Shown: positions 1 through 64,000 of the stretch, piece by piece
How the letters are laid out: the number at the start of each line of letters is the position of its first letter
Numbering within the stretch: the first letter of the stretch is position 1
Assembly: GCA_030837625.1 (NCBI GenBank)
Contig: JAUPKF010000001.1
Location: 23,496 to 87,495 of the forward strand
Reading direction: 5' to 3'
Length of the DNA stretch: 64,000 nucleotides
Source: Patescibacteria group bacterium
Lineage (GTDB): Bacteria; Patescibacteriota; Minisyncoccia; Moranbacterales; UBA2206
Program-made: the position numbers and the translations under genes
The notes under the pieces: model-generated
The model's input: only the letters and a program-made list of their open reading frames with translations
What the model was told of the DNA's origin: nothing
The model's database searches: none

Positions 1-1
1 G

Positions 2-1501
2 GTGTTTTGGCCTGCATTTGTTGGAGCTCAAAATTATTCACACATCAAAACCGGTGGTTTTGATTATGACTACAATTTGGCTCTTAATAGTTCGACGGAA
101 GCGGAGTGGCTGGCCACTCATCACGACATGGTAATAGGTCTGCAAGATTACGCTACATCTAAGTTGGCTGAAAGCGTGTATAATAACATGAAAACTGCTA
201 ATCCTGATGTAAAATTTCTTACCTACATTCCCTTCAATACAGTTCTTCCTGCCATGTCTACCTGGATGGAAAATTGGTGTGATGTCAATGGTCGCATTAA
301 AGAAGACTTATATTATCATTACTATTTTGACACCGATGTTAGGCTAAGAAATAATCAGATTGTGAATTATAAAGGTTACGGCGGAGGAACGGCTTCGACT
401 CTTGCCCAATCAAGAGTGCCATCTGTTTGGCACAGCGGCCTCTATCCCAATATTAATCCTACGTCACAGACTTTTAGAGACGCTTATCAGGCTATGGCTT
501 TGGAATTTATGACAGTAGATGTTAATGAAGGTAAGTTTACCGACGGAATATTTTTAGATACTTTTGACGGAACTGTTGATGATTATTTTAATCTTCACCT
601 GGAAAATACCATTGAGATGAGAACGCTGGAACTAATTGACTCAACTACAGCCAGAAATCGCGCACAAAATGACCTGATTGATGCTCGAGATGAATTGGAA
701 TATTATCTCTCAATTCAAACGTCACGTGAATCCCGGGTAATACCCAATGCGGCTGAAGCGGATTATGTATTTGGTAGCCGCGCCAGTTTATACGCTAATC
801 GTTACACATCTAGCTATAATGAAATGGGAATAGAATATTTAGTTTCATCGGTATACACAAGCACACTAAGAATTCCTCGCTTAAAACAACTTTACGATAG
901 CATGGTGAACGGCATTTTGTATTTTAATAACAGCCAGACCAATTACAATACGCGATTCGGCTTCACTGGCTCGGACGATGATTTGACCGAAGAGGAATGG
1001 CTTGGGTTTAACCAATATATTTTGGCGATTCATTATTTGGTAAATCATCCAAACGGTTATTTCAGTTTTCATCGGGGGTCGGCTGGGTACTATGGAGGTG
1101 AGGCAGGTTCAATGAGAACCACTCATTGGCGCAATAATATCGAATATGATATCGGCAACCCTGTTGTTCGTCAAGGCGTTGATTCCTGGGGGCAATCCAA
1201 TACCAATCGTTTTTTTGTCTTTGCTGATGGAGAATTGCAATATCAAGTGCTGGGTAGAGAATACCAGAATGCTTTAGCGCTGGCTAAATTCGGTAATGTT
1301 GGCGGTTGGGCGAACATTGGAGCTAATCCACTAATTCATCAACTAGGCGGAAATTATCAAAGACTGCAAATAGACAATACATTGGGGCCGGTGATCAGCG
1401 AAATCACTCTTGGCTTTGGCGAGGGCGCGATTCTTATAAAAGCAGATAACCAATCCAATGCTACTGCGCCCTTAAGTCCGGTTAATTTGAGTGTGCGATA
1501 A
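2..1501 (+). CDS. Hypothetical protein, C-terminal 499 aa. The 5' end is cut by the window edge. It may be a secreted carbohydrate-active TIM-barrel-like protein, but the family was not recognised.
   Basis: Long uninterrupted ORF running from the window edge. Aromatic- and Asn-rich, a composition typical of glycoside-hydrolase-like proteins. No motif was assigned with confidence. Confidence 0.45.
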   Translation: MFWPAFVGAQNYSHIKTGGFDYDYNLALNSSTEAEWLATHHDMVIGLQDYATSKLAESVYNNMKTANPDVKFLTYIPFNTVLPAMSTWMENWCDVNGRIKEDLYYHYYFDTDVRLRNNQIVNYKGYGGGTASTLAQSRVPSVWHSGLYPNINPTSQTFRDAYQAMALEFMTVDVNEGKFTDGIFLDTFDGTVDDYFNLHLENTIEMRTLELIDSTTARNRAQNDLIDARDELEYYLSIQTSRESRVIPNAAEADYVFGSRASLYANRYTSSYNEMGIEYLVSSVYTSTLRIPRLKQLYDSMVNGILYFNNSQTNYNTRFGFTGSDDDLTEEEWLGFNQYILAIHYLVNHPNGYFSFHRGSAGYYGGEAGSMRTTHWRNNIEYDIGNPVVRQGVDSWGQSNTNRFFVFADGELQYQVLGREYQNALALAKFGNVGGWANIGANPLIHQLGGNYQRLQIDNTLGPVISEITLGFGEGAILIKADNQSNATAPLSPVNLSVR

Positions 1502-1984
1502 TCTCAAGCAAGGATGGAAATTGGGAATAGCGTGACTTATACGGGTTGCACAAATCTCTTTGTAATTAGCCAACTCCACGGTCAACAATAGATGTTTCAG
1601 GAATTGTGCGGTCTGGTTCATTTGACTTTGGCCTAGTCTGACTATATGTTACGGATCGAAACGGTGAGGTTAATGTTAATGGCTATCCGGTGACGATTGT
1701 TGAATCCGGCGGCGACACGACGGCGCCCCAATAACCAACTTCACTTCAGTTCGGTGATCGGAGCGTAAAATTTTCCTAAAGTTTGTTTTGACGTAATCGG
1801 CAATTGGTTGCCAGAGTTGGTGATGGGGGATTATCCGTGCGCTGATTTTCTTTTTGATGGTTTGGTTTTCGAAATAAATAAACAGACTATCGGGGTTTGC
1901 GGAGAGTAGACAATCTGTGTATAACTTTCATCAGAATGGCTTTAATAAGCCATTTTTCGTTGTCCAAAAGAGTGAGAAATTGTG

Positions 1985-2013
1985 TTGACGTTTGTAGCGT
2001 GGTGGGGTAAAAT
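1985..2013 (+). promoter_or_regulatory. Sigma70-like promoter upstream of mraZ: -35 TTGACG (1985-1990), 17-nt spacer, -10 TAAAAT (2008-2013).
   Basis: Read directly from 'ttgacgtttgtagcgtggtggggtaaaat'. Near-consensus hexamers with 17-bp spacing. About 165 nt of GC-richer leader lie between it and the mraZ start. Confidence 0.5.
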
Positions 2014-2179
2014 AGAGGAAAGCTGGAGAAGGGTGGTATGAAGTGGGGAAGTGCTTACCCCAGCACCAATTCCGAAGGGAGTTATACGCAGCGCATAATT
2101 TTGTTTCGCGGAATCGCCTGCGGCTTAGGTTTTTGTAAATAGGAAATTTATTTTGTGAATTAGTGCGGGGCGCTCAATT

Positions 2180-2650
2180 TTGTTCCTGCTCACTACGTTC
2201 GCAGACAAAATTGGCGTGTTCATTGGCGAATATCAACATTCAATCGATCCGAAAAAAAGATTGGCGGTGCCGAGCAAATTTAGAAGTGAGTTGAAAAACA
2301 AAGTAGTGGTGACGCGGGGACTCGACAAATGTTTGTTTATTTATCCGATGAAAACTTGGGAAGAGATCGCCGCGAAACTGGGGAATATGCCGGTTGGAGA
2401 GTCGGCGACGCGGAGTTTTGTGCGCCTTATGCTGGCGGGAGCGACCGATTGTGAAATTGACAAACAAGGCCGGGTGCTTATCCCGGATTATCTGAAAGAC
2501 TATGCCGATCTTAATAAAAACGTCATTATCGCCGGACTATACAACCGCTTAGAAGTTTGGGCCGAAACCAAATGGAATGAGTACAAGAAAAACGCCGAGA
2601 AGAATACGGACGAAATCGCGGAACAACTGGGAAAACTTGGTGTGTACTAA
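2180..2650 (+). CDS. mraZ: Transcriptional regulator MraZ. The ORF uses a TTG start at 2180; an alternative GTG start at 2216 gives the canonical 'VFIGEYQH' N-terminus.
   Basis: Matches the duplicated MraZ motif ('IDPKKRLAVPSKFR', 'IDKQGRVLIPDYL'). Sits first in a dcw-type cluster, immediately upstream of rsmH. Confidence 0.9.
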   Translation: MFLLTTFADKIGVFIGEYQHSIDPKKRLAVPSKFRSELKNKVVVTRGLDKCLFIYPMKTWEEIAAKLGNMPVGESATRSFVRLMLAGATDCEIDKQGRVLIPDYLKDYADLNKNVIIAGLYNRLEVWAETKWNEYKKNAEKNTDEIAEQLGKLGVY

Positions 2651-2785
2651 TCGCAAAATTACAAATCTCAAATTACAAATAACAAATAAATCACAATATC
2701 AAAATTCTAAATCCAAAACGGTTTCGAATTTTGGAAATTTGAAATTTGAATTTGTTTGGAATTTGGTGCTTGTAATTTGGAATTT
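2651..2785. repeat. AT-rich imperfect palindromic intergenic element, family C copy 1, between mraZ and rsmH.
   Basis: Left half 'caaattacaaat...caaaattctaaatccaaaac' and right half 'aattttggaaatttgaaatttg...cttgtaatttggaattt' are approximate reverse complements around a 'ggtttcg' centre. It shares 'ttgtaatttgga' and 'ccaaat' motifs with the element at 28565-28662. Confidence 0.55.
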
Positions 2786-3760
2786 ATGAGTATTCACAAG
2801 CCTGTACTGCTCAAAGAAACTATCGAACTTTTAAATCTCAAGGAAGGTATGACAGTGATGGATGCTACTTTGGGAGGAGGAGGGCACAGCCGCGAGATAT
2901 TAAAAAAGATTGGCGATGTGGGAAAGCTGATTGCGATAGATTTGGATGAAAAGGCAGTAGAAAATTTTAGAAGAAAGAATAAAGAAGAAAGAAGAAAGCA
3001 AAGCAAAAATATAATTCTCGTCAACGGCAATTTTGCGGATTTGGAAAAAATATTAACTGATTTAAAAATTAGAAAAGTTGATGCGATACTCGCGGATTTA
3101 GGCTGGAGTTCGGATCAGATGGGAGACGCTCACAGGGGAATGAGCTTTCTCGTTGAAGCAGAGCTGGATATGCGGTTGTCCTTACGAATTACGAATCAGT
3201 ACGAATGTACGAATAGTAATCCGAATGCCAAATGCATAGTTAATAATTATTCAGAAAGAGAATTGGGGAGGATCATAAAAGAATACGGGGAAGAAAGGTT
3301 TTGGAAAAATATAGCGCGGAAAATAGTCGAATACAGGCGCAGCAAGGAAATTGAAACGACGAAAGAGCTGGCGAAAATTATCGAGAGTGCGGTGCCGGGA
3401 AAATACAGTCATGGGAAAATACATCCAGCCACCAGAACATTTCAGGCCATTCGGATCGAAGTGAATCAAGAGCTGAAGAATTTAGAAAGATTCATACCGC
3501 AAGCGATTTCCGTGCTGGCGCCGGGAGGGAGACTGGCGATAATCTCCTTCCATTCGCTGGAAGACAGGATTGTCAAAACTATATATCGCGCGAACGCTAG
3601 GGGACGCGTTCGCACTGATGAGATAACCGGTCAGGCGATTGTGGAAACCGCGCCGGAGATAAAAATTATTACAAAAAAGCCGGTTACGTCCGGCGAAGAC
3701 GAGTTGGAGGAAAATCCGCGCGCCCGAAGCGCCAAGCTGCGGGTATGCGAGAGGCGCTAA
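2786..3760 (+). CDS. rsmH: 16S rRNA (cytosine1402-N4)-methyltransferase RsmH (MraW).
   Basis: Begins 'MSIHKPVLLKETIELL...DATLGGGGHS', the SAM-binding signature of RsmH. Contains 'DLGWSSDQ', 'KEYGEERF' and a C-terminal 'NPRARSAKLR'. The ATG at 2786 is preferred over the upstream frame start at 2756. Confidence 0.9.
   Translation: MSIHKPVLLKETIELLNLKEGMTVMDATLGGGGHSREILKKIGDVGKLIAIDLDEKAVENFRRKNKEERRKQSKNIILVNGNFADLEKILTDLKIRKVDAILADLGWSSDQMGDAHRGMSFLVEAELDMRLSLRITNQYECTNSNPNAKCIVNNYSERELGRIIKEYGEERFWKNIARKIVEYRRSKEIETTKELAKIIESAVPGKYSHGKIHPATRTFQAIRIEVNQELKNLERFIPQAISVLAPGGRLAIISFHSLEDRIVKTIYRANARGRVRTDEITGQAIVETAPEIKIITKKPVTSGEDELEENPRARSAKLRVCERR
3183..3228 (+). repeat. Degenerate tandem 'tacgaat' repeat embedded in-frame inside rsmH, encoding 'ITNQYECTNSNP'.
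   Basis: 'ttacgaattacgaatcagtacgaatgtacgaatagtaatccgaatg'. The same 'tacgaat'/'attcgta' motif builds the intergenic palindromes at 32427-32528 and 54405-54505. Confidence 0.55.
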
Positions 3761-3822
3761 AAAAAATAAGGGGAAAAATAAAAACACAAAAACATTTATA
3801 TTTTCAGGGGGACTGAAAATCG

Positions 3823-4263
3823 ATGTCCAGAGTCGTAGCTCTAAATAATTTCGGAGCGAAGAATTTCGTCAAATACACTAGAAAGACTGCCGACGGACGT
3901 GCGCCACGCGGCAAGGTTTTCTCTATGGATGAGAAAAAAGAAAAATACCTTCGCGCCGGGCGCAACTTTTCAGGCAGTTCACAAGTCAGTTTTACCGGTT
4001 ACGCGTTTTTTCTTCTCCTAAGTGTGGTTGCCAGCGGAATTTTTTATCTTTATCAAGTGAATGATTTGGCTACCAAGGGATATGAGATCAAGGAATCTGA
4101 AATTAGGATCCAAAATCTCGAAAGGGAGAATAAAAAAATGCAGATAAGGGAGGTGGAGTTGAGGTCAATGTACAATATCGAGAACGCCGCCATGGATCTG
4201 GATCTGGTCAGTTCTTCAAAAACCGATTACTTGGAAGCGGATGGTCCGGTAGCCATGAAATGA
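3823..4263 (+). CDS. ftsL: FtsL-like cell-division protein, with a single transmembrane segment and a coiled coil. The start is uncertain; an internal Met is at 3925.
   Basis: Lies between rsmH and ftsI in the dcw cluster. Contains the transmembrane segment 'FFLLLSVVASGIFYLY' followed by a heptad-like 'IRIQNLERENKKMQIREVELRSM' stretch. Confidence 0.55.
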   Translation: MSRVVALNNFGAKNFVKYTRKTADGRAPRGKVFSMDEKKEKYLRAGRNFSGSSQVSFTGYAFFLLLSVVASGIFYLYQVNDLATKGYEIKESEIRIQNLERENKKMQIREVELRSMYNIENAAMDLDLVSSSKTDYLEADGPVAMK

Positions 4264-4284
4264 AAGAATTTATAATTGCTTTGC

Positions 4285-4325
4285 CTAAGGTTCAACCTTT
4301 GGCCAGGCCAAAGGTTGAACCTTAG
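4285..4325. repeat. 41-bp near-perfect palindrome, 12 nt upstream of the ftsI start.
   Basis: 'ctaaggttcaacctttggcc a ggccaaaggttgaaccttag'. The two 20-nt arms are exact reverse complements. No T-run follows it. Confidence 0.6.
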
Positions 4326-4336
4326 CTCCCGCCTTT

Positions 4337-6226
4337 ATGCGTTCAGATACTAATACGAGAAAATTTAAAATCGGGAGTCGATGCGAACTGAATAGCCGCA
4401 AACCGTCCGGTCGCGAGTCGGTTTTTTCCAGGGTCCATTTTTTGGCTGGAATGGTGCTGCTGCTTTTTTTGACGGTACTTCTCAAGCTGTTTGATCTCCA
4501 AATCGCCTCTTACGGCACTTTTAAGGCTTTGGCGGACAACCAGCATTATATTTTCAAAGACTTAACTCCCCGAAGGGGAGAAATTTATCTTAAAGACAAA
4601 AATGGGACATACCCGGCGGCTGTCAATAAGGAAGTCAAGATGGCCTATGCTGTTCCCAAAGAAATCGAAGACGCGCCAAAAACGGCGCTGGCTGTTTCGG
4701 ACATATTGGGCATTGATGCTGGAGAACTGGGAAATAAATTCGGAAAATCCGAGGATATGTACGAGGTGGTCAAACGGAGGTTGAGTGAAGATGAGGCGGG
4801 TAAAATTTCCGAGATGAAATTGAAAGGAATCCATTTGTCGGATGAAGCCTTGCGATATTATCCGGCCGGAGAGCTGGCCTCGCATGTTTTGGGTTTTGTC
4901 GGTTGGAAGAACGATGAATTCGGTGGCAGATCCGGAATAGAATCGCATTTTGAAGAAAAGCTTAGGGGAAAGGAAGGAAATATTTTCCAAAATAAAGACA
5001 ACTCGGGAAAATGGATCGCCCTGGGCAAGCGGGAGATAGCTCATGCTGAAAACGGAAGCGACTTGGTTTTGACAATTGACCATATTATTCAATATGAAAC
5101 GGAGAAAATTCTCAAAAGCGCCGTGGAGAAGTTCAGGGCTGACAAAGGAGCGATCATAGTAATGGAGCCGGAAACGGGGCGGATCCTTTCCTTGTCCAGC
5201 TATCCAAATTTCAACCCTAACGAATACGGCAGCGTAACGGAAATGGAAGCTTTCAGAAATCTAGCGATCAGTGACGCTTATGAGCCGGGCAGCGTGTTCA
5301 AGGCTGTAACTTTGGCGGCGGCGGTGGATGACGGAAAAATAAATCCCGACACTGTCTATACGGATACCGGACAAGTGACGGAAGCGGGGTATACTATAAA
5401 AAACTCCGATTTTAAAGCCTATGGCCAACAGACAATGACACAGGTTTTGGAGAAATCGCTCAATACCGGAGTTATTTACGCGGAAAAACTTTTAGGAAAC
5501 AAAAACTTTGCCGATTATGTCAAACGCTTCGGCTTCGGAGAAGCGACCGGTATCGACCTTATGGGGGAGTCGGCGGGAAACATCAATAATCTCAAAAGCT
5601 TGAAAAGCGACATTCAATTTTTTACCGCCTCATTTGGACAGGGCATAACAACGACTCCGCTCCAGCTAATTTCAGCCTACAACGCCATTGCTAACGGTGG
5701 AACATTAATGAAGCCGCAAATTGTGGAAAAAATAATCAGGAGTGACGGGACGGAGGAAGATGTTTCTCCGGTAGAAATAAGAAAAGTCATTTCCCAAAGC
5801 TCGGCCAATCTGACTTCTCAAATGCTTAGGAGTGTAGTGGTCGAAGGGCATGGCAAAAGGGCGGATGTCCCGGGCTATCTTGTCGGCGGAAAAACCGGAA
5901 CCGCCCAGATCGCCAGCCAGGATTCCCGCGGGTACGAAGAGGGTAAGAGTATTGGAACCTTTTGCGGGTTCGCGCCGATTGGCAATCCCAAATTCACGGT
6001 GCTGGTAAGATTAGATAATCCTAAGGACGTGGAATGGGCGGAATCCAGCGCCGCGCCGGCTTTCGGCGAGCTGATGAAATTTCTTCTGGAATATCGGAAT
6101 ATCGAGCCGACGGAAGAATATACGCAAAAAGATTTGGAGATATTTGATGCGACGCATAACCTAAAAGATAGTTTTGTTAAGAAAGAAGAAGATAAGGAAG
6201 AGGAAGAAAAAGATGACAAACAATAA
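4337..6226 (+). CDS. ftsI: Peptidoglycan D,D-transpeptidase: penicillin-binding protein FtsI/PBP2 class, with an acidic C-terminal tail.
   Basis: N-terminal transmembrane segment. Carries the SxxK motif ('GSVFKAV'), the SxN motif ('KNSDF') and the KTG motif ('GKTGTAQ'). The tail is 'KKEEDKEEEEKDDKQ'. Confidence 0.9.
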   Translation: MRSDTNTRKFKIGSRCELNSRKPSGRESVFSRVHFLAGMVLLLFLTVLLKLFDLQIASYGTFKALADNQHYIFKDLTPRRGEIYLKDKNGTYPAAVNKEVKMAYAVPKEIEDAPKTALAVSDILGIDAGELGNKFGKSEDMYEVVKRRLSEDEAGKISEMKLKGIHLSDEALRYYPAGELASHVLGFVGWKNDEFGGRSGIESHFEEKLRGKEGNIFQNKDNSGKWIALGKREIAHAENGSDLVLTIDHIIQYETEKILKSAVEKFRADKGAIIVMEPETGRILSLSSYPNFNPNEYGSVTEMEAFRNLAISDAYEPGSVFKAVTLAAAVDDGKINPDTVYTDTGQVTEAGYTIKNSDFKAYGQQTMTQVLEKSLNTGVIYAEKLLGNKNFADYVKRFGFGEATGIDLMGESAGNINNLKSLKSDIQFFTASFGQGITTTPLQLISAYNAIANGGTLMKPQIVEKIIRSDGTEEDVSPVEIRKVISQSSANLTSQMLRSVVVEGHGKRADVPGYLVGGKTGTAQIASQDSRGYEEGKSIGTFCGFAPIGNPKFTVLVRLDNPKDVEWAESSAAPAFGELMKFLLEYRNIEPTEEYTQKDLEIFDATHNLKDSFVKKEEDKEEEEKDDKQ

Positions 6227-7550
6227 GACGATAAAACTTATTTTGCTAGAGAAGGCGTTGAAGGTGATGGCTGTTTTGGTTTTGAAAAAATATAAGCCGC
6301 GCATAATCGGCATAACCGGATCAATCGGAAAAACTTCCGCCAAGGAAGCTATTTTCACGGTGTTGGCCGGCCATTTTCGGGTTCGCAAAAATGAGAAAAA
6401 TTACAACAACGAAGTCGGTCTGCCCTTGACCATCATCGGGGCGGAGTCCGGAGGGAGATCTTTTGCGGGCTGGTTTTTTGTTTTTCTGCGTTGGCTTCGG
6501 GTGCTGGCTTTGCCTTTCAAATATCCGGAAGTTTTGATTTTGGAAATGGGAGCCGATCGGCCGGGAGACATAAGATATCTGACTAGTTTCATCAAGTCGG
6601 AGATGGCCGTTATCACCGACATCTCATCCAGCCACCTGGAATTTTTCAAAAATATCGAAGGAGTGGCGGCGGAGAAATGGGTGTTGGCGGAAAGCTTGGA
6701 TGGAAAAGGATTGGCGGCGGTTAATATCGATAATTCCCAGATACTCAAGAAAGTGAAGTCTTTACCCAAAGAGAAGGCCAATTTTTTGACTTTCGGCTTT
6801 TCAGAAGAAGCGGAAATCCGCGCCACGGATGTGCTATATAATTATTCTTCGGAAAATGAGACTGAAAGCGCGGGCGAACTCAAGGGTTTGAGCTTCAAGT
6901 TGAACTACAAAGGAACCAGTATTCCAGTACGCCTGAATAATGTTTTGGCTCGGCATAATATTTACGCGGCCTTGGCGGCTATATCGGTCGGAATTGGGTT
7001 TGGACTTAATCTGGTGGAAATCGGAGCGGCTCTGGCTAATTTCTCTATGCCTTGCGGGAGAATGAATCTGATTCCCGGCATAAAAGGTTCTCAGATTATC
7101 GATGACACATATAATTCTTCTCCGGTTTCCGCTTCGGCCGCGCTGGAAGTGCTGGGCAATATTAAAACCGGCAGGAAAATTGCCGTCCTGGGCGATATGT
7201 TGGAGTTGGGAAAAAACACTGAAACAGGACATAGAAGCGTGGCAAAAAAGTTTTTGGAAATCAGGGGAGATATTTTTTTCGCGGTGGGCAAAAGGATGCG
7301 TTTTGCTCTTTCCGAATTGGAGAAAAATAATTTTTCTTCCGACGGTGTATTTGCCTTCTCTGATCCGGAAAAAGCGGGAAGGAAGCTTCAGAGAATCATA
7401 AAAGAGGGCGACGTGGTTCTGGTCAAGGGTTCTCAGGGAATGAGGATGGAAAAAATCGTGGAAGAGATTATGGCAGAGCCTGAAAAATCCGGCAACTACC
7501 TTTGTCGGCAAAGTCCCGCTTGGAAAGAAAAGCCGTGGAAAGAAGTATAA
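6213..7550 (+). CDS. murF: UDP-N-acetylmuramoyl-tripeptide--D-alanyl-D-alanine ligase MurF.
   Basis: Mur ligase P-loop 'GITGSIGKTS' and 'LILEMGADRPGDIRYLT'. The ATG at 6213 has a purine-rich SD and overlaps the ftsI 3' end. The frame start at 6174 is a poly-Lys/Arg readthrough of the ftsI tail. Confidence 0.85.
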   Translation: MTNNKTIKLILLEKALKVMAVLVLKKYKPRIIGITGSIGKTSAKEAIFTVLAGHFRVRKNEKNYNNEVGLPLTIIGAESGGRSFAGWFFVFLRWLRVLALPFKYPEVLILEMGADRPGDIRYLTSFIKSEMAVITDISSSHLEFFKNIEGVAAEKWVLAESLDGKGLAAVNIDNSQILKKVKSLPKEKANFLTFGFSEEAEIRATDVLYNYSSENETESAGELKGLSFKLNYKGTSIPVRLNNVLARHNIYAALAAISVGIGFGLNLVEIGAALANFSMPCGRMNLIPGIKGSQIIDDTYNSSPVSASAALEVLGNIKTGRKIAVLGDMLELGKNTETGHRSVAKKFLEIRGDIFFAVGKRMRFALSELEKNNFSSDGVFAFSDPEKAGRKLQRIIKEGDVVLVKGSQGMRMEKIVEEIMAEPEKSGNYLCRQSPAWKEKPWKEV

Positions 7551-7602
7551 GCATATAAATATAAAGAAATTCTGAATGATAAAAAAATCACTCGCTTTGT
7601 TG

Positions 7603-7631
7603 TTGACAGCCTTTCCAATTATCGCTACAAT
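7603..7631 (+). promoter_or_regulatory. Consensus sigma70 promoter for greA: TTGACA (7603-7608), 17-nt spacer, TACAAT (7626-7631).
   Basis: Read directly from 'ttgacagcctttccaattatcgctacaat'. Confidence 0.55.
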
Positions 7632-7668
7632 TCTCTTTGTTATTTCGTAAGAGTTAAAACAAAAGGTT

Positions 7669-8154
7669 ATGGCTAAATTTGTTACCGAGGAAGGGCTTAG
7701 AAAAATTAAGGAAGAACTGGAAAACAGGAAGACTGCTATCAGGCAATCTATTGCCAACGCGATTAAGGAGGCCAAAGAGCAGGGTGATTTGAGCGAGAAC
7801 GCCGAATACAGCGAGGCCAAGAGGCAGCAGGCGGAAAACGAAGCCCGGGTGACCGAGCTGGAATTTTTGCTTAAGGAATCAACCGTGGTAAAGCGCGACG
7901 AAAGCTCGCAGGTGGTTCAGATGGGTTCTCGCGTAAAAGTGAAATTCTCCGCCAAAGGCGGATCCGCCTCTGGAGGAAACGGCTCGGAAATGGAATTTCA
8001 AATAGTCGGTTCCAATGAAGCCGATCCGGCGGAAATGAAAATTTCCAACGAGTCGCCGATGGGCAAGGCTTTTATGGGCCGTCAGAAAGACGACAAAGTT
8101 GAAGTGGCTACTCCAGGCGGCAAAGTGAAATATGCTATTTTGGATGTGAAGTGA
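7669..8154 (+). CDS. greA: Transcription elongation factor GreA.
   Basis: Begins 'MAKFVTEEGLRKIKEELE' and contains the GreA coiled-coil signature 'EQGDLSENAEYSEAKRQQAENEARV'. Has a C-terminal FKBP-like domain. Confidence 0.9.
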   Translation: MAKFVTEEGLRKIKEELENRKTAIRQSIANAIKEAKEQGDLSENAEYSEAKRQQAENEARVTELEFLLKESTVVKRDESSQVVQMGSRVKVKFSAKGGSASGGNGSEMEFQIVGSNEADPAEMKISNESPMGKAFMGRQKDDKVEVATPGGKVKYAILDVK

Positions 8155-8177
8155 GAGTGAAGTTTATAAAGTTCATA

Positions 8178-8214
8178 AAGTCCGTGGAGTGAAAGCTCGG
8201 CGGACTTTTTTTGG
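8178..8214 (+). terminator. Rho-independent terminator after greA.
   Basis: Stem 'aagtccg' / 'cggactt' followed by a T7 run: 'aagtccgtggagtgaaagctcggcggacttttttt'. Confidence 0.55.
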
Positions 8215-8255
8215 AATGGATTGCAAAAATGGGACGAATGACGTAAAATATAGAT

Positions 8256-8582
8256 ATGGGAGAGGCAAATATATACAACAAGTACAAGGCGCCGGAGAAA
8301 GGGCATAAGGTTTTTCCGGAAAGGAAAAGCGAAGCGGTCAAAGAGAGGAAAGAAAGAAAAATGCTCAACATTCCTCTTGAATATGGAGAAAGCGATTCTA
8401 CCGGAGAGAAGGAAGTCACAAAAGAGGTGACTTATATCGATGGCCAGTGTTTTATCAACGGCAAAGAATCGCGTTTTTCTGATGGCGGAAGGGAAATAAT
8501 AAAACACGGGAAAGAGCATCTTTTGAACGATGAGCAGAGGGAGATTTTTGAAATAGGCAAATTGTTAAAAGAAAAAAAATAA
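8256..8582 (+). CDS. Hypothetical small charged protein.
   Basis: ORF only. Lys/Glu-rich, with no recognisable motif. Confidence 0.3.
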   Translation: MGEANIYNKYKAPEKGHKVFPERKSEAVKERKERKMLNIPLEYGESDSTGEKEVTKEVTYIDGQCFINGKESRFSDGGREIIKHGKEHLLNDEQREIFEIGKLLKEKK

Positions 8583-8586
8583 ATTT

Positions 8587-10038
8587 ATGCGCGAAGATAT
8601 TCAAAAAACCAAACTGGAAAAGTTGGAAAAAATAAAAGCGGCCGGAATGGAGGCTTATCCCGAGAAGTGCGAGAGAACGATGGCGAACAGGGAAGTGTTG
8701 GAAAAATTTTCCAAGCTGGTCGGGAGCAAGGAGGAAATGACCTTGGTCGGGAGGGTAAAATCATATCGCCTTATGGGCAACATTGCTTTTTCGCATATCG
8801 AAGACGGAACGGAGAAAATTCAATTCTTTTTTAACAAGAAAATACTTGGAGAAGATAAGTTTAAATTGTTTGCCGATAGTGTTGAGATTGGTGATTTCAT
8901 ACAGGCGAGGGGCGTTCTTTTTGAAACCAAGGCTGGGGAAAAATCTTTGGAAGTGTGCGATTGGAAAATGTTGGCGAAAAACATCCGGCCGATTCCGACG
9001 GAACATTTCGGCCTGAAAGACGAAGAAGCACTTCTTCGAAAAAGATATCTGGATCTTATGATGAATCCGGAAACGCGGGAAATTTTTCGCAAGAAAAATG
9101 TCTTTTGGCAAACCATCCGCCAATTTTTGGCCGCGGAGGAATTTTTGGAAGTGCAAACTCCGGTGCTGGAGCATATTCCCGGCGGAGCGGACGCGGAACC
9201 GTTTGTGACGCACTATAACGCGCTGAACCAGGATTTTTATCTGCGGATTTCTTTAGAATTACCTCTGAAGCGTTTGTTGGTCGGCGGGTATGAAAAAGTT
9301 TTTGAAATCGGACGGGTTTTTCGCAATGAAGGCATGGACCGGGACCACTTGCAGGAATTTGACCATATGGAATTTTACGCTAGCTATTGGGATATGAAAA
9401 AAGGAATGGAATTTGCTCAGAATTTGTACAAAGAAATAGTTTTCAAAGTTACGGGCGGATATGAGCATGAGTTTGAAGGGGAGAAGATAGATTGGAGCGC
9501 GGATTTTCCGGTGGTGGATTATTTCACGGAATTTCAAAAAGAAACCGGAATAGACTTAAATGCGGACGTGTCCGTCGAAGCGCTTTGCGCGAAGGCGGAC
9601 GAACTTGGCATAAAATACGAAAAATCTTACAGCAAAGGCCGGATGATCGATACGCTTTACAAAAAAACCGTTCGCCAGAAACTCATCCAGCCGTGTTTTT
9701 TAGTCGGCCATCCTTTGGAAGTTTCGCCGCTGGCCAAAATCGATCCTGAAAATCCGAAAAAAGTTTTGCGTTTCCAAATTGTGGCGGGACGCGGAGAGCT
9801 CTGTAACGCTTTCTCCGAACTCAATGATCCAATCGACCAGAAAAATAGATTTCTGGAACAAATGAAAGCCAGGGAAGCCGGAGACGCCGAAGCGCAAATG
9901 ATGGATGAGGATTTTGTTGAAGCTTTGGAATACGGCATGCCGCCGGCATTTGGCTTTGGTATGAGCGAGCGTTTCTTCGCGTTCATTATGAACAAATCCG
10001 TCCGCGAGACAGTCATTTTCGCGGCGGTGAGGAAATAA
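8587..10038 (+). CDS. lysS: Lysyl-tRNA synthetase, class II.
   Basis: N-terminal OB-fold anticodon-binding domain. Class II motifs 'FLEVQTPVL', 'YLRISLELPLKRLLVGGYEKVFEIGRVFRNEG' and 'EFDHMEFY'. Confidence 0.95.
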   Translation: MREDIQKTKLEKLEKIKAAGMEAYPEKCERTMANREVLEKFSKLVGSKEEMTLVGRVKSYRLMGNIAFSHIEDGTEKIQFFFNKKILGEDKFKLFADSVEIGDFIQARGVLFETKAGEKSLEVCDWKMLAKNIRPIPTEHFGLKDEEALLRKRYLDLMMNPETREIFRKKNVFWQTIRQFLAAEEFLEVQTPVLEHIPGGADAEPFVTHYNALNQDFYLRISLELPLKRLLVGGYEKVFEIGRVFRNEGMDRDHLQEFDHMEFYASYWDMKKGMEFAQNLYKEIVFKVTGGYEHEFEGEKIDWSADFPVVDYFTEFQKETGIDLNADVSVEALCAKADELGIKYEKSYSKGRMIDTLYKKTVRQKLIQPCFLVGHPLEVSPLAKIDPENPKKVLRFQIVAGRGELCNAFSELNDPIDQKNRFLEQMKAREAGDAEAQMMDEDFVEALEYGMPPAFGFGMSERFFAFIMNKSVRETVIFAAVRK

Positions 10039-10049
10039 ACTCAAAAAAC

Positions 10050-10568
10050 ATGAAAAACAAAAAGCCGAAAAACTACGCCTTTATCGACAGCCAGAATTTG
10101 AATTTATCGGTGAAAAGATTAGGCTGGAAACTGGATTTTCGCCGTTTTAGAATTTATCTGAAAGAAAAGTATAACGTGAAAGTGGCCTATCTTTTTATCG
10201 GGTATTTATTGGAAAATCAAGATTTATACAATTCCCTTCAAAAATACGGATACGTTTTAGTTTTTAAGCCGACACTTAAGAACAAGGATGGGAAAGTGAA
10301 AGGAAACTGTGATGCGGAGCTTGTGCTACAGGCTATGATAGACTTTAATAATTACGAAAAAGCTATTCTTGTCAGCGGCGATGGAGATTTTCATTGTTTG
10401 GTGCACTATCTTGATCAAAAAAATAAACTGGAAAAAATTCTAATTCCGGATCAGTTTAATTATTCCGCCCTATTGAAAAAATTCGCTTCAAAGCTGGCAT
10501 TTTTGAATAATCTTAGGCAAAAGTTGGAGTATGAAAATAAAAAGCACCCGATAAGGACGAAACCTTAG
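10050..10568 (+). CDS. NYN-domain (LabA/DUF88-like, PIN-related) predicted RNase.
   Basis: 'AFIDSQNL', 'GNCDAELVLQAM' and 'AILVSGDGDF' match the NYN/LabA acidic catalytic motifs. Confidence 0.7.
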   Translation: MKNKKPKNYAFIDSQNLNLSVKRLGWKLDFRRFRIYLKEKYNVKVAYLFIGYLLENQDLYNSLQKYGYVLVFKPTLKNKDGKVKGNCDAELVLQAMIDFNNYEKAILVSGDGDFHCLVHYLDQKNKLEKILIPDQFNYSALLKKFASKLAFLNNLRQKLEYENKKHPIRTKP

Positions 10569-10831
10569 CGGGGTCTTTTTGTCGTAATTCTGCTTTGAGT
10601 ATAGCAGAATGACTGAAAATTGTCAAACGCCATGCTCACTATAAATACCTGACTCTGGTGGAAATATTTCAATGAAAAAACCGGCGTTGCTGGACGAAAA
10701 ATAGAAAAACGTGTAGGGTATGTTTTACGAATGAAAGATTTGGAATTTTAGGATAAAAAAATATAGAGGAATATGGTTTTGGGTGATGGGATTGTAGTAG
10801 TTCCTGAACAATTTGGATGTGGAGGTAAATT

Positions 10832-11269
10832 ATGGGAAAAGAAAAAGAAGGACTTATTCGACTGATCAAGGTCAGGGAAGATGGCAAGGAGGTGGACATA
10901 ACTCCGCCGCCGGTTCACGTCAATACGAGGCGATTGGGGAGTCATTTAGGAGAGCCGGCTAACTATTCTTCCGCGATGGCGGCTCACAGGATATTGAAAG
11001 CGGCTGAAGTTAGCGAGAAAAGAACGTATGCCTGTTTTGAAGCAGGTAGATCTTTGGGGACGCTTTCTGACGAGTGGCTTATTGACAAAATAGTCGCCAA
11101 GTATGGAGAAGGTGTTAGGCCGGCTGTTTTTGAAGTCATTTCGGCTTGGCGAATTGATCCAGAAAATTTCGGGAAAAACATTGGGCCATACGCGCGGATT
11201 ACGGAAAACATCCGCAAACACATTCAAGAGGACATAGCGGAAAGAAAGGAGAAGGACGATGCCGATTAA
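10832..11269 (+). CDS. Hypothetical protein. Its stop overlaps the start of the next ORF.
   Basis: ORF with an SD-like 'ggaggtaaatt' upstream. No family was recognised. GC is higher than in the flanking DNA. Confidence 0.45.
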   Translation: MGKEKEGLIRLIKVREDGKEVDITPPPVHVNTRRLGSHLGEPANYSSAMAAHRILKAAEVSEKRTYACFEAGRSLGTLSDEWLIDKIVAKYGEGVRPAVFEVISAWRIDPENFGKNIGPYARITENIRKHIQEDIAERKEKDDAD

Positions 11270-11678
11270 CGCTCTTTTGATTAAGGAAGCCAAGTTGTCC
11301 GTTGATTCCAAAGTGGCGATGATGGCAGGACTGCTTGACCCTGAACCAATTTCGAGGCCGGTTTTTATTCCAAGCTATAATCCCAATCCCGAAAGCGAGG
11401 ATATGGGACGGCCGGTAACGGCAGCTGAGGCACTTCAGGCGGAAAAAATTATGAATCTAGGCGAATGCTGCAAGGGCGGGAAGACTTGTTCTTGCGGCCT
11501 TGAGCAGAAGACTTTTTTCGAACTGCTCCTGGCCAAGGTGGCCAATGAGCGCGGACTCGGAGTTCCATTGAATGTAGTGTTTAAAGAGATCGAGGAGCGA
11601 TACGGCAGGAGCTCTGTCGCTTCAATCAAGCTCACGCTTGCGGCTGGTCAGGAGTGGCCGGCGCCACCCAGTTGCTAG
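11259..11678 (+). CDS. Hypothetical protein containing the Cys cluster 'CCKGGKTCSC'.
   Basis: ORF translationally coupled to the previous one. No family was recognised. Confidence 0.45.
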   Translation: MPINALLIKEAKLSVDSKVAMMAGLLDPEPISRPVFIPSYNPNPESEDMGRPVTAAEALQAEKIMNLGECCKGGKTCSCGLEQKTFFELLLAKVANERGLGVPLNVVFKEIEERYGRSSVASIKLTLAAGQEWPAPPSC

Positions 11679-11825
11679 CGGGAGAGAAGGCTAGTTGTGT
11701 AAATGTTTGGCCGGTTCGGGGGTTCCCCGCGCCGGCTTTTTTTATTGCTAAATTGCAAAATTGTTGCTAATATAAATTCAAGAAAAATAACAATTCGGCA
11801 ATGTAACCATTTAACAATTTTGCTT

Positions 11826-13103
11826 ATGCTCGATATCAAATACATTCGCGATAACGCGGAGGCGGTGAAAAAAAATTGCGAACTACGAAATATCAAATGC
11901 GATATTGGTCGACTTTTGATATTGGACGAAAAAAGGCGAAGCCTTTTGACTTATACGGAAGAACTAAACGCCGAAAAGAATAAACTGAATGAATTGATTC
12001 AGATGTCCAAGGATGCCGAGCGAAAAACTTTGATCGAACAAGGGAAAGCGGTGAAAGAAAAACTGGAAATAACCAAGCCGGAAATGGAGGAAGTGGAAAA
12101 AGAATATAAAATTTTGCTTTTACAAGTGTCGAATATGACTCATCCGGATTCTCCAATTGGCAAAGACGACAATGAAAATAAGGAAATTGAAAGATACGGC
12201 GAACCACCAAAGTTTGATTTCGAGCCGAAAGGGCACGAAGAATTGATGACAGCGCTGGATATAATCGATTTTGAACGAGGCGCCAAAGTGGCCGGATCGA
12301 AGTTCTATTTCTTGAAAAACGAGGGAGTAATGTTGGAGCTGGCACTTACTCAGTTTGCTTTCAATAAGCTTATCCAAAAAGGCTTTACGCCTTTTGCCAC
12401 GCCGGACTTGGCCAAAGACAAAGTTTTGTTGGGAATTGGGTATAATCCGCGCGGAGCGGAAACGCAAATTTACAGCGTGGAAAATACGGATTTAAACTTG
12501 GTAGGGACGGCGGAAATCACTATGGGCGGGTATCATATGGACGAAACAATCCCGGAAGACAAACTGCCTTTAAAATATGCGGCGTTGTCTCATTGCTATC
12601 GCACCGAAGCCGGCTCGTACGGACGCCACAGCGCCGGACTTTATCGCGTTCATCAATTTACTAAAATCGAAATGTTTGCTTACACGACACCGGAAACATC
12701 GGAAGCGATGCACACGGAGCTGAAAAATATCGAAGTGGAAATTTTCAAAGATTTGGGCGTGCCTTTTCGAGTGGTGGATATTTGCACCGGCGATCTCGGC
12801 GGCCCGGCTCAACGGAAGTATGATTTGGAAGCTTGGATGACTTCCCGCGACGGTTGGGGAGAAGTGACTTCGACTTCCGACACGACCACTTATCAAGCCA
12901 GACGATTGAATGTCAAAGTCGAGCGGCGTGACGGCAAAAAAGAATTCTTGCATATGCTCAACGGAACCGCCATCGCGGTTTCCCGCGCGCTTATCGCCAT
13001 CATCGAAAATTACCAGCAGGAAGACGGCAGCGTAAAAATTCCGGAGGTCTTGAAAAAATATATGCCGGAGGGGATGGAGGTTATCAAAAAGAAATGTAAA
13101 TGA
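11826..13103 (+). CDS. serS: Seryl-tRNA synthetase.
   Basis: ATG at 11826 ('MLDIKYIRDN'). Has the N-terminal coiled-coil arm and class II motifs ('HCYRTEAGSYGRHSAGLYRVHQFTKIE', 'GTAIAVSRALIAIIENYQ'). Confidence 0.95.
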   Translation: MLDIKYIRDNAEAVKKNCELRNIKCDIGRLLILDEKRRSLLTYTEELNAEKNKLNELIQMSKDAERKTLIEQGKAVKEKLEITKPEMEEVEKEYKILLLQVSNMTHPDSPIGKDDNENKEIERYGEPPKFDFEPKGHEELMTALDIIDFERGAKVAGSKFYFLKNEGVMLELALTQFAFNKLIQKGFTPFATPDLAKDKVLLGIGYNPRGAETQIYSVENTDLNLVGTAEITMGGYHMDETIPEDKLPLKYAALSHCYRTEAGSYGRHSAGLYRVHQFTKIEMFAYTTPETSEAMHTELKNIEVEIFKDLGVPFRVVDICTGDLGGPAQRKYDLEAWMTSRDGWGEVTSTSDTTTYQARRLNVKVERRDGKKEFLHMLNGTAIAVSRALIAIIENYQQEDGSVKIPEVLKKYMPEGMEVIKKKCK

Positions 13104-13654
13104 AAAAACAAACACTAATACCCATAGAGTCTATCCAGCAGAAAATTTATTTTATCCGCGGGGAAAAAGTGATGTTTGACCGTGATTTGGCGGTGCTTTA
13201 TGGGGTTACTACTGGGAATTTAAACAAGGCTGTCAAGAGAAACATAAAACGTTTCCCATTTGATTTCATGTTTCAACTTAACAAAAAAGAAGCAGGCGTG
13301 TTTTCAAGATTCCAGATTGGAAGCTTGAACGACGGTGAATCTTCAAGGTCACAAATTGTGACCTTGAAAAGAGGTTACAATATTAAATATGCCCCTTATG
13401 TTTTTACCGAACAGGGCATTGCGATGCTTTCGAGCGTCCTTAACAGCGAGCGGGCGATACAGGTTAACATTCAGATAATGCGCATTTTTACAAGTCTTAG
13501 GAAAATGTTGATGACTCACAAGGAACTGAAAACAAAAATCGAGGCGATGGAGAAAAAATATGACAAAAAATTCGCCATTGTTTTCGAAACGATAAAACTG
13601 CTTTTGAAAGAAGACGCCAAGCCGAAAAAACAGATAGGTTTTAAGTGTGGTTAA
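13100..13654 (+). CDS. ORF6N-domain protein (phage antirepressor-associated DNA-binding domain family).
   Basis: 'IRGEKVMFDRDLAVLYGVTTGNLNKAVKRNIKRFPFDFMFQL ... YAPYVFTEQGIAMLSSVL' matches the ORF6N domain. The start overlaps the serS stop (ATGA). Confidence 0.7.
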   Translation: MKKQTLIPIESIQQKIYFIRGEKVMFDRDLAVLYGVTTGNLNKAVKRNIKRFPFDFMFQLNKKEAGVFSRFQIGSLNDGESSRSQIVTLKRGYNIKYAPYVFTEQGIAMLSSVLNSERAIQVNIQIMRIFTSLRKMLMTHKELKTKIEAMEKKYDKKFAIVFETIKLLLKEDAKPKKQIGFKCG

Positions 13655-14321
13655 AAAATTAATAAAAAAACAGATGACAAACATGTGGAAAGTTGCCGTT
13701 TTGGCGGCGGGAGTGGTTCTTCTCGCGGGGTGCGGGAATAAAGGGGCAAACAATCAGCCGGAAGCTAGAAGCGGTCCGGACGAGAAAGCGCCTGTAGAAA
13801 ACGTTCAGAAACCGGGCGGAATGATCAGTTCCATCAAAGACGCGATGGGGCTGGGGACTGCGATGAAATGTACTTACACGGACACGTTTGACGGAAAGAC
13901 TTATGTCTCCGAGGCGTATGTCAAAGGGGACAATTACAAATCGGCCAACGAAGTGGATGGGAAAAAAATGAATTCGCTTTTTGACGGAAAAGTTATTTAT
14001 TCTTGGACGGAGGGAGAGAAAAAGGGAACGAAGATGGAAGCGAAGTGTTTTGAGGATATGCCAAAGCCGGAAGAAAAAGCGGACAGCGATTCTGCCGCGC
14101 CAATCGAAGAGAAAAGCCCGGAAGACGAGTTTGAAAACGCCATGGACGTGAAATGCGAACCGGCTGGCGGAGTGGATTTCAATCCCCCAACGGACGTTGT
14201 TTTCGAAGACCAATGCGAGATGATGAAAAATCTTATGAAGAATATTCCCGCTAATGTTCCCGGTATGCCCGAAAATATTCCGCAAAATATGAATATTCCG
14301 AATATGAACATTCCGGAATAA
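13647..14321 (+). CDS. Putative lipoprotein with an acidic, Asn/Pro-repeat C-terminus.
   Basis: Signal peptide with the lipobox 'VLLAGCGNK'. The tail is 'NMNIPNMNIPE'. The start is probably the internal Met near 13674. Confidence 0.55.
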   Translation: MVKKLIKKQMTNMWKVAVLAAGVVLLAGCGNKGANNQPEARSGPDEKAPVENVQKPGGMISSIKDAMGLGTAMKCTYTDTFDGKTYVSEAYVKGDNYKSANEVDGKKMNSLFDGKVIYSWTEGEKKGTKMEAKCFEDMPKPEEKADSDSAAPIEEKSPEDEFENAMDVKCEPAGGVDFNPPTDVVFEDQCEMMKNLMKNIPANVPGMPENIPQNMNIPNMNIPE

Positions 14322-14407
14322 GGGAAAGTAAAAAATCTATTTCTTTATGGCAAAAAAGTTAAAATTTCCGGAAGGGCTTGTCCCGTAGGAAAAGTTAATC
14401 GCGCAAA

Positions 14408-15649
14408 ATGGAAAAAGAAAAACCGGATAATACGCAAGAATCTTATAATATTGGCCGAAAAAAAGTTCTAACTTTTCCTGCGGGGTTTCTTTGGGGCGCG
14501 GGCTTGTCGTCCCACCAGGCTGAGGGTGGCAATACTAAGAATGACTGGTATTTTTGGGAGAAAAATAGCAGGAAAGTGAAGGAAGAGTCAGGGGCAGCTT
14601 GTGATTATTGGAACAGATATGAAGAAGATCATAAGATGGCTGGCAGAATGAATTTAAATTCTCTCAGGATATCCTTGGAGTGGTCAAGAATCGAGCCAGA
14701 GGAAGGAGAGTTTGACGATGAAGCGATTGAACATTACCGGAAAATGCTTATCGATATGAAAGCCAATGGGCTTAGGCGCGTGGTTACGCTTCATCACTAT
14801 ACTGTTCCATTGTGGTTTTTTCAGAGGTACGGATGGCATAAAAAAGATTCTGTCAGACTTTTTTCTCGTTATGCCGAGAAGGTGATCAGTGAGTTGGGGG
14901 GTGAGATCGAAATTATAGTCACTATAAACGAGCCAAGACTGGTTGTGAACCGGGGATATCTAGTAGCTGATCGTCCGCCAGGAAAAAGGAATCCTTTCTT
15001 ATTTTGGAAAGCGCGAAAAAACTTGGTAGAAGCGCATAAGAAGGCCTACACAGTCATGAAAAATATATTTCCTGATTTGCCGGTTGGTATAACCCAGTTT
15101 ACTAATGATTTTGATTATTTCGGAAAAGGACGATGGCAGAATTGGTTGACAGAAAGGATAGAGAATTTTTATAACTGGCATTTTTTTGATGAGATTGGGG
15201 ACAAGCAGGATTTTATCGGGGTAAACTATTATTATGGAGCGAAGGTCAGGCTCGGGTATCCTTTTTATGAGTTAGCGACCTACGAAAAAAAAGTGACGGA
15301 TATGGGTTGGGGGATGATGCCAGAGGGAATTTATGAGATTATCATGGATGCCTGGGAAAGATATAAAAAGCCGATCTATATACTAGAGAATGGAATTGCT
15401 GACAGCGAAGATAGATACAGGGCTGAATTTATATGTGGTCACATAAGGGCTGTTCATAAGGCAGTTAAAAAAGGCGCTGATGTCCGCGGATATTTTTATT
15501 GGTCTTTTTTGGACAACTATGAATGGAACGCTGGGTACTCGATGCGGTTTGGGCTTGTCGAAGTGGACTACAAAACCCAAGTCCGGACGATTAGAAAGAG
15601 CGCGCTGGAATATGCCAAGATTTGCAGGAGCAATGAGTTGGAAATATAA
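14408..15649 (+). CDS. Glycoside hydrolase family 1 beta-glucosidase/beta-galactosidase.
   Basis: GH1 N-terminal signature 'FLWGAGLSSHQAEGG'. Acid/base motif 'TINEP' and nucleophile motif 'YILENGIAD'. Confidence 0.9.
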   Translation: MEKEKPDNTQESYNIGRKKVLTFPAGFLWGAGLSSHQAEGGNTKNDWYFWEKNSRKVKEESGAACDYWNRYEEDHKMAGRMNLNSLRISLEWSRIEPEEGEFDDEAIEHYRKMLIDMKANGLRRVVTLHHYTVPLWFFQRYGWHKKDSVRLFSRYAEKVISELGGEIEIIVTINEPRLVVNRGYLVADRPPGKRNPFLFWKARKNLVEAHKKAYTVMKNIFPDLPVGITQFTNDFDYFGKGRWQNWLTERIENFYNWHFFDEIGDKQDFIGVNYYYGAKVRLGYPFYELATYEKKVTDMGWGMMPEGIYEIIMDAWERYKKPIYILENGIADSEDRYRAEFICGHIRAVHKAVKKGADVRGYFYWSFLDNYEWNAGYSMRFGLVEVDYKTQVRTIRKSALEYAKICRSNELEI

Positions 15650-15715
15650 AAATGAACTTGGAGTGGGCAGAAACTGACAATTTGACACCTTGCTTTAAAA
15701 TGGTAAAATTGACCT

Positions 15716-16021
15716 ATGGAAAAGAGCAATAAAAATAAAGATTACGAGTTTATGCTTTTGGAACGTCTCGAAAGCAAACTGGACACCCTCATTGAAGGGC
15801 AGAAAATGATGGAAGATGAGCATAGTGAAATGAAAGAAAAAATTGAAAAGATTGACTTGCTTGTGGAAGATATGGACTTTGTAAAAGGAGAGATAGTGGA
15901 GATTAGAAACAGGTTCAGAGAAATGGACAAGGAATTGGCTGAAAAGGCGGATAAAGACGTGACAGTTAATCACGAAACCAGGATAATTCGGTTGGAAAGT
16001 TCAGCTTTGGCGGAAGCTTGA
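15716..16021 (+). CDS. Hypothetical coiled-coil protein.
   Basis: ORF only. Glu/Lys-rich, with heptad pattern. Confidence 0.35.
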   Translation: MEKSNKNKDYEFMLLERLESKLDTLIEGQKMMEDEHSEMKEKIEKIDLLVEDMDFVKGEIVEIRNRFREMDKELAEKADKDVTVNHETRIIRLESSALAEA

Positions 16022-16045
16022 CAGCATTTATATATTTGCTACAAT
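16018..16045 (+). promoter_or_regulatory. Consensus sigma70 promoter: TTGACA (16018-16023), 16-nt spacer, TACAAT (16040-16045). It is about 430 nt upstream of the mature 16S 5' end and is the candidate rRNA promoter.
   Basis: Read directly from 'ttgacagcatttatatatttgctacaat'. The leader between it and the 16S gene contains several hairpins ('gtcccgcttcggcgggac', 'gatttcgtggccaaatc...gatttggacgaaatc'). Confidence 0.5.
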
Positions 16046-16483
16046 AGTCAGTACGAGTTGCAGCATGCGAATAGCGCACTACGAACGCGCCCATGCGAAT
16101 AATAATTATTGAAAAAACAGCAGTAATTAAAAAGCGACACAACCTTTGAAAACACTTGTAACAAAAATACATCTTTGCGTGTAATATGATTGCATGCAGG
16201 GATGTGTTTTTTTGCTTGCCCCGTGCGAGCGTAGCGAGTTTACGGGGTTCGTGAAAGGCAAGAACTTTGACAATTTAATGAAATATAGTCTAAATCTTTA
16301 TTGGTTCGAGATCCCTCGACTCGTCCGACGATTACGTCGAACTCGCTCGGGATGTGATTTCGTGGCCAAATCAAAGATTTGGACGAAATCACAATTTTTT
16401 GCGATTAGTCCTCGTCCCGCTTCGGCGGGACAAATAGAGTCTATTCAAAATCAAGAATTTATATTCTTTATATAACATTTTTT

Positions 16484-16523
<40 letters not shown>

Positions 16524-16977
16524 GATAAGGCATGCAAGTCGCATGGGTTAGACCCATGGCAAACGGGTTAGTAATACATAGGAACGTACCCCTAAGTCGT
16601 GAATAACCTGGAGAAATCCAGGATAATACACGATATGTTCTACGGAATAAAGATTTACCCCGCACCAAATGCTTGTGCAATTTGGTTGCGACTAAATGTT
16701 AAAGTTGTACTTTTGAAGTACGAACATTTGGTGCGGGGTTTATCGCTTAGGGAGCGGCCTGTGTCCTATCAGCTTGTTGGTGAGGTAAAGGCTCACCAAG
16801 GCTATGACGGGTAGGGGGCGTGAGAGCGTGACCCCCAACATTGGAACTGAGACACTGTCCAAACACCTACGGGTGGCTGCAGTCGAGAATATTCCACAAT
16901 GGACGAAAGTCTGATGGAGCGACGCCGCGTGCGGGAAGAAGGCCCTTGGGTTGTAAACCGCTTTTAATCGGGAAGAA

Positions 16978-17337
16978 ATTGTGTCTCACTATTGTTTGGT
17001 GAAAAAATGTTATGTTTCTTTTTATCTTTTTGATTGAGAGGAGGTAAAAGATGAGCTTGTCAGGAAATTATATTTATGAGGTTCAAGCAGAATATCCTGT
17101 CGAATGCTACACTTGTTCCGGCAGAGAGGACAAGGATGAATGTAGAAAAAGGCGACGAGAAACCCAGCTCAAAATACGTGACAGCTTCATTTTTGTTCCC
17201 AAGAGAGAATGCTCTTGCCGGGCAAAACTTCCGTATCCCCTTCATAAAGGAGAGTAGCGATGCGGGATTGCGGAACCTCGCGGTCTCGCAATCTCAATTC
17301 TTAAAGTAAAAATTACAAAACAATAGTGAGGCACAAT
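16978..17337 (+). other. Intervening sequence 1 in the 16S gene, about 360 bp, in the V3 region (E. coli roughly 455-480). It is bracketed by a 17-nt inverted repeat and contains a 68-aa Cys-rich ORF at 17051-17257.
   Basis: Conserved 16S sequence stops at 'gggaagaa' and resumes at 'ttgacggtaccg'. The insert begins 'attgtgtctcactattg' and ends 'caatagtgaggcacaat', which are exact reverse complements. The internal ORF 'MSLSGNYIYEVQAEYPVECYTCSGREDKDEC...' has a plausible 'gaggaggtaaaagATG' ribosome-binding site. Confidence 0.7.
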
Positions 17338-18008
17338 TTGACGGTACCGATTGAATAAGAGGTTGCTAACTCTGTGCCAGCAGCAGCGGTAATACAGAGA
17401 CCTCAAGCGTTATCCGGATTTATTGGGCGTAAAGAGCATGTAGGCGGATATGTTAGTCAGACGTCAAATCTTCGAGCTTAACTCGAAAACTGCGTTTGAA
17501 ACGGCATATCTTGAGGAAGTGAGAGATCAATGGAACGTATGGTGTAGCAGTGAAATGCGTTGATATCATACGGAACACCAAAGGCGAAGGCATTTGATTG
17601 GCACTTTTCTGACGCTGAGATGCGAAAGCGTGGGTAGCGAATGGGATTAGATACCCCAGTAGTCCACGCCGTAAACGATGCATACTAGGTATTAGGAGAA
17701 TCGACCCTCCTAGTGTCCAAGCTAACGCGATAAGTATGCCGCCTGGGAAGTACGAGCGCAAGCTTAAAACTCAAAGGAATAGACGGGGATCCGCACAAGT
17801 GGTGGAGCATGTGGTTTAATTCGACACTAAGCGAGGAACCTCACCAGGGCTTGAAACCTAGCTGCATTGTATGGAAACATACAAGCCTTCGAGGGTGCTA
17901 GGCAGGCGTTGCACGGTCGTCGTCAGCTCGTGCCGTAAGGTGTTCTGTTAAGTCAGGAAACGAGCGCAACCCCTATCGCGTGTTACAAGTGTCACGCGAG
18001 ACTGCCCA

Positions 18009-18133
18009 GAACTTTGGGCGTTAGCCCAAAGTAGTAGCATGTATCATGTAGAATGTATTATGTATGCAATTTTATACATTATACTTCCTACAAAATACTT
18101 TATACTACTTTGTGAGCGATAGCGAACAAAGTT
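18009..18133 (+). other. Intervening sequence 2 in the 16S gene, about 125 bp, between the 'gagactgcccag' and 'tgggaggaaggcgggg' blocks (E. coli roughly 1130-1140).
   Basis: AT-rich insert flanked by the inverted repeat 'gaactttg' ... 'caaagttc'. The insert opens with its own hairpin 'ctttgggcgttagcccaaag'. Confidence 0.6.
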
Positions 18134-18854
18134 CTGGGAGGAAGGCGGGGATGACGTCAGATCAGCGTGGCCCTTTGACGCCCTGGGCAACACACGTGCT
18201 ACAATGGCCGAGACAAAGGGTTGCCAAGCCGCAAGGCGGAGCTAATCCCAAAAACTCGGTCTCAGTTCGGATTGAGGTCTGCAACTCGACCTCATGAAGC
18301 CGGAATCACTAGTAATCGTGAATCAGCTATGTCACGGTGAATACGTTCTCGGATCTTGTACTCACCGCCCGTCATACCAAGAGAGTCGGTAATACCCGAA
18401 GATCACGTTTCAAAGCGTGAGCCACGGTAGGATCGATAATAAGGGTAAAGTCGTAACAAGGCATCCGTAGGGGAACCTGTGGATGGATCACCTCCTTTCT
18501 AGGGAGAATTTGGTAATAACCGAGAGTACTTCACGTTAAGACGCATAGGGTCAAACCTAGCGTTGTGAAGTATGGTTGTTATCCGCTGGTCGACCCCGAT
18601 GCAAATCGGGGAACAGCAATGCCTAACAGAGCTAACAGAATCTGTAGTAAGTTTTGTACAGCTTACGGTAAACTCTTATAGGACTAATCGCAAAAAATTG
18701 GGATACTATAAAATGAAAACACCTTGAATGGTGTTTTTGTCGTTTTCTCCTTGGGAATGGTTCATTCGGTTGACTGACCTGGCATAAAAATGTTAGCTTT
18801 TAGTTGGGCAGAACTTTGACATATAAATGCGTTATTAGATGAGGGAGGCAGTTT

Positions 18855-19181
18855 ATGCTTAAAGAAAAGGAACCGCATTTTTTCAAAGGCAGTCCGATTC
18901 ATCTTGGCAATGGGGCAGTAGTTACTCCCATTATCAGAAACAAGAAAAGCAAGAAGGCGGACAAACTGATTTCATTTCTCCAAGGAGCCAGGTGGATAAG
19001 GTGCCTGCACCAAAAGGATTGCATTAATGCTACTCAGAGCTATGATGGATTTTCCTGTGAAAACTGCCCTCTCAAGGGAAAGTTGGAACACACTTTCGCT
19101 TTCAATAAGGCGCGGGCTACTCAAGATGCCCTGCAATGCGCGGAGCTTCTATTGGAGGCGTTCAAAGGCGGACTGGCGTAA
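18855..19181 (+). CDS. Hypothetical Cys/His-containing protein (possible small zinc-binding protein).
   Basis: ORF with 'gagggaggcagtttATG' as RBS. Contains 'CLHQKDC' and 'CENCP'. No family was recognised. Confidence 0.35.
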   Translation: MLKEKEPHFFKGSPIHLGNGAVVTPIIRNKKSKKADKLISFLQGARWIRCLHQKDCINATQSYDGFSCENCPLKGKLEHTFAFNKARATQDALQCAELLLEAFKGGLA

Positions 19182-19469
19182 TAGTTCATTTTTTAAGGAG
19201 GATTTTTTTGAGAGGCTAGCGATTTCAATCACTGGTCTCTTTTTTAATTTATGGCATATTAAAAAAGCAAGGCGTAAATTATTTACTTTGTGGCTGTTTG
19301 GCGGTATTATAAAGAAGTAAAAAGTGTTCAGTAACTAGTTAAATAACAACTTTATGCCGATAAAAAAACTGGCGGACAAAAACACCCGAAAACTCACCCG
19401 CATGGGCCGCGCCGGCGGAAGTCTCGGTCTTCACCCTGTTAAATAATTTTAAATTTTTCTATAATTTAT

Positions 19470-19724
19470 ATGCATTATGTCTATGTTCTACGAAGTGGCA
19501 AGGATAATATGAATTATGTGGGTTATAGTAAAAATTTAAAATTAAGATTTGAGGAACACCAGAAAGGGAGAGTTGAATCAACTAAAAATAGGAGACCGTT
19601 AAAATTGATATATTACGAAGTATGTTTAAATCAACAGGATGCTACTCATCGGGAAAAATATTTAAAAACTTATCATGGCAAGATGTTTATTAAAAATCGT
19701 CTCAAATCTTATTTAACAGGGTGA
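19470..19724 (+). CDS. GIY-YIG nuclease-superfamily protein (small UPF0213/YhbQ/Slx1-like endonuclease).
   Basis: 'YVYVLRS ... NYVGYSKNLKLRFEEHQ' matches the GIY...YIG...R...E core. Compact at 84 aa. Confidence 0.7.
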   Translation: MHYVYVLRSGKDNMNYVGYSKNLKLRFEEHQKGRVESTKNRRPLKLIYYEVCLNQQDATHREKYLKTYHGKMFIKNRLKSYLTG

Positions 19725-19816
19725 ACGATTCCCAAAGAAATCGTTACCGCTTTGGGGTGGGAGGAGAGACAGAAGGTGGTGGTTAAGAAATCTGGATCAA
19801 AGCTTATTATTGAAGA

Positions 19817-20608
19817 TTGGAAAAAGTAGGTATTTTTATGCAAACGAATTTTGACCTAAGATTAGCGAATGATTATACCAGCTCATCACAAAAGATTAAG
19901 GTGATGAGTGAGAATTGGGTTGGAAAGAATACTTTTTGTCCTGCGTGCGGTTCGGCAGTTAGGCATTTTGAAAATAATCGTCCGGTGGCTGATTTTTATT
20001 GCGATGATTGTAAAGAGGAATATGAGCTCAAAAGCAAGAAAGATTCAATGGGAACAAAAATCGTAGATGGAGCCTATCGGACGATGATAGAAAGGTTGAA
20101 AAGTGACAATAATCCCAACTTCTTTTTTCTGAATTATGACTTGAAAAATTTTGTGGTTATGAATTTTCTGGTTATACCGAAACATTTTTTTATTCCGGAG
20201 ATAATTGAAAAAAGAAAACCGCTTTCTGTGAATGCGCGGCGGGCCGGCTGGGTTGGATGTAATATTTCCCTTCTAAATATCCCGCAGACAGGCAAAATAT
20301 TTTACATTAAAGACGGAAAAGTTGAAACTAAGAAAGATGTGCTGTTTGGTTGGCAGAAAACTTTGTTTTTGCGGGAAGAGAAACAAACTGATGCGAAGGG
20401 TTGGCTTCTGGACACAATGAATTGCATAGACAAAATTGGCAAAGCGGAGTTTACTCTTGATGAGGTGTATGCTTTTGAAAAAGGATTGAAAGAAAAGCAC
20501 CCGGATAATAACTTTGTAAAAGACAAATTGCGCCAACAATTGCAGGTTTTACGCGACAAAAACTACTTGGAATTTGTGTCGCGTGGGCGTTATAGATTGG
20601 CGATTTGA
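19817..20608 (+). CDS. DpnI-like, Dam-replacing family, methyl-directed type IIM restriction endonuclease.
   Basis: Shares signature blocks with S. pneumoniae DpnI as recalled from memory: 'CPACG...HFENNRPVADFYC', 'DGAYRTMIERL..DNNPNFFFLNY', 'RKPLSVNARRAGWVGCNI', 'EFTLDEVYAFE' and 'LRQQLQVLRDKNYLEF..RGRYR'. The last block is the C-terminal winged-helix region. Confidence 0.8.
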   Translation: MEKVGIFMQTNFDLRLANDYTSSSQKIKVMSENWVGKNTFCPACGSAVRHFENNRPVADFYCDDCKEEYELKSKKDSMGTKIVDGAYRTMIERLKSDNNPNFFFLNYDLKNFVVMNFLVIPKHFFIPEIIEKRKPLSVNARRAGWVGCNISLLNIPQTGKIFYIKDGKVETKKDVLFGWQKTLFLREEKQTDAKGWLLDTMNCIDKIGKAEFTLDEVYAFEKGLKEKHPDNNFVKDKLRQQLQVLRDKNYLEFVSRGRYRLAI

Positions 20609-20668
20609 CATAATTTCGAAAACGATCAAAAATTGATCAGAAATAAACATTAACTTCTGTTCAATTCC

Positions 20669-20926
20669 ATGAAAATTTCAAGAGAGTCAGCGTTAAAAAT
20701 TCTAAAATATTTGAACGAACATCCCGATTTCTATTTCCCGTTTCAAGTAATGTGTCATGAATATTTGGATGAAGGCGGCGAGATGATGGAAATTGAGTCG
20801 GGTGAGTGGGAGATGATTGCGAGCGACGATAAATACCAAACTTTCGAGATTTGGGAAAACTTGCAAGATTTATATCCCGAAACACTGGAACTGATGGTGA
20901 AAGGTTTTTTGGAGAAAATTACCTAA
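20669..20926 (+). CDS. Hypothetical acidic small protein. Its TAA stop is followed in-frame by a 78-codon startless ORF (20927-21163).
   Basis: ORF. Rich in Glu/Asp and aromatics ('GEWEMIASDDKYQTFEIWENLQDLYPE'). Confidence 0.4.
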   Translation: MKISRESALKILKYLNEHPDFYFPFQVMCHEYLDEGGEMMEIESGEWEMIASDDKYQTFEIWENLQDLYPETLELMVKGFLEKIT

Positions 20927-21200
20927 TCTGAGAAGGAAGTTGGTAATTTCATTTTTTATACAAGCAAAGGATTCACATTTCAACCAGACTCCAAAGAGGA
21001 CTCACAGGGAGTCGAAAATTGCCAGGTTCTCGGATGGGGCAATGGAAATAGCGCCGAAGAAGCTTTTGAGAAGTTCAAAGAAGAGAATCCTTGGTTGTGG
21101 AAGTTGAGACTTGAGAGAGTAGTTGGAGTTGAATTGAAAAACAAAAAAAGAGTTTCATTTTAACCTGAAATAAAAAGCTGTAAAAACTTTTTATATCATT

Positions 21201-21413
21201 ATGAAAACTAAAACTCAACCAAAAACCTACACCTGCCAGAATTGCAAAAACACAAATGAATCCGTAGGTATTATCCAGAAAGAAATAAATTATTATTCTC
21301 TATGTTTGGAAACGAATCAGTGGAAGGATTTTCATGGAAATGGAAGCGTCGAATCGAAGGAATATTTTTGTTTGAATTGTAAAGAGAAAATTGATGATTT
21401 GGAATTAGACTAA
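21201..21413 (+). CDS. Hypothetical zinc-ribbon protein.
   Basis: Two CxxC pairs ('CQNCKN', 'CLNCKEK'). Confidence 0.4.
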   Translation: MKTKTQPKTYTCQNCKNTNESVGIIQKEINYYSLCLETNQWKDFHGNGSVESKEYFCLNCKEKIDDLELD

Positions 21414-21736
21414 TCAAAAGATTTTAGCTTCCTCCTCATCATGCACGAGCATTTATTTATTTTCAAAAAATAACCTTATGTCTTACGTAAGATTCCAACA
21501 CAAAACCTACGGTGAGATGGTGACGACACCGGAGAATTGGATTCAATATCCGCTTTTTGACGCGACAGATGATGAAGGTAATACTGTGCCGGTGTATGAA
21601 AGTGATTGTGAGAATCCAAAGTATGCTGGAGAGTAGAAGCGCAAACTTCTTTCCATTGCACAGCATGCTACGTAGCACCCCGGTGAAATAAAGATACATT
21701 TAACGAAAATAAACTAATTTTAAATTTTTTCAAACT

Positions 21737-22018
21737 ATGCTAAAAGAATACGTCGCTTATCTCAAAGACAACCCGCAGGGGTATTGGTTCAAGCACAAGC
21801 TTTACGGTTGGGGCTGGGTGCCTGTCAGATGGCAGGGTTGGCTTGTTGTGGCTGTCGGTGTAGCTGTTCTCTTTGCTGGCGTTTGGGTCGGGGAAACGGA
21901 TGACGCACCAGGAGCGGCACTTTTGGGATTTCTCCTGATGATTGGACTTATATTCACTTTCGGTTTTTGGAAAGGCGAAAAGCCAAAATGGCAGTGGGGA
22001 CCGCCAAAAGACAAATAG
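21737..22018 (+). CDS. Hypothetical Trp-rich membrane protein with two predicted transmembrane helices.
   Basis: 'GWLVVAVGVAVLFAGVWV' and 'LLGFLLMIGLIFTFGFW'. Confidence 0.4.
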   Translation: MLKEYVAYLKDNPQGYWFKHKLYGWGWVPVRWQGWLVVAVGVAVLFAGVWVGETDDAPGAALLGFLLMIGLIFTFGFWKGEKPKWQWGPPKDK

Positions 22019-22187
22019 TATTCTTTGAGATCTATATTAAAAACGCCACAAGCTGGCTTTTTTGGCGTAAGAAAAATCTGCATAGTCTTCGTTTCGCCCG
22101 AAATAATTCTTTGTGGTTGACGGTAGTGTATTATGGGTATATATTCATAATATAAATATATCCAAAATAGAAAGGCGGGTGATAATT

Positions 22188-22442
22188 ATGCCGAGAAAAA
22201 ATGGAACAGGCCCAGCGGGAGCGGGGCCGATGTCGGGACGGGGAATGGGCTCTTGTCAAAAAGGGTTCGGTTCGGGCCTAGAAATGGGCAGGGGCTATGG
22301 CAGGGCAATGTGCGGATGGTTCTATCGCAAATATCAGGCAATGCCAACGGAAGAAAGAAAAGATTTGCTAAAGTCCGAGATTGAGGATTTGAAACAAGAA
22401 ATGCAAATGGTGGAGGAAGAACTGAGAGAACTGGAGAAGTAA
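22188..22442 (+). CDS. DUF5320-like small protein with a Gly-rich N-terminus and a C-terminal coiled coil.
   Basis: 'MPRKNGTGPAGAGPMSGRGMGSCQKGFGSG' followed by 'LKSEIEDLKQEMQMVEEELRELEK'. SD 'aaaggcgggtgataattATG'. It is the typical partner of DUF134 proteins. Confidence 0.5.
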   Translation: MPRKNGTGPAGAGPMSGRGMGSCQKGFGSGLEMGRGYGRAMCGWFYRKYQAMPTEERKDLLKSEIEDLKQEMQMVEEELRELEK

Positions 22443-22530
22443 TTTCCATCAGGAGCAGTCTTTCTCTTTCCTTAGCTAGCGAGGAAGGAGAAGATTGTTT
22501 TTGATGATATAATTAAATCAGTTAACAATT

Positions 22531-22806
22531 ATGGTAAGACCAAGAACATGCCGAAGGCTTCGTTTCAGACCAAAAGCGCACTATTTCAAACCTCAGGGCG
22601 TTTCAATGCATCAATTGGAAGAAGTGGTTCTAACCAAGGAAGAAATGGAAGCGGTAAAACTCAAAGATTTTGACGGGATGGAACAAACTGAAGCTGCGGA
22701 AAAAATGAACACCTCGCAAAGCACTTTTCAGCGGATTTTGTCTTCTGCCAGAGCGAAAATCGCGGAGGCGATTGTCAGGGGCAAAGCGTTGAGAATCGAA
22801 GAATAA
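22531..22806 (+). CDS. DUF134/UPF0251-family predicted DNA-binding protein.
   Basis: 'MVRPRTCRRLRFRPKAHYFKPQG' is the DUF134 N-terminal signature. The C-terminal half is helix-turn-helix-like: 'TEAAEKMNTSQSTFQRILSSARAKIAEAI'. Confidence 0.65.
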   Translation: MVRPRTCRRLRFRPKAHYFKPQGVSMHQLEEVVLTKEEMEAVKLKDFDGMEQTEAAEKMNTSQSTFQRILSSARAKIAEAIVRGKALRIEE

Positions 22807-23088
22807 ACCGCGCCAAAAACGGCGCAACAGGCATTGCTAAGAAAGCTTTGGCACGCGTCATCAACGGAACGTGCCTTGTTTTGCGGTTGGTACGTCGCGC
22901 GCTTTGACGTCTGGCGCGTTTGACAGCTTTTGAGCGAAAAGGGTATTATTGCCAGTGTGGCGGTGAAGCTGTGTTTTTGATAGCCCGCTTTGTTTGTGAT
23001 TATTAAAGAACTGATTTAGCTAAAAAATTTAAATAATTTATTTAATATTAAGACGAACAATATGGAAATATCTAAGGGGGTGGATGGC

Positions 23089-24369
23089 ATGAAAAACGCG
23101 AGCGTTGGCATTATCGGTTTGGGGTATGTCGGGTTGCCGCTGGCTTTGCGCGCGGCGGAGAAAGGATATAAGGTTTATGGATTTGATTTGGATCGCAAGA
23201 AAATCGAAATCATAAGAAGCGGGAAAAGTCCTTTTAAAGAAGAGTTTATTGAGGAAAGGAAGGAGTTTCTTTCCAAGGTAAATGCTTCGAATAATCCAAG
23301 CGCTCTTAAAAAAGCGGATATTGTTATTGTTTGTGTTCCCACTCCCGTGGACGAAAAGTTTTACCCCATCCTTGATCCGCTCTTGTCGGCCACAGAGATT
23401 ATCATCAAGAACCGCCAGCCTGGGCAACTGATCATTATCGAATCGACGATCAATCCGGGGATATGCGAAGACGTTATCGCCAAAAAGTTTTCCGAGGCCG
23501 GCCTACGGGAAGGCAAAGACTATTATCTGGCGCACTGTCCGGAACGGATTGATCCGGGAAATAAGAAGTGGAATGTGACCAATATCCCTAGGGTTTTGGG
23601 AGCGATGTCGAAAAAGGGTTTGGCAATGGCTCAGAAGTTTTATGAGTCGATAATCGACGCCCCCATAAAGCCGATGGGATCGATAAAAGAGGCTGAGGCT
23701 TGCAAGGTGGTTGAGAATTCTTTTCGCGACATCAACATCGCTTTTGTGAACGAGCTGGCCAAAAGCTTTGACAAAATGGGCATTGATGCCAAAAACGTTA
23801 TCGAGGGAGCGGCCACTAAACCGTTTGCTTTTATGGCGCACTATCCCGGGCGCGGCGTGGGTGGGCATTGTATCCCCGTCGATCCGTACTATTTGATCGA
23901 GCGGGCCAAGGAATCGGGATTTGACCATAAACTTTTGCGTACCGCCCGTGAGATAAATAATTCTATGCCGATTTACACGGTGGAAATAATGCAGGATCTT
24001 TTAAACGGCATCGGTTTGGCGATGAAAGGGACGAATATCGGAGTGATGGGTTTGTCGTATAAAGCCAATATTGATGATTTGCGCGAGTCGCCGTCTATAA
24101 AAATAATTGAAGAGTTGGAAAAGAAGGAAGCTGGCATTGTTCGTTTTGACCCGTATATCCAATCGATGTCGGATGTGCCCGATCTGAAAACTTTTCTCAA
24201 GAAATGCGATGCCATCATTTTGGTCACCAATCATAAAGAATTTTTAGAGATCGATCCGGAAGCTTTCAAAAAAAACAAAATCCGGGCGATTGTGGACGGG
24301 ATGAATTGTCTGGACGGAAAGAAGCTGAAAAAACTGGGCATTCAGTACCACGGAATCGGCCGGAAGTAA
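23089..24369 (+). CDS. Nucleotide-sugar dehydrogenase of the UDP-glucose/GDP-mannose dehydrogenase family, resembling UDP-N-acetyl-D-mannosamine or UDP-GlcNAc 6-dehydrogenase.
   Basis: Rossmann motif 'VGIIGLGYVGLPLA', catalytic Cys region 'GRGVGGHCIPVDP' and a C-terminal UDP-binding domain. The ATG at 23089 has the SD 'aaggggg'. Confidence 0.85.
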   Translation: MKNASVGIIGLGYVGLPLALRAAEKGYKVYGFDLDRKKIEIIRSGKSPFKEEFIEERKEFLSKVNASNNPSALKKADIVIVCVPTPVDEKFYPILDPLLSATEIIIKNRQPGQLIIIESTINPGICEDVIAKKFSEAGLREGKDYYLAHCPERIDPGNKKWNVTNIPRVLGAMSKKGLAMAQKFYESIIDAPIKPMGSIKEAEACKVVENSFRDINIAFVNELAKSFDKMGIDAKNVIEGAATKPFAFMAHYPGRGVGGHCIPVDPYYLIERAKESGFDHKLLRTAREINNSMPIYTVEIMQDLLNGIGLAMKGTNIGVMGLSYKANIDDLRESPSIKIIEELEKKEAGIVRFDPYIQSMSDVPDLKTFLKKCDAIILVTNHKEFLEIDPEAFKKNKIRAIVDGMNCLDGKKLKKLGIQYHGIGRK

Positions 24370-24465
24370 CTTTATAACGTCGATGTGTGGGAATTTTAAA
24401 ACGCTGATTCGCATGTCCGGCATTTGTAGTGCCGGTTCACGACGCGATAGCGGAGTGAATAACTT

Positions 24466-25362
24466 ATGATTTATAAAAACATCTTGGAAACTATCGGCCG
24501 CACGCCGATGGTCAAAATTAACAAACTCAATCCCAATCCGCGGACGGAAATTTTTGCCAAGCTGGAAGGCGGCAATCCCGGCGGGAGCATTAAAGACCGG
24601 ATCGCCCTCAAGATGATCGAGCAGGCGATCATGGAAGGAGTTTTAACCAAGGATAAAACCATCATCGAGCCGACGTCGGGCAACACCGGCATCGGCCTGG
24701 CTATGATTGGAGCGGCGCTGGGTTATAAAGTGGAAATCGTGATGAGTGCGGCGGTCTCGGTGGAACGCCAAAAAACTATCCGGGCTTACGGCGTTGAGAT
24801 AATTCTCACTGATTCCCAAAAAGGAACGGACGGCGCGATTATGAAAGCCCGGGAAATGGTGGCGGAAAATCCCGAAAAATATTTTATGCCGGACCAGTTC
24901 TCTAATAAATTCAATAAAATCGCCCACTACGAAACGACGGCGCGAGAAATCTGGGAAGATATGGAAGGCAAGTTGGACTATTTTGTCAGCGCTATCGGGA
25001 CTTCCGGCACGATTATGGGCGTGGCGGCCTATCTCAAAAAATACAATCCGGCGGTAAAAATAGTTTGCGCTTATCCGGAAAAAGGGCACTATATCCAGGG
25101 GCTGAAAAATATGGAAGAGGCGATTGTTCCGGCTATTTACGATAAAAGCAAAATCGACGAGTTTATCAATATTGAATCGGAAGCGGCCTTTGAAATGGCG
25201 CGGCGGATTGTCCGCGAAGAAGGAATATTCGCCGGTATGTCCAGCGGGGCGGCGATGCTGGCGGCTCGTGAACTGGCGCAAAAAATCTCTTCTGGCCGCA
25301 TCGCGGTGATTTTTCCCGATCGGGGAGAAAAATACTTGAGCACGAAACTTTTTTCAAACTAA
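24466..25362 (+). CDS. cysK: Cysteine synthase / O-acetylserine sulfhydrylase (PLP-dependent).
   Basis: 'GGNPGGSIKDRIAL' PLP-lysine motif, and 'GTSGT' and 'GMSSGAA' loops. Confidence 0.9.
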   Translation: MIYKNILETIGRTPMVKINKLNPNPRTEIFAKLEGGNPGGSIKDRIALKMIEQAIMEGVLTKDKTIIEPTSGNTGIGLAMIGAALGYKVEIVMSAAVSVERQKTIRAYGVEIILTDSQKGTDGAIMKAREMVAENPEKYFMPDQFSNKFNKIAHYETTAREIWEDMEGKLDYFVSAIGTSGTIMGVAAYLKKYNPAVKIVCAYPEKGHYIQGLKNMEEAIVPAIYDKSKIDEFINIESEAAFEMARRIVREEGIFAGMSSGAAMLAARELAQKISSGRIAVIFPDRGEKYLSTKLFSN

Positions 25363-25380
25363 TAAAAAAGTACGTAACTC

Positions 25381-25404
25381 GGAACGTACCCGGGTACGTT
25401 CCGG
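25381..25404. repeat. Perfect 24-bp palindrome downstream of cysK.
   Basis: 'cggaacgtaccc gggtacgttccg'. No T-run follows. It is followed by an 'atttcgta' tandem motif. Confidence 0.5.
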
Positions 25405-25506
25405 AAGTTGGCTTGATAAAATGCAAGGACATGCGAGAAAAATTACCTGGGAGCCTAAGCGCAACTTAGACGTTTCGTATTTCGCTAATTTCGTATTTCG
25501 TAAAAC

Positions 25507-26364
25507 ATGAAAATTCATCTTTCTCAATTCGCGGGGTTTTGCGGGGGGGTGAGGCGGGCGTATGATATGGTCGCGGGCTTGGATATGGCGGCGGCCAGGC
25601 AGCCGGTTTTTATCTTGGGTTCCCTTGTCCATAATGACGCGGTGAACGAGAGAATCGAAAAAAAAGGTATTTCAAGAATCGATCGGGAAACTTTTTTCGC
25701 GGCGAGCGCGGGCGAAATCGGAACGATTATTATTACGGCGCACGGTTCCGGACCGGATGTGTACGCGGCGGCTAAAGAAAAAAATATCGACATTATCGAC
25801 ACGACTTGCCCGAAAGTTTTGAAAGTTCAGCGCCTGGCGCGGGCGTATAAAAAACGCGGATACGCGATTATTTTGGTTGGCGACCGCGACCATAAGGAAA
25901 CGCGCGGCATTGACGAGTGGGGCGGAGGCGGCGCGGCGATTATTTCCAATGATGATGATTTAAAAAATATACATTTGGATAGAAGTGGCAAAATCGCGGT
26001 TTTGGCGCAAACGACGCAAAACGAAGATTTTTTTCGGCGCGTCGGAGAGTATTTGAAGAAAAAGTATTCCGACGTCAAGGTTTTGCCGACGACTTGCGGC
26101 GCGACTCATGAGCGCCAGGAAGAAGTAAAAAGACTGGCCAATGAATTCGAGACGGTTTTGGTTATCGGTTCGCCGGAAAGCGCCAATTCCAACCGGCTGT
26201 ATGAGATCGCCAAAGAAATAAACGCTAAAACATATTTTATTGAAAACGCGGATCAGCTTGAAGATGTGTGGTTCAAAGGAGTTAAAAGCGCGGCCGTAAC
26301 CGCCGGCGCTTCCACGCCGGAATGGGTGATTGAAGATGTTATAAATCATCTGCGCTTGATTTAG
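25507..26364 (+). CDS. ispH: 4-hydroxy-3-methylbut-2-enyl diphosphate reductase IspH/LytB.
   Basis: 'FAGFCGGVRRA', 'HNDAVNE', 'DTTCPKV' and 'TTCGATHERQEE' contain the three Fe-S-ligating Cys of IspH. Confidence 0.95.
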   Translation: MKIHLSQFAGFCGGVRRAYDMVAGLDMAAARQPVFILGSLVHNDAVNERIEKKGISRIDRETFFAASAGEIGTIIITAHGSGPDVYAAAKEKNIDIIDTTCPKVLKVQRLARAYKKRGYAIILVGDRDHKETRGIDEWGGGGAAIISNDDDLKNIHLDRSGKIAVLAQTTQNEDFFRRVGEYLKKKYSDVKVLPTTCGATHERQEEVKRLANEFETVLVIGSPESANSNRLYEIAKEINAKTYFIENADQLEDVWFKGVKSAAVTAGASTPEWVIEDVINHLRLI

Positions 26365-26413
26365 GCGGAAATATGGGTTATGCTGGAAAGTGTAAAACAT
26401 AAAAATAAATGCC

Positions 26414-27229
26414 ATGTCAAGTATTCTTATAGTCGAGGATGATCCGATGATATCGGAAATATACCAGAGGAAATTCACCGAAGCCGGTTTCGAGGTTTTT
26501 GTGGCTGAATCGGGAGAGCAGGTTCTATCGCTGGCGAAAAAAGAAAAAGTTGATTTGATTCTTTTGGATCTAATCATGCCCAGGATGGACGGCTTTGAAG
26601 TGATAAAAAGTTTGCGGAGTGGAAATTATGATCCAAATTTGAAAGTGGTGGTCTTTAGCAATCTGAATCAGAAAGAGGATCGGGAAAAGGCGTTAAATCT
26701 GGGGGCGGATGGCTTTGTCTCTAAATCTGAATATACCCCAACAGCATTAGTTGGCGAAGTTGGAAGGCTACTGAATCAATTTCGGGAAAAAGAAAAAAAT
26801 GAGAAAAGAGAGAATGATAGAGAAAACGGCCTTATCTCGGATAATATCCAGGGAAGTGCTGACGCTAAAAAAATTTTGATAATTGAAGACGAGGTGATCT
26901 TTATTGATATGTTTGGGGAAAAACTTAGGGCGGAAGGATATATCGTTGATTCGGCGGAAAACGGCGCCTGGGGTTTGAAAAAAGCCTTGGAAGGAGATTA
27001 TGATCTACTGGTTATCGATATGATGATGCCGGCTATGACTGGAGAAGAAATAGTGGGGAAACTCAAGTCGGAAGAGAAAACGAAAAATATTCCTATAATC
27101 ATTCTTTCCGCTTCGGTGGAAGACGCGGCGGCGAAGAAAGTCCAGGAGCTCGGAATCAGCGCTTTTTTCGTGAAAACCCAGCTTATCCCAAGCGATTTGT
27201 GCAGGGAAATAAATAAAGTATTGTCATAA
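26414..27229 (+). CDS. Response-regulator protein with two tandem receiver (REC) domains and no output domain.
   Basis: Two REC-like units, each with 'ILIVEDD'/'ILIIEDE', a phospho-acceptor Asp context ('LILLDLIMP', 'LLVIDMMMP') and a conserved Lys region. Confidence 0.8.
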   Translation: MSSILIVEDDPMISEIYQRKFTEAGFEVFVAESGEQVLSLAKKEKVDLILLDLIMPRMDGFEVIKSLRSGNYDPNLKVVVFSNLNQKEDREKALNLGADGFVSKSEYTPTALVGEVGRLLNQFREKEKNEKRENDRENGLISDNIQGSADAKKILIIEDEVIFIDMFGEKLRAEGYIVDSAENGAWGLKKALEGDYDLLVIDMMMPAMTGEEIVGKLKSEEKTKNIPIIILSASVEDAAAKKVQELGISAFFVKTQLIPSDLCREINKVLS

Positions 27230-27231
27230 TC

Positions 27232-28551
27232 ATGAAAAGAGCTTTAATCAGTGAAACTCCGGAAATGGTTGGCAAGGAAGTCCGGCTTTGCGGCTGGGTG
27301 AATGTCCGGCGCGACCATGGCAAGTTGATTTTTATCGACCTGCGTGATCGCAGCGGAATAATCCAAGCGGTGGTGATTCCGGATAAAGTCGAAGCTTACG
27401 CCTTGGCCAAGGAAGCGAGAAGCGAATACGCGGTTGAAATTTTTGGCTTGATCAAGGAACGTCCAGGGAGCCAAACAAAAGAGGGCGAAAAAACCGGCGG
27501 AGTGGAAATGGAAGTGGCGGAAATGAAAATAATTTCTCCGGTAGAGGGGGAGTTGCCTTTTGACGTTTCTAAAAAAGAACTGGACGTGAATATCCAGACG
27601 CTTTTGGACAACCGTAATTTGTCGCTTCGCAACAAAAAAGTAAATGATATTTTCAAAGTTTACAGCCAAGTTCTGAAATCGTACGCGGAAGTGATGCGAG
27701 AAAATGATTTTTTGGAAATAAAAACTCCCAAAATCGTCAGCGCGGCCACCGAGGGCGGAGCCAACTTTTTCAAAATCAAATATTTCAAAAGGGAAGCGTA
27801 TCTTGCCCAAAGCCCGCAATTTTACAAACAAGCCGGAGTAGGGGCGTTTGAACGGGTGTTTGAAATCGGGTCGGTATTTCGGGCCGAACCGCATTTCACT
27901 TCGCGACACGTCAACGAGTTTGTGGGGCTGGACGCGGAGATGGGATTTATCGAAAGTTTTGAGGATATTATGAGCCAGTTGGAAGGGGTTTTCAAAAAAA
28001 TATTTTCTGATGTTAGGGAAAATTGCGGAGACATTTTGGCGGAATATGAAAGCGAAATATTCGTGCCGAAAACATTCCCGAAAATAAAGCTCACGGAGGC
28101 CATGGACATTTTAAGAAAAGAGTACGGTAAGGAAATGGAGGGGATTGATATGGATCCAGAAAGTGAAAGGTTGATTTCTGAATGGGCCAAGAAAACGTAT
28201 AATTCTGATTTTATTTTCCTCACTCATTATCCGTCCAGTATCCGGCCTTTTTACGCTATGCCCAGCGCCGATCCGCAGTACACGGAGAGTTTCGACTTGA
28301 TTTTTAAGGGCGTGGAGATTGCCACCGGCGGACAAAGAATTCATAACTATAATCAATTGGTGGCAAATATCAAAAAACATCGGCTGAATCCAGATGACTT
28401 CAAAGATTATTTGGAGATATTCAAGCTGGGGATGCCGCCGCATGGAGGTTGGGGATTGGGATCGGAAAGGATTGTCCAGAAATTTTTAGGAATAAAGAGC
28501 ATTAAGGAGGCGATTCTTTTCCCGCGGGACGTCAAAAGGCTGACACCGTAG
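27232..28551 (+). CDS. aspS: Aspartyl-tRNA synthetase, short archaeal/type-2 form (AsnRS not fully excluded).
   Basis: N-terminal OB fold. Class II motifs '[24 protein letters not shown]' and '[21 protein letters not shown]'. Length 439 aa. Confidence 0.75.
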
Positions 28552-28564
28552 CCCGCCTTGCGGG

Positions 28565-28662
28565 AAATTCCAAATTCAAAATCGCAAATTCCAAATAAAT
28601 TCAAAGTAACAATAACAAATTTTTGGATTTTGGGCTTGGGATTTTGTAATTTGGATTTTCAA
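28565..28662. repeat. AT-rich imperfect palindromic intergenic element, family C copy 2.
   Basis: 'ccaaattcaaaatcgcaaattccaaataaattcaaag ... ctttgaa-like tttttggattttgggcttgggattttgtaatttggatttt'. It shares motifs with 2651-2785. Confidence 0.5.
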
Positions 28663-28666
28663 GTGA

Positions 28667-29893
28667 ATGTTTAAAATAAAAACGGAAGAAAAAGAAATAT
28701 TAAACCATAAGGAGCATTTGGACGAGAGGAAGATAAAGCTGATAAGCTTTATTTCATTTCTAATGGGATTTTCCCAAGCGGTTCTTTTGTACGTGATGTC
28801 GTCGTATTTCAAGCTGGCTTCCGGCATGGAAAACGTTGGGATTTTTTACGCGGTTTCTTACGCGATATTTTTGTTTATTCTTCTTAATCTTCACAAAGCC
28901 GTCCGGACGCTGGGCAAAGCCAATGTTTTTTATTTTTCCCTTCTCTTCAAGATTATCACGATTGTCTTTTTGATTTTCGCGGCGCCGGGAAATCTGGGAA
29001 TTTTTCTTCTCGCAGCTTACATAGTTCTGGGGCATATCGAGTGGGTGGCGCTGGATGTTATTATTGAGAATTTTTCCGCCGATGCGCTGTCGGGGCGTAT
29101 TCGCGGGCTTCATCTGACCATTGTCAACGCCGGATTTTTGCTGGGTCCGTTTCTTTCCACGCGCCTTTTGGACACGATCGGATTTAGCGGAATTTTCGCT
29201 TTTTCCCTGATAATCAACGCGTTGATTTTTGTTTTCGCGCTGATCGGATTTCGCGAGAGCAACCACCGATTTGAACAGAAGCTCAAAGTGGCGGATATTG
29301 CCAAAAAAGTTTTCGCGAGAAAAAACATCCTGCGGGCGTATTACATATCTTTCGTCTTGGAATTTTTTTATGCCCTGATGGTTATTTACACGCCGATTTA
29401 TCTTCGCGATTTGGGATATTCTTGGGAAGATATCGGGAAAATTTTCACTGTGATGCTGGTACCCTTTGTTTTAGTGCAATACCCGATGGGATTTTTGGCG
29501 GACAAGAAATTCGGGGAAAAGGAATTTTTGATTGGCGCCCTTTTCATAATGGCGGTTTCGACCACAGCGGTTTATTTCATCGGCTTGGGAAGCGTGGCTG
29601 TTTGGGCGGCGATGCTTTTTCTGACCAGGCTCGGAGCGGCGCTTATTGAGATTCTTCGCGATTCTTATTTTTACAAAAGGATTGACGGGCGCGACGTTGA
29701 CCTGATTAATTTTTTTAGGACTACCGTTCCGGCCGCCTATATTTCCGCCGCCATTCTTTCCACGCTTCTTCTGGCGTTCGCGCCGGTAAAGTTTGCTTTT
29801 GTTTTGGTTGGCGCGGTAGCTTTTTCGGCGCTTATTCCAGCTTTTGCTTTGGAAGATAACAAATGCGAGAAAGAGATGGTGAAGGCGCAGTAA
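28667..29893 (+). CDS. MFS-type transporter with about 12 transmembrane helices.
   Basis: Twelve hydrophobic helices with the MFS-like loop 'GRIRGLHLTIVNAGFLLGP'. Confidence 0.75.
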   Translation: MFKIKTEEKEILNHKEHLDERKIKLISFISFLMGFSQAVLLYVMSSYFKLASGMENVGIFYAVSYAIFLFILLNLHKAVRTLGKANVFYFSLLFKIITIVFLIFAAPGNLGIFLLAAYIVLGHIEWVALDVIIENFSADALSGRIRGLHLTIVNAGFLLGPFLSTRLLDTIGFSGIFAFSLIINALIFVFALIGFRESNHRFEQKLKVADIAKKVFARKNILRAYYISFVLEFFYALMVIYTPIYLRDLGYSWEDIGKIFTVMLVPFVLVQYPMGFLADKKFGEKEFLIGALFIMAVSTTAVYFIGLGSVAVWAAMLFLTRLGAALIEILRDSYFYKRIDGRDVDLINFFRTTVPAAYISAAILSTLLLAFAPVKFAFVLVGAVAFSALIPAFALEDNKCEKEMVKAQ

Positions 29894-29959
29894 TAGAGCT
29901 TGGAGAAAATTCTCAGTAGTGGTATCATAGGATAGTCGAAAATTTTAAATTAAGAAATA

Positions 29960-30664
29960 GTGTATCAAGTGAAAACAGACAAGTTTGAAGGGCCAATGGA
30001 GCTTCTTCTGGAACTTATAGAAAAAGAAAAGATGGATGTGACGGAGCTTAGCATGGCGAAAGTGGCGGACGAGTATCTGGAACATATAAAAGATAACGAA
30101 GCTATTCGTCTGGAGCACTTGGCGGAATTTTTGTCGGTGGCGTCGCGCCTTATTCTCATCAAGTCGCGGTCGCTTCTCCCAATGTTGAAGTTCAGCGAAG
30201 AGGAAGAAGAGGAGATCAAGGATTTGACGCTTCAGCTGGAGGAGTATAAAAAATTCAAGGAAGCCTCGGAAAAATTGGGAAAACTTTCTGCCGCCGGAAG
30301 AATAAGTTACGCGCGGGAAGGCTTCGGAGGTGTACGCGAAATATTTTACCCTCCGGAAGATTTCAACATTTTTGATTTGAAAAAATATTTTGAGTTTATC
30401 TTGGCGGAAATTCCGCTTATCGAAAAGCTCCAGGAGGAAATAGTCACGGAAGTGGTGACATTAGAAGAAAGAATCAATGAGCTGGAGATGAAAATTCGCG
30501 CTAAAGTGGAAACCTCCTTTTCCGATTTAGTGGCCAATGCGAGCGACAAAGTGGAGATAATCATTTCCTTTCTGGCGATGCTGGAAATGATAAAGCAAAG
30601 AGTGGTTGCCGTGGAGCAAGGGGAGCTTTTTAGTGAAATAAGGTTGAGTATAATGGGGCGATAA
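29960..30664 (+). CDS. scpA: Segregation and condensation protein A.
   Basis: 'FEGPMELLLELIEKEKMDVTELSMAKVADEYLEHI' and 'LAEFLSVASRLILIKSRSLLP'. Confidence 0.85.
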   Translation: MYQVKTDKFEGPMELLLELIEKEKMDVTELSMAKVADEYLEHIKDNEAIRLEHLAEFLSVASRLILIKSRSLLPMLKFSEEEEEEIKDLTLQLEEYKKFKEASEKLGKLSAAGRISYAREGFGGVREIFYPPEDFNIFDLKKYFEFILAEIPLIEKLQEEIVTEVVTLEERINELEMKIRAKVETSFSDLVANASDKVEIIISFLAMLEMIKQRVVAVEQGELFSEIRLSIMGR

Positions 30665-30786
30665 GTTTCTAATTTTCAATTTCTAATTTCTAAACAATTT
30701 CCAATTTTCCAATGACCGAATTTAAAAATTGAAAAATTAAATCATTGAAAATTGTTTGAAAATTGAAAATTGTGAATTGAAAATTA
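30665..30786. repeat. AT-rich imperfect palindromic intergenic element (family C-like, 'aattttcaat' motif) between scpA and scpB.
   Basis: Left 'aattttcaatttctaatttctaaacaatttccaattttccaatg' and right 'cattgaaaattgtttgaaaattgaaaattgtgaattgaaaatt' are near reverse complements. Confidence 0.55.
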
Positions 30787-30792
30787 TATTTT

Positions 30793-31338
30793 ATGGATAT
30801 CAATAAGTTAAAATCAATTATTGAAAGTGTTTTGTTTATCAGCGGCGAGCCGGTGAAGGTTTCGCGTTTGATGAAAGTTTCCGGCGCGGCGAAACCGGAA
30901 GTGGAGAACGCACTTATGGCGCTTCAGGGAGAATATGCCGACGGGCGGGGGATGGTGATTATCAGAAAAGAAGACGAAGCGCAGATGGCGACTAATCCGG
31001 AAAACGCGGAAACTATTTCCGAGTTGGTCAAAAGCGAGATTCAGGAAAATTTGAGCCGTTCAGCGCTGGAGACGCTTTCAATCGCGGCTTATCGTGGACC
31101 GATGGCCAGGGCGGACATTGAAGCAATCCGGGGGGTAAATTGCAGTTTCACCTTGCGGTCGCTCTTGATGCGCGGGCTTTTGGAAAGGATTGATAATCCC
31201 AAGGACAGTCGCGGGTACTTATACAAGATATCTTTTGAATTTCTGAAGAAAATGGGAGTGGACGGCGTTGAAAAACTTCCCGATTGGGAAAAGCTTTCCA
31301 AAGACAGCCGGGTGGAAAGTATTTTGGAGAATAAATAG
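30793..31338 (+). CDS. scpB: Segregation and condensation protein B.
   Basis: 'IESVLFISGEPVKVSRL' and the winged-helix region 'YRGPMARADIEAIRGVNCSFTLRSLLMRGLLERI'. Confidence 0.85.
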   Translation: MDINKLKSIIESVLFISGEPVKVSRLMKVSGAAKPEVENALMALQGEYADGRGMVIIRKEDEAQMATNPENAETISELVKSEIQENLSRSALETLSIAAYRGPMARADIEAIRGVNCSFTLRSLLMRGLLERIDNPKDSRGYLYKISFEFLKKMGVDGVEKLPDWEKLSKDSRVESILENK

Positions 31339-31397
31339 TTTAGGAATTGCGCGTTTGCACTCCTGACCAAGCGCGCAAGTTGTGTAGCTAATAACGA

Positions 31398-32426
31398 ATG
31401 TTGTATTTATTTTATTCAATAACCATAGCTTTGCTTCTCCCGGCTTTTATGCTGCCGGATTTTTTGAGCAAGATGAGTAGTGGGAACGCTTCAAATAATA
31501 TCGGCAAGGCGGATCATCGGGTTTTGGGGGACGAAAGCTGGAGCAACCGGGAAAATTCCCAAAATTGCAATCTTTTTCCGATTGACACGGCTGCTGCCGC
31601 CGAGTTTACGCCGGCGAGAAAATCCGGCTTCTATGATCTGAAAATTTGGGCCGGTTCGTCGGTTGCCATTGACGCGGCCAGCGGAACGATTCTTCATTAT
31701 GACAATGGAAGAAAGAGAACTCAAATCGCCTCTCTCACAAAAATGATGACAGCAGTTTTGGCGGCGGAAAATATCAAAGACTTAGATGAAGAAATTACCA
31801 TTACGACAGAGGCGCTGAATGTTCCGGGGACAGTGGTGGGCTGTCCGACCAGTGTTTTTTGCAACGCCAATAGAATGTATCGCGGAGAAAAAGTAAAAGC
31901 CGAGGATCTTCTGAAGGCGATGCTGATGAATAGCGCCAATGACGCCGCCTCAGCCATTGGGATTCATATTGCCGGAACGCAGGAACGGTTTGTGGAAATG
32001 ATGAATCAGAAAGCTCGGGATCTCGGATTGAAAGATACCAACTTTTGCACTCCTTCCGGATTGGAAACTGACGGAGCGGAAGATCAGTGTTACTCAACAG
32101 CCTATGACATTGCTCGCATAGCTTCTTATTCTCTGAAGCATGGCTTGATTTGGGATATAATGAAAATACCGGAAGGGAAATTTTATTCAGCGGATGGAAA
32201 GTATATGCACGAATTGAAAAATACTGATATACTGTTAGAAGAAATTCCCAATTGTTTAGGTGGAAAAACGGGTTTTACTCCTTTGGCTGGAAAATCTTTG
32301 CTTTTGGGATCGGCTGACGCGTCTGGCCAACATCGGATTATCGCAGTGGTTCTTAATGATGAGCAGCGCTGGCAAGATATGCGAACGATGGTGGATTGGA
32401 TTTTTGAGAATTATGAATGGAAGTAA
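31398..32426 (+). CDS. D-alanyl-D-alanine carboxypeptidase (serine peptidase family S11, PBP5/6-like).
   Basis: Signal/transmembrane N-terminus. SxxK motif 'ASLTKMMT', SxN motif 'NSANDAA' and KTG motif 'GGKTGFT'. Confidence 0.85.
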   Translation: MLYLFYSITIALLLPAFMLPDFLSKMSSGNASNNIGKADHRVLGDESWSNRENSQNCNLFPIDTAAAAEFTPARKSGFYDLKIWAGSSVAIDAASGTILHYDNGRKRTQIASLTKMMTAVLAAENIKDLDEEITITTEALNVPGTVVGCPTSVFCNANRMYRGEKVKAEDLLKAMLMNSANDAASAIGIHIAGTQERFVEMMNQKARDLGLKDTNFCTPSGLETDGAEDQCYSTAYDIARIASYSLKHGLIWDIMKIPEGKFYSADGKYMHELKNTDILLEEIPNCLGGKTGFTPLAGKSLLLGSADASGQHRIIAVVLNDEQRWQDMRTMVDWIFENYEWK

Positions 32427-32528
32427 CGCGATGCGAATCTACGAATGCATGCGAATCTACGAATTTGCGAATGATACGAATTAGTAGATTCGTGAATTCG
32501 GATACATTCGTAGATTCGAATCGGATTT
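32427..32528. repeat. Imperfect palindromic intergenic element, family B ('cgaatctacgaat'/'attcgtagattcg'), copy 1.
   Basis: 'gcgaatctacgaatgcatgcgaatctacgaatttgcgaatgatacgaat tagtag attcgtgaattcggatacattcgtagattcgaatcgg'. Confidence 0.6.
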
Positions 32529-32532
32529 ATTT

Positions 32533-33642
32533 ATGAATTTCTCCCAGATACAAACTATTCCCGAAGTGATAAATGTCCTCAAGGTTATGTCAACCGGTTT
32601 TTTGGCGTTTGTTTTGGCGTTCGCGTTTACGCCGGTTTTGACGCACTTTTTGTATAAATATAAAATTGGCATCAAGATAAAAGACAATTCCGTTGACGGT
32701 AAAAAACTTACTTTTGTGAATAAAATGCATCGACACAAAGCTGGTACTCCGACAATGGGGGGAATTTTGGTTTGGTTCACTGTCTTAATTCTAGCGTTCG
32801 CTTCACATTATCTTTTTCCTTTGTTGGCCTCCTGGTGGGATGTGAATTTTTTGGCACGGATGGATTTTTTGAGCCGAGCGCAGGTGTGGTTGCCGCTTTT
32901 CGCGCTGGCATCCGCCGGAATTTTAGGGCTTTGTGACGATTGGATGAGCATTAAGGGTTATGGAAAAAACAAAGGCGGCGGAATGCGCTTCCTTTACCGT
33001 TTCGGCTGGCTAATCGCGATCGCGGCTTTGGGCGCCTGGTGGTTTTATTATAAACTGGGCTGGGACAAAGTGCATATTCCGGCGGTAGGAGATTTCTCTA
33101 TCGGCTGGTGGTATGTTCCGCTTTTTATGTTCGTTATTCTTTTTGCCGCCATTTCATCTAACGAAACGGACGGCTTGGACGGCTTGGACGGCGGCGTACT
33201 TCTGATCGCTTTTTCGTCTTTTTCTTTGATTTCCTTTTTTCAAAACAAGATGGATTTGTCAGCTTTTTGCGCCGCCATTGCCGGAGCGCTCTTGGCGTTT
33301 CTTTGGTTTAATGTTCATCCGGCCAGATTTTTTATGGGCGACACCGGAGCGGTGTCGCTGGGAACCACGCTGGGAGTGGTGGCGATGTTGACCAATTCGG
33401 CTCTGGTTTTGTTTATAATAGTTTTTATTTATGTTTTGGAATCCGGATCAGTTTTGATCCAGCTTTCTTCCAAGAAATTTTTCAAGCGAAAAGTTTTTTT
33501 GGCGGCGCCCATTCATCATCATTTCGAAGCTCTCGGCTGGCCGGAAACCAAAGTAACGATGCGCGCCTGGATCTTCACGGCCGTCACGGCGCTTATTGGG
33601 GTGATCGTGGGAATATTGGGGGGAGGGAAGATTAAGTTTTAG
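32533..33642 (+). CDS. mraY: Phospho-N-acetylmuramoyl-pentapeptide transferase MraY.
   Basis: 'GTPTMGGIL', 'DDWMSIKG', 'NETDGLDGL', 'FMGDTGAVSLG' and 'HHHFE' match the MraY signature blocks. Confidence 0.95.
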   Translation: MNFSQIQTIPEVINVLKVMSTGFLAFVLAFAFTPVLTHFLYKYKIGIKIKDNSVDGKKLTFVNKMHRHKAGTPTMGGILVWFTVLILAFASHYLFPLLASWWDVNFLARMDFLSRAQVWLPLFALASAGILGLCDDWMSIKGYGKNKGGGMRFLYRFGWLIAIAALGAWWFYYKLGWDKVHIPAVGDFSIGWWYVPLFMFVILFAAISSNETDGLDGLDGGVLLIAFSSFSLISFFQNKMDLSAFCAAIAGALLAFLWFNVHPARFFMGDTGAVSLGTTLGVVAMLTNSALVLFIIVFIYVLESGSVLIQLSSKKFFKRKVFLAAPIHHHFEALGWPETKVTMRAWIFTAVTALIGVIVGILGGGKIKF

Positions 33643-33717
33643 TTAAAAGGTAAAAGTTTCAGCCAAAGGCTGATCCGTCTATGGCGGAAAAAAGTAAAAG
33701 TTAAAAGTGAAATAAAT

Positions 33718-34776
33718 ATGAGAATCATACAAGACGCGGAGGTTGCAGGCAAAAAAGTTATTTTCAGGGTAGGGTTTGATGTTTCGGTTGAGAACGGGCA
33801 TGCGAAAGAAACTTTTAAGATTTCTACGGTTAAAAAAACTTTGGATTATCTCATGGATAAGGGCGCTAAAGTGGCGCTTATGACTTGGTTGGGACGTCCC
33901 GGCGGGAAAAAGGACTTGAAGTTTTCTCTGGGTCAGATTAAAGGTGATATAGAAAATATTTTAGGCTATAAAATAAGGTTCGTGCCGGATTGTGTTGGCG
34001 GAGAAGTGAATAACGCTATGGATAATTTAGCTCCTGGCGAAGTGGCGCTTTTGGAGAATGTTAGGTTTTATGGCGAGGAGGGGGATGAAAAGGGCGAAGG
34101 GTATGGTGATGACTTTGCCCGCAAATTAACCGAAGGTTTTGATATCTTGGTAAGTGACGCTTTTAGCCAGTCTCATAGGAACCAAGCTTCGATTGCGGGA
34201 ATGCCTAAGTTCATCTCAAGCTGCGCCGGATTTCTGATGCAAAAAGAAATTTCGGAAATGGAAAAGATAAAAAACAATTTCGCGCGGCCGGCGGTGGCGA
34301 TAATCGGCGGGGCGAAAATTGAGACCAAGTTGCCGGTGATCAAATTCTTCGAGGAAAAATACGATTATGTTTTGGTGGGGGGGAAAATAGCTAATGAAGC
34401 GCTGGATCGAAATATTAAATTTAGCGAAAAAGTAATTTTGCCGGTAGATTTCATTGATGACAGATTAGATGTCGGACCAAAAACCATAGATAAATTTACG
34501 GAAATTATCAAGTCGGCCAAAACGATTGTTTGGAACGGTCCGACGGGAAAGTTCGAAGAAGAAAAGTATGCTGTCAGCACCAACGCGGTTTTGAAGGCTG
34601 TTTTGACTTCCGGCGCCTACACGGTTGTTGGCGGAGGAGAAACGCTGGAAGTGCTGGAGAAAAACAACGCTTTGGATAAAATTTCGTTTGTTTCCACCGG
34701 TGGTGGAGCGATGCTGGAATATTTGGGTGGTGGGAAAATGCCGGGAGTGGAATGCCTGAAATCACATAACACATAA
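33718..34776 (+). CDS. pgk: Phosphoglycerate kinase (compact, 352 aa). Its C-terminus and stop are encoded by the 'acataac' heptamer repeat.
   Basis: N- and C-terminal domain motifs ('RVGFDV', 'LLENVRFY.EE', 'AIIGGAKI', 'STGGGAMLEYLGG'). Confidence 0.9.
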   Translation: MRIIQDAEVAGKKVIFRVGFDVSVENGHAKETFKISTVKKTLDYLMDKGAKVALMTWLGRPGGKKDLKFSLGQIKGDIENILGYKIRFVPDCVGGEVNNAMDNLAPGEVALLENVRFYGEEGDEKGEGYGDDFARKLTEGFDILVSDAFSQSHRNQASIAGMPKFISSCAGFLMQKEISEMEKIKNNFARPAVAIIGGAKIETKLPVIKFFEEKYDYVLVGGKIANEALDRNIKFSEKVILPVDFIDDRLDVGPKTIDKFTEIIKSAKTIVWNGPTGKFEEEKYAVSTNAVLKAVLTSGAYTVVGGGETLEVLEKNNALDKISFVSTGGGAMLEYLGGGKMPGVECLKSHNT

Positions 34777-34786
34777 CACATAACAC
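34763..34786. repeat. Tandem heptanucleotide repeat 'cacataa/acataac', about 3.5 units, supplying the pgk stop codon.
   Basis: 'cacataacacataacacataacac'. Unit length 7, so TAA appears in all three frames. Confidence 0.6.
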
Positions 34787-34790
34787 GAAT

Positions 34791-36047
34791 ATGTCGAAGA
34801 TCAAAAAAATTTACGCGCGGGAGATTTTGGATTCGAGGGGGAATCCGACGGTGGAAGTGGAAATTGAATTGGAAAGCGGAATAAAAGCGACAGCGGCGGT
34901 GCCGAGTGGGGCGTCAACGGGAAAACACGAGTCATTGGAACTTCGCGACAAAGATGCCGAGCGCTATAATGGGCTGGGGGTTTTGCGGGCGGTGGAAAAT
35001 GTGAATGAGAAAATAGCGGAAGCGGTTTGTGGAATGGAGGCGGGCGGGCAGAAAGAAATCGATGAAAAAATGATCGAGTTGGACGGTACGGAGAATAAAT
35101 CCAATTTAGGCGCCAACGCTATTTTGGGCGTATCTTTGGCGACGGCGCGCGTGGCGGCGTTGGAACAGAATTTGCCCCTTTACGGCTACATTGCCAAAGC
35201 CTATAAAATGCCTTCCAAAAAATTCAAGCTTCCTATCCCGATGTTTAACATTATTAACGGCGGCCAACACAGCGATTCGGGACTTTCTATTCAGGAATAT
35301 AAAATTGTTCCGGCGGGGATAAAATCATTCAAGGAACAACTGCGCGCCGGATCCGAAATTTTTCATAAGCTGGCGGAAATTTTGAAAGAAAGCGGCTATA
35401 GCGTGTCGGTCGGGGACGAGGGAGGGTTCGCGCCCAAGTTGGAAAGCAACGCTCAAGCCCTGGAGCTGATAAATTTAGCCATTGAAAAATCCGGATACGA
35501 AAAAGGAAAGGAAGTCAGTATCGGCATTGACGCGGCGGCTAACTCATTTTTTGACGAAGACGAGAATAAATATATCTTCAAACCGGAAAACGCCAATCTT
35601 ACCCGCGAAATGCTGGTGAATATTTACAGCGAGTGGATAGAGAAATACCACGTTATTTCGGTGGAAGACGGGCTGGCGGAAGAAGACTGGGAAGGCTGGA
35701 GCGCCATGAATGAAAAGTTGGGCGGACGGATTATGCTTATCGGCGATGATCTTTTGGTGACTAACGTTAAACGGTTAAAAACGGCGATTGAAAGAAAAGC
35801 TTGCAACTCAGTTCTCATCAAAGTCAACCAAATCGGGACGCTTTCGGAAACGATCGATTGCATAAAGTTGGCCAAAAAGAATGGCATGAAAACCGTCATC
35901 TCGCACCGCTCGGGAGAAACAACTGATGATTTTATCTCCGACTTGGCGGTCGGAACCGGCGCAGATTATATGAAATCCGGCTCGCTGTCGCGCGGAGAAA
36001 GGATTTGCAAGTATAATAGGTTGTTGAGGATTGAGGAGGAAATTTAG
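34791..36047 (+). CDS. eno: Enolase.
   Basis: 'IYAREILDSRGNPTVEVE', 'SGASTG' and 'SHRSGETTD'. Confidence 0.95.
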   Translation: MSKIKKIYAREILDSRGNPTVEVEIELESGIKATAAVPSGASTGKHESLELRDKDAERYNGLGVLRAVENVNEKIAEAVCGMEAGGQKEIDEKMIELDGTENKSNLGANAILGVSLATARVAALEQNLPLYGYIAKAYKMPSKKFKLPIPMFNIINGGQHSDSGLSIQEYKIVPAGIKSFKEQLRAGSEIFHKLAEILKESGYSVSVGDEGGFAPKLESNAQALELINLAIEKSGYEKGKEVSIGIDAAANSFFDEDENKYIFKPENANLTREMLVNIYSEWIEKYHVISVEDGLAEEDWEGWSAMNEKLGGRIMLIGDDLLVTNVKRLKTAIERKACNSVLIKVNQIGTLSETIDCIKLAKKNGMKTVISHRSGETTDDFISDLAVGTGADYMKSGSLSRGERICKYNRLLRIEEEI

Positions 36048-36049
36048 TA

Positions 36050-36226
36050 AATTCACCTAATTTACCTAATTACCTAATTTACCTAATAAAATTCCAAAAT
36101 AACCAAAGGTCAAATAAAATTCCTAATACCAAATTTGAAAATTATTTTATTCAGTATTTGACCTTTCATTTTGCTATTTGAAATTATTGAATTTTATTAG
36201 GTGAATTAGAAATTAGGTGAATTAGA
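36050..36226. repeat. Family A roughly 180-bp palindromic intergenic element, 'cacctaatt' type, copy 1 of 5.
   Basis: Termini 'aattcacctaatttacctaattacctaatttacctaat' and 'attaggtgaattagaaattaggtgaatt' are inverse. Inner inverted repeat 'aaccaaaggtcaaataaaatt' / 'atttgacctttcatttt'. It begins directly at the eno stop codon. Confidence 0.8.
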
Positions 36227-36275
36227 AATTTGGGAAGACTGTTAATTTCACAGAAGCTAATTGCATTGCAGAACA

Positions 36276-37832
36276 ATGGCTCAACAAAGAACGCCAACTC
36301 TTCTTATCATCCTCGACGGTTTTGGCGTGGCGCCGCCGTCGCGGGGGAATGCCATAACGCTCTCCAAGACTCCGGCGTTGGACCGGCTGTTTGATCTGTA
36401 TTCGTCAGGTGTTTTGGGCGCGACCGGAACTGACGTGGGGTTGCCGGATAACAAGATGAGCGGATCGGAGTCGGGACATATGAATATCGGAGCGGGCAGG
36501 ATTGTCAAGCAAGATTCTTTCTATATTACCGAGAGCATAAAAGACGGGAGTTTTTTTATGAATCCCGCGTTGGTTGGAGCGGTGAAACATGTCAAGGCGC
36601 ATCAGAGCAAGTTGCACGTGATGGGTCTGATGGGAAACGCGGACAGTCCGCATAGCGATCCGGAGAATTTTCGGGCCGTTCTCAGGCTGGCGAAAAAAAA
36701 CGCCGTGGAGGAAGTTTACTGCCATCTTTTTACCGATGGGAGGGATTCTTATCCGCGATCCGCTCTGGAACATCTTAAAAATTTCAAAAAAATAATGTCG
36801 GAAGATGGTATCGGGAAGATTGCCACGATTTCCGGAAGATTTTACGCGATGGATCGGGCGAAAAATTGGAAGCGGCTGACCAAAGCTTACGATGCCATGG
36901 TTTTTTCCCGTGGGGAGAGCGCGCCAAACGCCGAGGAAGTTATCCAGGGGGCTTATGAGAAAAATCTGACAGACGAATATATTTTGCCGACTTTCATTGT
37001 GGAGAATGGAAAGCCGGTGGTCAAGATAGCGCGAAACGACGCGGTGGTTTTTTACAACTTGCGTTCCGATCGGGCGCGCCAATTTACCAAGCTTTTTGTG
37101 GCGCTCAACAAGGAACGGATAATAAAAGATGATATGCCGCCTCTCGACAAGCTGGAAAATTTATATTTTACGGCCATGACGGATTTTGGTCCGGATTTGG
37201 ATATTCATACGGCTTACAAGGGAAGGACACTGGAGGCGACTTTGCCGATGGTTTTGGGAAATCGCAAGCAATTCTATGTTGCTGAGTCGGAGAAATTCGC
37301 CCACGTGACGTATTTTTTGAACGGCGGTTATGCCGATCCGGTTGATGGCGAGGATCGGATGGAAATCAAATCCCAAGCAGTTGAAAACTATGCCCAGATT
37401 CCCGAAATGTCGGCCGGACTCATAACCAAAGAAATTATTGAGCGTCTTAGTGGCGGTGGATATGATTTCATAACCGCCAATTTTGCCAACGCCGATATGG
37501 TGGGCCACACCGGCGATCTTAAGGCGACGGTCAAGGCGGTAGAGTGTTTGGATGAACAGATAAAAAACTTGGCAAAAATAGTTTTAAAGATGGGAGGGAA
37601 TTTGATAATAACGGCGGATCATGGCAACGCTGATGTGATGATTGATCCATCATCCAGTCAGCCCAACACGTTTCATACTAAAAATCCGGTGCCTTTTCTT
37701 TTGGCGAGCGACAAATTCAAAAACAAAAAAATTGAAAGCGGCGGAGTGTTGGGCAACATCGCGCCGACGATATTGGAGATAATGGGAATTGAAAAACCCA
37801 AGGCGATGAATAAAAAATCGTTGATAAAATAA
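36276..37832 (+). CDS. gpmI: 2,3-bisphosphoglycerate-independent phosphoglycerate mutase.
   Basis: 'LLIILDGFG' N-terminal metal-binding motif, the catalytic Ser region 'SGHMNIGAGR' and 'TADHGNAD'. The ATG at 36276 is preferred. Confidence 0.9.
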   Translation: MAQQRTPTLLIILDGFGVAPPSRGNAITLSKTPALDRLFDLYSSGVLGATGTDVGLPDNKMSGSESGHMNIGAGRIVKQDSFYITESIKDGSFFMNPALVGAVKHVKAHQSKLHVMGLMGNADSPHSDPENFRAVLRLAKKNAVEEVYCHLFTDGRDSYPRSALEHLKNFKKIMSEDGIGKIATISGRFYAMDRAKNWKRLTKAYDAMVFSRGESAPNAEEVIQGAYEKNLTDEYILPTFIVENGKPVVKIARNDAVVFYNLRSDRARQFTKLFVALNKERIIKDDMPPLDKLENLYFTAMTDFGPDLDIHTAYKGRTLEATLPMVLGNRKQFYVAESEKFAHVTYFLNGGYADPVDGEDRMEIKSQAVENYAQIPEMSAGLITKEIIERLSGGGYDFITANFANADMVGHTGDLKATVKAVECLDEQIKNLAKIVLKMGGNLIITADHGNADVMIDPSSSQPNTFHTKNPVPFLLASDKFKNKKIESGGVLGNIAPTILEIMGIEKPKAMNKKSLIK

Positions 37833-37851
37833 TTTAAAAATAAAATAGCTT

Positions 37852-38865
37852 ATGAGCAAAATAATTTGTATCGGATCGGCGTGCAAGGATATATTTATGC
37901 CGACCGGCGAGGGAAAAATAATCGAAACGCCGGAAGATTTGACAAGCCAAAGAAAAATTTCTTTTGAGCTGGGCGCTAAATATGCTATTGAGGAGCGCTT
38001 TGAAACGCTTGGCGGCTGCGCGGCCAATGTGGCTTCGGGACTTTCTAAATTAGGAGTGGCTTCGGAATGCGTCGCGCAAGTGGGAAACGACGTAAATGGG
38101 ATATGGATCAGGGAAGAACTTCGCAAGAACGGCGCGGGGTTGGAAATGATGCAGGTGAAAGAAGGAGATAATAGCGATCTTTCCGCGATTATCGTGGATA
38201 AGTCGAGCGCCGATCGGACTATTTTTTCCAGCAAATATTCTTCGGGAAAGCTGGAATATGACCGTGAAAAGATGAAAGAAGCTGAATGGATTTTCATCGG
38301 GGATATCCATGGAAAATGGGAAGAAAATTTGGAAGAGATTATCCAGCTGGCCAAAGATGAAAATAAGCGTGTCGCTTTCAATCCCCGCGAAAGAAATATT
38401 CATGAAAACGCGGCCGAGATTATCCAAGCGATAAGTTTCGCGGAAGTTGTTTTTGTCAACAAAGACGAAGCGATTGAAATAGTCAAGGCGATGGATGAAA
38501 AAGCGGCCGACGCCGATCTCAACAGCGAAGAGTTTTTGATTGGGAAGCTGAAAAATCTCGAGCCGAAAGTGGTGGCGCTGACCAATGGGAAAGACGGCGC
38601 GTGGGTAACGGGCGATGACGGAAAAACATTGTTCGCTAAGGGTTTGGAAGTTTCGGCAGTTGATTCCACCGGTGCCGGCGACGCTTTTCTCTCCGGATTT
38701 CTCTCGGCTTACATCAAAGAAAGAGATTTATCCAAATGTTTGAAATGGGGCATCGCCAACAGCGCTAGTGTTGTCCAACATTACGGCGGAATCGAAGGCC
38801 TGCTTTCTGAAGATGAGCTTTCCAAAAAAGCGGAAGAGGTGGAAGTGAAGGAGATAAATATTTAA
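37852..38865 (+). CDS. PfkB-family carbohydrate kinase (ribokinase-like).
   Basis: N-terminal 'ICIGSACKDIF' and the C-terminal PfkB signature 'DSTGAGDAFLSGFLSAY'. Confidence 0.8.
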   Translation: MSKIICIGSACKDIFMPTGEGKIIETPEDLTSQRKISFELGAKYAIEERFETLGGCAANVASGLSKLGVASECVAQVGNDVNGIWIREELRKNGAGLEMMQVKEGDNSDLSAIIVDKSSADRTIFSSKYSSGKLEYDREKMKEAEWIFIGDIHGKWEENLEEIIQLAKDENKRVAFNPRERNIHENAAEIIQAISFAEVVFVNKDEAIEIVKAMDEKAADADLNSEEFLIGKLKNLEPKVVALTNGKDGAWVTGDDGKTLFAKGLEVSAVDSTGAGDAFLSGFLSAYIKERDLSKCLKWGIANSASVVQHYGGIEGLLSEDELSKKAEEVEVKEINI

Positions 38866-38875
38866 ACATAATCAT

Positions 38876-39289
38876 ATGAAAATTGGCATAATAGGTTCAA
38901 TGCAGTTTACTGACAAAATGGTTGAGGTCAAGGCGGATCTTATAAAATTGGGACATGATGCGTTTATTACGGACTTGCATAAAACCATGATTGGAAAAAC
39001 AGATGAAGAGATTGAACAAATCAAACTTCATCAAAAGTATAATATGGATGCGATTCGTGAGTTTTGAAATGCTATGCAGGGAGCGGACGCTGTCCTTGTT
39101 TTGAATTTTGATAAAAATGGCGTCAAAAATTATGTTGGTGGAAATACCCTCATGGAAATCGGTTTTGCCCATGTTTTGAATCAAAAAATATTTATGTGGA
39201 ATCCAGTACCGGATATGCCATATTGCAAAACAGAAATTGAAGCCGTCAAGCCGGTTATCATTGATGGAGATTTAGTAAAAATAGCCTAA
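38876..39289 (+). pseudogene. Nucleoside 2-deoxyribosyltransferase-like protein interrupted by a single in-frame TGA at 39065-39067.
   Basis: ORFs 38876-39067 and 39074-39289 are in the same frame. 'MKIGIIGSMQF...' plus '...ADAVLVLNFDKNG...GGNTLMEIGFAHVLNQKIFMW' together resemble one nucleoside deoxyribosyltransferase-like fold. Confidence 0.5.
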
Positions 39290-39299
39290 CTATATTATT

Positions 39300-41372
39300 A
39301 TGAATCTGGAAAAACTTTTTAATCCAAAATCAATCGCGGTGGTGGGGGCATCTTCCGAGGAAGGGAAAGTGGGAAATGTGATCGCGAAGAATTTGCTGAA
39401 GCTCGGTTACGCGGGTGAGGTTTTTTTGGTGAATCCCAAGTGCGATACTTTGCTTGATCGCAAGTGCTATAAAAACTTAAACGATATAGGAAGCGAAATT
39501 GACTTGGCGGTGGTGGCGATTCCGGCCAGGTTTGTCAACGAAGAGATAAAAAACAACGCGGAAAGAATAAAAAATTATGTTGTTATTTCAGCCGGATTTT
39601 CCGAAACCGGTGAAGAGGGCAAGAAACGCGAAGAAGAGTTGGCGCGGATTGCCCAAGAAAATGATTTGAATATTTTGGGTCCCAATTGTTTGGGTTTTAT
39701 TGTGCCGAAGTTGAAGCTCAACGCGTCTTTCGCGGGCGGGTTGCCGGAGGCGGGACGGATTTCTTTCGTGAGTCAGTCCGGTGCTTTGGCGGTGGCTTTT
39801 ATGGACAAGGCTGCCAAGGAGGGAATGAAGTTTTCCAATTTGGTTTCAGTTGGGAACAAAATGCAGTTAACGGAAACGGAGATCTTGGAATATTTGGAAA
39901 AAGACGCGGATACGAAAGTTATCGGAATGTATCTGGAGGGGATAAAAAACGGGAAAAGTTTTTTGGAAACAGTCTCGCGGGTGGCGCGCGAAAAGCCGGT
40001 TATAATTTTGAAAGCCGGAAAAACAGAAAAAGCCCAAGAGGCCATCAGTTCGCACACTGGAGCGTTAGCCGGATCGGACGAGATAATTTCGGCAGTTTTG
40101 AAAAAAGCGGGAGTAATGCGCGCGGAGAATTTAGAGGAGTTTTTTGATATGCTAAATTTGGCGGATAATTCGAAAGAAATGACCGGAGGAAACGTGGCAG
40201 TGGTGACTAATGCCGGCGGACCGGGAGTTCTCACGACGGACGCTTTTTTTGAAAAGGAGATAAAATTGGCGGAGCTGGACGGGGAAATCAAAGAGAAATT
40301 AAGAGGTTTTTTGCCGGGAGAGTCGTCCGTGGAAAATCCGATCGATCTTTTGGGCGACGCGCGCGAAGATCGGTATGAAAAAACTTTGGCGATAATCGAA
40401 AATGACAAAAATATTGATACGGTAATTTGTGTTTTAACTCCGCAGGATCAAACTCCCGTTTCGAAAATCGCTGAAAAAATAGTCGAGTTCAAAGATAAGA
40501 CCGTCAAAAATGTTACAGCTGTTTTTATTGGAGGGGAAAGAATAGAGGAGGCGGTGAAGAAAATGCGGGAGAATGGGATATGTAATTTTTCTTATCCGGA
40601 ACAGGCGGTGCGTGCGCTGGACAATCTTTATCGCTGGGAAATGTTCAAGAAAAGAAAAAGCAAAATTGGAGAAAATCTAATTAACCTGAAAAGGAGAGAA
40701 AAGGCAGAAGGAATAATAAATATTGCTAGGACCGAAGGGCGGACAGCGTTGTATTTTTCCGAGGCGAAAAAATTAGCGGAGATGTACGGAATAAACGCGG
40801 CGGTGTGCGCGGAGATATTGCCGAAAGATACGGAGGGCAAAGCTTTGCCAAAAATAGAATATCCGGCGGTTCTCAAAGTGGACAGCGACCAGGTGCTCCA
40901 CAAAACCGATAAAAAAGGAATCAGGCTTAATATCAAGAACAAGAAAGAATTGGAAAAAGCCGTGGCGGAAATGCGGCTTAGTTTTTCTGGAAGCCGGCTG
41001 GTTGTCCAGCCGATGGTGGAGATCCAAACGGAATTAATTTTGGGCATCAAGAATGATCCGATGTTTGGGCTGGTTTTGGTGTATGGCTTGGGTGGAATTT
41101 ACACGGAAGTTTTCAAGATGGTGGATTTTTTGGTTTCGCCGGTCAGTCTTGCTCAAGCGGAAGAGTCGCTTTTGAAAGGAAAATTGAAATTTTTGTTCCA
41201 GGAAACCCGCGGCCAAAAAGCTTATAATCTTGAGGAAATCGCCAAAATTCTGGTTGGGTTGGGATTTCTGGCTGGAGAAAATCCCGACATTCGCGAATTG
41301 GATATAAATCCTTTGCTCGTTTATAATAACGGAAAGTCGGCAGTGGCAGTGGATGTCAAGGTAATGGTGTAA
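39300..41372 (+). CDS. Acetyl-CoA synthetase, ADP-forming (fused alpha/beta NDP-forming acyl-CoA synthetase).
   Basis: N-terminal CoA-binding motif 'KSIAVVGASSEEGKVGNVI'. Succinyl-CoA-synthetase-like flavodoxin domain. Catalytic-His region 'ISSHTGALAGSD'. C-terminal ATP-grasp domain. Length 690 aa. Confidence 0.85.
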   Translation: MNLEKLFNPKSIAVVGASSEEGKVGNVIAKNLLKLGYAGEVFLVNPKCDTLLDRKCYKNLNDIGSEIDLAVVAIPARFVNEEIKNNAERIKNYVVISAGFSETGEEGKKREEELARIAQENDLNILGPNCLGFIVPKLKLNASFAGGLPEAGRISFVSQSGALAVAFMDKAAKEGMKFSNLVSVGNKMQLTETEILEYLEKDADTKVIGMYLEGIKNGKSFLETVSRVAREKPVIILKAGKTEKAQEAISSHTGALAGSDEIISAVLKKAGVMRAENLEEFFDMLNLADNSKEMTGGNVAVVTNAGGPGVLTTDAFFEKEIKLAELDGEIKEKLRGFLPGESSVENPIDLLGDAREDRYEKTLAIIENDKNIDTVICVLTPQDQTPVSKIAEKIVEFKDKTVKNVTAVFIGGERIEEAVKKMRENGICNFSYPEQAVRALDNLYRWEMFKKRKSKIGENLINLKRREKAEGIINIARTEGRTALYFSEAKKLAEMYGINAAVCAEILPKDTEGKALPKIEYPAVLKVDSDQVLHKTDKKGIRLNIKNKKELEKAVAEMRLSFSGSRLVVQPMVEIQTELILGIKNDPMFGLVLVYGLGGIYTEVFKMVDFLVSPVSLAQAEESLLKGKLKFLFQETRGQKAYNLEEIAKILVGLGFLAGENPDIRELDINPLLVYNNGKSAVAVDVKVMV

Positions 41373-41378
41373 AAACTT

Positions 41379-43097
41379 ATGGCGGTTTGGAAAATAAAAG
41401 AACAGGGGGAAAAATACGATCCGGAATTGGAGAAGAAATATCACCCGCTGGTTTTGCGGCTCTTGGCGCAAAGAGGCCTGGCGTCTTTGGCGGACGTGGA
41501 AAGTTTTTTTAATTCCGGCTATGGCGATTTGCAAAACCCGTTGGAGATATCCGGCATGGAAAAAGCGGTGGAACGAATAATTTTGGCGCGGGACAAAAAA
41601 GAAAAAATCGCGATCTTCGGCGATTATGACGCAGACGGCGTGACGGCTTCAGCCATTCTTTTTGAAGTTCTGACGGAATTGGGAGCGGCGGATGTCATTT
41701 CATATATTCCCGACCGGCAATTGGAAGGCTACGGAATGAATGAAGACGCGGTTGATTATCTGCAAAAAGAAAACGTTGAATTGATTATCACGGTGGATTG
41801 CGGAATAACCAACATTAAGGAAGTTGGAAAAGCCAATAATTTTGGAATAGATGTTATTGTTACTGACCATCACCATATTCCCAAAAACATTCCCGACGCG
41901 TTGGCGGTGATCAATCCCAATTTAGAAGATTCCGATTTCAAATGCAAAAACTTGGCCGGAGTGGGGGTGGCTTTCGCGTTGGCGCGCGGACTGTACCAGA
42001 AAATAAATCCGGAAAAATCGGAACAGCTCAAATGGATGCTGGACTTGGCGGCGATTGGAACAGTGGCGGATTGCGTGCCGCTTCTCGGTGAAAATAGGAC
42101 GCTGGTGAAATACGGCCTTATTGTTCTTTCCAAAACCAAAAGAGCCGGACTCAAAGAAATGTTTTCGGTGGGGCGGATTGAGATTTCCGAAGACAATATT
42201 CCCGACGCGCGGAAGGTGGCCTTTCAGATTGCGCCTCGCATTAACGCTTCCGGTCGGATGGACCATGCTAGTCACGCTTACAAAATGATTATTGAAAAAG
42301 ATACGGTGAAAGCGCGGGAACTGGCGCTGGAAGTGGAAAGCAAGAATCAGGAGCGGCAAAAAGTGACGGTGGAAATTGTGCGGGAGGTACAAATTCTGGC
42401 TAACAACTCTTTTCGCGATGAGAAATTTATTTTCGCGGCGAACCCGCACTGGCCGGTGGGAGTTTTGGGGCTGGTGGCCGGGAAGATTGCCGATGAATTC
42501 AGAAAACCGACCATCATTCTTCAGGAGCAGGAAAAGGAAAATGTTTTCGTCGGATCGCTGCGAAGCGTTCCAGAGGTGGATATTATGAAAATCCTGAACG
42601 AGTGCTCGGAGTTTCTGACCAAGTTTGGCGGACATTCCCAGGCGGCTGGCGTGGCGGTGGCGCGGGAAAATATGGAAAAATTTTACGAAGCTTTTTCTGC
42701 TGGCGTGACGCGAAAAATGGAGGGAGTGGATTCAACGTCCTCTGTCGATATTGACGCGGAAGTTTCCGCTTCAGATATCAACTGGGATTTAGTTAATGAT
42801 CTCAAAAAAATGGAGCCGTTCGGAGTCGGCAATGAAGAGCCGGTTTTCTCGGCGAAGAATATGATTGTAGTGGAATCGCGGGTGGTGGGCAATGGCAGTA
42901 AGCATTTGAAACTGTCTTTGCGCGCCGAGGGAAGCCCCAAGGTTTTCGACGCCATTGGATTCTCGATGGGGGAAAAATTTTCCGATCTCGCGTCCGGTGA
43001 TATAATAGACGCAGTGTTTAATTTGCAGGAAGACGAGTGGAACGGGAATAAAAAAATGCAATTAAAGTTAATTGATTTGAAGAAAGCAAATGGCTAA
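41379..43097 (+). CDS. recJ: Single-stranded-DNA-specific exonuclease RecJ.
   Basis: DHH motifs 'IFGDYDADGVTASAIL' and 'VIVTDHHH', the DHHA1 'GGHSQAAG' motif and a C-terminal OB fold. Confidence 0.9.
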   Translation: MAVWKIKEQGEKYDPELEKKYHPLVLRLLAQRGLASLADVESFFNSGYGDLQNPLEISGMEKAVERIILARDKKEKIAIFGDYDADGVTASAILFEVLTELGAADVISYIPDRQLEGYGMNEDAVDYLQKENVELIITVDCGITNIKEVGKANNFGIDVIVTDHHHIPKNIPDALAVINPNLEDSDFKCKNLAGVGVAFALARGLYQKINPEKSEQLKWMLDLAAIGTVADCVPLLGENRTLVKYGLIVLSKTKRAGLKEMFSVGRIEISEDNIPDARKVAFQIAPRINASGRMDHASHAYKMIIEKDTVKARELALEVESKNQERQKVTVEIVREVQILANNSFRDEKFIFAANPHWPVGVLGLVAGKIADEFRKPTIILQEQEKENVFVGSLRSVPEVDIMKILNECSEFLTKFGGHSQAAGVAVARENMEKFYEAFSAGVTRKMEGVDSTSSVDIDAEVSASDINWDLVNDLKKMEPFGVGNEEPVFSAKNMIVVESRVVGNGSKHLKLSLRAEGSPKVFDAIGFSMGEKFSDLASGDIIDAVFNLQEDEWNGNKKMQLKLIDLKKANG

Positions 43098-43521
43098 TGT
43101 TATAAAAATGTTTACTGATGGCGGGGCGAGGAATAATCCGGGGCCGGCGGCGATCGGGGTATGGATAGAAACGCTGAATAAAAAGTACGGCGAATATATC
43201 GGTGAGGCGACCAATAATGTGGCGGAGTACGCGGCGCTGATTTTCGGTTTGAAAAAATTGAAAGCCCTACTGGGAAAAAACAAAACCAAGCAGTACGAAG
43301 TTGAATGTTATTTGGACTCGGAATTGGTGGTGAAACAACTTAATCACGAGTACAAGCTCAAGGAAGAGTATATCCAAAAAAATTTCATCGAGATTTGGAA
43401 TTTGATGCTGGACTTTGGCGGCGTAAAGTTTTATCATATACCTAGGGAGAAGAATAAAATCGCGGATGCGTTGGTGAATGAAGCATTGGATGATTTTGCG
43501 AAGCAAGAAAAACTTTTTTAA
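43090..43521 (+). CDS. rnhA: Ribonuclease HI-family protein.
   Basis: 'FTDGGARNNPGPAAIGV' (catalytic Asp), 'TNNVAEYAALIFGL' (catalytic Glu) and 'REKNKIADALVNEA'. Confidence 0.8.
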   Translation: MANVIKMFTDGGARNNPGPAAIGVWIETLNKKYGEYIGEATNNVAEYAALIFGLKKLKALLGKNKTKQYEVECYLDSELVVKQLNHEYKLKEEYIQKNFIEIWNLMLDFGGVKFYHIPREKNKIADALVNEALDDFAKQEKLF

Positions 43522-43718
43522 ATTCACCTAATTGTCTAATTCACCTAATTTCTAATGAAATGTCCAATAAACAAAGGCTAAATAAAATTAATAATGCAAA
43601 ATTCAAAATTTAAAAAAAGTTCTCTTTATTAGAAATTAGACATTAGAAATTTTATTTTGCTATTTGAAATTGTTTAATTTTATTAGGTGAATTAGAAATT
43701 AGGTGAATTAGGTGAATT
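43521..43718. repeat. Family A palindromic intergenic element, copy 2, immediately upstream of the first MacAB-type operon.
   Basis: 'aattcacctaattgtctaattcacctaatttctaat ... ttattaggtgaattagaaattaggtgaattaggtgaatt'. Confidence 0.8.
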
Positions 43719-43727
43719 TCAAAACAA

Positions 43728-44750
43728 ATGTTTAAAAAGAAAAAAACTTACATAATATTCGCGCTGGTTATTTTGGCTGTGGGCGGTTATTTTTACCAAA
43801 AATCCAAAGCGCCTAAAGCGGAATATACAACGGCGGAGGCGCGGAGAGGAACGCTTAGTCAGACTGTTTCTGTTACAGGCGCGGCAGCTTCCCGGCATGA
43901 AGTGGAGTTGTCTTTCAAGACCAGCGGGATCATTCAGAATCTGTACGTTGATATCGGGGATAGAGTGGAAAAGGGGCAAAAAGTGGCGGTTATCGACAAA
44001 GGCACTCTTTATGCCGAGCTCAGTCAAGCCAAACAAAACGTGACGGCGCAAAAGCAAACGCTGGCCAATATGAAACGCGAGGGAAACGCTTTCAAGGTCG
44101 AACAGGAAAACGCCCAGCGAGCCGAAATCAGAAAGGCTGAAGCGGCGGTGGGACAAATTTACGCCAGATTTGCCGATACGGTTTTATATTCTCCGATGGA
44201 CGGGATCGTTATTCGACGAAACGGGGAAGTGGGAGAAACCATCACTGCCAATTCAGCGGCTTCCAACACTCCGGTGGTGACGGTGGCGCAAGAAGGGGAT
44301 TTGGAAGTGAAAGCCGATGTGCCGGAATCGGACATTGTGAAAATAGCGCTGGGGCAAAAAGCGGACATAACCTTGGATGCTTTTTCTTCCAGCAAGGATG
44401 TCTTTGAAGGAGAAGTAATCGACATCGAACCGGCATCGACCGTTATCCAGGACGTCGTTTATTATAAAGTGAAATTTAAGATATTGAATTACGACCAAAG
44501 GATAAAAAACGGCATGAGCGCCGACCTTGATATCAAAACAGCTTCCAAGGATAATGTTATTTTCGTTCCGGAGCGCGCCGTGAAAGAGGAAAACGGCAAA
44601 AAGTACGTTGAGATCTTGAAAGACGAAGCGACGAGCGAGGTTGAAAAAATCTTTGTCGAAACGGGACTTAAGGGAAATGAGGGGATGATTGAAATAACGA
44701 AAGGGTTGAATGGCGGAGAGAGGGTTGTGACGCTCACAAAGACACCGTGA
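43728..44750 (+). CDS. HlyD-family periplasmic adaptor (MacA-like) of a tripartite ABC efflux system.
   Basis: N-terminal transmembrane anchor. Biotinyl/lipoyl-like motif 'VSVTGAAASRHEVELSFKTSGII' and 'ADTVLYSPMDGIV'. C-terminal beta-barrel domain. Confidence 0.85.
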   Translation: MFKKKKTYIIFALVILAVGGYFYQKSKAPKAEYTTAEARRGTLSQTVSVTGAAASRHEVELSFKTSGIIQNLYVDIGDRVEKGQKVAVIDKGTLYAELSQAKQNVTAQKQTLANMKREGNAFKVEQENAQRAEIRKAEAAVGQIYARFADTVLYSPMDGIVIRRNGEVGETITANSAASNTPVVTVAQEGDLEVKADVPESDIVKIALGQKADITLDAFSSSKDVFEGEVIDIEPASTVIQDVVYYKVKFKILNYDQRIKNGMSADLDIKTASKDNVIFVPERAVKEENGKKYVEILKDEATSEVEKIFVETGLKGNEGMIEITKGLNGGERVVTLTKTP

Positions 44751-44752
44751 TT

Positions 44753-44778
44753 GTAGGGGTTTGATTTATCAAACCCCG
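44753..44778. repeat. REP-like hairpin immediately upstream of the RAYT gene.
   Basis: 'tgtaggggtttgatttatcaaacccc'. The inner 22 nt are palindromic. The reverse complement recurs at 45127-45152. Confidence 0.6.
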
Positions 44779-44790
44779 TTGACTCAAAAA

Positions 44791-45402
44791 ATGCCATACA
44801 AAAACAGAAAATCTAACCGTTTAGAGAATTATGATTATTCTCAAAACGGTATGTATTTTGTAACAATATGCACAAAAGACAGGGTTGAGCATTTCGGAGA
44901 AATTAAAGATGGCAAAATGATTTTGAATGAGTCGGGAGAAATTGCGTTGAAAAATTTACGTGACGTATCAAATCATTTTGAAAGCGTATGTTTGGACGAG
45001 TATGTTGTTATGCCGAATCACCTTCACTGCATATTGGAAATTGATACGGCGGTGCAATTTTTGGATAAACCGGATGTAGGGGTTCAATTTATTGAACCTG
45101 TTGTTGACGCGGGGTTTGCCGAGGGCGGGTTTGATAAATCAAACCCCTACGCAGCGTGTATAGGAAACAATCCAATGTTAATGAGCAAAACAACATTGGG
45201 AAAGATCATCAGATATTGCAAGGCAAAGACGGCCTGTGAAATTCGTGGGAGCATGGATTTTTGGCAGTTTGCCTGGCAGAAAAATTATTATGACCACATT
45301 GTTCGCAATGAAATATCTCTCAATAAAATTCGTGAGTATATTCAGGAAAATCCAAAAACGTGGGAACGGGACAGAAATAATGTTGAAAATTTAAACATGT
45401 GA
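44791..45402 (+). CDS. REP-associated tyrosine transposase (RAYT, IS200/IS605-like Y1 HuH transposase family).
   Basis: 'MYFVTICTKDR', HuH motif 'VVMPNHLHCIL' and catalytic Tyr motif 'WQKNYYDHIVRNE'. A roughly 25-aa insert lies between the motifs ('VGVQFIEPVVDAGFAEGGFDKSNPY'). It is encoded by REP-like hairpins. Confidence 0.8.
   Translation: MPYKNRKSNRLENYDYSQNGMYFVTICTKDRVEHFGEIKDGKMILNESGEIALKNLRDVSNHFESVCLDEYVVMPNHLHCILEIDTAVQFLDKPDVGVQFIEPVVDAGFAEGGFDKSNPYAACIGNNPMLMSKTTLGKIIRYCKAKTACEIRGSMDFWQFAWQKNYYDHIVRNEISLNKIREYIQENPKTWERDRNNVENLNM
45077..45152. repeat. REP-like hairpin doublet inside the RAYT coding sequence. It is the inverse copy of the upstream REP.
   Basis: 'gtaggggttcaatttattgaacc' and 'gggtttgataaatcaaacccctac'. 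The flanks 'gtagggg ... cccctac' form an outer inverted repeat. Confidence 0.55.
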
Positions 45403-45412
45403 TGACAAAATA

Positions 45413-45460
45413 AAAAAAGCAGACTGCGCGCCGGTAACGCTGGGCGCGAATCTGCTTTGT
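45413..45460 (-). terminator. Rho-independent terminator for the minus-strand gene below (it may also act on + transcripts from the RAYT).
   Basis: GC-rich stem 'gcagactgcgcgcc' / 'ggcgcgaatctgc'. On the minus strand it is followed by a T6 run (the A-run at 45413-45419). Confidence 0.55.
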
Positions 45461-45484
45461 GAACGAGGAAAAAACGGAGGCGGT

Positions 45485-45817
45485 TCAGGTCGGAGACATA
45501 AGCATCTCGATAGCATCAACGAGATCGTCTGTGCCTCCTAATCTGTACCGATTTACGAAAATCTCCGATAATCTTGCCTCTCGCTCGGCTACGTTATTGT
45601 CGATAGCGCGGGGACAGGTCATACCGGGAATTCCCTGAATCAGTCGAACTTGTGCCTTTGAGACGGCGATGCCATCGTTCTCATGGTCTCTGGCGAAGTT
45701 GAGGAGGTCGGCAATTTCGGATCTTGTCAGTGGATGATAGTCAGGAAGATCTTTATCAAGAGGTATGTCCCCATAGGCTTCATGCGGGCATGGAATTTCA
45801 AATGCGTACTTTCTCAT
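45485..45817 (-). CDS. Hypothetical protein of 110 aa in a GC-rich (about 50%) foreign-looking cassette on the minus strand.
   Basis: ORF 'MRKYAFEIPCPHEAYGDIPLDKDLPDYHPLTRSEIADLLNFARDHENDGIAVSK...'. Strong SD 'aaggag' 9 nt upstream of the ATG. Has its own consensus promoter and terminator. No family was recognised. Confidence 0.5.
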   Translation of the reverse strand: MRKYAFEIPCPHEAYGDIPLDKDLPDYHPLTRSEIADLLNFARDHENDGIAVSKAQVRLIQGIPGMTCPRAIDNNVAEREARLSEIFVNRYRLGGTDDLVDAIEMLMSPT

Positions 45818-45923
45818 GACGTTATTTCTCCTTTCTGGTCTGGATTGGCTTGCTAAAGACGGTTGAAGTTTCCCCTCAAGTGAGGGCTTCCTCGACACTA
45901 AAACTTTTAAGAACTAATCTTAC

Positions 45924-45952
45924 ATTATACACCCAAACCCATGAAAAGTCAA
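45924..45952 (-). promoter_or_regulatory. Consensus sigma70 promoter on the minus strand: TTGACT, 17-nt spacer, TATAAT with a TG extension. It drives the 45485-45817 gene.
   Basis: The reverse complement of 45924-45952 reads 'ttgacttttcatgggtttgggtgtataatg'. Confidence 0.5.
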
Positions 45953-46789
45953 CCCCCCACCAATTCCAAAGAAAGATTAAATAATCAGAAGGATTATGGC
46001 ACGGAATCGTCTAGCGGCTCGAATTTTTCTTATTCTGAGTCAGGTGAGAGAATTGGTAGGGGGCAAGGCGCGTTAATCCAAGTTCAAAATCTCTGCAAGA
46101 CTTACGATAACGAAGGCGTGAAGACGGCGGCGATGTGCGGCGCGAGTTTTGTTATTGGAAAGGGTGAGTTTGTTTCGATAATGGGGCCGAGCGGGAGCGG
46201 GAAATCGACGCTGATGCAGATTTTGGGAATGCTGGACCGGCCGACGGAGGGGAAATATTTTTTCGAAGGGAAAGATACTTTCGGTTTTGACGATGACACG
46301 CTGGCGGGAATCCGCAACAAAAAAATCGGGTTTGTTTTTCAGTCGTTCAATTTGCTTCCAAGAACTTCGGTCTATGAAAATGTGGAGTTGCCGTTGCTTT
46401 ATGATTCCAAGCCGGACGGGCAGAACAGGAAAAAAGTTATGGACGCGCTCCTGGCGGTTGGGATGGAACATCGGGAGAAATATCTTTCCAATCAACTCTC
46501 CGGCGGGGAAAAACAACGGGTGGCGATCGCGCGGGCTTTGGTCAACAATCCGGACGTGGTTTTTGCCGACGAGCCGACGGGAAATTTGGATTCCAAATCC
46601 GGTCTTCAGGTAATGAAAATTTTACAAAAATTAAATAACGACGGACATACTATAATTTTGGTGACTCACGAGACTTACACTGCCGAGCACGCCGAGAGGA
46701 TACTTTATATGAAAGACGGACAGATTGTTGCTGATGATCCGGTGAGGAATCGGAGGATGGCGGATGGAGAAAGCGAGCTTTTGAAATAA
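45941..46789 (+). CDS. ABC transporter ATP-binding protein (MacB/LolD-type) with an unusual, roughly 50-aa Ser/Gly-rich N-terminal extension.
   Basis: Walker A 'GPSGSGKST', Q-loop, signature '[15 protein letters not shown]', Walker B '[11 protein letters not shown]' and H-loop 'LVTHE'. Confidence 0.85.
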
Positions 46790-46966
46790 TTCACCTAATT
46801 CACCTAATTTCTAATTCACCTAATAAAATTCTACAAGGCCAAATAGCAAAATAAAATTTCTAACGTCTAATAAGGATTTTTGAATTTTACATTATGAATT
46901 TTTATTTACCCTTTAGTTATTGGACATTTTATTAGAAATTAGGTGAATTAGGTAATTAGGTGAATT
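46788..46966. repeat. Family A palindromic intergenic element, copy 3.
   Basis: 'taattcacctaattcacctaatttctaattcacctaat ... attagaaattaggtgaattaggtaattaggtgaatt'. It starts at the ATPase stop codon. Confidence 0.8.
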
Positions 46967-47000
46967 TTCAGAATGATGAACTAGAAAATCGGTATTTATT

Positions 47001-48248
47001 ATGCGTTTCATCGATCCTATCAAAATCTCCTACAAAAATCTTTTGGCCGCGAAATTGCGGTCGTTTTTAACAATCCTGGGGATTATTATTGGCGTAGGTT
47101 CGGTAGTCACTATTATGTCTATCGGGCAGGGCGCCCAGGCTTTGATTTTGGACCAGGTGAGCGGAATCGGATCGAATCTGATCGGCATTATGCCGGGAGC
47201 GAGTGATGAAAATGGTCCGCCGGCCGCGGCCATCGGGATAATCGTGACGACTTTGAAATATGATGATCTGGAAGCCATTCGAAATGGACGGAACGTTCCG
47301 GAAGTGGAGGACGCGGCCGGATACGTCACTGGAACAGCCCAGGCAATCTATGAGGGAAATACTTTGGTGGCGTCTTTTACCGGAACAACTGCCAGCTATA
47401 TCAATGTTGAAAATACGGAAGTGCTCGAGGGGCGTTTTATCAGCAAAGAAGAAGAAACCGATTTGTCCCGGGTGGCGGTGGTGGGAAAAAATATTGTGAA
47501 GGATTTGTTCTTCGGCGAAGACCCTGTCGGAAAGACGGTGAAAATCAAAGACCAAAGTTTCGAAGTGGTTGGAGTTTTCAAGGAGCGGGGTTCATCAGGA
47601 TTTGGCACATCCAGTCAGGACGATTCGATTTTCGTTCCCTTGCGAACGGCTCAAAAGTTGCTTTTGGGAATCGACCATATCGCCTATATCCGCGCCAAAG
47701 CCAAGGATACGAATGTCATTTCTTTCGCCATTGCCAATATCGAAGTCACGCTTCGCGAACGCCACGGGATAGCTGATCCGGCCGACGACGATTTTTCCGT
47801 GCGCGACCAAGCGCAGGCGTTGGAGCTTATCAAGAATATTACCGACGTTTTGCGATATTTTCTTTTGGCGATCGGTACGATATCTTTGGCGGTGGGCGGA
47901 GTGGGAATTATGAACACTATGCTGATCGTGGTTAACCAACGGATACGAGAAGTGGGCCTGCGAAAAGCAGTGGGGGCGAAAACCGCCGACATTCTTACGC
48001 AATTTTTGATCGAGTCGGCGGCCGTTTCTTTTCTGGGCGGAGCGGCGGGAATAATCTTGGGCGCAGTTTTGTCTTATATTATATATCTGGTTATGCAGGC
48101 TCTTCAGTACAGCTGGCCCTTTGTGGTCACCTGGCAGTCCATCGCGGTGGCGGCTTTGGTTTCCATTGGAATCGGCTTGTTGTTTGGAATGTATCCCGCC
48201 CGCAAAGCTTCGCGGATCAGTCCGATGGAAGCGCTGCGTTATGAATAA
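47001..48248 (+). CDS. ABC transporter permease with an FtsX-like/MacB periplasmic domain, four transmembrane helices.
   Basis: N-terminal transmembrane segment 'LRSFLTILGIIIGVGSVVTIMSIGQGA', a large periplasmic domain, and a C-terminal FtsX 3-TM bundle ending 'YPARKASRISPMEALRYE'. Confidence 0.85.
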   Translation: MRFIDPIKISYKNLLAAKLRSFLTILGIIIGVGSVVTIMSIGQGAQALILDQVSGIGSNLIGIMPGASDENGPPAAAIGIIVTTLKYDDLEAIRNGRNVPEVEDAAGYVTGTAQAIYEGNTLVASFTGTTASYINVENTEVLEGRFISKEEETDLSRVAVVGKNIVKDLFFGEDPVGKTVKIKDQSFEVVGVFKERGSSGFGTSSQDDSIFVPLRTAQKLLLGIDHIAYIRAKAKDTNVISFAIANIEVTLRERHGIADPADDDFSVRDQAQALELIKNITDVLRYFLLAIGTISLAVGGVGIMNTMLIVVNQRIREVGLRKAVGAKTADILTQFLIESAAVSFLGGAAGIILGAVLSYIIYLVMQALQYSWPFVVTWQSIAVAALVSIGIGLLFGMYPARKASRISPMEALRYE

Positions 48249-48425
48249 TTCACCTAATTGTCTAATTACCTAATTCACCTAATAAAAAGTAAAATAACCA
48301 AAGGTCAAATAAAATTTCTAATGCCAAATTCAAAAATTATTTTTATTTAGCATTTGACATTTCATTTTGCTATTTGAAATTGTTGAATTTTATTAGGTGA
48401 ATTAGAAATTAGGTGAATTAGGTAA
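48247..48425. repeat. Family A palindromic intergenic element, copy 4.
   Basis: 'taattcacctaattgtctaattacctaattcacctaat ... ttattaggtgaattagaaattaggtgaattaggtaatt'. Confidence 0.8.
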
Positions 48426-48432
48426 TTTTTTT

Positions 48433-49686
48433 ATGCATTCCCTAATCGTTTCAATCAAACTCGCTTTCAAAAGTCTCCGTTCCAATATCGTCCGGACACT
48501 TTTGTCGCTACTGGGCATTGTTATCGGCGTGGCGTCGGTGATTTTGGTATTGTCGTTCGGTTCGGGGGTGAAAAATTATCTGACCGACCAAGTAGCGTCA
48601 TTTGGAACCGACATAATTTCCGTGGAAGTGAAAGTGCCGAAGGTATCGAAAACGTCTTCCGCCAATACTTCGGGGCAGGTGGGCGGGACGGTTATCACGA
48701 CCTATAAGTTGGATGACGCGAGAGAAATAGGAGAGTTGCCCAATATCAGCGCTTGGTACGCCGCGGTCGTGAGCCAGCAGGTAACCAGTTTTGAAGACAA
48801 GAAAAAACAAGTAATGATATTTGGGACGACTGCCGGCGTGGACGAAACTGATGGTCAGGTCCAGTTGGAGTCTGGCGTAATGTTTAGCGAGGAAGATGAT
48901 GACAGCCTTCGCCAGGCGGCGGTTTTGGGTAGCGGAATAAAAGAATATTATTTTGGCGATGGCGACGCTGTCGGGGAAACCATAAAAATAAAGGGGCAAA
49001 GCTATAAGGTTATTGGAACACTGAAAAGCCGCGGCGCTGTGGCGTATCTTAATCTTGACGACTTTATTTATCTGCCGCTCCAGACTGTGCAAAAAAAATT
49101 GACTGGCACCGATCACCTGCAATCGTCGGTTTTCAAGCTGAAAGATATGGCGAAGCTTGATCTGACGATTGCCCAGGCGACCGACATTATGCGTGAGCGC
49201 CATCATATCGACAATCCTGATGATGATGATTTCGCCGTCAATTCCATTGTGGAAGTTTTGGAAATTCTTAATAAAGTTTTTTTCGCGGTTAACGCGCTTC
49301 TTCTGGGGCTGGTTTCTATTTCGCTGGTGGTTGGCGGAGTGGGAATCATGAACGTGATGTATGTGTCGGTTGCGGAGCGGACATTTGAAATTGGACTGAA
49401 AAAAGCGGTTGGGGCTAAAAATTTCAGTATTCTGGCGCAGTTTCTCGCCGAAGCCGTGTTTTTGACTTTGCTTGGCGGATTTATCGGAATTTTTGCGGGC
49501 ATCTTGTTTTCCAAGGGCGGAGAAATCCTGGCCGCCAATTTCGGTTATGCTTTGCGCTTCACGATTGCTTGGTGGTCGGTTGCTATCGGTTTCGGTTTTT
49601 CGGCGCTGGTCGGGATAGTTTTCGGGTATTATCCCGCCCGCCAAGCTTCTCTTCTGACGCCAACGGAAGCATTGCGTAAAGAGTGA
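48433..49686 (+). CDS. Second ABC transporter permease (FtsX-like/MacB-type).
   Basis: Same architecture as the first permease. The C-terminus is 'YPARQASLLTPTEALRKE'. Confidence 0.85.
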   Translation: MHSLIVSIKLAFKSLRSNIVRTLLSLLGIVIGVASVILVLSFGSGVKNYLTDQVASFGTDIISVEVKVPKVSKTSSANTSGQVGGTVITTYKLDDAREIGELPNISAWYAAVVSQQVTSFEDKKKQVMIFGTTAGVDETDGQVQLESGVMFSEEDDDSLRQAAVLGSGIKEYYFGDGDAVGETIKIKGQSYKVIGTLKSRGAVAYLNLDDFIYLPLQTVQKKLTGTDHLQSSVFKLKDMAKLDLTIAQATDIMRERHHIDNPDDDDFAVNSIVEVLEILNKVFFAVNALLLGLVSISLVVGGVGIMNVMYVSVAERTFEIGLKKAVGAKNFSILAQFLAEAVFLTLLGGFIGIFAGILFSKGGEILAANFGYALRFTIAWWSVAIGFGFSALVGIVFGYYPARQASLLTPTEALRKE

Positions 49687-49732
49687 TAAAATATACAAAG
49701 TCGGTACTTACTCGCTTGTGGGTTAAGAAGCT

Positions 49733-49790
49733 GCGCGGGCCCGCCCGCCAAGCTTCTCGCATGACACCTGTGGAGGCGCGTGGGCATCTT
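49733..49790 (+). pseudogene. Remnant of a duplicated permease 3' end (about 19 codons).
   Basis: 'cccgcccgccaagcttctcgcatgacacctgtggaggcgcgtggg' translates to 'PARQASRMTPVEARG'. Compare the true C-terminus 'PARQASLLTPTEALR' 50 bp upstream. Confidence 0.45.
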
Positions 49791-49875
49791 TCGCGAGACT
49801 CTCTCGACATTTTATCGCTTTTCCGGTATATTTATCCACAGGAGGTTTTGTAACATTCAGAGGGTGAAAATAGGT

Positions 49876-50946
49876 ATGCAGGCGATTGAGCTTCTCAAAA
49901 ATTATAAAAAGAGGCTGGAACCAGAAATGAAGAAATATTTCCAGCGAAAAATGAAGCAAGCGGAAAAAGTCGATCCGCTGGCCAAAGAGGCGATCAGATT
50001 GATCGCCGATTTTACTTTGGCTTCCGGCAAGAGGATTCGGCCGGCGCTGGTATATTATGGGTATCTGGGGGCAGGCGGAAAAGACGGGAAAGAAATTTTG
50101 GAAGCGTCGATGGGGATCGAGTTGATTCATTCTTTTCTTTTGATTCACGATGACATCATTGACCGAGATGCTACGCGTCATGGCATCTCGACTTTACATG
50201 AGACATACAAGAAAATTGGTTGCCGGATCGCGCCGGGGAAAAACGCCGAGCATTTTGGCAATTCTATGGCGATGATTGCCGGTGATATGGCGGCGGCCAT
50301 GGCCAACGAAATAATTTTCAATGCTAAATTTTCTCCGGAAATATTGATATGTGCGCTGGACAAACTGCAAGACATCGTTTATGTCACTATCCCCGGGGAA
50401 ATGCTGGACGTAATTTTAGAAATAAAAGGGCGAGCTAGCGAAAAGGAAATTCTTCGCATGTATGAAGGCAAGACCTCGCGTTATACTTTCGAAGGCCCGT
50501 TGCACTTGGGAGCCATTTTAGCCGGAGCGGACAAAAAAATGCTGGAAGGATTTTCCAGATATTCATTGCCTCTGGGAAAAGCTTTTCAGATAAGAGACGA
50601 TATTTTGGGAGTGTTTGGCGATGAGAAGAAGCTGGGAAAGCCGGTTGGCTCGGATATTATCGAGGGCAAGCAGACTCTTTTGGTCATAAAATCCTTGGAA
50701 AAAGGAAATAAGGAGCAGAAAAAAATAATCAAGGATCTTTTGGGCAAGAAAAATTTGACGAAGCGAGAGTTGGAGAATTTCAGAAATGTTATCCGGGAGA
50801 CGGGGTCTCTGGAATATTCGGAAAAGATGGCGGAAAAACTTGTTGTAGACTCTATCAAGGCATTGGAAGATATCAATTTAAAAAACAAAGAAGCGCATGG
50901 ATTTTTAGAAGAAATTGCGCGCTATATGGTTTCCCGAAGCGTTTAG
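49876..50946 (+). CDS. trans-Isoprenyl diphosphate synthase (FPP/GGPP synthase family).
   Basis: First DDxxD 'LIHDDIIDRD' and second 'FQIRDDILG'. The ATG at 49876 is preferred. Confidence 0.9.
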   Translation: MQAIELLKNYKKRLEPEMKKYFQRKMKQAEKVDPLAKEAIRLIADFTLASGKRIRPALVYYGYLGAGGKDGKEILEASMGIELIHSFLLIHDDIIDRDATRHGISTLHETYKKIGCRIAPGKNAEHFGNSMAMIAGDMAAAMANEIIFNAKFSPEILICALDKLQDIVYVTIPGEMLDVILEIKGRASEKEILRMYEGKTSRYTFEGPLHLGAILAGADKKMLEGFSRYSLPLGKAFQIRDDILGVFGDEKKLGKPVGSDIIEGKQTLLVIKSLEKGNKEQKKIIKDLLGKKNLTKRELENFRNVIRETGSLEYSEKMAEKLVVDSIKALEDINLKNKEAHGFLEEIARYMVSRSV

Positions 50947-51046
50947 CCGGCATTGCTTGCTTTTTGTTTTTGGGGTAATATTTTAGTATTGGCATAAATT
51001 GCTCGAAGTTGAAGTTGTAAAAACTAAACCGCAGAGTTATTTCATT

Positions 51047-51760
51047 ATGGAAAAAAACTTGGAGAACGTTCCCGGGCATATTGCTATTATTCCCGATGCC
51101 AACCGGCGTTGGGCTAAGGAGCGAGGATTGGCGCCCTGGGAAGGGCATGAGGAAGGCGCCAAGAACTTTGAAAAGCTTATCAGCTATTCATTGAAAAAAG
51201 GTATAAAATGTTTGTCTATCTGGGGTTCTTCTTTGGACAATCTTTTGAAGCGCCCGATCCAAGAAAAGAAAGCTCTTTTGGATATTTACAAGCGCTATTT
51301 CACCCGCCTGTTGGAAGGGAAAGAAGTTTATGAGAATGAGGTTAAAGTCAATTTTATCGGACGCTGGGAAGAGCAATTTCCGGAATCTTTGAAAAAAATA
51401 ATTTACGAAGTTGTCGAAAAAACTAAGGACTATAAGAAGAAGGTTCTCAACTTCATGTTGGCTTATAGCGGGACGGATGAAATGATTCAGTCTATTCAAA
51501 TGATCCACGATAAATACGGTGAAGGAATCAAAATAACTCCAGAAATAATAAAAGAGAATCTTTATACCAAGGATTTGCCTCCAGTGGACTACCTTGTTCG
51601 GACTGGTGGTGAACCGCATAATTCGACCGGATTCATGATGTGGGATATGGCTGACGCCCAATACTATTTTACTGAGGAAAAGTTTCCCGATTTTACTGAA
51701 GAAAAGTTCCAGCAAGCGCTGGATGAATACGCGAGGAGACAGAGGAGGTTTGGGAAGTAA
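51047..51760 (+). CDS. uppS: Undecaprenyl (cis-prenyl) diphosphate synthase.
   Basis: 'HIAIIPDANRRWAKERGL' and 'RTGGEPHNSTGFMMWDMA' (the 'RxSGE...W' motif). Confidence 0.9.
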   Translation: MEKNLENVPGHIAIIPDANRRWAKERGLAPWEGHEEGAKNFEKLISYSLKKGIKCLSIWGSSLDNLLKRPIQEKKALLDIYKRYFTRLLEGKEVYENEVKVNFIGRWEEQFPESLKKIIYEVVEKTKDYKKKVLNFMLAYSGTDEMIQSIQMIHDKYGEGIKITPEIIKENLYTKDLPPVDYLVRTGGEPHNSTGFMMWDMADAQYYFTEEKFPDFTEEKFQQALDEYARRQRRFGK

Positions 51761-51802
51761 TAAATTCGGGATTATCTTGTATAAGGGTAAAACTGATTTA
51801 TT

Positions 51803-51953
51803 AAATTCACCTAATTGTCTAATTACCTAATTCACCTAATAAAAATTAAAATAACCAAAGGTCAAATAAAAAATTTGGTATTTAGCATCTGACCTTTTGT
51901 TTTGCTATTTTGCCTTTTGAATTTTATTAGGTGAATTAGAAATTAGGTGAATT
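51803..51953. repeat. Family A palindromic intergenic element, copy 5, slightly shorter.
   Basis: 'aattcacctaattgtctaattacctaattcacctaat ... ttattaggtgaattagaaattaggtgaatt'. Confidence 0.75.
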
Positions 51954-52040
51954 TGGAATTTGAATGTAATTTTTAACGCGTAATTTGTTATTGTGGCAAT
52001 GACTTAATGTGCTGCAAAAAGCGAATTAGAATAAAATATT

Positions 52041-52355
52041 ATGGCAATTGTATTTACTGACCAAAACTTCGAAAACGAGGTTATAAAAAGCGACAAGCCG
52101 GTGCTGGTGGATTTTTGGGCGCCGTGGTGTGGACCATGCCAGGTAATGGGTCCGATTGTGGAAGAGTTGGCGACGGAGATGGGGGACAAAGTGAAAATCG
52201 GGAAACTGGACGTGGATGAAAACGGAGAAACCGCCCAGAAGTACGGCATTATGTCAATACCTTCGCTCAAAGTTTTTAAAGGCGGACAAGTGGTAAAAGA
52301 GTTTACGGGAGTGCAAAATATCAATACTCTAAGGGAGGAATTGGGAAAAATTTAA
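52041..52355 (+). CDS. trxA: Thioredoxin.
   Basis: 'WAPWCGPCQ' active site. Confidence 0.95.
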   Translation: MAIVFTDQNFENEVIKSDKPVLVDFWAPWCGPCQVMGPIVEELATEMGDKVKIGKLDVDENGETAQKYGIMSIPSLKVFKGGQVVKEFTGVQNINTLREELGKI

Positions 52356-52356
52356 A

Positions 52357-53277
52357 ATGGATAAAATATACGATCTTATAATAATCGGCGCTGGCCCAGC
52401 GGGTCTTGTCGCTTCGATTTATGCTTCCCGATACCGGTTGGATCACTTGATTTTCGGGGCGCAACAGGGAGGACAGATGAGCGAGATAGCCGATATCGAG
52501 AATTGGCCCGGCGATGTCATTGTTGTCGGTCGGGATTTGATTTCCAGATTTGTCGCTCATGCTGAAAGCTACGGGATAAAAGTGAAAAACGAATCCGTCA
52601 TTTTGATAAAAAAGGCGGATGGCTTTTTTGAAGTGGAAACTTCTCGGGGAAAATATCAAGCCAAAAGTTTGATTTTAGCCATGGGAGCGGAGTATCGCAA
52701 GATGAATATTCCAGGCGAAAAGGAATATATCGGCAAAGGTGTCAGCTATTGCGCGACTTGCGACGCGCCTTTCTTTCGGGATAAAACAGTGGCGGTTATC
52801 GGCGGAGGCAACAGCGCTGCGGTGGTGGCGATCGAGATGTCTGACTATGCCCAAAAAACCTATCTCATAAACAAGGGCGAAAAAATGAACGCCGAGCCGA
52901 TTTGGCTGGAAAAAATTCACTCTAGTCCGAATATAGAAATTATAAAAAATACGGGCGTGATCGAAATAAGGGGAAATGAAAAAGTGGAAAAAATAATTTT
53001 GGATAAAGAATATGATAGTCGGGGGGAAATAGCCGTGGGCGGAGTTTTTATTGAAGTCGGCTCGGAGCCGGGCGTACAATTGGCCAAAAAGTTGGGAATG
53101 GAAACGGACGACGGAAATTACATCAAAGTCAATTCGGATATGAGCACGAGTGTCTCTGGAGTTTTTGCCGCCGGCGATATTACCACCGGATCCAATAAGT
53201 TTCGCCAAATCCTAACCGCTGCCGCCGAAGGCGCCATTGCCGCCAACAGTGCGTATAAGATGTTAAAGCTGAAATAA
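52357..53277 (+). CDS. trxB: Thioredoxin-disulfide reductase.
   Basis: FAD motif 'IIGAGPAGLVASIYA', redox-active 'CATCDAPFF' and NADPH motif 'VIGGGNSAAVVA'. Confidence 0.9.
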   Translation: MDKIYDLIIIGAGPAGLVASIYASRYRLDHLIFGAQQGGQMSEIADIENWPGDVIVVGRDLISRFVAHAESYGIKVKNESVILIKKADGFFEVETSRGKYQAKSLILAMGAEYRKMNIPGEKEYIGKGVSYCATCDAPFFRDKTVAVIGGGNSAAVVAIEMSDYAQKTYLINKGEKMNAEPIWLEKIHSSPNIEIIKNTGVIEIRGNEKVEKIILDKEYDSRGEIAVGGVFIEVGSEPGVQLAKKLGMETDDGNYIKVNSDMSTSVSGVFAAGDITTGSNKFRQILTAAAEGAIAANSAYKMLKLK

Positions 53278-53282
53278 TTATC

Positions 53283-54404
53283 ATGGATCCGGTAAAATTA
53301 TCCAAAAAACTCGGAGGAAAAATAGAAATACGAAGTAAGGTTAAGCTTACAAGCGGCAACCTGAAGTTTTTGTATACGCCGGGGGTGGCGGAAGTCTCGC
53401 GGGCGATCGCCAAGGATAATAAACTTTCCCATAAACTAACTATCAGAAAAAATACCATCGCGGTCGTTTCGGATGGATCGGCGGTGCTTGGCCTTGGCAA
53501 TATCGGGCCGGAGGCGGCTCTGCCGGTAATGGAAGGAAAGGCGCTTTTGTTCAAGGAGTTGGGAAATGTGGACGCGTTTCCTATCGTTCTCGCGACGCAA
53601 AACACCGAGGAGATTATAGAAATAGTGAAAAACTTGGAGCCGACGTTTGGCGGGATAAATTTGGAAGACATCAGCGCGCCGAGATGTTTTGAAATAGAAG
53701 ATCGATTGAAAAAAGAAATGAATATTCCCGTGATGCACGACGACCAGCACGCCACTGCTGTTGTAATTTTGGCCGGACTGATAAATGCGCTGAAAGTCGT
53801 GAAGAAAGATATTAAAAAAATTAGGATTATTATCTCCGGGGTGGGCGCGGCGGGAATCGCCACGGCGAAATTGCTTTTGAAATACGGAGCCAAAAATATT
53901 ATTATGGTGGACAGTTGCGGAACGATTTACGAGAAGAGAAGCAATATGAATCCGGTTAAGACTGGAATAGCTAAGGTTACCAATTTAGAAAAAATTGAAG
54001 GCGGTGTCAGGGAGGCTCTTCGTGGGGCGGATGTATTTGTTGGAGTCTCCGCGCCCAATATCTTGACGGAAGAAGATATAAAATGTATGAGCAAAGACGC
54101 CATTGTTTTCGCTATGGCAAATCCTGTTCCGGAGATTATGCCGGAACGAGCTAAATCTGGCGGAGCCAGGATTGTCGCTACCGGACGCAGCGATTTTGCC
54201 AATCAAATCAATAATGTACTGGTTTTCCCGGGAATATTTCGGGGCGCGTTGGACAACAGTATCAAAGAGATTACGGATGCGCATAAGATCAAAGCGGCCG
54301 AAGCGATTGCCGGTTTGATAAAAAAACCGACTAGTGGTAGAATAATACCGAAAGCGCTGGACAAGAGAGTGGCGAAAGCGGTAAGTAGAGTGTTTAAAAA
54401 ATAA
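53283..54404 (+). CDS. NAD(P)-dependent malic enzyme, short bacterial form.
   Basis: 'LKFLYTPGVAEV', 'VVSDGSAVLGLGNIGP', the Rossmann motif 'IIISGVGAAGIA' and 'VFPGIFRGALD'. Confidence 0.85.
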   Translation: MDPVKLSKKLGGKIEIRSKVKLTSGNLKFLYTPGVAEVSRAIAKDNKLSHKLTIRKNTIAVVSDGSAVLGLGNIGPEAALPVMEGKALLFKELGNVDAFPIVLATQNTEEIIEIVKNLEPTFGGINLEDISAPRCFEIEDRLKKEMNIPVMHDDQHATAVVILAGLINALKVVKKDIKKIRIIISGVGAAGIATAKLLLKYGAKNIIMVDSCGTIYEKRSNMNPVKTGIAKVTNLEKIEGGVREALRGADVFVGVSAPNILTEEDIKCMSKDAIVFAMANPVPEIMPERAKSGGARIVATGRSDFANQINNVLVFPGIFRGALDNSIKEITDAHKIKAAEAIAGLIKKPTSGRIIPKALDKRVAKAVSRVFKK

Positions 54405-54505
54405 AAACGCGATTCGAATCAACGAATGCATCCGAATTTACGAATAGGATAAAAAAGTATTCGTAGATTTGTAGATTCGGATTGATTCGCAGATTCGCAT
54501 CGGTC
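54405..54505. repeat. Imperfect palindromic intergenic element, family B copy 2.
   Basis: 'gcgattcgaatcaacgaatgcatccgaatttacgaatag ... tattcgtagatttgtagattcggattgattcgcagattcgcatcg'. Confidence 0.6.
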
Positions 54506-54507
54506 TT

Positions 54508-54948
54508 ATGAAGATTTACAAACAAAAAATTAACATCGAAAGCCAAAGCCAGATCGAGTTCATAGATATTACGGACAAAGTAGATGAAGTGATTTCAAAG
54601 TCCGGAATCAGAGAAGGGCAAGTATTGATTTACTCTCCGCACACGACTGCATCAGTGTCGGTTAATCACAATGAATCTATGTTGGTTCAGGATTTTATGC
54701 GGACGCTTTATCGCTTGGTGCCTGTTTCCGACCGCTACTCGCATGATCTTTTCGAGCTCAATCGCGCCAAGGCTTCCGACGGACGAAGTAACGGGCATTC
54801 TCATTGTAAAGTGTTGCTTTTAGGCGTCAGCGAAACCGTTCCTATTGAAAAGGGGAAAATGATGCTTACGGAAAGACAAAGCGTCTTTTTTGTCGAAACA
54901 GACGGCGCCAGAAAGAGGGACGTGATTGTTCAAGTGTTGGGACTGTAA
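54508..54948 (+). CDS. YjbQ/UPF0047-family protein (secondary thiamine-phosphate synthase-like).
   Basis: 'LIYSPHTTASVSVNHNE' and 'HSHCKVLLLG' match the UPF0047 signature regions. Confidence 0.75.
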   Translation: MKIYKQKINIESQSQIEFIDITDKVDEVISKSGIREGQVLIYSPHTTASVSVNHNESMLVQDFMRTLYRLVPVSDRYSHDLFELNRAKASDGRSNGHSHCKVLLLGVSETVPIEKGKMMLTERQSVFFVETDGARKRDVIVQVLGL

Positions 54949-54991
54949 CGCGTAACGTATAACGTATAGTGAAAATTAGAAATTCAGTTAA

Positions 54992-55993
54992 ATGTCAAAG
55001 AAAATTTTAGTATTATCTGCCGCACTCCTGGTTGTCATAACCAGTGTTTTTTATTTCCGCTATCGAGTTTATTATTCCCATGGAGATAAGAGTAAACAGG
55101 TTTCGTTTGAAATAAAGAAAGGGGAGGGGAATGCGGAGATTGCCGCCAACCTGGAAGCGGCGGAGCTTATTTCCGGCAAAATTTATTTTTATTATTATCT
55201 GCGTTCGCACGACTTGCTTAGCAGGATTATGCCTGGCGATTATAACTTATCTGGATCGATGACTATTCCCGAGATTGCCGCTGTCATTACTGAAAAGCGG
55301 GATGATTCAATCCGGGTTACTTTTCCTGAAGGTTGGAGCAGTCGGAAAATGGCGGACAAACTCAATGATTTAGGGCTTGACGGAGAAGGCTTTCTGGAGA
55401 TAGTTGAAAAACCGCAAGAATTTTCTGGACAATACGGATTTTTAGAAGAAGGCAAAGTTTCTGGTCTGGAAGGTTATCTTTTCCCGGATACTTATTTTTT
55501 CAAAAAAAACGAAACGGCGGAGAATATTGTTTCTAAGATGCTCAATAATTTTGACGAAAAGCTGGCTGGGGAACTTCAGATGGAAATTGAAAGACAGGGA
55601 AGAAGCGTGCGTGAGATCGTGATTATGGCTAGTATTATTGAGAAAGAGGTGATGTCAGCTAGCGATATGAAGCTGGTGGGAGGGATTTTTTATAACCGCC
55701 TTGCTGCCAATATGCCCCTTCAAAGCGACGCGACTTTGAGTTATTATTTTCAAGATGACAAGGATCAGCACCAGGGCGAAGAATTAGACGCGGATACGCC
55801 GTATAACACTTATCGTTACAAAGGACTGCCTTCCGGCCCAATCGGGAATCCGGGGGAGAAAGCCCTAGTCGCTGCTATTTATCCAGAAAAGACGGAATTC
55901 ATGTATTTTCTTTCTGACAAAAATACCAAGGAAACTGTTTTTTCCAGGACTTTCGAGGAGCACGTGGACAACAAAAAGTCCCACGGACTGTAG
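54992..55993 (+). CDS. mltG: Endolytic murein transglycosylase MltG (YceG-like).
   Basis: N-terminal transmembrane segment. 'YYLRSHD', 'LEGYLFPDTYFF', 'ASIIEKE' and 'LQSDATLSYY' match the YceG motifs. Confidence 0.85.
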   Translation: MSKKILVLSAALLVVITSVFYFRYRVYYSHGDKSKQVSFEIKKGEGNAEIAANLEAAELISGKIYFYYYLRSHDLLSRIMPGDYNLSGSMTIPEIAAVITEKRDDSIRVTFPEGWSSRKMADKLNDLGLDGEGFLEIVEKPQEFSGQYGFLEEGKVSGLEGYLFPDTYFFKKNETAENIVSKMLNNFDEKLAGELQMEIERQGRSVREIVIMASIIEKEVMSASDMKLVGGIFYNRLAANMPLQSDATLSYYFQDDKDQHQGEELDADTPYNTYRYKGLPSGPIGNPGEKALVAAIYPEKTEFMYFLSDKNTKETVFSRTFEEHVDNKKSHGL

Positions 55994-56017
55994 GATTTTT
56001 TAGTGATTGAAGATTAT

Positions 56018-56971
56018 TTAGGCGCTGGAAGAATCGGAGTGCTTCCTTATGACATACATCGGGCGGTGAAGAATCTCTTTATGGATGTTGGCGATATAAA
56101 GGGAAATAAGTCCGATCGATGTCAGAATGATTCCTACTAGAAAAACGATGAAGATAGCTAGGTTTTCCGCGTCGGAAAAAGTTGAGGCGAAATGCCAGCC
56201 GAAAAAATATTTTCCAATCATTATATAAAAACCGATAATTCCCGAGAATATTGTGATGAAGATGCCCAAATAGCCGGCCAGCTTTAGCGGAACAAGGCTG
56301 AGAGATATGAAGCTGTTGAGAGCGAGCTTTACGAGCTTAAAGAAACTATAACTGGCAGTTCCATGAAGGCGCTTATTGGCTTCAAAATGGATATATTCCC
56401 GCCTGAAACCTAGCCAATCGATAAGTCCGCGAGTCATTCGCTGTGTCTCGGTAAAACGGTTAAATTCATCGATTACTACCCGGTCTAAAAGGCGGAAGTC
56501 AGTCGAATTTGGCATAATCTCCGTTTCAATTATGCTGTTAAGGATTTTGTAGAAAAGCTTGGAGCCCAGTATTCGGATTTGTGAATCGCTCTGGCTTTTC
56601 TTTCTTACCCCGATGACTACTTCAAAGCCTTGTTCCCATTTGCGGATAAAATCGGGAATGAGTTCCGCTGGATGTTGCAAGTCGGCATCCAGGATTATGC
56701 AAGCATCTCCGGAGCAGTAGTGGAGTCCCGCGGTAGTGGCAATTTCTTTGCCGAAATTGCGCGAAAAATCGACCAACTTGACGCTTGAATCATCCCGAGT
56801 CAATCTTTTTATCTCTTTGCCGGTCCCATCTTTGCTTCCGTCGTTCACAAAGATGATTTCTCGGGAATATTTTTCCTTGAACGGATCGAGAACTTCTGCT
56901 ATCTTTTCATAGAGGGGCCGGATGTTCATTTCTTCGTCGTAGGCGGGAATTATGATAGAGATGGATTTCAT
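56018..56971 (-). CDS. Family 2 glycosyltransferase (DPM1/ArnC-like polyprenyl-phosphate sugar transferase) with C-terminal transmembrane helices.
   Basis: Minus-strand ORF. 'ISIIIPAYDEE', 'VNDGSKDGT' and 'ILDADLQHP' (the DxD region), plus two C-terminal transmembrane helices. Confidence 0.85.
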   Translation of the reverse strand: MKSISIIIPAYDEEMNIRPLYEKIAEVLDPFKEKYSREIIFVNDGSKDGTGKEIKRLTRDDSSVKLVDFSRNFGKEIATTAGLHYCSGDACIILDADLQHPAELIPDFIRKWEQGFEVVIGVRKKSQSDSQIRILGSKLFYKILNSIIETEIMPNSTDFRLLDRVVIDEFNRFTETQRMTRGLIDWLGFRREYIHFEANKRLHGTASYSFFKLVKLALNSFISLSLVPLKLAGYLGIFITIFSGIIGFYIMIGKYFFGWHFASTFSDAENLAIFIVFLVGIILTSIGLISLYIANIHKEILHRPMYVIRKHSDSSSA

Positions 56972-57070
56972 GTTATTATAAAGATTACTTTTTTCGACTT
57001 GATTTTAAACAATACAAGTATAGCACCTTCAAGGGTCGATGTCCATAAACCGAACTACGAACAATTTACT

Positions 57071-57760
57071 ATGCCGACAAATGATAAAAATGTATTTTTT
57101 TCGCTGGACGACTTTGGTATAAGTCAAAAAGCAAATGAGAATATCTTGAAACTTGCCCAGTCGGGAAAGATAGGTCGAGTTTCGGTGATGTCTCACGGAG
57201 CCATTTGCCCGGAGGACGCGGACAGCCTTTTAGCGACCGGAGTCGAGTTGGATGTCCATGTCGATTTGAGAAACAGCGTTGATTTCAAACGAAAGCTAAA
57301 AGACGGAATATTTGGAAGGGCGGCTGTTTTCATCAGCAGTTATTTTTCGGGCAAGGCAACGCCTGCTTTGATTGAAGAGATGTGGGCGAGTCAAATCGAA
57401 GGTTTTCAAAAGATTTTTGGAAAGTCCCCCGATGGAATAAATTCCCATGAGCACGCGCATTTTTTCCCTCCCTACTTCAGAATTCTGCTTAAACTTTCGA
57501 AAGAATACGGCATAAGGCGTATGCGGTTTGGCAAAAAATCATATTGGGGAACCGCTCCCGTTTCTTGGATACTTAACTGTCTCAGAATAAAGAATAATCG
57601 TTTGTTTTTGGAATCAGACTTAGATTCCCCTGACTTGGTGCTAAGTTTCGATTGGCTTGGAAGTTTGGACAGTTTGGAAAAATATTTGAAAAATGGAAGT
57701 ATCGAGGTGATTTTCCATCCCGAGCGGGACGAAGAGATGGCTTTTTTGGAAGATTTGTGA
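57071..57760 (+). CDS. YdjC/ChbG-family carbohydrate deacetylase-like protein.
   Basis: 'FFSLDDFGISQKANENILKLAQSGKIGRVSVMSHG' matches the YdjC N-terminal metal-binding Asp region. The ATG at 57071 is preferred. Confidence 0.65.
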   Translation: MPTNDKNVFFSLDDFGISQKANENILKLAQSGKIGRVSVMSHGAICPEDADSLLATGVELDVHVDLRNSVDFKRKLKDGIFGRAAVFISSYFSGKATPALIEEMWASQIEGFQKIFGKSPDGINSHEHAHFFPPYFRILLKLSKEYGIRRMRFGKKSYWGTAPVSWILNCLRIKNNRLFLESDLDSPDLVLSFDWLGSLDSLEKYLKNGSIEVIFHPERDEEMAFLEDL

Positions 57761-57983
57761 GCGGGGAGCGCAAACAATTGGAACGCCGGCCGTATGGACT
57801 TAACAAAGAAAATTTAGGCGCCGTGACAAAATAACTTGTGCGGATCGCGCTCATTTTTGCGTTAGATTTGTTTTAAAAATTCCGAGGAATATCGAGATAT
57901 TGTGAGGAATTTTTTAAGCAAAGATGATGTGAAAATGAGTGTGAAATGTATAAGTTATTTTGTCACGGTGACTTAGATAATTC

Positions 57984-58556
57984 ATGACAGTTTCTAACGG
58001 TGGCGATGCTGACAAAAAGTTGGTAGCGGCCGCAAAGATAAATCCAGACGCATTCGCTGGCATTGTCGATCGGTATTGGAATCGCCTTTTTGGTTTTGTT
58101 CGGAGAATATCTTATTTTTCCCAGGAGGATATCGAGGATATTTTGCAAGAAGTGTTCGTGAAAGTGTACCGGTATCTTAATGGCTACGATGATTCCATGG
58201 CTTTTTCCACTTGGATTTACCAAATTACCAGAAATACGGTGATCGACCAAATCAGAAAAAGAAAAGCCCGGCCGATATCGATCCAGCTGGAAACGGAAGA
58301 ATTGCTTCAGATGCTCAGGTGCGGCTTGGATATCAAGAAGGAATTAGAGACGAGTGATTTGCTGGAAAAGGTGAAAAAAATAATTTTCGGTCTGCCTGCT
58401 AATTATCGGGAAGTCTTGATTCTGCGTTTTTTAGAGGAGAAGGATTACGGTGAGATTATGGATATTTTGGAGCTGCCCAAAGGAACAGTGGCTTCGCTGA
58501 TAAACAGAGGCAGAAAAATGATGTTAGAGGAAGCGAAGAAGCAAAAAATAGTGTAA
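57984..58556 (+). CDS. ECF-subfamily RNA polymerase sigma factor.
   Basis: Region 2 'QEVFVKVYRYL...FSTWIYQITRNTVIDQIRKR'. Region 4 'LPANYREVLILRFLEEKDYGEIMDILELPKGTVASLINRGRK'. Confidence 0.85.
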   Translation: MTVSNGGDADKKLVAAAKINPDAFAGIVDRYWNRLFGFVRRISYFSQEDIEDILQEVFVKVYRYLNGYDDSMAFSTWIYQITRNTVIDQIRKRKARPISIQLETEELLQMLRCGLDIKKELETSDLLEKVKKIIFGLPANYREVLILRFLEEKDYGEIMDILELPKGTVASLINRGRKMMLEEAKKQKIV

Positions 58557-58571
58557 TTCGTAAAGAACTCT

Positions 58572-59333
58572 ATGGATAATCCAGCGAAAAAAATAATCGA
58601 CAAAATAAAAGTGGAGCACGTGGTGCCGGAGTCGCGATGGAAGCTTGGTTGGAAGAGCTATGCCTTTTGGGCGATATGGGGAGGTACTTTATTTTTGGGA
58701 GCGCTGTTTTTTTCTTTTATCATTTTAAATCTTTTGGATATCCGGCCGGAAATTTTCCATCATTTGCGGTTGGGGAGATTCGCGTTTATTTTGGTCGCGA
58801 CCGCCCCTTATTTATGGATCAGCCTTTCCATTCTGGCTTTGGTGTCGGGATTCATGGCTATCCGCCGGACAAAAAGGGGCTATCGCTACAGTGTTCTTTT
58901 TGCTACCAGCTTGGGAGTTTTGACAATTTCAGTTTTGGGAATCGCGTTGCACATATCCAAAGTCAACGAAAGAATGGGCGGGGGCATTTTCCATGGCGCG
59001 CCAGATCGGCGCCATTTGGCTTTTCCCATTGAAAAAAGATGGTCGCGTCCTGAGGAAAAGATGCTGGGAGGAGAGATTGTCGAGCTTAAATCAGAGTATT
59101 TTATGCTGATAAACTTTGAAGACGAAACCTGGGAGGTGCGATATTTTCCGGATACGGAAATTAGAGTTGGCGGCCAACTGGAAGCGGGGATGAAAGTGGG
59201 AATAATCGGAGAGAAAATTGATGAGCGGAAATTTGAAGCGGAGTTTATCCGGTCGTTTCCTTTCGGCGGTTTTGGAGGAAGAAAAAGACCGCCTGGAGAA
59301 AAGCCTTTTTTTATGAGACCGCCTGGAGATTAA
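58572..59333 (+). CDS. Membrane protein co-located with the ECF sigma factor (putative anti-sigma factor or regulator).
   Basis: Three to four transmembrane helices followed by a C-terminal soluble domain. The position directly downstream of the ECF sigma is the only functional evidence. Confidence 0.4.
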   Translation: MDNPAKKIIDKIKVEHVVPESRWKLGWKSYAFWAIWGGTLFLGALFFSFIILNLLDIRPEIFHHLRLGRFAFILVATAPYLWISLSILALVSGFMAIRRTKRGYRYSVLFATSLGVLTISVLGIALHISKVNERMGGGIFHGAPDRRHLAFPIEKRWSRPEEKMLGGEIVELKSEYFMLINFEDETWEVRYFPDTEIRVGGQLEAGMKVGIIGEKIDERKFEAEFIRSFPFGGFGGRKRPPGEKPFFMRPPGD

Positions 59334-59367
59334 TAAATCTGCAAACTATAAAATCATTGCTCGTATA

Positions 59368-59398
59368 ACCTAACCGTGAGGGCGGTTGTTTTTTTTGG
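59368..59398 (+). terminator. Possible Rho-independent terminator after the sigma/anti-sigma pair.
   Basis: 'aaccgtgagggcggttgtttttttt'. The stem is short (5-6 bp) and is followed by a T8 run. Confidence 0.4.
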
Positions 59399-59450
59399 AA
59401 GCATGCGCCAAAAAAGCAAACGTCCGAAATAACCATTAAATTATAAAAGA

Positions 59451-59969
59451 ATGCCAATTGACAAAAAAGTTATCGTTCCCGCCTTGGCTCTGGCCGTTGT
59501 CTTGGGCGCCGGAGTTTATGGGATAAGCAAAGTAAGCGCTGAAGAAAATGGGAGAAGATTTTCAATGGTTGAAAAAATAGCGGAGAAGTTCGGCCTTAAC
59601 AAAGGCGAAGTTGAAAAGGTCTTTGAAGAAAACCGGTCCGAACACCAGGCGCAAATGAAAAATAATTTTGAAGAAAGGCTCAATGAGGCGGTATCAAAGG
59701 GGGAATTGACCGAGGCGCAAAAGCAATTGATTCTCGCGAAAAAAGAAGAGATGGAGAATGAACGGGAGAAAAACAGGGAAGACCATAGAAATCTGTCGGC
59801 GGAAGAAAGAAAAAACAAGATGGAGGAGCGGCGCAGCGAACTGGAAAAATGGGCTAAAGATAATGGAATAGATGTGGGATATTTAATGGGAATGGGTAAA
59901 ATGGGCCAAAAGGGAGGACACGGGGGAGGTTGCCTTTCGGGAGAATGTCCGGTTGGCGGCAGAAATTAA
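59451..59969 (+). CDS. Hypothetical secreted protein with a signal peptide, a charged coiled-coil region, and a Gly/Cys-rich tail.
   Basis: 'VIVPALALAVVLGAGVYG' signal peptide. The tail is 'KGGHGGGCLSGECPVGG'. Confidence 0.4.
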   Translation: MPIDKKVIVPALALAVVLGAGVYGISKVSAEENGRRFSMVEKIAEKFGLNKGEVEKVFEENRSEHQAQMKNNFEERLNEAVSKGELTEAQKQLILAKKEEMENEREKNREDHRNLSAEERKNKMEERRSELEKWAKDNGIDVGYLMGMGKMGQKGGHGGGCLSGECPVGGRN

Positions 59970-60110
59970 GTTTAGAAAGAAGCCTTGGGTAAGAATTCCC
60001 TGATTTTTCAGGGAATTTTTACTTATTTTTTGCGCAAACGCAAATATTCCCTTATCTCCACGTATGTAGTACTATTGAAAGATGGATCGAAATTGTTTAA
60101 AAATAACCAA

Positions 60111-61307
60111 ATGAAAAAGAAGAAGCAACTTGTTGCCGCTGCGGCTGTTTTACTGTTGGCGGGAGGATACTATTGGTACGACCAAAGCGGTTCGACTGAA
60201 AAAAAGGTTCGCTACGCGACCGCGGAAGCGGAGAAAGGGGCGCTTGCCAGCTCTATCTCAGCCAGCGGAAACGTTATTGTTGACAATCAATCGACTGTCG
60301 ATCCGACTATAACCGGAACGGTGGCGGATTTGTCGGTGAAAGTCGGAGACAAAGTGGAAAAAGGGCAGTTTCTTTTTAACATCGTTAACAACGATTTGAG
60401 TGTGAGCGTTTCCAAAGCGGCGGCTTCCTATGAATCGGCCAAGAATTCTCTCGAGTCGGCCAAAATCGACAAAGACAGCGCCAAGGCGGCTTATGAAAAA
60501 GCCAAAGACGAGGATGATGACGACGATGACGCCTACACGGGGAGAGAGTTGGATGTATTGAAGGATAAAGTGGACTTAGCAGAATCGAAAATAATTCAGG
60601 CGGAAAAGAGCTTGGCGGCCAGCGGGGCGGATTTTGGAAATGCGCGTACGGACGCTGCCGAGAGAAAGGTGGTTTCCGCCATATCAGGGACAGTGCTGGG
60701 AGTGAATGTTAAAAACGGCGATGATTTGAGTCGGACGTCTTCAGTCGATAACGCCAGCGCGCCGATAATAATCGGAGAAATAGAAACACTGAAAGCCGAG
60801 GTGGAAGTGAACGAAGTGGATATTGCCAAAGTGGCGATCGGGCAGAAAGTAACGATTGAAATGGACGCTTTGGACGGAGTGAATTTTTTCGGTAAAGTGG
60901 AAAAGATTGATTCGCTGGGAACCGTTTCGCAGGGAGTGGTCAGTTATAACGTTACTGTCGGATTCGATTCGCTGGATGCCAGAATCAAGCCGGATATGAC
61001 TGTTTCCGCCTCCATTATCACCGATGAAAAACAGGACGTTTTGAAAGTTCCAAGCAGCGCGGTAAAAACTGAAAACAATGCTTTTTATGTTGAAATCTTA
61101 GTCAAGGGTTCTCCGCAAAAGAGAGATGCGGCGGTTGGCATTTCCAACGGCGCGGAAACGGAAATCACGAGCGGTCTGGCGGCTGGCGATAAGGTGATAA
61201 CGGAAACAATTGACGTAAGCGGAGAAGAATCGAGCAGTTCTGGTTCAAGCGCAAGAAATTCCGGCGGCAATGTCAGAATTCCGGGAGTGGGAGGATTTGG
61301 AAGGTAA
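60111..61307 (+). CDS. HlyD-family periplasmic adaptor (MacA-like) of the second efflux operon.
   Basis: Transmembrane anchor 'LVAAAAVLLLAGG', a lipoyl-like domain, a coiled-coil hairpin, a beta-barrel, and an acidic 'DEDDDDDD' insert. Confidence 0.85.
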   Translation: MKKKKQLVAAAAVLLLAGGYYWYDQSGSTEKKVRYATAEAEKGALASSISASGNVIVDNQSTVDPTITGTVADLSVKVGDKVEKGQFLFNIVNNDLSVSVSKAAASYESAKNSLESAKIDKDSAKAAYEKAKDEDDDDDDAYTGRELDVLKDKVDLAESKIIQAEKSLAASGADFGNARTDAAERKVVSAISGTVLGVNVKNGDDLSRTSSVDNASAPIIIGEIETLKAEVEVNEVDIAKVAIGQKVTIEMDALDGVNFFGKVEKIDSLGTVSQGVVSYNVTVGFDSLDARIKPDMTVSASIITDEKQDVLKVPSSAVKTENNAFYVEILVKGSPQKRDAAVGISNGAETEITSGLAAGDKVITETIDVSGEESSSSGSSARNSGGNVRIPGVGGFGR

Positions 61308-61408
61308 GAACTCGCGAAATCAGAGCGAATGATAGCGAATTAAAGCTAATAAAATTAGAAATTCGCTCTCATTGGCTGACATTCGCTCCGCTTTCGCGAG
61401 TAATATTT

Positions 61409-62107
61409 ATGATTGAATGCGATAATCTTACTAAAATATATAAAAACGGCGATGTGGAGACGGCGGCGTTGAAAGGCGTTTCTTTCAAGATAGAAAAGGG
61501 AGAGTTTGTTTCCATTATCGGGCCGTCGGGATCGGGAAAATCAACCCTTATGCATATACTGGGGGCGCTCGACACGCCGACCGCGGGAAGCTATGTTTTC
61601 GACGGGAAAGACATTTCACGGTTCAGCGACGACGAGCTTTCCGATTTTAGGCGCGATAAAATCGGTTTTGTCTTTCAGTCGTTTAATCTTCTTCCCAGGA
61701 CAACCGTCATGCGCAACGTTATGTTGCCGCTGGTTTATTCCGGAAAAACAATGGAAGACCGGGAGAAGAAAGCGCGCGCGTGTCTTCTCCAGGCCGGAAT
61801 GGAAGAGAATAAATTTGGAAACTTGTCCAATCAACTCTCCGGCGGTCAAATGCAAAGAGTGGCAATCGCTAGGTCGCTTATCAATAACCCGTCAATTATT
61901 CTGGCGGACGAACCGACCGGAAATCTGGACACCAAAACCAGTCGCACGGTTATGGAAGCTTTTGCGGAGCTTAACCGGCAAGGACATACCGTGATTCTTA
62001 TCACCCACGAGATGGATGTAGCGGGTTATGCCAAAAGAATAATTCATGTTCGGGATGGAATGATAGAGAGCGATGTAACACATAATAACATAACACATAA
62101 CACATAA
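61409..62107 (+). CDS. ABC transporter ATP-binding protein (MacB/LolD-type). Its C-terminus 'THNNITHNT' and its stop are encoded by the 'acataac' repeat.
   Basis: Walker A 'GPSGSGKST', signature 'LSGGQMQRVAIARSL', Walker B '[11 protein letters not shown]' and H-loop 'ITHE'. Confidence 0.9.
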   Translation: MIECDNLTKIYKNGDVETAALKGVSFKIEKGEFVSIIGPSGSGKSTLMHILGALDTPTAGSYVFDGKDISRFSDDELSDFRRDKIGFVFQSFNLLPRTTVMRNVMLPLVYSGKTMEDREKKARACLLQAGMEENKFGNLSNQLSGGQMQRVAIARSLINNPSIILADEPTGNLDTKTSRTVMEAFAELNRQGHTVILITHEMDVAGYAKRIIHVRDGMIESDVTHNNITHNT

Positions 62108-62133
62108 CACATAACACATAACACATAACACAT
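62077..62133. repeat. Tandem heptanucleotide repeat 'acataac', about 8 units.
   Basis: 'aacacataataacataacacataacacataacacataacacataacacataacacatgg'. Confidence 0.7.
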
Positions 62134-62154
62134 GGAACTTTAGGAGGTTGTTTC

Positions 62155-63393
62155 ATGTTGCGTGTTTCATGTTTCATGCTAGCTGATTTATTAAAAGAAG
62201 TTTTTTGGTCTTTGTCTGGCAATAAAGTCAGGTCTGGTTTGACGATTTTGGGCATTGTTATAGGGATTGCTTCGGTAATAGTTATGGTGGCAATTGGGCA
62301 GGGAGCCAAAGCATCGGTCACATCCAGCATCGAGTCGATTGGATCTAATCTTATTATGATAATGCCCGGTTCGCAGCGGGTAGGCGGGGTCAGCCAGGGT
62401 GGAGGCAGTTCGGAAACGCTGACTGAAGAAGATGCCGATGCTATCAAAAACCAAATTTCCAACGCGAAAGCGGTGGCTCCGGCGGTAACCGGACGCTATC
62501 AGATAACCGCCAAAGGAAACAATGCCAATACTCAGGTGGTGGGAACCGTGGCCGATTATGCAGTCGTGCGAAACGTAAGCATGTCTTCCGGATCGTTTTT
62601 TTCCGAATCGCAAATAAGAAGTTCGGCTAAAGTCGCGATTCTCGGTCCGGACACGAGAGACGAGCTTTTCGGCGAAAACGTGAGTCCGGTCGGACAAAAT
62701 ATCAGAATAAACAAGATAGAATTTTTGGTGATCGGTGTGGCCAAATCTAAAGGAGGATCCGGATTTAATAATCAAGACGATATAATTTATGTTCCGCTGA
62801 CATCGGCGCAACATTATCTTTCCGGAAACGACTACGTCAACAATATCAGTGTTACGGCCGCCGATCAGGATTCCATGGCTTCGGTGCAGAGCCAAATTAC
62901 CAAGTTGCTTCTTAGTCGCCATAAAATTACCGACTCGGCGCAGGCGGATTTCAGCATAATGAATCAAAATGATATCATATCCACCGCCTCAAGTGTAACA
63001 GGCACTTTTACGATTCTGCTTTCATCCATCGCCGGCATCTCGCTTCTCGTTGGCGGAATCGGTATTATGAATATGATGCTTACGACTGTCACCGAGCGGA
63101 CGCGTGAAATCGGGCTTCGAAAAGCGGTAGGGATAAAGAAAATGTATATCAACTTGCAATTTCTTGCCGAGGCGGTCGCCTTGACTTTTCTAGGAGGAAT
63201 GTTGGGAATAATATTGGGGTGGCTGGCGTCGCTTTTGGTGACGAAATTTGTCAGCAGTTTGACGACGGAAGTTTCCTTATCGTCGATTCTGTTGGCTTTC
63301 GGGGTATCGACGGCAATCGGAATAATTTTCGGGTTTTATCCCGCCCGCCGGGCGGCGAATCTTAGCCCGATTGAAGCGTTGAGATATGAGTGA
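62155..63393 (+). CDS. ABC transporter permease (FtsX-like/MacB-type).
   Basis: Strong SD 'aggagg' 7 nt upstream. Transmembrane-periplasmic domain-3TM architecture. The C-terminus is 'YPARRAANLSPIEALRYE'. Confidence 0.85.
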   Translation: MLRVSCFMLADLLKEVFWSLSGNKVRSGLTILGIVIGIASVIVMVAIGQGAKASVTSSIESIGSNLIMIMPGSQRVGGVSQGGGSSETLTEEDADAIKNQISNAKAVAPAVTGRYQITAKGNNANTQVVGTVADYAVVRNVSMSSGSFFSESQIRSSAKVAILGPDTRDELFGENVSPVGQNIRINKIEFLVIGVAKSKGGSGFNNQDDIIYVPLTSAQHYLSGNDYVNNISVTAADQDSMASVQSQITKLLLSRHKITDSAQADFSIMNQNDIISTASSVTGTFTILLSSIAGISLLVGGIGIMNMMLTTVTERTREIGLRKAVGIKKMYINLQFLAEAVALTFLGGMLGIILGWLASLLVTKFVSSLTTEVSLSSILLAFGVSTAIGIIFGFYPARRAANLSPIEALRYE

Positions 63394-63423
63394 TGGGTTT
63401 CATAAATCTATGTAACTTGAAAA

Positions 63424-63451
63424 AAGCATACTATCTATGGTATGCTTTTTT
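63424..63451 (+). terminator. Rho-independent terminator after the second efflux operon.
   Basis: 'aagcatac tatctatg gtatgctttttt'. Confidence 0.55.
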
Positions 63452-63453
63452 AT

Positions 63454-63867
63454 ATGCACGAGTCGTTAGCTATAATTATCCTGGCTGCGGCCGGATTTCT
63501 GATCTCGCTTCACATCCGCCGCTCCAAGAAAACCGGAGAAAAATTGGTTTGCTTTATCGGCGGGGGGAAAAGGAGTTGCAACGAGGTGGTGGAAAGCGAG
63601 TATTCCAGAACGTTGGGAATTCCCAATGAGATTGCCGGAATGGTTTATTATGTCCTGGCGCTTTTGTTTGCCTTGATCTTTCTTTTGTTTGATTCTCTGG
63701 GATTGTTTTTTATTTTGACAGCAAAAATTTCTTCCACCGGGGCTTTTCTCGCGTCGATGTATTTTGTCGGCATCCAAGCGTTTGTCTTGAGAAAATTTTG
63801 CGAGTGGTGCCTGGCGACCGCCGTCATAAACACGCTGATTTTCGGAATAGTGTGGATGTTTTTATGA
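63454..63867 (+). CDS. VKOR-family (vitamin K epoxide reductase-like) membrane thiol-disulfide oxidoreductase.
   Basis: Four transmembrane helices. Loop Cys pair 'CFIGGGKRSC', 'YSRTLGIPNEIAGMVYY', and active-site CxxC in the last helix ('CEWC'). Confidence 0.6.
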   Translation: MHESLAIIILAAAGFLISLHIRRSKKTGEKLVCFIGGGKRSCNEVVESEYSRTLGIPNEIAGMVYYVLALLFALIFLLFDSLGLFFILTAKISSTGAFLASMYFVGIQAFVLRKFCEWCLATAVINTLIFGIVWMFL

Positions 63868-64000
63868 AAGATCCCCCAGGCAGGGAGCGACATGAAAGTT
63901 TGTCATAACGTTCACGCATCATCTGGAGTTTTCATCCCGACTTAGCAGGATAAATTTTGTTTTTCAAACAATGCTCTGTTTAATTATCTCCGTCTAAACC

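Follow-up and report, generated by a model that had tools for sequence, protein, structure and literature searches.

Positions 44791 to 45402 of the window, the whole 64-kb stretch of DNA analysed here, encode a RAYT that very probably forms, with the REP hairpins in and beside its gene, a REPtron belonging to TnpA_Y1 subclass 2.4 / RAYT group 4 and hosted by a Moranbacteria-like member of the Patescibacteria. Two of these REPs lie in frame inside the gene, and our analysis confirms that this observation is real, but also that it is a published hallmark of a RAYT subclass and not a one-off oddity. Indeed, in-gene REPs were described as a feature unique to TnpA_Y1 subclass 2.4 (Quentin, Siguier, Chandler and Fichant 2018, PMC6006769), which is the RAYT group 4 of Bertels, Gallie and Rainey (2017, PMC5581495). 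The first-pass annotation had considered an in-frame REP within its own transposase gene to be unusual, and had supposed that other RAYTs lack equivalent residues at this position; both views must be given up, since in homologues of many phyla this same loop includes residues encoded by REPs.

A RAYT-type protein and its motifs

The gene lies within an open reading frame that extends from 44761 to 45402, and its true start is the ATG at 44791, as judged from homologues and from a database protein (P0001, 203 aa) that is 100% identical to the window RAYT and is named REP-associated tyrosine transposase by NCBI. Sequence comparisons and structure modelling support the assignment of the predicted product as a RAYT-type Y1/HuH protein, in line with the first reading of this DNA. 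The protein matched Pfam Y1_Tnp with 27.1 bits and NCBIfam REP_Tyr_transpos with 57.6 bits (in two stretches split by the insert, and below the cut-off of 80). The AlphaFold2 model (pTM 0.70) had ISDra2, TnpA_REP (PDB 4ER8) and IS608 as its best Foldseek matches. Against 4ER8, the single sequence gave E = 0.58 and the family profile E = 2.4e-4, the latter in an alignment that matched up the HuH and W-Y motifs; these sequence alignments span the HuH and W-Y blocks only. As had been noted, the gene is single-copy, with one RAYT gene within the 64-kb window.

44791-45402, plus strand: RAYT / tnpA_REP gene, 203 aa, TnpA_Y1 subclass 2.4-like (profile matches, homologues, structure model)
45016-45027, plus strand: HuH motif codons N76-H77-L78-H79 (NHLH); N76, H77 and H79 are invariant in 33 sequences
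45274-45306, plus strand: W / GTAG-recognition motif WQKNYYDHIVR (W162, Q163, D168, H169, R172), from alignment to 4ER8 residues 94-104
45337-45354, plus strand: catalytic Tyr motif YIQENP (Y183...N187-P188), class-2 signature Y---NP; Y183, N187 and P188 are invariant in alignment A1

The HuH motif is located where it had been placed before. W162, Q163, D168, H169 and R172 align with W94, Q95, E100, H101 and R104 of E. coli TnpA_REP (4ER8), and Y183 and N187 are the equivalents of its Y115 and N119; the roles of the HuH, GTAG-recognition and Tyr residues of TnpA_REP are described in PMC6006769. The NYYDH stretch, earlier read as the catalytic tyrosine motif, belongs in fact to the GTAG-recognition motif WQxxYYDH, and the catalytic tyrosine is Y183. 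In the alignments, all catalytic and GTAG-recognition residues of the window RAYT are intact. Among 76 homologous loci, WQ is present in all 76, the HuH motif takes the form NH[VIL]H and the Y motif the form Y[IV]xxNP, with YIxNNP as the modal version, and the spacing between the W and Y motifs is constant at 21 residues in 71 loci. The NHLH variant of the window also occurs in 14 of the 76 loci and in 29 of 120 database homologues.

Hairpins in and beside the gene

Folding, repeat comparisons and hairpin scans support three segments, A, B and C, as genuine GTAG-tagged REPs, and a further, untagged hairpin lies downstream of the gene.

44753-44778, plus strand: REP A, GTAG tag and 9-10 bp stem (GGGGTTTGAT/ATCAAACCCC), sequence GTAGGGGTTTGATTTATCAAACCCC (folding, repeat pairing)
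45076-45098, plus strand: REP B, internal variant REP, GTAGGGGTTCAATTTATTGAACC, orientation as A (repeat comparison, GTAG-hairpin scan)
45099-45126, plus strand: spacer of the internal doublet, with a half-REP remnant GGGGTTTG at 45111-45118 (orthologue comparison)
45127-45152, minus strand: REP C, internal REP, inverted (repeat comparison, GTAG-hairpin scan, orthologues)
45418-45456, no strand assigned: GC-rich untagged hairpin in the gap where the RAYT gene and the orphan ORF converge, terminator-like and not a REP (-12.7 kcal/mol, z = -3.3)

REP A, already recognised as a hairpin just upstream of the start, sits between two genes: the HlyD-type adaptor gene upstream ends with a stop codon 2 nt away, and the ATG of the RAYT gene follows 13 nt downstream. 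The inverted copy that had been seen inside the gene is REP C, an exact reverse complement of REP A over 24 nt (100%), which is read in frame as G113-Y120 (GFDKSNPY). Its variant neighbour, REP B, is an 83% variant of REP A in the same orientation and is read in frame as V96-P103 (VGVQFIEP). Together, B and C form a REPIN-like inverted doublet with its tags facing outward, and span 25 residues (96-120), in agreement with the number first given. The length of the spacer differs among orthologues via partial duplications of GGGTTTGAT ('GFD'). The notion of a REP-flanked gene holds on the 5' side, where REP A lies, but not on the 3' side, where we found only the untagged hairpin at 45418-45456 and no REP.

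The hairpin pattern, with up to three mismatches, was observed at two sites versus 0.00 expected from 100 shuffles. Folded as single-stranded DNA, REP A reached -9.2 kcal/mol (z = -4.4) and the B-C segment -17.8 kcal/mol (z = -3.6). A scan of the whole window for GTAG followed by a stem of at least 7 bp returned REPs A, B and C and one AT-rich chance match at 22123. We also considered REP A as an intrinsic terminator and rejected this, the stem having no following T-run and the terminator scan being empty there. A known RNA family at 44300-46100 was likewise rejected, Rfam giving chance-level matches only (mir-5880, 24 bits, gathering score 97; sok, 16.5 bits).

In the AlphaFold2 model, a strand at residues 77-84 is followed by disorder from 85 to 135 and then by a helix (136-154). 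Residues 96-131 have pLDDT values below 50, and the REP-coded residues 96-120 fall within this predicted disordered loop. The doublet thus lies between the HuH and Tyr motifs, as first described, after the HuH strand and before the next helix, and structure modelling is in line with the suggestion of a loop. Across the family, 55 to 115 aa separate the HuH and W motifs, and the window RAYT has 86 aa in this comparison; set against E. coli TnpA_REP, the figures are 85 residues for the window and 35 for E. coli. The alternative initially left between an inactivated RAYT and a tolerated loop insertion can be narrowed: the disordered loop and the intact catalytic and recognition residues favour a tolerated insertion over inactivation.

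Conservation and dispersal of the REPs

Internal REPs are widespread in this family. At least one strict GTAG hairpin was present between the HuH and WQ motifs in 63 of the 76 homologous loci, which come from many phyla, and most of the 13 negative loci carry degenerate or split REPs. The density of GTAG hairpins in these 76 loci was 5.0 per kb between HuH and WQ, versus 0.11 per kb in distant flanks. Internal REPs resemble the flanking REPs of their own locus (median identity 0.96) far more than REPs of other loci (0.52), and the reading frame that would produce a stop, xxG|TAG, is never used by internal REPs of the homologous loci. Homologues at 35-43% identity were found in Cyanobacteria, Bacteroidota, Chloroflexota, Actinobacillus and other taxa, a spread that agrees with Table 1 of PMC6006769 and with the distribution of group 4 in PMC5581495.

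The same B-C doublet occurs at the same place in five relatives at 54-62% protein identity to the window protein, which form with the window gene a clade of six genes. These observations bear on the main reading of the first-pass annotation, in which a one-off, recent insertion of a REP doublet marks an inactivated or decaying transposase. The protein does have 25 residues more than its shorter relatives, REP C, being identical to A over 24 nt, could resemble a recent copy, and the window lacks dispersed REPs. However, the doublet shared by the five relatives, the REPs in the same loop of 63 of 76 distant homologues, the open frame with intact catalytic and recognition residues and an insert in a disordered loop, and the fact that the trait is published for the family (PMC6006769) largely refute such an event, which we consider highly improbable.

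Conservation within the six-gene clade was assessed at synonymous sites; pairwise covariation across the 76 loci would be circular, as the hairpin detector itself requires pairing. Nucleotide identity was 0.91 for REP B and 0.94 for REP C, versus 0.68 for the folded core, and third-position identity was 0.82 and 1.00, respectively, versus 0.49. Stem changes are compensatory, from A:T to G:C in B and from T:A to C:G in C, and the compensatory variant of REP B (GGGTTCGAT/ATCGAACCC) is found in loci L162, L163 and L169. The hairpins are thus, as third-position conservation and compensatory stem changes indicate, either constrained or homogenised at the level of nucleic acid. Across the clade, no REP association other than the internal doublet is constant, the upstream REP being present in the window only.

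Another explanation regards internal REPs as neutral passengers: insertion would be favoured near the REPs' own transposase gene, and survivors would be seen in a permissive loop only, with neither function nor maintenance. This would fit a loop that is disordered and hypervariable in length (55-115 aa), and internal REPs whose copy number (0-3), orientation and reading frame vary between lineages; PMC6006769 suggests a small effect on protein activity, and in-frame REPs are tolerated in unrelated genes (PMC3733652; ComFC-like ORFs). Nevertheless, neither the third-position identity of 0.82-1.00 versus 0.49 in the core nor the compensatory stem changes would be expected of passengers. In addition, the shortest members seem to keep one REP-coded word, as judged from peptide words and from hairpins in loci with gaps of 56-59 aa, and degenerate remnants are a minority. 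We therefore regard neutral passage as rather unlikely.

The third-position identities and the compensatory stem changes, with a doublet constant across the clade, favour a reading in which the internal REP/REPIN of subclass 2.4 is a selected, co-evolving cis element and thus a master copy of the substrate, kept within the gene of the enzyme. We propose this tentatively, as a possibility that may well prove wrong; synonymous-site conservation could also stem from repeated overwriting by dispersed copies and not from a function of the internal copy. If the gene did hold a master copy, the substrate would move with the ORF on every transfer and its loss would damage the gene; either new REP populations would arise from such a copy, or the enzyme could use it to regulate or edit the RAYT gene.

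Dispersed hairpin copies were found in metagenomes and not in the window. Pattern and GTAG-hairpin scans showed no further REP copies in the other ~63 kb of the window. At least 80 metagenome contigs carried the exact 25-mer of REP A, and 75 of these had no RAYT; of 82 copies, 66 lay outside long ORFs, often 3-70 nt past the end of an ORF. These contigs carry ~1.7 further related sites per 10 kb, a rough count in which some hairpins were perhaps scored twice. The same 25-mer also occurs in frame in ComFC-like ORFs.

Comparison with related genomes delimited the DNA that accompanies the gene:

44751-46068, no strand assigned: DNA that related genomes lack where their adaptor-ABC junction is 'empty' (genome comparison)

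This stretch comprises REP A and the RAYT gene, followed by the untagged hairpin, a minus-strand orphan ORF and a new 5' end of the ABC gene. In related genomes, this adaptor-ABC junction is either empty or holds a different RAYT, and the closest relatives of the window RAYT sit in other genomic contexts. In L163, a RAYT lies between PfkB and a CoA ligase gene. The window equivalent of the L163 site (38866-39299) contains small ORFs only, without a GTAG hairpin that could represent a REP scar. The orphan ORF (45485-45898) had no Pfam or NCBIfam match and only four homologues, and no link to the RAYT was found for it. ARAGORN identified no tRNA adjoining the RAYT in L168. A phage link was rejected, as 2.9 million viral contigs yielded one RAYT relative and zero matches to the REP 25-mer.

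Could the gene be an autonomous insertion sequence of the IS200/IS605 type, whose subterminal hairpins at the left and right ends would be REP A and the internal REPs? The Y1 transposase fold would allow it, and the presence or absence of the gene at the adaptor-ABC junction, with relatives elsewhere, implies that it moves on evolutionary time scales. However, its Y motif is Y---NP (class 2) and not Y---Q (class 1.1, IS200), its HuH motif is NHLH and not DH[VI]H, its score with NCBIfam transpos_IS200 is 15.9 bits against a cut-off of 55, there is no tnpB, only a single copy in 64 kb, and no end hairpin downstream of the gene. Moreover, A and C lie on opposite strands, while IS200/IS605 ends lie on one strand, and excision from A to B would delete the 5' half of the gene. 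An insertion sequence of this kind is thus highly improbable.

Proposed mode of action and known systems

In the REPtron that we propose, the RAYT would be an HuH/Y1 single-strand DNA nuclease-ligase. By homology with E. coli TnpA_REP, it would recognise the GTAG tetranucleotide at the foot of the REP hairpin via its WQ...DH..R motif, and carry out cleavage and rejoining through H77/H79 and Y183; we infer that the protein acts on these hairpins. Cognate REP copies would reside inside the gene, as in most members of the subclass, here as the inverted doublet B-C, with a third copy (A) in the 5' leader. Since translation runs in frame through the doublet and turns it into 25 residues of a surface loop, predicted as disordered, that links the HuH strand to the helix after it, the enzyme would stay intact. 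The internal copies presumably arose and are kept uniform by RAYT-mediated copying, hairpin selection or both, and not as passive passengers.

To our knowledge, no domesticated-looking transposases other than RAYTs are linked to a repeat family that is spread across the genome. A substrate hairpin kept in the enzyme's own coding sequence is a natural experiment, in which synonymous recoding could separate protein effects from DNA or RNA effects.

In E. coli, REPs and BIMEs are dispersed in hundreds of copies. The window RAYT resembles E. coli TnpA_REP (YafM; subclass 2.2 / group 2; PDB 4ER8) in its predicted fold, in the layout of HuH, WQ...(E/D)H..R and Y...N, in its GTAG-tagged REPs and in a gene that adjoins its cognate REPs. 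Whole-protein sequence similarity between the two is, however, barely detectable, and subclass 2.2 is without reported in-gene REPs, these being unique to subclass 2.4 (PMC6006769).

Rickettsia RPEs and the intragenic GTAG/CGTC REPs of Di Nocera et al. 2013 (PMC3733652) are likewise palindromes that keep the frame, encode about 8-30 residues and fall in a presumed surface loop. Here, unlike in those cases, the gene that bears the repeat codes for the enzyme that presumably acts on it, a whole protein subclass shares the insertion site, and the sequence of the repeat follows that of the local REP family. The doublet also recalls a REPIN (Bertels and Rainey 2011, PMC3116915), with two inverted REPs, a short spacer (29 nt) and arms that are 83% complementary, but it lies inside a coding sequence and is translated, and the window holds no population of identical doublets.

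The closest known system remains subclass 2.4 itself, whose members have the HuH form NH[IFV]H, a W motif WQ, a Y motif YIxNNP, an 8-aa insertion at the end of alphaB and an insertion, variable in both length and sequence, that separates beta3 (the HuH strand) from alphaC, with a median length of 194 aa and a mean genome copy number of 1.5 (PMC6006769). Their REPs are canonical long ones, with 5' GT[AG]G and a stem whose foot has three G-C pairs, or double-foot, and lie within +/-1000 nt of the gene (PMC6006769). The window RAYT shares with them NHxH, WQ (with DH..R residues aligned to 4ER8), Y-I-x-x-N-P, a similar length (203 aa), low copy number (one, within the 64-kb window), low to moderate REP abundance, REPs in the gene (B and C) and, in the AlphaFold2 model, the disordered insertion 85-135 between strand and helix. 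It also has the GTAG-tagged long REPs with a GGG/CCC foot, REP A reading GTAG then GGG...CCC just upstream of the start. It differs in its host phylum, Patescibacteria (CPR), which is named in neither PMC6006769 nor PMC5581495, and in two motif residues. The HuH residue L is outside the MEME consensus but inside the class-2 range (L, V, I, F, Y, M; PMC6006769), and YIQENP retains Y---NP with E, not N, as its fourth residue. The internal element is an inverted doublet as opposed to a single or 'double-foot' REP, and the window is without a 3' REP and without dispersed copies in 63 kb.

The core phenomenon has been known since 2018, and the present case is a confirmation and extension of it, not a discovery. 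To subclass 2.4, the window adds a Patescibacteria example that can be compared with an empty site, with the same site carrying another RAYT, and with orthologues whose stems have changed in a compensatory manner. It also adds quantitative evidence of constraint, or homogenisation, of the internal REPs at the level of nucleic acid.

The RAYT gene and its three GTAG hairpins

The RAYT ORF spans positions 44761-45402 of the window (plus strand), and its start was placed at ATG 44791 from homologues and from an identical database protein (P0001, of 203 aa, from a Patescibacteria group bacterium; NCBI names it 'REP-associated tyrosine transposase'). The first-pass annotation had described a hairpin upstream of the gene, with an inverted copy and a variant in frame inside it. 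This arrangement is confirmed by three GTAG-tagged hairpins:

44753-44778: REP A, GTAGGGGTTTGATTTATCAAACCCC, 2 nt past the stop codon of the upstream gene and 13 nt ahead of the ATG
45076-45098: REP B, GTAGGGGTTCAATTTATTGAACC, inside the gene, translated as V96-P103
45127-45152: REP C, inverted, inside the gene, translated as G113-Y120

REP C is complementary to REP A at 100% over 24 nt, and to REP B at 83%. The hairpin pattern gave 0.00 matches by chance (100 shuffles), and searching the entire window for GTAG with a stem of 7 bp or more returned only these three hairpins and one AT-rich chance match, with no REP copy outside the REPtron (the RAYT gene and its associated REPs). Folding as single-stranded DNA gave -9.2 kcal/mol for REP A (z = -4.4) and -17.8 kcal/mol for the B-C segment (z = -3.6).

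Protein motifs and conservation of the internal doublet

Pfam Y1_Tnp matched only the C-terminal half of the protein (27.1 bits), and NCBIfam REP_Tyr_transpos matched in two stretches (57.6 bits, under the cut-off of 80), as expected when an insert splits the domain. The conserved HuH and W-Y blocks could be aligned to those of E. coli TnpA_REP (4ER8), with MPNHLHCIL facing LPEHMHCIW and WQKNYYDHIVR...EYIQENP facing WQPRFWEHAIR...DYIYINP. Taking residue roles from the classification of TnpA_Y1 proteins by Quentin, Siguier, Chandler and Fichant (2018; PMC6006769), this alignment points to H77 and H79 as the HuH histidines, to W162, Q163, D168, H169 and R172 as the GTAG-recognition block, and to Y183 and N187 as the predicted catalytic tyrosine and third metal ligand. 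NYYDH, initially taken for the catalytic motif, was thus misassigned, since it falls within the recognition block. The assignment to the RAYT family itself was right, with HuH, W and Y motifs intact, a Y1 fold and cognate GTAG hairpins.

An AlphaFold2 model (pLDDT 75.5, pTM 0.70) shows a strand at 77-84, pLDDT below 50 over 96-131 and a helix at 136-154, and its top Foldseek matches in the PDB are ISDra2, TnpA_REP (4ER8) and IS608 transposases. The model places the REP-coded residues 96-120 within a predicted disordered loop that leads from the HuH strand to the next helix.

The B-C doublet lies at the same place in five genes with 54-62% protein identity to the window RAYT (L168, L170, L162, L163 and L169). 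Among these relatives the REP B stem reads GGGTTCAAT/ATTGAACCC or GGGTTCGAT/ATCGAACCC, and that of REP C GGGTTTGAT/ATCAAACCC or GGGCTTGAT/ATCAAGCCC; the variants are compensatory double changes, which alter the protein from Q to R, and from F to L with N to S. Differences in the spacer arise from partial duplication of the half-REP GGGTTTGAT, read as 'GFD' repeats. In codon alignments, REP B reaches a nucleotide identity of 0.91 and REP C 0.94, versus 0.68 for the folded core; at third positions the values are 0.82 and 1.00 versus 0.49. Thus, the segment predicted to be disordered is the best conserved DNA of the gene; it is as nucleic acid, rather than as peptide, that the internal hairpins are constrained or time and again homogenised.

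Within this six-gene clade, a REP upstream of the gene is confined to the window. Downstream of its RAYT, L163 has a REP of a different class, and L162 a dispersed REP doublet at a distance of approximately 1.4 kb; in the other three relatives, the ~100 nt examined to each side of the RAYT contained no REP. Across the clade, the internal doublet is thus the one REP association that all members share.

Dispersed REP copies and gene turnover

At least 80 metagenome stretches contain the exact 25-mer of REP A, and 75 of them lack a RAYT homologue. Of the 82 copies among the matches listed, 66 are located outside long ORFs, frequently 3-70 nt past an ORF end, and related sites number approximately 1.7 further per 10 kb in those stretches, a rough count in which some hairpins may be scored twice. 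With such copies elsewhere and none in the window beyond the REPtron, REP A is a dispersed REP in related genomes, and the source genome is REP-poor at least locally. ComFC-like ORFs with a double zinc ribbon and a phosphoribosyltransferase domain on five metagenome contigs (L090 11089-11826; L127; L140 2131-2868; L149 1994-2689; L151) also contain the identical 25-mer, in frame and 142 nt before their 3' end, so another gene with a link to DNA handling tolerates this REP as well.

The RAYT occupies the junction between an adaptor gene and an ABC ATPase gene:

43728-44750: HlyD-type adaptor gene, upstream neighbour
44751 to about 46068: extra DNA, also holding an untagged GC hairpin, a minus-strand orphan ORF with a promoter-like site, and a new ABC start codon
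45485-45898 (minus strand): the orphan ORF, convergent with the RAYT
45941-46789: ABC ATPase gene, downstream neighbour

Two related contigs, whose adaptors are 77-78% identical, lack a RAYT here, the ABC start coming immediately after the adaptor stop. At the same junction, the closest relative, L165/L166 (adaptor 82% and ABC ATPase 83% identical), carries a RAYT (7024-7605) only 41% identical to that at 44791-45402, with a different internal REP pair (GTAGGGGCGGACCTGGTGTCCGCCC and, inverted, ...GGACAGACACAAGGTCTGTCCCTAC), which points either to replacement or to a site at which RAYTs preferentially land. The nearest relatives of the window RAYT sit in other contexts. L163, a Moraniibacteriota genome that otherwise shares synteny with window 33.7-43.5 kb, harbors a RAYT and a gene for a 1585-aa SNF2-family helicase (RAYT and helicase gene at 9742-15156) between PfkB and CoA ligase genes; the corresponding place in the window (38866-39299) is a 430-nt gap with small ORFs only and no REP scar. 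These empty and differently occupied sites show that, over evolutionary time, the RAYT gene turns over. It is almost absent from viral contigs.

Read from a GTG start, the orphan ORF encodes 137 aa (110 aa in the NCBI annotation) and lies behind a promoter-like site at 45952-45924 (TTGACT-17-TATAAT, 11/12 of consensus). It gave no Pfam or NCBIfam match, has only 4 homologues in 5.8 billion proteins, and is missing at the L165 junction, where a RAYT is present. The ABC ATPase gene lacks its relatives' start codon (MPLIQVQNL... in L167); homology starts at ~46068 (..ALIQVQNL), and the only in-frame start, ATG 45941, adds ~43 residues coded by inserted DNA (45941-46070). Separately, in L165/L166 a 23S_rRNA_IVP-family gene (L165 8425-8823) separates the gene of the ABC ATPase from that of the MacB permease; this position is without a gene in L167.

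Internal REPs across the family and the published subclass

We found 578 homologues (167-264 aa among the 120 matches listed). Alignment of 33 revealed a sole hypervariable region, from the HuH motif to the helix, holding peptide words that resemble translated GTAG hairpins of differing sequence (VGVRFIEP, VETQFIAS, VGNAYMRS, VGAVHEPPL, DAINRVST, DEAMPRLY). DNA was scanned at 80 homologous loci with 35-43% identity from Chloroflexota, Cyanobacteria, Bacteroidota, Gammaproteobacteria (including Actinobacillus), Nitrospirota, Planctomycetota, CPR and other groups, the gene being delimitable in 76. Of these 76, 63 have one or more strict GTAG hairpins in the interval from the HuH to the WQ motif, at a density of 5.0 per kb versus 0.11 per kb in distant flanks; most of the 13 negative loci have degenerate, retagged or split REPs. 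Other RAYTs therefore do have equivalent REP-coded residues at this position, the outcome set beforehand as speaking against the claim that such an in-frame insertion is unusual, and that claim does not hold.

The internal hairpin sequence is lineage-specific and agrees with the REPs flanking the same gene (median identity 0.96; at least 0.9 in 31 of 40 loci), versus a median of 0.52 to REPs of other loci, where 1.4% reach 0.9. Genes carry 0-3 internal REPs, whose orientation and reading frame differ between loci; the tag is read as GTA|G (47 cases) or xGT|AG (14), and never in the stop-producing frame. Spacing from the HuH to the W motif is 55-115 aa across the family, and 86 aa in the window RAYT. 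Two loci showed odd structures: ~40 nt inserted in the loop of the internal GTAGGGGCAGGTTT...AAACCTGCCCCTAC hairpin (L018 503-743), and two internal REPs ~100 nt apart that pair as one long stem (-54 kcal/mol; L055 10214-10475). At L065 (2114-2147), a masking run of N coincides exactly with the expected place of the internal REP, with a CTACCCC foot at its edge.

The hairpins are maintained at the nucleic-acid level. By analogy with E. coli TnpA_REP and IS608, the RAYT protein would bind the REP hairpin and GTAG on single-stranded DNA and cleave through Y183, with a metal held by H77, H79 and N187, after which strands could be rejoined. RAYT-mediated copying into the nearest single-stranded DNA is the most likely origin of the internal copies; they would survive only in this permissive loop, where either selection on the hairpin or ongoing exchange with other REP copies could keep them uniform. 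The internal doublet, a built-in REPIN, may be functional.

In-gene REPs are the published hallmark of TnpA_Y1 subclass 2.4, in which a variable-length insertion between beta3 and alphaC was modelled as a peripheral extension (PMC6006769). Table 1 of that report gives the motifs NH[IFV]H, WQ and YIxNNP, a median of 194 aa, 1.5 copies per genome, long or double-foot REPs, and a range covering Cyanobacteria, Bacteroidetes and various other phyla. Repeat abundance in the equivalent RAYT group 4 is only modest (Bertels et al. 2017, PMC5581495), and many genes with in-frame GTAG REPs, as well as REPtrons in species without a REP family, have been reported (Di Nocera et al. 2013, PMC3733652). The core of our finding is thus already described. 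The window RAYT and its relatives fit the Table 1 features, with minor deviations from consensus in the window RAYT (NHLH, YIQENP), and the window RAYT shows the subclass 2.4 hallmark in Patescibacteria.

Follow-up and report, generated by a model that had tools for sequence, protein, structure and literature searches.

A lineage-variable slot in a MacAB-type exporter operon of a Patescibacteria group bacterium and the small Cys-His-Cys protein gene that occupies it

The junction between the HlyD and ABC ATPase genes of this Patescibacteria/Parcubacteria chromosome is a lineage-variable site, a slot by which a MacAB-type exporter operon, conserved in other respects, is split. The gene that occupies it here, X110, is a genuine monocistronic, stand-alone gene, and its product belongs to a previously unnamed yet widespread family of small proteins. 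The explanation that we find reasonably probable overall is that X110 is an accessory gene in this variable slot, that it reuses a promoter belonging to the locus, and that it encodes a metal-site protein. We hold the anatomy of the locus as described below (slot, promoter and genes) with good confidence.

The HlyD-ABC junction and the X110 gene

The window, that is, the whole stretch of DNA that was analysed, is 64,000 nucleotides long and carries the following features at and around the slot:

43728..44750, + strand: HlyD-type membrane-fusion gene, the conserved left flank (Pfam HlyD_D23 3.1e-18, HlyD_3 9.9e-13)
44756..44777, no strand assigned: REP-like perfect palindrome GGGGTTTGAT-TT-ATCAAACCCC (fold -14.8 kcal/mol, z -2.8)
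44791..45402, + strand: RAYT / IS200-like Y1 transposase gene, 203 aa from its ATG (Pfam Y1_Tnp 5.7e-6)
45412..45455, - strand: intrinsic terminator of X110 (hairpin 45455..45419, then U7 at 45418..45412)
45485..45817, - strand: X110 coding sequence, a 110-aa Cys-His-Cys small protein (ORF list, family of 328 representatives, AF2 model)
45818..45917, - strand: 5' UTR of X110, approximately 100 nt (transcription start inferred from the position of the -10 element)
45828..45833, - strand: Shine-Dalgarno sequence AAGGAG of X110, 10 nt 5' of the ATG (read from the sequence)
45913..45952, - strand: predicted divergent promoter (-35 TTGACT at 45952-45947, 17 nt, -10 TATAAT at 45929-45924, block AGATTAGT at 45920-45913)
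45941..46789, + strand: MacB-type ABC ATPase gene, the conserved right flank (Pfam ABC_tran 4e-32)
45953..46063, + strand: 111-nt insert creating the ATPase extension, with 14-nt inverted repeats at its bounds (I10, 93% complementary)

The genes around the slot, from 39 to 51 kb, are ACS, RecJ, RNase H, HlyD, RAYT, ABC, two FtsX genes and a prenyl (polyprenyl) synthase; the MacAB-type exporter string is thus represented by an HlyD-family adaptor, an ABC ATPase and two MacB_PCD/FtsX permeases, all with Pfam matches. The HlyD gene is syntenic across 22 related loci, and the order ACS-RecJ-RNaseH-HlyD-ABC-FtsX-FtsX is kept in 12 related Parcubacteria-type contigs. X110 is missing from all 12 relatives that span the HlyD-ABC junction, and in L020, L021, L022 and L028/L029 the two genes abut, with a gap of 22-63 nt, as is the arrangement in more distant relatives; the interruption of the HlyD...ATPase operon that an earlier, sequence-only reading had proposed is therefore upheld. 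Other relatives have at the junction a RAYT, a nuclease of the DUF559 or GIY-YIG type, or further small genes on the minus strand, and the plus-strand half of the slot is filled by selfish nuclease or transposase genes (RAYT, DUF559, GIY-YIG).

The six closest lineages are the window and its five nearest relatives (L012-L016); in four of them, the window and three relatives, a small ORF led by a sigma-70 promoter sits in the slot, a comparison of slot content that comprises four metagenomic contigs. The ORF is X110 in the window; in L015 it encodes a membrane protein of 101 aa, in L016 an ORFan of 95 aa and in L014 a Cys-rich peptide of 39 aa. All four ORFs differ, each is strongly SD-led and each ends in its own hairpin terminator. 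The slot of L013 holds a RAYT alone, and the L012 contig ends too soon to show what its slot contains. All four slot genes have a Shine-Dalgarno sequence, as against just 7 of the 55 window genes (counting SD-like motifs of any kind) and 2 of 24 core genes in the relatives; the 3' end of the 16S rRNA contains CACCUCCUUUCU. Apart from the last codons in L014, no coding remnants of X110 were found in the L012-L016 slots. No homologues of the L016 slot protein were found, and the idea that every slot gene comes from a scattered family is therefore not supported. The motif CTAATCAGTGGTTC, which lies upstream of genes in some relatives, does not occur in the window.

X110 itself runs from an ATG at 45817-45815 to a TGA stop at 45487-45485 (minus strand) and is contained in a longer, GTG-started ORF of 137 aa; since the homologues align from X110 residue 4-8, the ATG is the start. 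The product is identical to the NCBI hypothetical protein QG620_65, and the frame is intact and 100% identical in contigs of two other sequencing runs. As the sequence-only reading had noticed, it is a lone minus-strand gene in a long plus-strand run: it is the sole supported one from position 1 to the GT2 glycosyltransferase at 56018-56971.

The promoter and transcription start of X110 are predictions from consensus matches. The promoter fits the consensus at 11 of 12 positions and is the top promoter-like site within 43-48 kb; the 64-kb window as a whole has 8 sites of this type where 1.75 would be expected. The TTGACT-17-TATAAT promoter described earlier was recovered, minus its extended -10 element: the TG is absent in the promoter scan. 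The roughly 100-nt 5' UTR shows no significant folding (z +1.0) and has no Rfam match at E<=1, and a riboswitch or leader RNA was accordingly set aside. The AAGGAG (45833-45828) is where a Shine-Dalgarno sequence had been claimed, 10 nt ahead of the ATG. Likewise, the claimed stem-loop with a T-run is present: on the minus strand the hairpin at 45419-45455 (-24.1 kcal/mol, z -4.0) is followed by U7, and it also forms on the plus strand (-24.3 kcal/mol), 17 nt past the RAYT stop.

The neighbouring RAYT matches Y1_Tnp with 26.9 bits against a cut-off of 23, has a GC content of 37.5% and is single-copy in the window. Its ORF opens at a TTG at 44761, and a 203-aa RAYT product is called on L002. 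The REP-like palindrome lies 6 nt past the HlyD stop, upstream of the RAYT start; the only related copies in the whole window are at 45075-45150, an in-frame doublet inside the RAYT gene, so X110 does not lie within REP boundaries. The X110 terminator hairpin was considered as a REP element and rejected, being unique in the window. The RAYT at the same site in L013 is a different one (41% identity) and is not accompanied by X110.

The promoter, the L014 relic and composition

The promoter is kept as TTGACA-17-TATAAT-nnn-AGATTAGT in L015 and L016, ahead of unrelated small genes; L014 has a variant, TTGACA-17-TAGAAT, without the AGATTAGT block. It also overlaps the ATPase gene, as the sequence-only reading had stated: the ATG at 45941 lies inside it, its -35 element falls on the ABC start region, and it reads outward from the ABC start. 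Because the promoter is common to relatives that lack X110 and overlaps the native ABC start, it appears to be borne by the locus rather than by the insert, and to call it the cassette's own promoter is not supported for a sequence conserved at the locus and common to L015 and L016 in front of unrelated genes. The -35 element could owe its conservation to that of the ABC start (ATGTCAA), and the -10/AGATTAGT block could be kept for a plus-strand ABC promoter instead of the minus-strand one.

The atypical N-terminal extension ascribed to the ATPase is real: none of the 12 relatives aligns with it before residue 44/45. The 111-nt insert that creates it is single-copy in the window and folds with -36.4 kcal/mol (z -2.1). 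The native ATPase start region is collinear with L015 and L016.

In L014, positions 7571-7660 hold a relic of X110, comprising its last codons and the terminator, with 82% identity over about 90 nt. Between the window, L015 and L016 the slot genes have unrelated 3' hairpins, and that of the window is common to L014 only. Since L014 keeps the 3' end of X110 together with the terminator, the insertion would predate the split of the window and L014 lineages and is not demonstrably recent.

Nor does composition mark X110 as foreign. The segment had been described as GC-rich, with a GC measurement suggested as a check; measured per gene, X110 has 48.8% GC, HlyD 47.4%, the ATPase 47.3% and the two permeases 50.0 and 48.4%, that is, 47-50% in the flanking core genes, within a range of 35-52% across window genes and a window mean of 44%. 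The apparent contrast arises because the RAYT (37.5%) and AT-rich spacers adjoin X110, and GC was discarded as a sign of foreign origin. Scored against plus-strand genes, the codon usage of X110 is the most atypical among 55 genes (z -5.4). Its third-position (fourfold) G/C skew, which rests on 24 fourfold sites, is -0.42, compared with -0.37 in the minus-strand GT2 gene and +0.21 in plus-strand genes; since GT2, the only other real minus-strand gene, is alike, the odd codon usage is attributable to strand asymmetry, and it too was dropped as a sign of foreign origin. X110-family genes elsewhere show no intrinsic C-bias. Combined, the relic in L014 and a skew like that of a resident lagging-strand gene speak against the recent acquisition that had been suggested.

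We thus propose that the promoter belongs to the locus and that small genes would be exchanged beneath it; the X110 cassette (SD, ORF and terminator) would have been in place before the window and L014 lineages split, and would since then have acquired the lagging-strand composition of its host.

The X110 family, its possible role and alternative explanations

X110 had been called an orphan, with a profile search recommended; a word search already returns 9 homologues, and an exhaustive profile search finds at least 328 cluster representatives of about 100-125 aa at E<=1e-3, of which 243 pass E<=1e-10. The family signature is Cys10-x-His12 ... Arg58-Leu-x-Gln61-Gly-Ile-x-Gly65-x-x-Cys68-Pro, with C10 conserved in 92%, H12 in 91%, R58 in 99%, Q61 in 93%, G65 in 98%, C68 in 96% and P69 in 98%; position 28 is His in 68% and Tyr in 18%. 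Among 139 family members, C10, H12 and C68 are co-conserved in about 90% and H28 in 68%. The X110 protein is acidic (pI 4.8) and helical, and has no signal peptide or leader-like N-terminus. Its AlphaFold (AF2) model is confident (pLDDT 95.5, pTM 0.88), and no convincing fold neighbour was found for it. Searches against Pfam-A, NCBIfam, PHROGs and PADLOC matched 0 families at E<=1; no curated family recurs among 138 family members, and the profile returned nothing below E 0.39 from PDB sequences. Phage or plasmid origin was also sought directly, and was not borne out: tblastn gave no match in 50,697 phage records or 72,556 plasmid records.

Leads to function come from fusions and neighbors. 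Three family members (P0080, P0170 and P0175) are fused to an alpha-CTD-like domain (PF03118), and in the CPR genomes L010 and L040-42 the homologue lies in a TopA - X110 homologue - Sigma70_r4/HARE-HTH - DUF8128/DUF87/TrwB neighbourhood; these partners are also nearby in L036 and L001. The neighbourhood signal amounts to about 4 of about 14 contexts, some of them probably from related organisms. The other contexts are unrelated to it: MOSC, MFS, methyltransferase, a tRNA-Glu-adjacent islet and two phage-like contigs, one of 146 kb, where the homologue overlaps the stop of a PRPP-synthase-like gene within a NAMPT/NUDIX/NAD-kinase cluster. TopA, sigma-like and TrwB genes are absent from the window, the ZAS-type anti-sigma motif HxxxCxxC occurs neither in X110 nor in the family consensus, and a literature search for DUF8128, or for HARE-HTH in Patescibacteria, gave no match.

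C10, H12 and C68, with H28 where present, most likely hold a metal ion (probably Zn) or a redox centre, which would staple the N-terminal arm and the 58-69 loop onto a four-helix core. Because the alpha-CTD-like fusion and the Sigma70_r4/HARE-HTH, TopA and DUF8128/DUF87/TrwB neighbors recur, X110 probably binds a partner in transcription or DNA handling, rather than being an enzyme, a toxin or an exported peptide. We offer this mechanism, a putative metal-site protein that binds a partner, as a tentative proposal. A toxin/antitoxin role, which had also been suggested, does not fit a monocistronic unit with no partner ORF and no PADLOC or Pfam match. More speculative again is a joint reading in which the HlyD-ABC junction would be a promoter-anchored exchange slot (with integron-like logic but without integrase or attC) and X110 the first member to be noticed of a new fold family of Cys-His-Cys metalloproteins, one that modulates a CPR sigma-like/HARE-HTH and VirD4-like DNA-handling module and is borrowed by large phages too; we regard it as doubtful.

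A phage connection could also be more direct. X110 may be an anti-defence or other phage or mobile-element accessory protein in a chromosomal hotspot, since an IMG/VR contig of 327 kb encodes one family member amid small ORFs and close to a Macro-domain gene, another lies on the 146-kb contig, which is phage-like and encodes PolB, one follows a tRNA-Glu gene, some adjoin TrwB/VirD4-like ATPases, and X110 itself is small, acidic, stand-alone and next to a RAYT. We consider this unlikely, and the least so of the alternatives: the phage and plasmid records gave no match, X110 has no PHROG or PADLOC match, no defence system is near it in the window, and in several CPR genomes the homologues sit among core genes (DprA, TopA, LeuRS, YchF). 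The account favored by the sequence-only reading, in which a moron-like cassette of foreign composition arrived recently with a promoter, SD and terminator of its own, would explain why X110 is in none of the 12 relatives while HlyD and ABC abut in several, why a strong SD occurs within an SD-poor genome and why the codon usage is so atypical; homologues elsewhere also lie behind TTGAC(A/T)-17-type promoters and ahead of hairpin terminators. This now seems a poor prospect, however, as the GC content is native-like, the codon anomaly vanishes when strand is considered, the promoter is common to relatives without X110 and overlaps the native ABC start, and the relic in L014 makes the insertion older than the split.

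In bacteriocin loci, conserved export machinery is accompanied by variable small genes, and the slot genes, including X110, might similarly be tied functionally to the MacAB-type exporter, whether as variable substrates, as immunity proteins or as regulators. In four lineages this exact operon junction holds a small gene that looks strongly expressed, the one in L015 encoding a membrane protein and the one in L014 a 39-aa peptide rich in Cys, and the promoter overlaps the ABC start, so that both transcription units could be coupled. Set against this, X110 lacks a leader-like N-terminus, none of about 13 other X110-family contexts has an HlyD/ABC exporter, and most relatives have the exporter operon without any slot gene; the idea is quite improbable. 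That the neighbouring RAYT/REP element has X110 as its cargo, the two having moved together, is very improbable: the two genes are adjacent and convergent with one bidirectional hairpin between them, and REP-like palindromes flank and lie inside the RAYT, but L013 has a RAYT at the slot without X110, no other family member adjoins a Y1 transposase, there is no REP copy beyond X110, the REP sequence and the terminator hairpin are unrelated, and the L014 terminator relic is paired with a DUF559 gene, not a RAYT. Finally, a spurious ORF or decaying pseudogene with signals arising by chance is effectively refuted by 328 homologous cluster representatives with a conserved motif, a confident fold prediction and an intact frame repeated identically in the contigs of the two other sequencing runs.

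Significance and comparison with known systems

If our reading of the locus as a variable slot with its own promoter is true, it offers a compact natural case of gene turnover under a fixed promoter inside an operon, in an ultra-small, largely uncultivated bacterial lineage, and a promoter, SD and terminator around a gene are not by themselves proof that a whole cassette was imported. X110 also adds a sizeable nameless family (at least 328 clusters, with a confident predicted fold and no structural neighbor), which has a conserved Cys-His-Cys site and is genetically linked to genes for transcription and DNA uptake in CPR bacteria, most of whose small proteins are still functionally dark. Taken alone the finding is modest: hypothetical small genes and insertion hotspots of selfish nucleases are common in such genomes.

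Small regulators that dock on the transcription machinery by way of a metal or redox centre include the ZAS anti-sigma domains and the alpha-CTD-binding Spx. X110 resembles them, as a lead only, in being small, acidic and stand-alone with conserved Cys/His residues, in the linkage of its family to a sigma-region-4 protein and in the fusion of some members to an alpha-CTD-like domain. As a site, the slot is reminiscent of the integration hotspots and islets, flanked by core genes, that are generally known from bacterial chromosomes: the same core-gene junction carries varying accessory content, including DUF559, GIY-YIG and transposase genes. It differs in being very small (0.2-1.2 kb), in lying inside an operon and in having a conserved outward promoter that is apparently reused. 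Integrons combine a fixed Pc promoter with exchangeable promoterless cassettes, and by functional analogy the slot has a fixed promoter, a fixed site and different small genes per lineage; unlike an integron, it has no tyrosine-recombinase integrase nearby (among the genes of 39-51 kb), no shared attC-like site (the hairpins that end the slot genes being unrelated between the window, L015 and L016) and one gene per lineage rather than an array.

The neighbouring gene, for a Y1 (IS200-like) transposase, has REP-like palindromes both next to it and inside it, and resembles in this the RAYT/REP (REPIN) systems (PMC3116915, PMC3337134); X110 lies outside this system, as the RAYT and X110 are each found alone in related loci. 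The morons of temperate phages are independent transcription units, inserted where related genomes have two neighbouring genes (PMC3594210). Like a moron, X110 is one small gene flanked by two that abut in relatives, with a promoter ahead and an intrinsic terminator behind, and is predicted to be transcribed independently of, and against, its neighbors. Unlike a moron, it lies in a bacterial chromosome operon and not in a prophage (as the synteny of RecJ, RNase H, exporter and polyprenyl synthase across 22 loci indicates), and its composition is not deviant; moreover, the promoter appears to be part of the recipient locus, with different genes swapped beneath it.

The exporter junction in relatives and its insertions

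With the HlyD protein as query we recovered 22 related metagenome loci, in which the order is conserved: ADP-forming acyl-CoA synthetase, RecJ, RNase H, HlyD, ABC ATPase and two MacB/FtsX permeases. HlyD/ABC adjacency in relatives, a comparison proposed by the sequence-only reading, proved informative: in several the two genes abut, and none of the 12 loci spanning the junction encodes X110 there (the 110-aa Cys-His-Cys protein of the window).

Contents of the HlyD-ABC gap in related metagenome loci
L020, L021, L022, L028/L029: genes abut (22-63 nt)
L017, L019, L025: AT-rich spacer (139-240 nt)
L013: a different RAYT (41% identical), nothing more
L014, apparently also L012: DUF559 nuclease gene
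L016: GIY-YIG nuclease gene

By this comparison the operon is ancestral and the junction a hotspot; judged from the aligned loci, X110 is an accessory gene sitting in it. The closest relative, L012 (HlyD 81%, RecJ 87% identical), carries two GC-rich perfect palindromes directly after HlyD and then, like L014, a DUF559-like ORF start (MYAK...; together 7011-7227), and its contig stops short of the ABC gene. A near-identical motif of about 25 nt, GTG(C/T)TAATCAGTGGTTCAGACAATT, abuts the ATG of several genes (HlyD, Perm1 and Perm2 of L021; L028/L029; L016). The window lacks this motif, for which a lineage-specific element (promoter, leader or repeat) is one possible reading.

The RAYT of the window matches Y1_Tnp above threshold, with a perfect REP-like palindrome (related to GGGGTTTGATTTATCAAACCCC) just upstream at 44756-44777 and a REP-like inverted doublet, in frame, inside its ORF (45075-45150); no other REP-like copies were found over 64 kb, and at other loci RAYT is not linked to X110-family genes. 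The atypical N-terminal extension noticed earlier on the ABC ATPase is real: it comprises 44 residues absent in all relatives, which align only from residue 44/45. It is accounted for by a 111-nt stretch right after the ABC start codon (45953-46063), MITE-like, single-copy in the window and bounded by 14-nt inverted repeats (45953-45966, CCCCCCACCAATTC; 46050-46063, GAATTGGTAGGGGG), so that the extension is a separate small insertion, unrelated to X110. The native start region can still be made out, with its ATG apparently mutated to AAG and a new ATG lying 9 nt upstream of it; translation may begin at 45941 or, past the insert, at a non-canonical codon.

Expression signals and a promoter shared across lineages

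The minus-strand orientation, promoter, Shine-Dalgarno sequence (SD) and hairpin with T-run claimed for X110 are all present:

45817 (ATG) to 45485 (stop), minus: X110 ORF, 110 aa, nested inside a longer GTG-started frame
45952..45924, minus, upstream of X110: promoter-like TTGACT-17-TATAAT, 11/12 consensus positions
10 nt before the X110 ATG, minus: SD, AAGGAG
45455..45419, downstream of X110: 37-nt terminator hairpin followed by U7 (-24.1 kcal/mol, z -4.0)

The promoter had been read as extended; its TTGACT-17-TATAAT core stands and the TG extension of the -10 is absent. This is the top promoter-like site across 43-48 kb, sites of such quality numbering 8 in the 64-kb window vs 1.75 in block shuffles. 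The leader of about 100 nt is no more structured than expected (z +1.0), and Rfam gave no match for it. Since the same hairpin also forms on the plus strand, 17 nt past the RAYT stop, it can serve both convergent genes. Almost all genes of the window lie on the plus strand, the sole other supported minus-strand gene being a GT2 glycosyltransferase (56018-56971); a candidate 95-aa minus-strand ORF (38897-39184), with no Pfam match, occupies part of the 435 nt separating two plus-strand genes.

The promoter appears to belong to the locus and not, as had been supposed, to X110: it is common to relatives that lack X110, and its -35 reads as the reverse complement of ATGTCAA, the conserved start of ABC. 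In aligned ABC upstream regions, minus-strand TTGAC(A/T)-17-TATAAT-nnn-AGATTAGT is common to the window, L015 and L016, the L014 counterpart being TTGACA-17-TAGAAT without the AGATTAGT block; the eight lineages that span the junction and have no minus-strand gene all lack the -10. Past AGATTAGT the lineages no longer match: behind a strong SD, each has a small ORF unlike the others, closed by a hairpin terminator of its own. L015 encodes a membrane protein of 101 aa there, L016 an ORFan of 95 aa (annotated in a "Parcubacteria group bacterium" MAG) and L014 a Cys-rich peptide of 39 aa (MSADCGCNPGPGRYCPLCGNDGPSLPPKEEKRKEGKEEKK; about 7748-7867, minus). The gene for this last peptide has GGAGG as its SD, ends in a separate GC-rich hairpin terminator and lies upstream of a relic of the X110 terminator. 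An SD is present in 4/4 slot genes, in a lineage where SDs are scarce (7/55 window genes; 2/24 core genes of relatives L013-L021), despite a canonical 16S 3' end (CACCUCCUUUCU). The 16S rRNA gene of the window (16478-18498) is 2021 nt long against a 1533-position model, about 490 nt extra (insertions or intron), and holds a 102-aa minus-strand ORF (17453-17761).

Composition and age of the cassette

The segment had been described as GC-rich and recently acquired, and neither holds. For this genome its GC is ordinary, 48.8% for the ORF vs 47.3-50.0% in the exporter genes (HlyD 47.4%, ABC ATPase 47.3%, Permease 1 50.0%, Permease 2 48.4%; window mean 44%); the apparent step arises because RAYT (37.5%) and AT-rich spacers (24-30% GC) lie beside it. 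Synonymous codon usage of X110 scores lowest among 55 genes (z -5.4 vs a plus-strand model), and a foreign origin of that usage was set aside because the minus-strand GT2 gene, second lowest, behaves alike. G/C skew at fourfold sites is -0.42 in X110 and -0.37 in GT2, vs +0.21 in plus-strand genes; intergenic DNA has a skew of +0.15, and values for family members of other genomes run from -0.29 to +0.29. On these few sites, X110 looks equilibrated to the chromosome's lagging strand.

L014 holds an 82%-identical copy, about 90 nt long, of the X110 terminator hairpin with the last few codons and stop; no further X110 coding remnant was found there. The relic places an X110-type cassette at the site before the window and L014 (HlyD 77% identical) diverged, and the L014 cassette would later have been overwritten from the promoter side. 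The slot is 100% identical in contigs from two other sequencing runs. The sequence-only reading was thus partly confirmed in its observations (signals and strand right; GC richness and orphan status wrong) and partly supported in its interpretation, with an accessory gene in a hotspot upheld, recency and a private promoter not.

The protein family and its possible role

No model in Pfam-A, NCBIfam, PHROG or PADLOC matches X110, yet it is no orphan: a word-indexed search gave nine relatives (one an identical NCBI entry), and an exhaustive profile scan across 1.84 billion cluster representatives retrieved 328 with E<=1e-3, of which 243 reached E<=1e-10; nearly all have 100-125 aa. Over 139 members, C10 (92%), H12 (91%), D26 (86%), R58 (99%), Q61 (93%), G65 (98%), C68 (96%) and P69 (98%) are conserved, as are P29/L30 and L59; position 28 is His in only 68%. 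From just nine sequences AlphaFold2 modelled X110 at pLDDT 95.5 and pTM 0.88, with an N-terminal arm, two one-residue bridges and four main helices. The family is real, conserved and foldable, of moderate size, unnamed and uncharacterised; a Pfam scan of all 138 aligned members gave no recurring family. Joint conservation of Cys-x-His and the distal Cys, each of them in a loop, points to a possible metal or redox centre.

Genomic contexts are diverse. A CPR-type string recurs in four loci with family members (L010, L040-42): DprA ... TopA, X, a Sigma70_r4/HARE-HTH protein (350 aa) and a DUF8128/DUF87/TrwB ATPase (900 aa), spanning 3608-12486 in L010 and 106-9965 in L040. In L036 (5041-7411) the latter two genes lie a few kilobases from the family member, in L001 the member is flanked by DUF87/TrwB ATPases, and in three cluster representatives the X110 domain is fused to an RNA-polymerase alpha-CTD-like domain. 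The literature searched had nothing on DUF8128, nor on Patescibacteria and HARE-HTH. Most economically, X110 might be a small metal-site protein whose binding partner works in transcription or DNA handling. The main alternative, that it could be an anti-defence protein, is likewise tentative. Large phage-like contigs carry two of the family members, and X110 matched nothing in reference phage and plasmid collections. On one such contig (L035, 146 kb, with PolB and RNA ligase; 7000-8330) the member's reading frame overlaps a PRPP-synthase-like gene at its stop and is translationally coupled to it, amid a NAMPT / NUDIX / NAD-kinase cluster (NAD salvage) whose layout recalls phage NAD-reconstitution modules.

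Loci of this kind, in which an accessory gene occupies a hotspot flanked by core genes, are already known, and in layout X110 is moron-like (phage moron, PMC3594210); a conserved promoter apparently reused by different small genes, as the alignments indicate, is an unusual twist on that layout.
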